The notes below the pieces were generated by a model. It did no database searches, was not told where the DNA came from, and saw only the letters and a program-made list of their open reading frames with translations. A stretch of DNA of 4,835 nucleotides from a virus (lineage: Duplodnaviria; Heunggongvirae; Uroviricota; Caudoviricetes): the IMG/VR virus record IMGVR_UViG_2671180283_000016; one strand, written 5' to 3'. Both the position numbers and the translations under genes were made by a program. Shown here in pieces: positions 1-4,835 of the stretch (the first letter of the stretch is position 1; each line of letters opens with the position of its first letter).

Positions 1-1943
1 ACCAGAATCAGGAGCAGGCCAGGGAGTCTGCGCGCCAGTATGCACTGACGATAGATGAAATCGCGCATAAAACGCCGTCAATGTCTCTGCCTGAAGCCTC
101 AGATAATGAAGGACGAACACGGGCGGCGCTGACAGAGCAGAACCGGCTGATTGATGAACAGGCCAGTCGGGTGAAATCCCTGCAGGAAAAAATCGCAGGA
201 TATCAGTATGTTCTGGCGAACCCGGGCTGGACGACCGGTGACGGATTCATGATAAACCATCTGACCTCGGTGAAGACCGTAACGGAAGGGCTTGCTCAGG
301 CAACAGAGCAGCTTGCCGTTGAGCAGTCCCGTCTGGCACAGATGCAGGAAAAAGCGCAGTCCATTCAGGATGTGCTTGCCGGGCTGGAAGACCGTCGTGT
401 GGCGTTAATTCGTCAGCAGGCGGCAGAGCAGAATAAGGTGTACCAGTCCATGCTGGTTATGAACGGTCAGCATACGGAATTCAACCGTCTGCTGGGGCTG
501 GGTAATGAACTGCTTCAGCAGCGGCAGGGACTGGTGAATGTGCCGTTACGGCTGCCACAGGCCACTCTGGATGATAAACAGCAGAGTGCCCTGACAAAAA
601 CAGAGCGTGAGCTGGCCCTGTCCAGACTGAAAGGGGAAGAAAAAGAGCGTGCCCGGCTGGGGTATGCGGCGGATGACCTCGGTTTTGTGGGGGATCCGTA
701 TCAGGAGGCGAGACAGCGTTATATCAGTAATGCTCTGGAAGCCTGGCGTAATAACGAGGCGAACAAACCTAAATCCCGGGGTGGAAAATCAGAAACGGAA
801 AAAGCGGAAGACAGTTTTTCCCGGCTGCTGAAGCAGCAGAAAGAGCAACTGGCACTGGCCGGTCAGAACACGGAGCTGGCGAAGCTGAAGTACCAGACAG
901 CGCTGGGTGAACTGAAAACCCTGTCGGAGATACAGAAGCAGGAGCTGCTGCGTAACGCGGCCCTGATTGACCAGCAAAAAATCCGGGAACAGTTGCGATC
1001 CCGGGAAGAGACCCTGAAGAATGAGAATGTGGCTGCGCGTGCATCAAATGAAGCCGAACTGCTGGGGTACGGGCAGGGAGAACGGGCCAGGGAACGCATG
1101 CGGGAGTTGCAGCAGATCCGCGACAGCTTCCGCCAGAAGGATGCGGACCTTCAGTCTCAGTATCAGACCGGGGATATCAGTGAGGATTTTTACAGACAGG
1201 CGCTGGCGCAGAATGCACAGTATCTGAGTGAACGTCTGAAAGAGCAGGAAGCCTTTTATGCCGAATCGGATGTGCAGCGTGCGGACTGGCAGAAAGGGCT
1301 GCAGGAGGGATTCAGTAACTGGGTGGATAATGCGTCCGATTACGCCTCACAGGCAGCACAGCTTGCGACAGACGGTATCTCAGGGATGGTGAATAACATC
1401 ACGGAGATGCTGAACGGAAATAAAGTGGAATGGCGCAGCTGGGCTGCATCAATCCTGCAGGAAATATCAAAAGTTCTTATGAATGCCGCGATTGTCAACG
1501 GAATTAAGACGGCGGCAAACGGTATGTCCGGTGCGGGAGGATTTCTCGGCAGCATTGGTGACTGGCTGGGCGGGGCGGTGGCCAATGCAAAAGGCGGCGT
1601 GTATACCTCGGCAAACCTGAGTGCGTACAGCAACAGTATTGTGGATACGCCCACGTACTTTGCCTTTGCAAAAGGGGCGGGACTGATGGGGGAAGCCGGT
1701 CCTGAAGCCATTATGCCCCTGACCCGGGCGGCGGATGGCTCGCTGGGTGTGCGAGCGGTGGGCAGTATGAACGGTAGTGCGGGTCTGGTGTATTCCCCGG
1801 TCTACCATATCGCCATTCAGAATGACGGGACTAATGGCCAGATAGGGCCGGAGGCGGCAGGCAGTCTTGTGCAGCTGATTGACCAGCGGGTGCAGGCGGT
1901 GATGCTGTCCATGCGACGTGACGGAGGAATGCTGAGTGGCTGA
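1..1943 (+). CDS. H: Tail tape measure protein (lambda gpH-like), C-terminal ~647 codons; 5' end lies outside the window
   Basis: The reading frame is open from position 3 with no in-frame stop upstream of the first ATG at 81, so the gene continues off the left edge; stop TGA at 1941-1943. The first ~400 in-window residues are Q/E/A/L/R-rich and coiled-coil-like, followed by a Gly-rich hydrophobic segment (GMSGAGGFLGSIGDWLGGAVANAKGG), both typical of tape measure proteins. It sits directly upstream of M-L-K-I-J homologues. Confidence 0.88.
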   Translation, partial: QNQEQARESARQYALTIDEIAHKTPSMSLPEASDNEGRTRAALTEQNRLIDEQASRVKSLQEKIAGYQYVLANPGWTTGDGFMINHLTSVKTVTEGLAQATEQLAVEQSRLAQMQEKAQSIQDVLAGLEDRRVALIRQQAAEQNKVYQSMLVMNGQHTEFNRLLGLGNELLQQRQGLVNVPLRLPQATLDDKQQSALTKTERELALSRLKGEEKERARLGYAADDLGFVGDPYQEARQRYISNALEAWRNNEANKPKSRGGKSETEKAEDSFSRLLKQQKEQLALAGQNTELAKLKYQTALGELKTLSEIQKQELLRNAALIDQQKIREQLRSREETLKNENVAARASNEAELLGYGQGERARERMRELQQIRDSFRQKDADLQSQYQTGDISEDFYRQALAQNAQYLSERLKEQEAFYAESDVQRADWQKGLQEGFSNWVDNASDYASQAAQLATDGISGMVNNITEMLNGNKVEWRSWAASILQEISKVLMNAAIVNGIKTAANGMSGAGGFLGSIGDWLGGAVANAKGGVYTSANLSAYSNSIVDTPTYFAFAKGAGLMGEAGPEAIMPLTRAADGSLGVRAVGSMNGSAGLVYSPVYHIAIQNDGTNGQIGPEAAGSLVQLIDQRVQAVMLSMRRDGGMLSG

Positions 1944-2277
1944 GATAAAAACGCTGCATCTGGTCCCGCGTGAAGGGATGCAGGTGAGTGAGAAGCCGTC
2001 GGTGGTGAGGGTGCGGTTTGGTGACGGTTATGAACAGCGCCGCCCCACAGGGCTGAATCCTCAACTGAAGACGTTTCAGGCGGTGTTCCGGGTGACGGAT
2101 GAGTCAACCCGGCGCTGGCTGGAAGAGTTTTTATCGTGGCATGGTGGTTACCGTGCCTTTTTGTGGCGACCGCCGAAACATAACCGGACGGTGAGGGTTG
2201 TGTGCCGTGAGTGGAGTGTCACGGATAATGCCCGGTACAGTGATTTCAGTTGCACGATAGAGCAGGTGGTGAACTGA
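1936..2277 (+). CDS. M: Minor tail protein M (lambda gpM-like), 113 aa
   Basis: GTG start at 1936 overlaps the tape measure stop by 8 nt. The translation carries the gpM pattern I recall from lambda (VRFGDGY.QR...GLN..LKT...FL..HGG...FLW.PP...C..WS...EQVVN). Size (lambda gpM is 109 aa) and position match. Confidence 0.9.
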   Translation: MAEIKTLHLVPREGMQVSEKPSVVRVRFGDGYEQRRPTGLNPQLKTFQAVFRVTDESTRRWLEEFLSWHGGYRAFLWRPPKHNRTVRVVCREWSVTDNARYSDFSCTIEQVVN

Positions 2278-2975
2278 TGCAGGATATTCACGGGGAAAGT
2301 CTGAACGAGTCGGTTAAATCAGAGCAGTCACCGCGGGTGGTACTCTGGGAAATCGACCTGACGGTACAGGGTGGTGAGCGGTATTTTTTCTGCAATGAGC
2401 TGAATGAAAAAGGGGAGGCGGTCACCTGGCAGGGGCGGCAATATCAGGCATACCCGATTGACGGCAGTGGCTTTGAGATGAACGGGAAGGGCAGCAGTGC
2501 CAGACCGTCGCTGACGGTGTCGAATCTGTTTGGTCTGGTCACCGGGATGGCGGAGGACCTGCAGAGCCTGGTGGGGGCCACGGTGGTCCGCCGCCGGGTG
2601 TATGCCCGTTTTCTGGATGCGGTGAATTTTGTGGCAGGCAATCCGGAAGCGGACCCGGAGCAGGAGCTGAGCGACCGCTGGGTGGTGGAGCAGATGTCAT
2701 CGCTGACGGCCATGACGGCCTCGTTTGTGCTGGCGACACCGACGGAGACGGACGGGGCGCTGTTTCCCGGTCGCATCATGCTGGCGAATACCTGTATGTG
2801 GACCTACCGCTCTGATGAGTGTGGTTACACGGGCGGGGCTGTGGCGGATGGGTTCGATAAACCCACCACCGATATCCGTAAGGACAGATGCAGCAAGTGC
2901 ATGCGCGGGTGTGAGATGCGCGGCATGGTGGCTAATTTTGGCGGTTTCCTTTCCATTAATAAACTTTCGCAGTAA
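2277..2975 (+). CDS. L: Minor tail protein L (lambda gpL-like), 232 aa, with Cys-rich C-terminal putative Fe-S domain
   Basis: ATG at 2277 overlaps the M stop (TGATG). The product starts MQDIHGESLNE...VVLWEIDLT..GGERYFFCNE and ends ...NFGGFLSINKLSQ, closely matching lambda gpL as recalled, with the same length. The six-frame track's upstream start at 2250 is not needed. Cysteines cluster in the C-terminal third (TCMW, DECGY, RCSKC, RGCEM). Confidence 0.92.
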   Translation: MQDIHGESLNESVKSEQSPRVVLWEIDLTVQGGERYFFCNELNEKGEAVTWQGRQYQAYPIDGSGFEMNGKGSSARPSLTVSNLFGLVTGMAEDLQSLVGATVVRRRVYARFLDAVNFVAGNPEADPEQELSDRWVVEQMSSLTAMTASFVLATPTETDGALFPGRIMLANTCMWTYRSDECGYTGGAVADGFDKPTTDIRKDRCSKCMRGCEMRGMVANFGGFLSINKLSQ

Positions 2976-2985
2976 ATCCCGGTTT

Positions 2986-3729
2986 ATGACACAGACTGAA
3001 TCAGCGATTCTGGCGCATGCCCGGCGGTGTGCGCCTGCGGAGTCGTGCGGCTTCGTGATAAGCACGCCGGAGGGGGAGCGGTATATCCCTTGTGTGAATA
3101 TTTCCGCAGAGCCGGAGGCGTATTTTCGTATCGCACCGGAAGACTGGCTGCGGGCAGAGATGCAGGGGGAGATTGTGGCACTGGTCCACAGTCATCCCGG
3201 TGGGCTGCCCTGGCTGAGCGAGGCTGACCGGCGGCTGCAGATAAAAAGTGCACTGTCCTGGTGGCTGGTCTGCCGGGGGGAAATTCACAAATTCCGCTGC
3301 GTGCCGCACCTGACCGGGCGTCGTTTTGAGCACGGGGTGACGGACTGTTACACCCTGTTCCGGGATGCCTACCATCTGGCGGGGATAACGCTGCCGGATT
3401 TTGTGCGTGAGGATGACTGGTGGCGCAACGGCCAGAACCTGTACCTGGACAACCTGGCGGAAAACGGCTTTTGCCGGGTGTCTCCGTCCTCTGCACAGGC
3501 AGGCGATATCCTGCTGTGCTGCTTTGGCGCATCGGTGCCGAATCATGCCGCCATTTACTGTGGCAACGGTGAACTGCTTCACCATCTGCCTGAACAACTG
3601 AGTAAACGGGAGAGGTATTCTGAAAAATGGCAACGACGAACGCATTCTGTCTGGCGTCACCGCCACTGGTCCGCATCTGCCTTCACGGGGATTTACAACG
3701 ATTTGGCAGCCGCCTCAGCCTGTATGTGA
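2986..3729 (+). CDS. K: Tail tip assembly protein K (lambda gpK-like), 247 aa, JAMM/MPN + NlpC/P60 two-domain protein
   Basis: ATG at 2986 lies 10 nt after the L stop and gives an N-terminus MTQTESAILAHARR matching lambda K-region translation as recalled. JAMM motif H68-S-H70-x7-S78-x2-D81 (HSHPGGLPWLSEAD, nt 3187-3228). NlpC/P60-like catalytic Cys121 (GVTDCYTLF) and downstream His (PNHAAIYCG). The track's 334-aa version starts at a TTG (2725) inside L in another frame and is rejected. Confidence 0.86.
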   Translation: MTQTESAILAHARRCAPAESCGFVISTPEGERYIPCVNISAEPEAYFRIAPEDWLRAEMQGEIVALVHSHPGGLPWLSEADRRLQIKSALSWWLVCRGEIHKFRCVPHLTGRRFEHGVTDCYTLFRDAYHLAGITLPDFVREDDWWRNGQNLYLDNLAENGFCRVSPSSAQAGDILLCCFGASVPNHAAIYCGNGELLHHLPEQLSKRERYSEKWQRRTHSVWRHRHWSASAFTGIYNDLAAASACM

Positions 3730-4307
3730 ACACGGCAGCGGAAGCCATCCGGGCGCTGTCGTTACAGGTGCCCGGATTCCGCCGTCAGATGAACGAAGGC
3801 TGGTACCAGATACGTATTGCCGGTGATGACACGGCACCGGAGGCGGTGTACGCCCGTCTTCACGAACAGCTGGGTGAGGGAACGGTCATCCACATTGTGC
3901 CGCGACTGGCCGGGGCCGGAAAGGGTGGACTGCAGATTGTGCTGGGGGCGGCAGCCATCGTGGGCTCTTTCTTCACGGCCGGGGCATCAATGGCGTTATG
4001 GGGTACAGCCCTGAGTGCCGGCGGTTTTTCTGCCACCACGATGCTGTTTTCACTTGGAGCCAGCATGATTCTGGGTGGTGTGGCCCAGATGCTGGCCCCG
4101 AAGGCAAAAACACCGGATTACCGCGCAACGGATAACGGCAGACAGAACACGTATTTTTCGTCACTGGACAACATGATTGCCCAGGGTAACCCGATGCCGG
4201 TGCCTTACGGGGAAATGCTGGTTGGCTCCCGCCGTATATCCCAGGACATCAGTACCCGTGATGAAGGCGGGGGCGGAAAGGTCGTGGTTATCGGGCGGCA
4301 GGGGTAA
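3627..4307 (+). CDS. I: Tail assembly protein I (lambda gpI-like), 226 aa
   Basis: ATG at 3627 with GGGAGAGG about 11 nt upstream. It overlaps the 3' end of K by 103 nt in a different frame, the same arrangement as lambda K/I. Size is close to lambda gpI (223 aa). The C-terminal half has Gly/Ala-rich hydrophobic stretches. Stop TAA at 4305-4307. Confidence 0.9.
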   Translation: MATTNAFCLASPPLVRICLHGDLQRFGSRLSLYVNTAAEAIRALSLQVPGFRRQMNEGWYQIRIAGDDTAPEAVYARLHEQLGEGTVIHIVPRLAGAGKGGLQIVLGAAAIVGSFFTAGASMALWGTALSAGGFSATTMLFSLGASMILGGVAQMLAPKAKTPDYRATDNGRQNTYFSSLDNMIAQGNPMPVPYGEMLVGSRRISQDISTRDEGGGGKVVVIGRQG

Positions 4308-4347
4308 AAAGAATAAAAAAATCCCGCAGAGTTGCGGAACTGCGGGA
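4306..4347 (-). terminator. Rho-independent terminator oriented for minus-strand transcription
   Basis: An 8-bp GC-rich stem (4322-4329 TCCCGCAG with 4340-4347 CTGCGGGA) and 10-nt loop. On the minus strand it is followed immediately by TTTTTTTATTCTTTTT (complement of 4306-4321). On the plus strand there is no T-tract after the hairpin, so it is directional. Confidence 0.65.
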
Positions 4348-4406
4348 GCGTTACGAAGATTAAGTGTAAGGAATTATTCTTATGTCACGACAAAAAACAC
4401 TAACGC
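4314..4406 (-). ncRNA. Candidate small RNA (~90 nt) bounded by the minus-strand promoter and intrinsic terminator; unnamed
   Basis: Inferred only from the promoter at 4413-4440 and terminator at 4306-4347 on the same strand. No ATG-initiated ORF in the predicted transcript. The segment is AT-rich (my hand count about 36% GC for 4348-4478, against visibly GC-richer flanking genes). Ends are approximate. Confidence 0.3.
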
Positions 4407-4412
4407 AGCGAA

Positions 4413-4440
4413 ATTATACGCGCCACAGTCAGTTTGTGAA
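4413..4440 (-). promoter_or_regulatory. Candidate sigma70-type promoter on the minus strand
   Basis: Minus-strand -10 is a perfect TATAAT (complement of 4413-4418 ATTATA). A -35-like TTCACA (complement of 4435-4440, 5/6 match to TTGACA) lies 16 bp upstream. Predicted start is near 4406, pointing towards the minus-strand terminator at 4306-4347. Confidence 0.45.
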
Positions 4441-4477
4441 AATGTGAAGATATTCAGAAGTTTTATTCAGTGATGAT

Positions 4478-4510
4478 ACAGGCATCCTCAGGGATGCCTG
4501 TTGTTTTTGT
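4478..4510 (+). terminator. Rho-independent terminator-like hairpin on the plus strand, 32 bp upstream of the J start
   Basis: A 10-bp perfect stem (4478-4487 ACAGGCATCC with 4492-4501 GGATGCCTGT) and 4-nt loop TCAG, followed by TGTTTTTGTG (4502-4510). There is no matching T-tract on the other strand. Confidence 0.55.
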
Positions 4511-4531
4511 GCGTAACAGTTATCACAGTAA

Positions 4532-4539
4532 AGGGTGAG
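4532..4539 (+). promoter_or_regulatory. Shine-Dalgarno-like site for J
   Basis: AGGGTGAG lies 3-10 nt upstream of the ATG at 4543. Confidence 0.5.
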
Positions 4540-4542
4540 ACA

Positions 4543-4835
4543 ATGGGCAAAGGTGGCGGCAAGGCGCACACACCGCGCGAGGCGAAGGACAATCTCAAAT
4601 CCACGCAGATGATGAGTGTGATTGATGCGATTGGTGAGGGACCGATAGAAGGCCCGGTGAAGGGGCTGCAGAGTATCCTGGTGAACAAAACCCCGCTGAC
4701 GGACACGGACGGCAATCCTGTGATACACGGTGTGACCGCGGTCTGGCGCGCCGGGGAGCAGGAGCAGACACCACCGGAAGGCTTTGAGTCCTCCGGAGCT
4801 GAAACCGGACTGGGCGTGGAAGTGACGAAGGCAAA
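4543..4835 (+). CDS. J: Central tail fibre / host specificity protein J (lambda gpJ-like), N-terminal 97 codons; 3' end lies outside the window
   Basis: ATG at 4543 preceded by AGGGTGAG (4532-4539). Translation MGKGGGKAHTPREAKDNLKSTQMMSVIDAIGEGPIEGPV...AGEQEQTPPEGFESSG closely matches the lambda gpJ N-terminus as recalled. The frame stays open to the window end. Not in the ORF track because there is no stop in the window. Confidence 0.92.
   Translation, partial: MGKGGGKAHTPREAKDNLKSTQMMSVIDAIGEGPIEGPVKGLQSILVNKTPLTDTDGNPVIHGVTAVWRAGEQEQTPPEGFESSGAETGLGVEVTKA

Follow-up and report, generated by a model that had tools for sequence, protein, structure and literature searches.

The spacer between the tail genes I and J of this lambda-type tail module carries, on the strand opposite to the tail genes, a predicted small RNA (sRNA) gene which, judged from its sequence, is a diverged allele of the family comprising PasB of EPEC and EcOnc22, EcOnc23 and EcOnc24 of EHEC. 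Its product is likely to be an sRNA that is expressed in the lysogen, depends on Hfq and acts by base pairing in trans. Our comparisons show the sequence features of this unit and demonstrate that its location, orientation, promoter and transcript are homologous to those of RNAs that have been detected experimentally. Both the kind of element and the I-J locus have already been described experimentally (2014, 2021) and surveyed (2026), and the window itself represents an ordinary case, in which a copy of such an element has diverged.

With this assignment the unannotated spacer can be named, and a phenotype can be expected of it. In EPEC and EHEC the expression of host and virulence genes is rewired by prophage sRNAs. 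Treating EcOnc22-24, PasB and the window allele as a single family, in which the seed varies, the control box is shared and tandem arrays occur now and then, would permit proper counting in surveys and suggests testable hypotheses on regulation and allele-specific targets. No description of the conserved control box or of tandem arrays was found in the literature on PasB and EcOnc22-24.

The I-J spacer and its predicted minus-strand transcription unit

The window, i.e. the whole analysed stretch of 4,835 nucleotides, comprises the 3' part of H, the genes M, L, K and I, a gap and the 5' part of J. The genes flanking the gap are:

3627..4307, plus strand: tail assembly gene I in its long form, overlapping K as in lambda (open reading frame list; RefSeq annotation of 96.8%-identical E. 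coli prophages)
4543..4835, plus strand: tail tip gene J, 5' part (open reading frame at the window end; RefSeq annotation of related prophages)

The TAA stop codon of I is located at 4305-4307. As described in the earlier note, I (end at 4307) and J (start at 4543) are separated by an AT-rich gap of 235 bp with a GC content of 0.37-0.42 compared with 0.55-0.67 in its flanks, while the other junctions are tight: H/M and M/L abut or overlap, L and K are separated by 10 nt, and K and I overlap. In lambda, for which the earlier note gives a gap of about 60 bp, the I-J gap was measured as 60 bp. At the megablast level the gap of the window was matched in 1383 of 5426 complete E. coli genomes, in up to 8 places per genome, as well as in 149 phage records, mostly of Stx1a-, Stx2a- and Stx2c-converting phages; the RefSeq/GenBank records of the matching prophages and phages contain no feature annotation in the gap. 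Two open reading frames encoding 98 amino acids on the plus strand (4177-4473) and 99 amino acids on the minus strand (4429-4728) overlap I or J out of frame, cross the sRNA cassette described below and were regarded as spurious.

The following elements were predicted on the minus strand of the gap:

4443..4458, minus strand: imperfect dyad TCTGA-N6-TCACA with AAAA and TTT flanks, CRP-like, candidate activator site
4435..4440, minus strand: -35-like hexamer TTCACA (consensus scan; conserved in allele groups A and B only)
4413..4418, minus strand: -10 hexamer TATAAT (consensus scan; -10-like hexamer at this position in most allele groups)
4315..4406, minus strand: predicted sRNA, group B allele of the PasB/EcOnc22 family (match to covariance model R1, alignment with the PasB locus, fold)
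4373..4381, minus strand: candidate Hfq distal-face motif AAG-AAU-AAU, three A-R-N triplets (A-R-N runs in every allele group)
4355..4373, minus strand: UUCCUUACACUUAAUCUUC, candidate seed (highest conservation within the sRNA body; no pairing in the consensus fold)
4322..4347, minus strand: terminator hairpin with 8-bp stem and 10-nt loop (terminator scan and fold), followed by U7 at 4321-4315

The promoter proposed in the earlier note was recovered by the consensus scan, with TTCACA (4440-4435) and TATAAT (4418-4413) separated by a 16-nt spacer and matching the consensus in 11 of 12 positions. The scan of both strands identified 4440..4413 as the sole promoter-like place in the whole window, and no plus-strand promoter in the window reached 9/12. 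Promoters of 11/12 are rare in shuffled sequence: dinucleotide shuffling of the gap produced one in 24 of 5000 trials, and shuffling of the whole window in 3 of 300.

The non-coding transcript of about 90 nt that had been deduced from this promoter is likewise supported: its predicted length is 78-92 nt (4406..4315), it contains no ATG, and its GTG and TTG frames comprise just 2-3 codons. The start at approximately 4406 is predicted from the -10 hexamer and the 3' end corresponds to the end of the U7 tract at 4315; in PasB the 5' end derived from coverage corresponds to approximately 4392 and lies 15 nt downstream of the point at which the -10 hexamer would place the start. The terminator, too, was found as previously proposed, its 8-bp stem (4347-4322) with U7 forming the dominant structure in the ViennaRNA fold. 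On the minus strand the stem arms are UCCCGCAG (4347-4340) and CUGCGGGA (4329-4322), enclosing the 10-nt loop, and U7 is followed by AUUCUUUUU, so that the U tract extends into the stop codon of I.

Since the RNAalifold consensus pairs the terminator alone, the body of the sRNA appears to be unstructured. A terminator combined with an unstructured body, as predicted here, is typical of Hfq sRNAs, and the A-R-N triplets at 4373-4381 follow the definition of the motif bound by the distal face of Hfq (PMC4104026). A long-range stem between the 5' and 3' parts (GCGUUA/UAACGC) in the fold of the window RNA was rejected, as it is found neither in the other allele groups nor in the consensus fold.

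Comparison with PasB and the allele family

PasB (E2348CN_0006) is one of five "pathogenicity-associated" sRNAs identified by Hfq RIL-seq in EPEC O127:H6 strain E2348/69 (Pearl Mizrahi et al. 2021, PMC8550237). It is an RNA of 83 nt encoded in prophage PP6 on the minus strand of NC_011601.1 (1466343..1466261) and was verified by northern blot (PMC8550237 Table S6), using the probe AATCCCGCAGTGATCGCGGAGCT (PMC8550237), which spans the hairpin homologous to that at 4322-4347 of the window. Deletion of hfq changed the PasB level by a log2 fold change of -6.8 and -2.4 in two growth conditions, and 37 RIL-seq interactions were listed (PMC8550237 Tables S2, S5, S6); no target motif was reported (PMC8550237). 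In E2348/69 the end of the tail assembly gene is at 1466255 and the start of gpJ at 1466496 (locus L002 of our collection: end of I at 4756, PasB at 4762-4844, start of J at 4997). PasB is thus located between I and J on the strand opposite to the tail genes, i.e. at the same site and on the same strand as the unit in the window.

The two spacers align end to end. Their promoter regions, including the dyad box, are identical in 59 of 62 positions (95%), the terminator stem (CCCGCAG/CUGCGGG) and U7 are identical, the RNAs belong to the same length class (83 nt compared with the predicted 78-92 nt), and in both of them an A-R-N run is followed by the core and the terminator. In contrast, the transcript of the window shares only 75% identity with PasB when the predicted transcript is considered and 70% when the published 83 nt are considered, and the longest exact word in common comprises 15 nt. 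The 5' half is GUCGUGACAUAAGAAUAAUU in the window and GCCCGAGUAACAAAAACAAC in PasB, and the terminator loop differs as well. With about 70-75% identity and most differences in the 5' half, the targets of the window allele may differ from those of PasB, or its function may have been lost. A survey from 2026 followed the distribution of PasB by blastn with a word size of 28 and included few-nucleotide variants only (Zhu, Shabalina & Storz, bioRxiv 10.64898/2026.05.13.724894). Given the longest shared word of 15 nt it can be inferred from this method that group B alleles were probably missed.

For a wider comparison I-J spacers were collected from IMG/VR prophage contigs, using protein I as query and additionally a terminator arm as DNA pattern, and E. 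coli loci were added. A scan of genome contigs with protein I gave only 12 loci, several of which are near-identical E. coli prophage sequence in unrelated taxa and were left out of the evidence. The collection comprises about 60 distinct homologous alleles, which fall into groups; most of the differences between these lie in the 5' half of the RNA:

Group A (PasB): 5' half GCCCGAGUAACAAAAACAACUCCUUMAC
Group B (window; also O157 Stx2c/Stx1a phages): 5' half GUCGUGAYAUAAGAAUAAUUCCUUACA
Group C (EcOnc22): 5' half GAUGCCUGAAAAAUAACUCCAUAAC
Group D: 5' half CGGGCCAAUAAAAACAAAACUCCCUGUG; minor types exist besides

Common to all groups are a run of A-R-N triplets, a pyrimidine-rich core and the terminator. 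Despite the sequence differences A-R-N runs occur in every group (AACAAAAACAAC, AAAAAUAAC, AAUAAAAACAAAAC), and the conserved core columns of the alignment read YCC...RUURAUCUUC, represented in the window by UUCCUUACACUUAAUCUUC. The invariance of the terminator stem in the collection was imposed by the search pattern and does not constitute independent evidence; because the collection was seeded with the stem sequence, covariation in the terminator is uninformative.

For a covariance model (R1), 17 alleles from groups A, C, D and E were used, and group B, to which the window belongs, was left out. The best match of R1 in the window, on the minus strand at 4406..4315, covered all 96 model positions (71.3 bits, E 3.5e-13), and the next best one had an E value of 0.013; PasB and three loci of EHEC Sakai were matched at 95-104 bits. 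In lambda and in the relatives from Enterobacter, Rahnella and Pantoea with short I-J gaps R1 found no match. The suggestion of a moron-type minus-strand sRNA made in the earlier note is therefore supported, given that homologues at the same position and on the same strand have been detected experimentally and that a model built without group B recovers 4406..4315. Rfam release 15 gave no match in 4308-4542, even with E values up to 10, and none at the PasB and EcOnc22 loci at gathering thresholds, hence the PasB/EcOnc22 family is not represented in Rfam.

The allele comparison also bears on the possibility that the spacer encodes a small protein, since a plus-strand open reading frame of 21 codons (4382-4447, MSRQKTLTQRNYTRHSQFVKM) that could be translated from the late mRNA is preceded at a distance of 9 nt by the Shine-Dalgarno-like sequence AAGGA. 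However, AAGGA is the complement of the conserved UCCUU of the sRNA, the ATG is replaced by ATA in u00, which is the commonest group B allele (39 instances), and neither PasB-type nor EcOnc22-type spacers preserve the frame. Translation of this frame into a functional product appears extremely improbable.

EcOnc22-24 of EHEC Sakai and the architecture of the spacer

EcOnc22, EcOnc23 and EcOnc24 were detected as Hfq-CRAC peaks in the prophages Sp15 (Stx1), Sp14 and Sp11, respectively, of EHEC O157:H7 Sakai (Tree et al. 2014, PMC4104026 Table S2); a northern blot showed a size of about 85 nt for EcOnc22, which was destabilised without Hfq (PMC4104026). The published coordinates refer to an older Sakai sequence, and a shift of +137 to +146 bp was derived from Rfam matches of AsxR and AgvB at 1.27 and 1.94 Mb. 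All three peaks are located in I-J gaps, antisense to the tail genes and at equal offset from J, and after the shift they fall inside the cassette next to I (e.g. 2902851-2902920 compared with the R1 match at 2902836-2902926). The R1 matches at the Sakai loci are found at 1337-1427 of L095, 568-658 of L097 and 618-708 of L098. EcOnc22-24 thus probably belong to the same cassette family as PasB, an assignment that rests on the inferred coordinate shift rather than on a published sequence.

The window unit resembles EcOnc22-24 in its location in the I-J gap of a lambdoid prophage and its antisense orientation to the tail genes, with a covariance model score of 95.5 bits there compared with 71.3 bits in the window. 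It differs from them in that they represent the group C allele (GAUGCCUGAAAAAUAACUCCAUAAC...), which is about 76% identical to the window RNA, and in that their promoters are weaker than that of the window in both the -35 and the -10 hexamer (AATAAT). No statement on the equivalence of EcOnc22-24 and PasB was found in the literature on these sRNAs, and the PasB row of Table S6 gives no EHEC homologue (PMC8550237).

Closer to J the spacer contains a further element which was not mentioned in the earlier note:

4478..4510, plus strand: intrinsic-terminator-like hairpin with 10-bp stem and loop of 4, plus TGTTTTTGTG (33 nt before the J start; terminator scan)

This hairpin (4478-4501) with its tail TGTTTTTGTG was the top terminator hit in the window, and its copy in E2348/69 shows compensatory changes. 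Lambda has the same flanking genes in the same order and likewise a plus-strand hairpin and T run just before J, but its gap of 60 bp lacks the sRNA cassette and was not matched by the covariance model; short gaps with only the plus-strand hairpin and T run before J were also detected in Enterobacter, Rahnella and Pantoea (43-60 bp). The hairpin at 4478-4510 is the ancestral I-J element and lies outside the sRNA gene. Between the I stop codon and this hairpin lies the predicted sRNA cassette, which measures about 165 bp (4308 to approximately 4470) and together with the hairpin makes up the spacer. The simplest history is an insertion of the cassette at this point, and its presence explains why an odd AT-rich gap of 235 bp interrupts tail genes that are elsewhere closely packed.

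Further rearrangements were observed in other prophages. In gaps of about 343 bp a different module, which brings a minus-strand hairpin and T run of its own, takes the place of the J-proximal part, and in gaps of about 900 bp (L140, L145, L150) three sRNA genes from different allele groups are arranged in tandem. The possibility that an sRNA on the plus strand ends at 4478-4510 was considered and rejected: no promoter of at least 9/12 is present, the hairpin is ancestral, and the covariance model gives only a weak echo at 4420-4508 (18.4 bits, E 0.013), which is probably driven by the hairpin and the U run.

The location of the cassette in the late operon raises the question of a cis-acting antisense function, by which pairing with the late tail mRNA during induction would cause RNase III cleavage or block ribosome loading, or by which convergent transcription would interfere with that of the late genes, in order to tune J relative to I. 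The RNA is by construction perfectly complementary to the I-J intercistronic late mRNA, all family members share the position just upstream of J, and the U tract abuts the I stop codon. However, the RNA (4406-4315) is clear of the Shine-Dalgarno sequence and start of J (approximately 4532-4545), with at least 137 nt between its 4406 end and the J start, and lambda and other relatives possess the J-proximal hairpin but not the sRNA, so that the sRNA is not needed for the coupling of I and J. The further suggestion of the earlier note, a modulation of read-through into J, found no support, the hairpin nearest J being a plus-strand terminator that also occurs in phages without the sRNA. Furthermore, PasB has many trans partners, and neither I nor J is a partner among the PasB RIL-seq rows covered here, which derive from an uninduced lysogen with silent tail genes; those flanking PasB show a baseMean of 5-15 (PMC8550237). 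Taking this into account, a cis-antisense function seems unlikely, and it may co-exist with a role in trans.

Control elements, proposed function and comparison with AgvB/AsxR

The earlier note had suggested a conservation analysis of the spacer across related prophages; the promoter proved to be conserved in part. The position of the -10 hexamer is kept in most groups, with the variants TATAAT, AATAAT, TATCAT and CATAAT and the rarer and weaker GATAAA and GTGCAT, whereas the -35 hexamer TTCACA is restricted to groups A and B, the -35 and spacer sequences of the other groups being unrelated.

The imperfect dyad just upstream of the -35 hexamer, which had not been mentioned in the earlier note, is conserved where the -35 hexamer varies. 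It was detected in 193 of 194 family instances, each time 24 nt upstream of the -10 hexamer, while the intervening sequence varies between groups. In the window it reads TCTGA-ATATCT-TCACA and matches the CRP core TGTGA-N6-TCACA in 9 of 10 positions. The distance of 24 nt to the -10 hexamer and the centre at approximately -44.5 (for a start at 4406) differ from the canonical spacing of class II CRP promoters (-41.5, about 21 nt), and because of this position of the centre we treat a control by CRP as a hypothetical lead. Spf is known to be repressed by cAMP-CRP. In E2348/69 the level of PasB was higher in the non-activating growth condition and that of Spf was about fivefold higher in the activating condition (PMC8550237), a pattern which is consistent with an activation of PasB by CRP.

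These control elements also have to be considered in view of a decaying or silent copy, in which a chance promoter and a bidirectional terminator happen to lie in a recombination-prone spacer. Lambdoid tail regions are mosaic, the body of the window RNA has diverged by 25-30% from the verified homologues, and some alleles have a weakened -10 hexamer (GATAAA, GTGCAT). Yet promoter, dyad, A-R-N run, core and terminator are all intact in the window, whose -10 hexamer is the best of the family, and these signals persist across at least 60 distinct alleles despite the turnover of the intervening sequence. The allele type is moreover common, u00 having been found 39 times and the type also occurring in O157 Stx phages. 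A silent copy is therefore regarded as very unlikely.

Under the preferred reading as a trans-acting Hfq-dependent sRNA, the sigma-70 minus-strand promoter would fire in the lysogen independently of late phage transcription, and the RNA would be stabilised by Hfq via its 3' U tail and A-R-N run, both steps being deduced from the homologues. Its targets, probably ribosome-binding regions of mRNAs from the host and the accessory genome, would be contacted in trans via UUCCUUACACUUAAUCUUC, the conserved segment free of structure, which would pair with them to a limited extent.

A more far-reaching interpretation, possible though rather doubtful, is that the I-J spacer of lambdoid prophages serves as a dedicated landing site for diversifying Hfq sRNA cassettes, in which the CRP-like catabolite-responsive box, the A-R-N handle and the terminator are kept, the 5' part and seed are swapped, and arrays of up to three genes are formed. 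If this was the case, each prophage would subject a regulon of its own to one common signal, and the targets of group B would be distinct from those of PasB and EcOnc22.

The anti-sRNAs AgvB and AsxR (Rfam RF02702, RF02703) provide a model for a sponge, in which the RNA would bind the distal face of Hfq via the A-R-N run and sequester a core sRNA. Like the window unit they are short prophage RNAs with multiple alleles across prophages, which bind Hfq and are made in the lysogen there, and they combine a variable 5' part containing A-R-N motifs with a conserved 3' terminator part; the family of the window RNA, whose 5' half is variable and bears A-R-N repeats while its 3' half is conserved, corresponds to the architecture described for prophage anti-sRNAs (PMC4104026). 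The PasB allele additionally contains the CA-rich ACAAAAACAAC, which resembles GcvB target sites. This CA-rich motif is, however, missing in the window allele, the sole CACAAAAACAAC being located at 4501-4512, upstream of the promoter. Among the PasB RIL-seq rows covered here the only partner of the sRNA class is an IGR next to pasA and no core sRNA. Sponge activity is a feature of AgvB and AsxR, which are encoded downstream of PR' at the moron site and have a length of 51-60 nt (PMC4104026), whereas the window unit lies in the tail operon. We hence judge a sponge function of the window RNA as distinctly unlikely. An identity with AgvB was rejected as well: RF02702 and RF02703 gave no match in the window, nor did the AgvB and AsxR sequences resemble it, while the same models detected AsxR and AgvB in the Sakai control loci.

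Plus-strand hairpin and CRP-like dyad in the I-J gap

The gap between the tail genes I and J contains two elements, together with a stretch that overlaps the first of them:

4478-4510, plus strand: strong intrinsic-terminator-like hairpin (10-bp stem, loop of 4, tail TGTTTTTGTG)
4501-4512, minus strand: CA-rich stretch reading CACAAAAACAAC, resembling GcvB target sites
4443-4458, minus strand: CRP-like dyad TCTGA-N6-TCACA

The hairpin lies within the late operon, 33 nt upstream of the start of J, and its stem is preserved in the copy of the EPEC strain E2348/69 via compensatory changes. An analogous hairpin followed by a T run was found immediately 5' of J in lambda and in prophages of Enterobacter, Rahnella and Pantoea. 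It could serve as an attenuator, stabilise the mRNA 3' end or block stray transcription during lysogeny. The CA-rich stretch, which is kept in the E2348/69 and O111 copies, represents the A-rich flank of this plus-strand terminator; since it is located upstream of the sRNA promoter it falls outside the predicted sRNA.

The dyad is invariant in 193 of the 194 instances of the sRNA family. Its spacing to the -10 element is fixed at 24 nt despite the variation of the -35 and spacer sequences among the allele groups (the family subtypes), and its centre at about -44.5 does not match the canonical class II position.

Plus-strand signals in the I-J gap

Along its full length, the covariance model of the family gave a weak plus-strand echo (4420-4508; 18.4 bits, E 0.013) ending at the ancestral hairpin upstream of J. 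This echo is probably an effect of composition and of the hairpin. No plus-strand promoter was found. An open reading frame was also detected on this strand:

4382-4447, plus strand: ORF of 21 codons (MSRQKTLTQRNYTRHSQFVKM) with AAGGA 9 nt upstream

It is probably not a gene, because its ATG is missing from the most frequent allele within the same group and the reading frame is lost elsewhere.

Gap variants in other prophages

In some prophages the I-J gap measures approximately 900 bp and contains three sRNA genes in tandem, which belong to different allele groups and all run antisense to the tail genes:

L150, 322-1084: tandem triple array
L140, 4418-4980: tandem triple array
L145, 1-704: tandem triple array

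In a long-gap variant (336-344 bp; L003 1882-2224 and 35 or more further IMG/VR loci), the J-proximal segment, and with it the plus-strand hairpin, has given way to an unrelated module about 170 bp long. The module terminates in a minus-strand hairpin and T run (AAACCCCGGTATCAGCAGATACCGGGGTTTTCTTTC), and possibly represents a second minus-strand RNA starting in or near J.

Gene I and further neighbourhoods

In its long form, I shares 103 nt (3627-3729) with the 3' end of K, as is likewise annotated in lambda, whereas RefSeq prophage annotations place the start of I at the GTG that overlaps the stop codon of K (3726).

In the genome contig collection, E. coli-type prophage I genes (91-98% identical) were detected on short contigs labelled Streptomyces flavalbus, Parendozoicomonas haliclonae and Clostridiales MAG, one of which also carries the sRNA cassette, and an Enterobacter-type I gene on a Geobacteraceae MAG contig. 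These occurrences (L083, L085, L087, L091) look like assembly or sample contamination.

During calibration of the coordinate shift between the older and current Sakai sequences, STnc100 (RF02076) was found to directly adjoin AsxR and AgvB in convergent orientation in Sakai Sp5 and Sp10:

L096, 1123-1328: STnc100 neighbourhood of AsxR/AgvB
L099, 228-420: STnc100 neighbourhood of AsxR/AgvB

Follow-up and report, generated by a model that had tools for sequence, protein, structure and literature searches.

The window, that is, the whole stretch of 4,835 nucleotides analyzed here, holds tail genes only, and Pfam searches of its open reading frames matched the tape measure, M, L, K and Lambda_tail_I families. 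Gene I for tail assembly protein I lies at 3627-4307 on the plus strand in the list of open reading frames (Lambda_tail_I, E = 6e-15). It is followed on the same strand by the 5' part of gene J for the tail tip and host specificity protein (4543-4835), which starts with the ATG at 4543-4545 and continues past the end of the window. J was recognized from the annotation of relatives and from a tblastn match to the N-terminus of lambda J, to which its own N-terminus is ~77% identical. The two genes are separated by a gap of 235 nt (4308-4542), which is 60 nt in lambda and which, by the list of open reading frames, is the only real spacer in this part of the tail operon. Matches to the locus were found in 1383 of 5426 complete E. 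coli genomes, with up to eight copies per genome, and its nearest kin are Stx-converting phages and the lambda-like prophages of E. coli, EHEC and EPEC included.

Within the gap, a stem-loop on the strand that encodes I and J lies at 4478-4501 (ACAGGCATCC-TCAG-GGATGCCTGT) and consists of 10 Watson-Crick pairs, six of them G-C, around a loop of 4 nt. The T-rich tract TGTTTTTGTG adjoins its 3' side at 4502-4511, also on the plus strand, and 31 nt separate this tract from the J start codon. These 31 nt (4512-4542, plus strand) form the J leader, which carries the Shine-Dalgarno-like GGGTGAG and is one of three interchangeable types. The perfect 10-bp stem with tetraloop and T-rich tail, which the first-pass annotation had described between I and J on the coding strand, is thus present at 4478-4511. 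As RNA, the tract reads UGUUUUUGUG, with 7 U in 10 nt and 6 in the first 8, a G interrupting it at position 2. This segment combines the two hallmarks of a Rho-independent terminator, a stable G+C-rich stem-loop and a U-rich tract directly 3' of it. RNA folding of 4470-4515 (46 nt) gave -18.9 kcal/mol (z = -3.4, with 2 of 200 shuffled sequences as stable). The bare 24-nt hairpin gave -17.8 kcal/mol, and a d'Aubenton-Carafa-style score with modern energies was +11, where values above 0 predict a terminator. By the free-energy calculation that had been proposed as a check, the stem is stable. Of 1500 first-order Markov simulations of the window, 5 (about 0.3%) contained, on one strand or the other, a perfect stem of 10 bp or more whose next 8 bases included 5 or more T. 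A looser terminator scan of the window ranked the 4478-4501 hairpin first among 8 sites (expected number, 3.4 +/- 2.2). We conclude that 4478-4511 is probably an intrinsic terminator on the tail-operon strand. The opposite reading, a terminator of the minus strand, was rejected because the minus strand has no U-tract there and, in several variants, pairs less well. Another terminator-like hairpin on the plus strand was seen at 2138-2167 within tail gene M (GGCATGGT-GGTT-ACCGTGCC, then TTTTTGTGGC).

The hairpin does not stand in ordinary spacer sequence. In relatives from Providencia, Proteus, Morganella and Xenorhabdus, whose I proteins are 44-50% identical, the I-J gap is 2-14 nt long and has no hairpin. 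The GC content falls to 0.405 at 4300-4499 versus 0.57-0.63 in I and 0.61 in J. Because of these short gaps, that of lambda included, and of the drop in GC, we regard the additional DNA as an insert. By definition, a moron has a promoter and a terminator of its own (the Juhala/Hendrix definition, summarized in PMC3594210). Like morons, the gap is extra DNA compared with relatives and deviates in base composition, and it has promoter-like and terminator-like sites of its own on the minus strand; expression from prophages is known from its homologues PasB and EcOnc22. The I-J gap is, by these marks, a low-GC, moron-like insert carrying a predicted PasB small RNA (sRNA) gene on the opposite strand. 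The first-pass annotation had missed this context, which makes the gap an apparent sRNA-bearing insert and not a plain spacer. Inserts are recurrent at this junction, namely sodC, IS elements, PasB and an extra gene in phage Flotzy. Some relatives show rearrangements here (L004, 236-1449; L167; L146; L220), including an IS3-family element that replaces I and PasB and an IS in the module of the class-B gaps described below. A 21-codon open reading frame on the plus strand (4383-4448, MSRQKTLTQRNYTRHSQFVKM), antisense to PasB and preceded by AAGGA, was dismissed as spurious and is probably no gene, since its ATG is absent in most relatives and its frame is not conserved.

PasB was reported in EPEC E2348/69 as an 83-nt RNA from the minus strand of NC_011601.1 (1466343 to 1466261) in prophage PP6, between E2348C_1436 and E2348C_1437 (Pearl Mizrahi et al., 2021, PMC8550237 Table S6). 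This locus is the I-J gap of that prophage and aligns with the window over its full length. The published annotation maps to 4315-4392 on the minus strand of the window, and the Northern probe for PasB, AATCCCGCAGTGATCGCGGAGCT (PMC8550237 Table S6), maps to 4320-4341. The intrinsic terminator of PasB, CCCGCAG...CUGCGGG followed by U7, occupies 4313-4345 on the minus strand, ends 8 nt from the stop codon of I and is conserved at 0.94. PasB depends strongly on Hfq, with a log2 fold change of -6.8 in the hfq mutant, and its level is higher in LB than in glucose-containing DMEM (PMC8550237). Among the rows listed for RIL-seq in EPEC, there are many PasB fragments, including those with ler, perB, galE and ftsZ.

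In EHEC Sakai, the Hfq-CRAC peaks EcOnc22, EcOnc23 and EcOnc24 were assigned to prophages Sp15, Sp14 and Sp11, respectively (Tree et al., 2014, PMC4104026 Table S2). EcOnc22 is ~85 nt long on Northern blot and is destabilized without Hfq (PMC4104026). Between 2.17 and 2.93 Mb, published NC_002695.1 coordinates (Tree 2014; Sy 2020) run some 128-137 nt below those of NC_002695.2. We therefore converted them with a shift of +128 to +137, calibrated on HnrS/EcOnc10 and on the published 3' end of StxS at tR'. Once shifted, each of the three peaks maps to an I-J gap, on the strand opposite the tail genes and on the RNA body beside the I stop codon. An apparent position of EcOnc22 over the reverse complement of the hairpin arises from uncorrected coordinates and was discarded, as the calibrated peak lies on the PasB body beside I. 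Because all of the shifted peaks and the PasB locus fall in homologous I-J gaps, PasB and EcOnc22-24 are, judged by locus and sequence, one family, and the window carries a predicted member running from about 4392 (or 4406) to 4315. This equivalence is stated in neither PMC8550237 nor PMC4104026. A scan of Rfam 15, from which PasB is absent, gave no match at E <= 1, either for the window or for the loci of E2348/69, Sp15 and class B. PasB and EcOnc22 have both been seen in lysogens by Northern blot and Hfq binding (PMC8550237, PMC4104026). The hairpin was also considered as the terminator of HnrS (EcOnc10-12), a 66-nt prophage sRNA with an intrinsic terminator, and this was rejected because HnrS sits between the lysis and terminase genes of Sp9, Sp10 and Sp12.

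The alignment of relatives gives some insights into how PasB may be transcribed. A -10 element of the form TAnnnT (TAGTGT here) at 4397-4402 on the minus strand is conserved in every variant group, and the published 5' end of PasB lies 7 nt downstream of it (4402 to 4397 in the window). This element would imply a PasB start near 4390, at most 1 nt from the published 5' end. Further upstream on the minus strand, 4413-4440 holds a near-consensus sigma-70 promoter-like site, TTCACA-16-TATAAT (11 of 12 positions), which is missing in several relatives. It may be a second, dispensable promoter, so that some copies may have two. A start from it would yield a PasB form of ~92 nt, extended by 14-16 nt beyond the published 5' end, and it is possible that the primary transcript starts at 4406 instead of ~4392. 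Next to it lies a CRP-like site, TGTGA-AGATAT-TCAGA, at 4443-4458 (one match against 0.14 expected by chance). Its half-sites are invariant across relatives, variation being confined to the center of the N6 spacer. With its own center at about -60.5 to -61.5 relative to the inferred PasB start, the site has class I spacing. These features suggest class I control of PasB by cAMP-CRP via this putative site, and the higher level of PasB in LB than in glucose-DMEM agrees weakly with such control. The breakpoint between two classes of gap (class A and class B, see below) falls at ~4466, just outside the expected CRP footprint. We found no mention of the CRP-like site or of the plus-strand hairpin in the published PasB work. 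A plus-strand promoter that depends on CRP, whether serving J or a short RNA, was considered and rejected, since on direct reading neither class I nor class II spacing yields an acceptable -10 element.

The most conserved stretch of the gap, 4438-4508 (0.95-0.98), comprises this region and the hairpin, with its peak at 4438-4477, and it raises the question of whether the hairpin is the terminator of a short plus-strand RNA of ~60 nt, which would start near 4450 and have its conserved 5' part in the block 4441-4477. The layout is indeed of the Hfq type, with a single-stranded conserved 5' part, a U-rich stretch and a terminator, and TGTGAAAAT at 4435-4443 resembles, on direct reading, an extended -10 element. 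However, conservation of this candidate -10 fails in the Sp15, L010 and L032 types, the promoter scan found no plus-strand promoter, and the CRP-like site for PasB accounts for the left part of the conserved block. Moreover, the Sakai Hfq-CRAC peak is listed solely on the opposite strand of these gaps, and among the RIL-seq rows listed for EPEC E2348/69 there is no fragment at 14664xx and there are many of PasB. We consider such an RNA very unlikely.

To describe the gap among relatives, 80 viral contigs were picked solely by their I protein (at least 96% identity) and, together with earlier loci, gave 34 distinct I-J gaps in three classes. Class A gaps (234-250 nt) always carry PasB and a hairpin of the window type, 41-51 nt before J. 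Class B gaps (337-344 nt), which are the commonest, carry PasB and then a different module from ~4466, whose hairpin CCCCGGTATC-TGCTG-GATACCGGGG has T-rich tails on both strands. Class C gaps (851-903 nt) hold a sodC gene on the minus strand, flanked by a PasB remnant and J, and have no terminator before J on the plus strand. The class-B gap, common in ExPEC prophages, is represented by L003 (1700-1806), where a hairpin of 10-13 bp takes the place of that of the window. About 40 bp upstream of this hairpin on the minus strand, on the J side, is a promoter-like TTGCCA-18-TATCCT, and the class-B gap may hold a second small minus-strand RNA beside PasB. In some prophages, the minus-strand sodC gene for Cu/Zn superoxide dismutase directly adjoins the 3' part of PasB and stands where the upstream region of PasB would be (L005, 1470-2320; L093; L094). 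Hairpin losses were also seen, that of the class-A left arm in L146 and a clean deletion of the class-B hairpin in L220.

Sampling a second time, with the conserved block on the left side of the hairpin as anchor, raised the count to 91 class-A copies, with 15 distinct hairpin variants. The hairpin is kept in all 91 copies and the T-tract in all variants. Of the pair cells in these variants, 98.7% are paired; shifting the partner by 1-3 columns lowers this to 35-49%. The pair 4485/4494 is C-G in eight variants, U-A in six and U·G in one; 4478/4501 and 4486/4493 vary to G·U only, and the sole type of mismatch is C·A at the loop-closing pair. Owing to the G·U wobbles, pairing is slightly better in an RNA of the plus strand, with 148 of 150 cells against 141 of 150 on the minus strand, and the T-tract is on the plus strand only. 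The terminator score is positive in 14 of the 15 variants, the remaining one having a poor tail (d = -8.9). Changes on both sides occur at one pair only and the sequences are close kin (89% mean identity); on a rough count, 4 of 5 stem substitutions preserve pairing, which has P of about 0.05 under neutrality. The covariation support for the stem thus appears real and is modest. In the unbiased class-A alignment, the stems are conserved at 0.92-0.94 versus 0.75 in the PasB body and a mean of 0.76 in the J leader, and over 19 distinct gaps the T-tract positions 4502-4508 are conserved at 0.98. Variants of this plus-strand hairpin are also present in E2348/69 and in Sakai, where the T-tract of the Sp15 copy lies at NC_002695.2 2902733-2902740 on the minus strand. 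Three unrelated J leaders start directly past the T-tract, and because of this the hairpin and its T-tract are taken to travel with the cassette and not with J. The hairpin is, from these mosaic boundaries, the apparent J-side boundary of the PasB cassette.

The conservation of the T-tract bears on another possible role, that of RNA stability or processing, in which the hairpin in the read-through late mRNA would block 3'-to-5' exonucleases and protect the upstream tail message after cleavage, or would mark a site of processing by which the level of J mRNA is set apart from that of the upstream genes. Such a role would fit a structure that forms in the plus-strand RNA, as the G·U variants favor, at the only real spacer of this stretch of the operon. 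The stretch of late mRNA to which PasB is perfectly complementary lies 70-160 nt upstream, and an RNase III site could arise there. On the other hand, a pure stability hairpin has no need of a T-tract, and one is kept here almost without change. The hairpin is also ~70 nt from any PasB duplex and so would not be a 5'-terminal stabilizer. These points, together with the T-tracts of the analogous elements described next, make a stability or processing role quite unlikely.

Hairpins just before J are found in other phages as well. In lambda (J02459, about 15464-15483), AAACCGCC-TGCG-GGCGGTTT is followed by TGTCATTTAT on the plus strand. Hairpins of this type have the loop T(G/C)CG and the tail TGTC(A/G)TTTAT, end their T-tract ~9 nt before the J ATG, and are conserved in Shigella, Escherichia and Citrobacter relatives with gaps of 59-71 nt. 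Phage mEp237 has AGGCCACC-TCAG-GGTGGCCT followed by TTTTTATGGG, with the end of the stem 16 nt before the J ATG. In Flotzy, AAAAAACCCAGC-TCAG-GCTGGGTTTTTT lies 12 nt before J and closes an extra plus-strand gene of 185 aa after I, and thus a pre-J hairpin can arrive as the terminator of an inserted gene. In our set of loci these hairpins are at L009 765-800 (lambda 15464-15499), L269 1296-1325 (mEp237) and L267 1892-1925 (Flotzy). In HK578, I and J overlap. Counting class A and class B, at least five unrelated terminator hairpins thus lie just upstream of J in E. coli temperate siphophages (lambda, mEp237, Flotzy, class A and class B). All five have a plus-strand terminator signal and T-tracts, and those of Flotzy and class B read as terminators on both strands. 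A full-text literature search for a lambda I-J terminator returned nothing relevant, which is weak evidence because older subscription papers were mostly outside its scope.

These comparisons bear on two opposite views of the hairpin. It may be a neutral relic, a terminator that an earlier insertion left behind at a permissive site, which is tolerated because Q-modified polymerase ignores it and which is biochemically still a terminator without a present role. The repeated inserts at the I-J junction, the orphan terminators that persist in lambda and mEp237, the hairpin losses in L220 and L146 and the lack of a hairpin in the sodC-type gaps would all be expected of a relic. Nevertheless, few parts of the gap are as well conserved as the stem and T-tract, most stem changes preserve pairing, and five unrelated hairpins that all give a plus-strand terminator signal are more than random relics predict. 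We therefore hold a pure relic to be unlikely. At the other extreme, a plus-strand terminator before J might be a selected trait, acquired convergently by E. coli temperate lambda-like siphophages as a checkpoint between the tail-assembly genes and J with the fiber and lysogenic-conversion genes downstream. We put this forward only tentatively, as a somewhat doubtful possibility. If such a checkpoint were selected, it could be an attenuator that sets the dosage of J or an insulator that silences J and the downstream cargo in lysogens, and the PasB cassette would have been built around it or have retained it.

The reading that we prefer, with moderate confidence, is that the hairpin is a Rho-independent terminator of the tail-operon strand that forms the J-side edge of the PasB cassette, stopping rightward transcription that is not antiterminated and letting Q-modified polymerase pass. 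Both terminators in the cassette would face outward, that of PasB beside I and the plus-strand hairpin beside J, so that ordinary RNA polymerase could enter neither I (antisense) nor J (sense) from the cassette. In the lysogen, a rightward transcript without Q modification would stop ~30-40 nt before the J start codon, whether it leaked from the tail genes or started within or upstream of the cassette. Read-through of terminators by Q-modified polymerase is established for the lytic growth of lambda. After induction, Q-modified polymerase from pR' would likewise ignore both terminators of the cassette, and J would be expressed from the late polycistronic mRNA. Such read-through is plausible here because relatives such as Sakai Sp15, which has the same hairpin, carry an annotated antiterminator Q. 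Points that weigh against this reading are the interruption of the U-tract, the poor tail of one variant, the thin covariation and the result of the promoter scan, which found no plus-strand promoter within the cassette whose transcripts would call for a stop. Termination, read-through and any benefit to fitness are what we infer from the structure, strand and context of the hairpin, and its retention could also be neutral, with Q making it harmless in lytic growth. Of the terminator proposed in the first-pass annotation, the sequence features on the late-operon strand stand, together with the keeping of stem and T-tract in relatives. Its role in gating J does not hold as a necessity, since the sodC-type gaps have no plus-strand terminator before J and the hairpin is not needed there for J expression. 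Term-seq data of Sakai have been deposited (GSE143631; PMC7547250).

Intra-operon terminators are recognized in lambdoid late operons, and their role is a published open question, between partial termination or attenuation and the stopping of non-antiterminated transcription (PMC8022706). Like the predicted late-operon terminator of phage L and P22-type phages (PMC8022706), the window element has the canonical form of hairpin plus T-tract and lies on the coding strand of an operon with a single Q-antiterminated promoter. On the other hand, it is placed at the I-J junction, is unrelated in sequence and is linked to an sRNA cassette, and its passage through mosaic exchange can be followed. The lambda hairpin has the same position and strand, but shares no sequence with it, has a shorter stem and sits in a 60-nt gap without PasB. 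Compared with moron terminators of the HK97 gene 15 type, the cassette is similarly extra, lower-GC DNA between conserved neighbors, with its own promoter and terminator and with cargo expressed from a repressed prophage (PasB, PMC8550237). However, its cargo is a non-coding sRNA antisense to the operon, and the hairpin is not the cargo's own terminator but a second, outward-facing one on the other strand. The PasB and EcOnc22-24 loci share with the window the I-J position, the sRNA terminator, the -10 element, the upstream block and variants of the plus-strand hairpin, though published work on them covers the sRNA only. The hairpin also resembles tR' of the Q system as an intrinsic terminator that is expected to be ignored by Q-modified polymerase. 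Unlike it, tR' is a regulatory target beside pR'/qut whose short product can be the sRNA StxS (PMC7547250); the window hairpin is roughly 20 kb downstream and has no known product.

The hairpin alone is a routine terminator, and its value is in the context. The I-J spacer of many EHEC, EPEC and ExPEC prophages would be a compact, insulated sRNA cassette, laid out as PasB terminator, PasB, promoter, CRP-like site and outward-facing terminator. PasB thereby gains a testable regulatory hypothesis, control by cAMP-CRP. Moreover, the recurrent unrelated terminators before J, that of lambda included, provide a concrete case for the role of intra-operon terminators in Q-antiterminated late operons.

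Finally, I-J sequence 100% identical to lambda was seen on short low-coverage contigs (L098-L113, L129, L130, L140), whose assemblies are labeled Neobacillus, Pseudomonas, Chromatium, Bradyrhizobium, Enterococcus and others. These contigs are almost certainly contamination with lambda DNA. A contig labeled Streptomyces flavalbus (L095) likewise carries an E. coli-type prophage tail segment.
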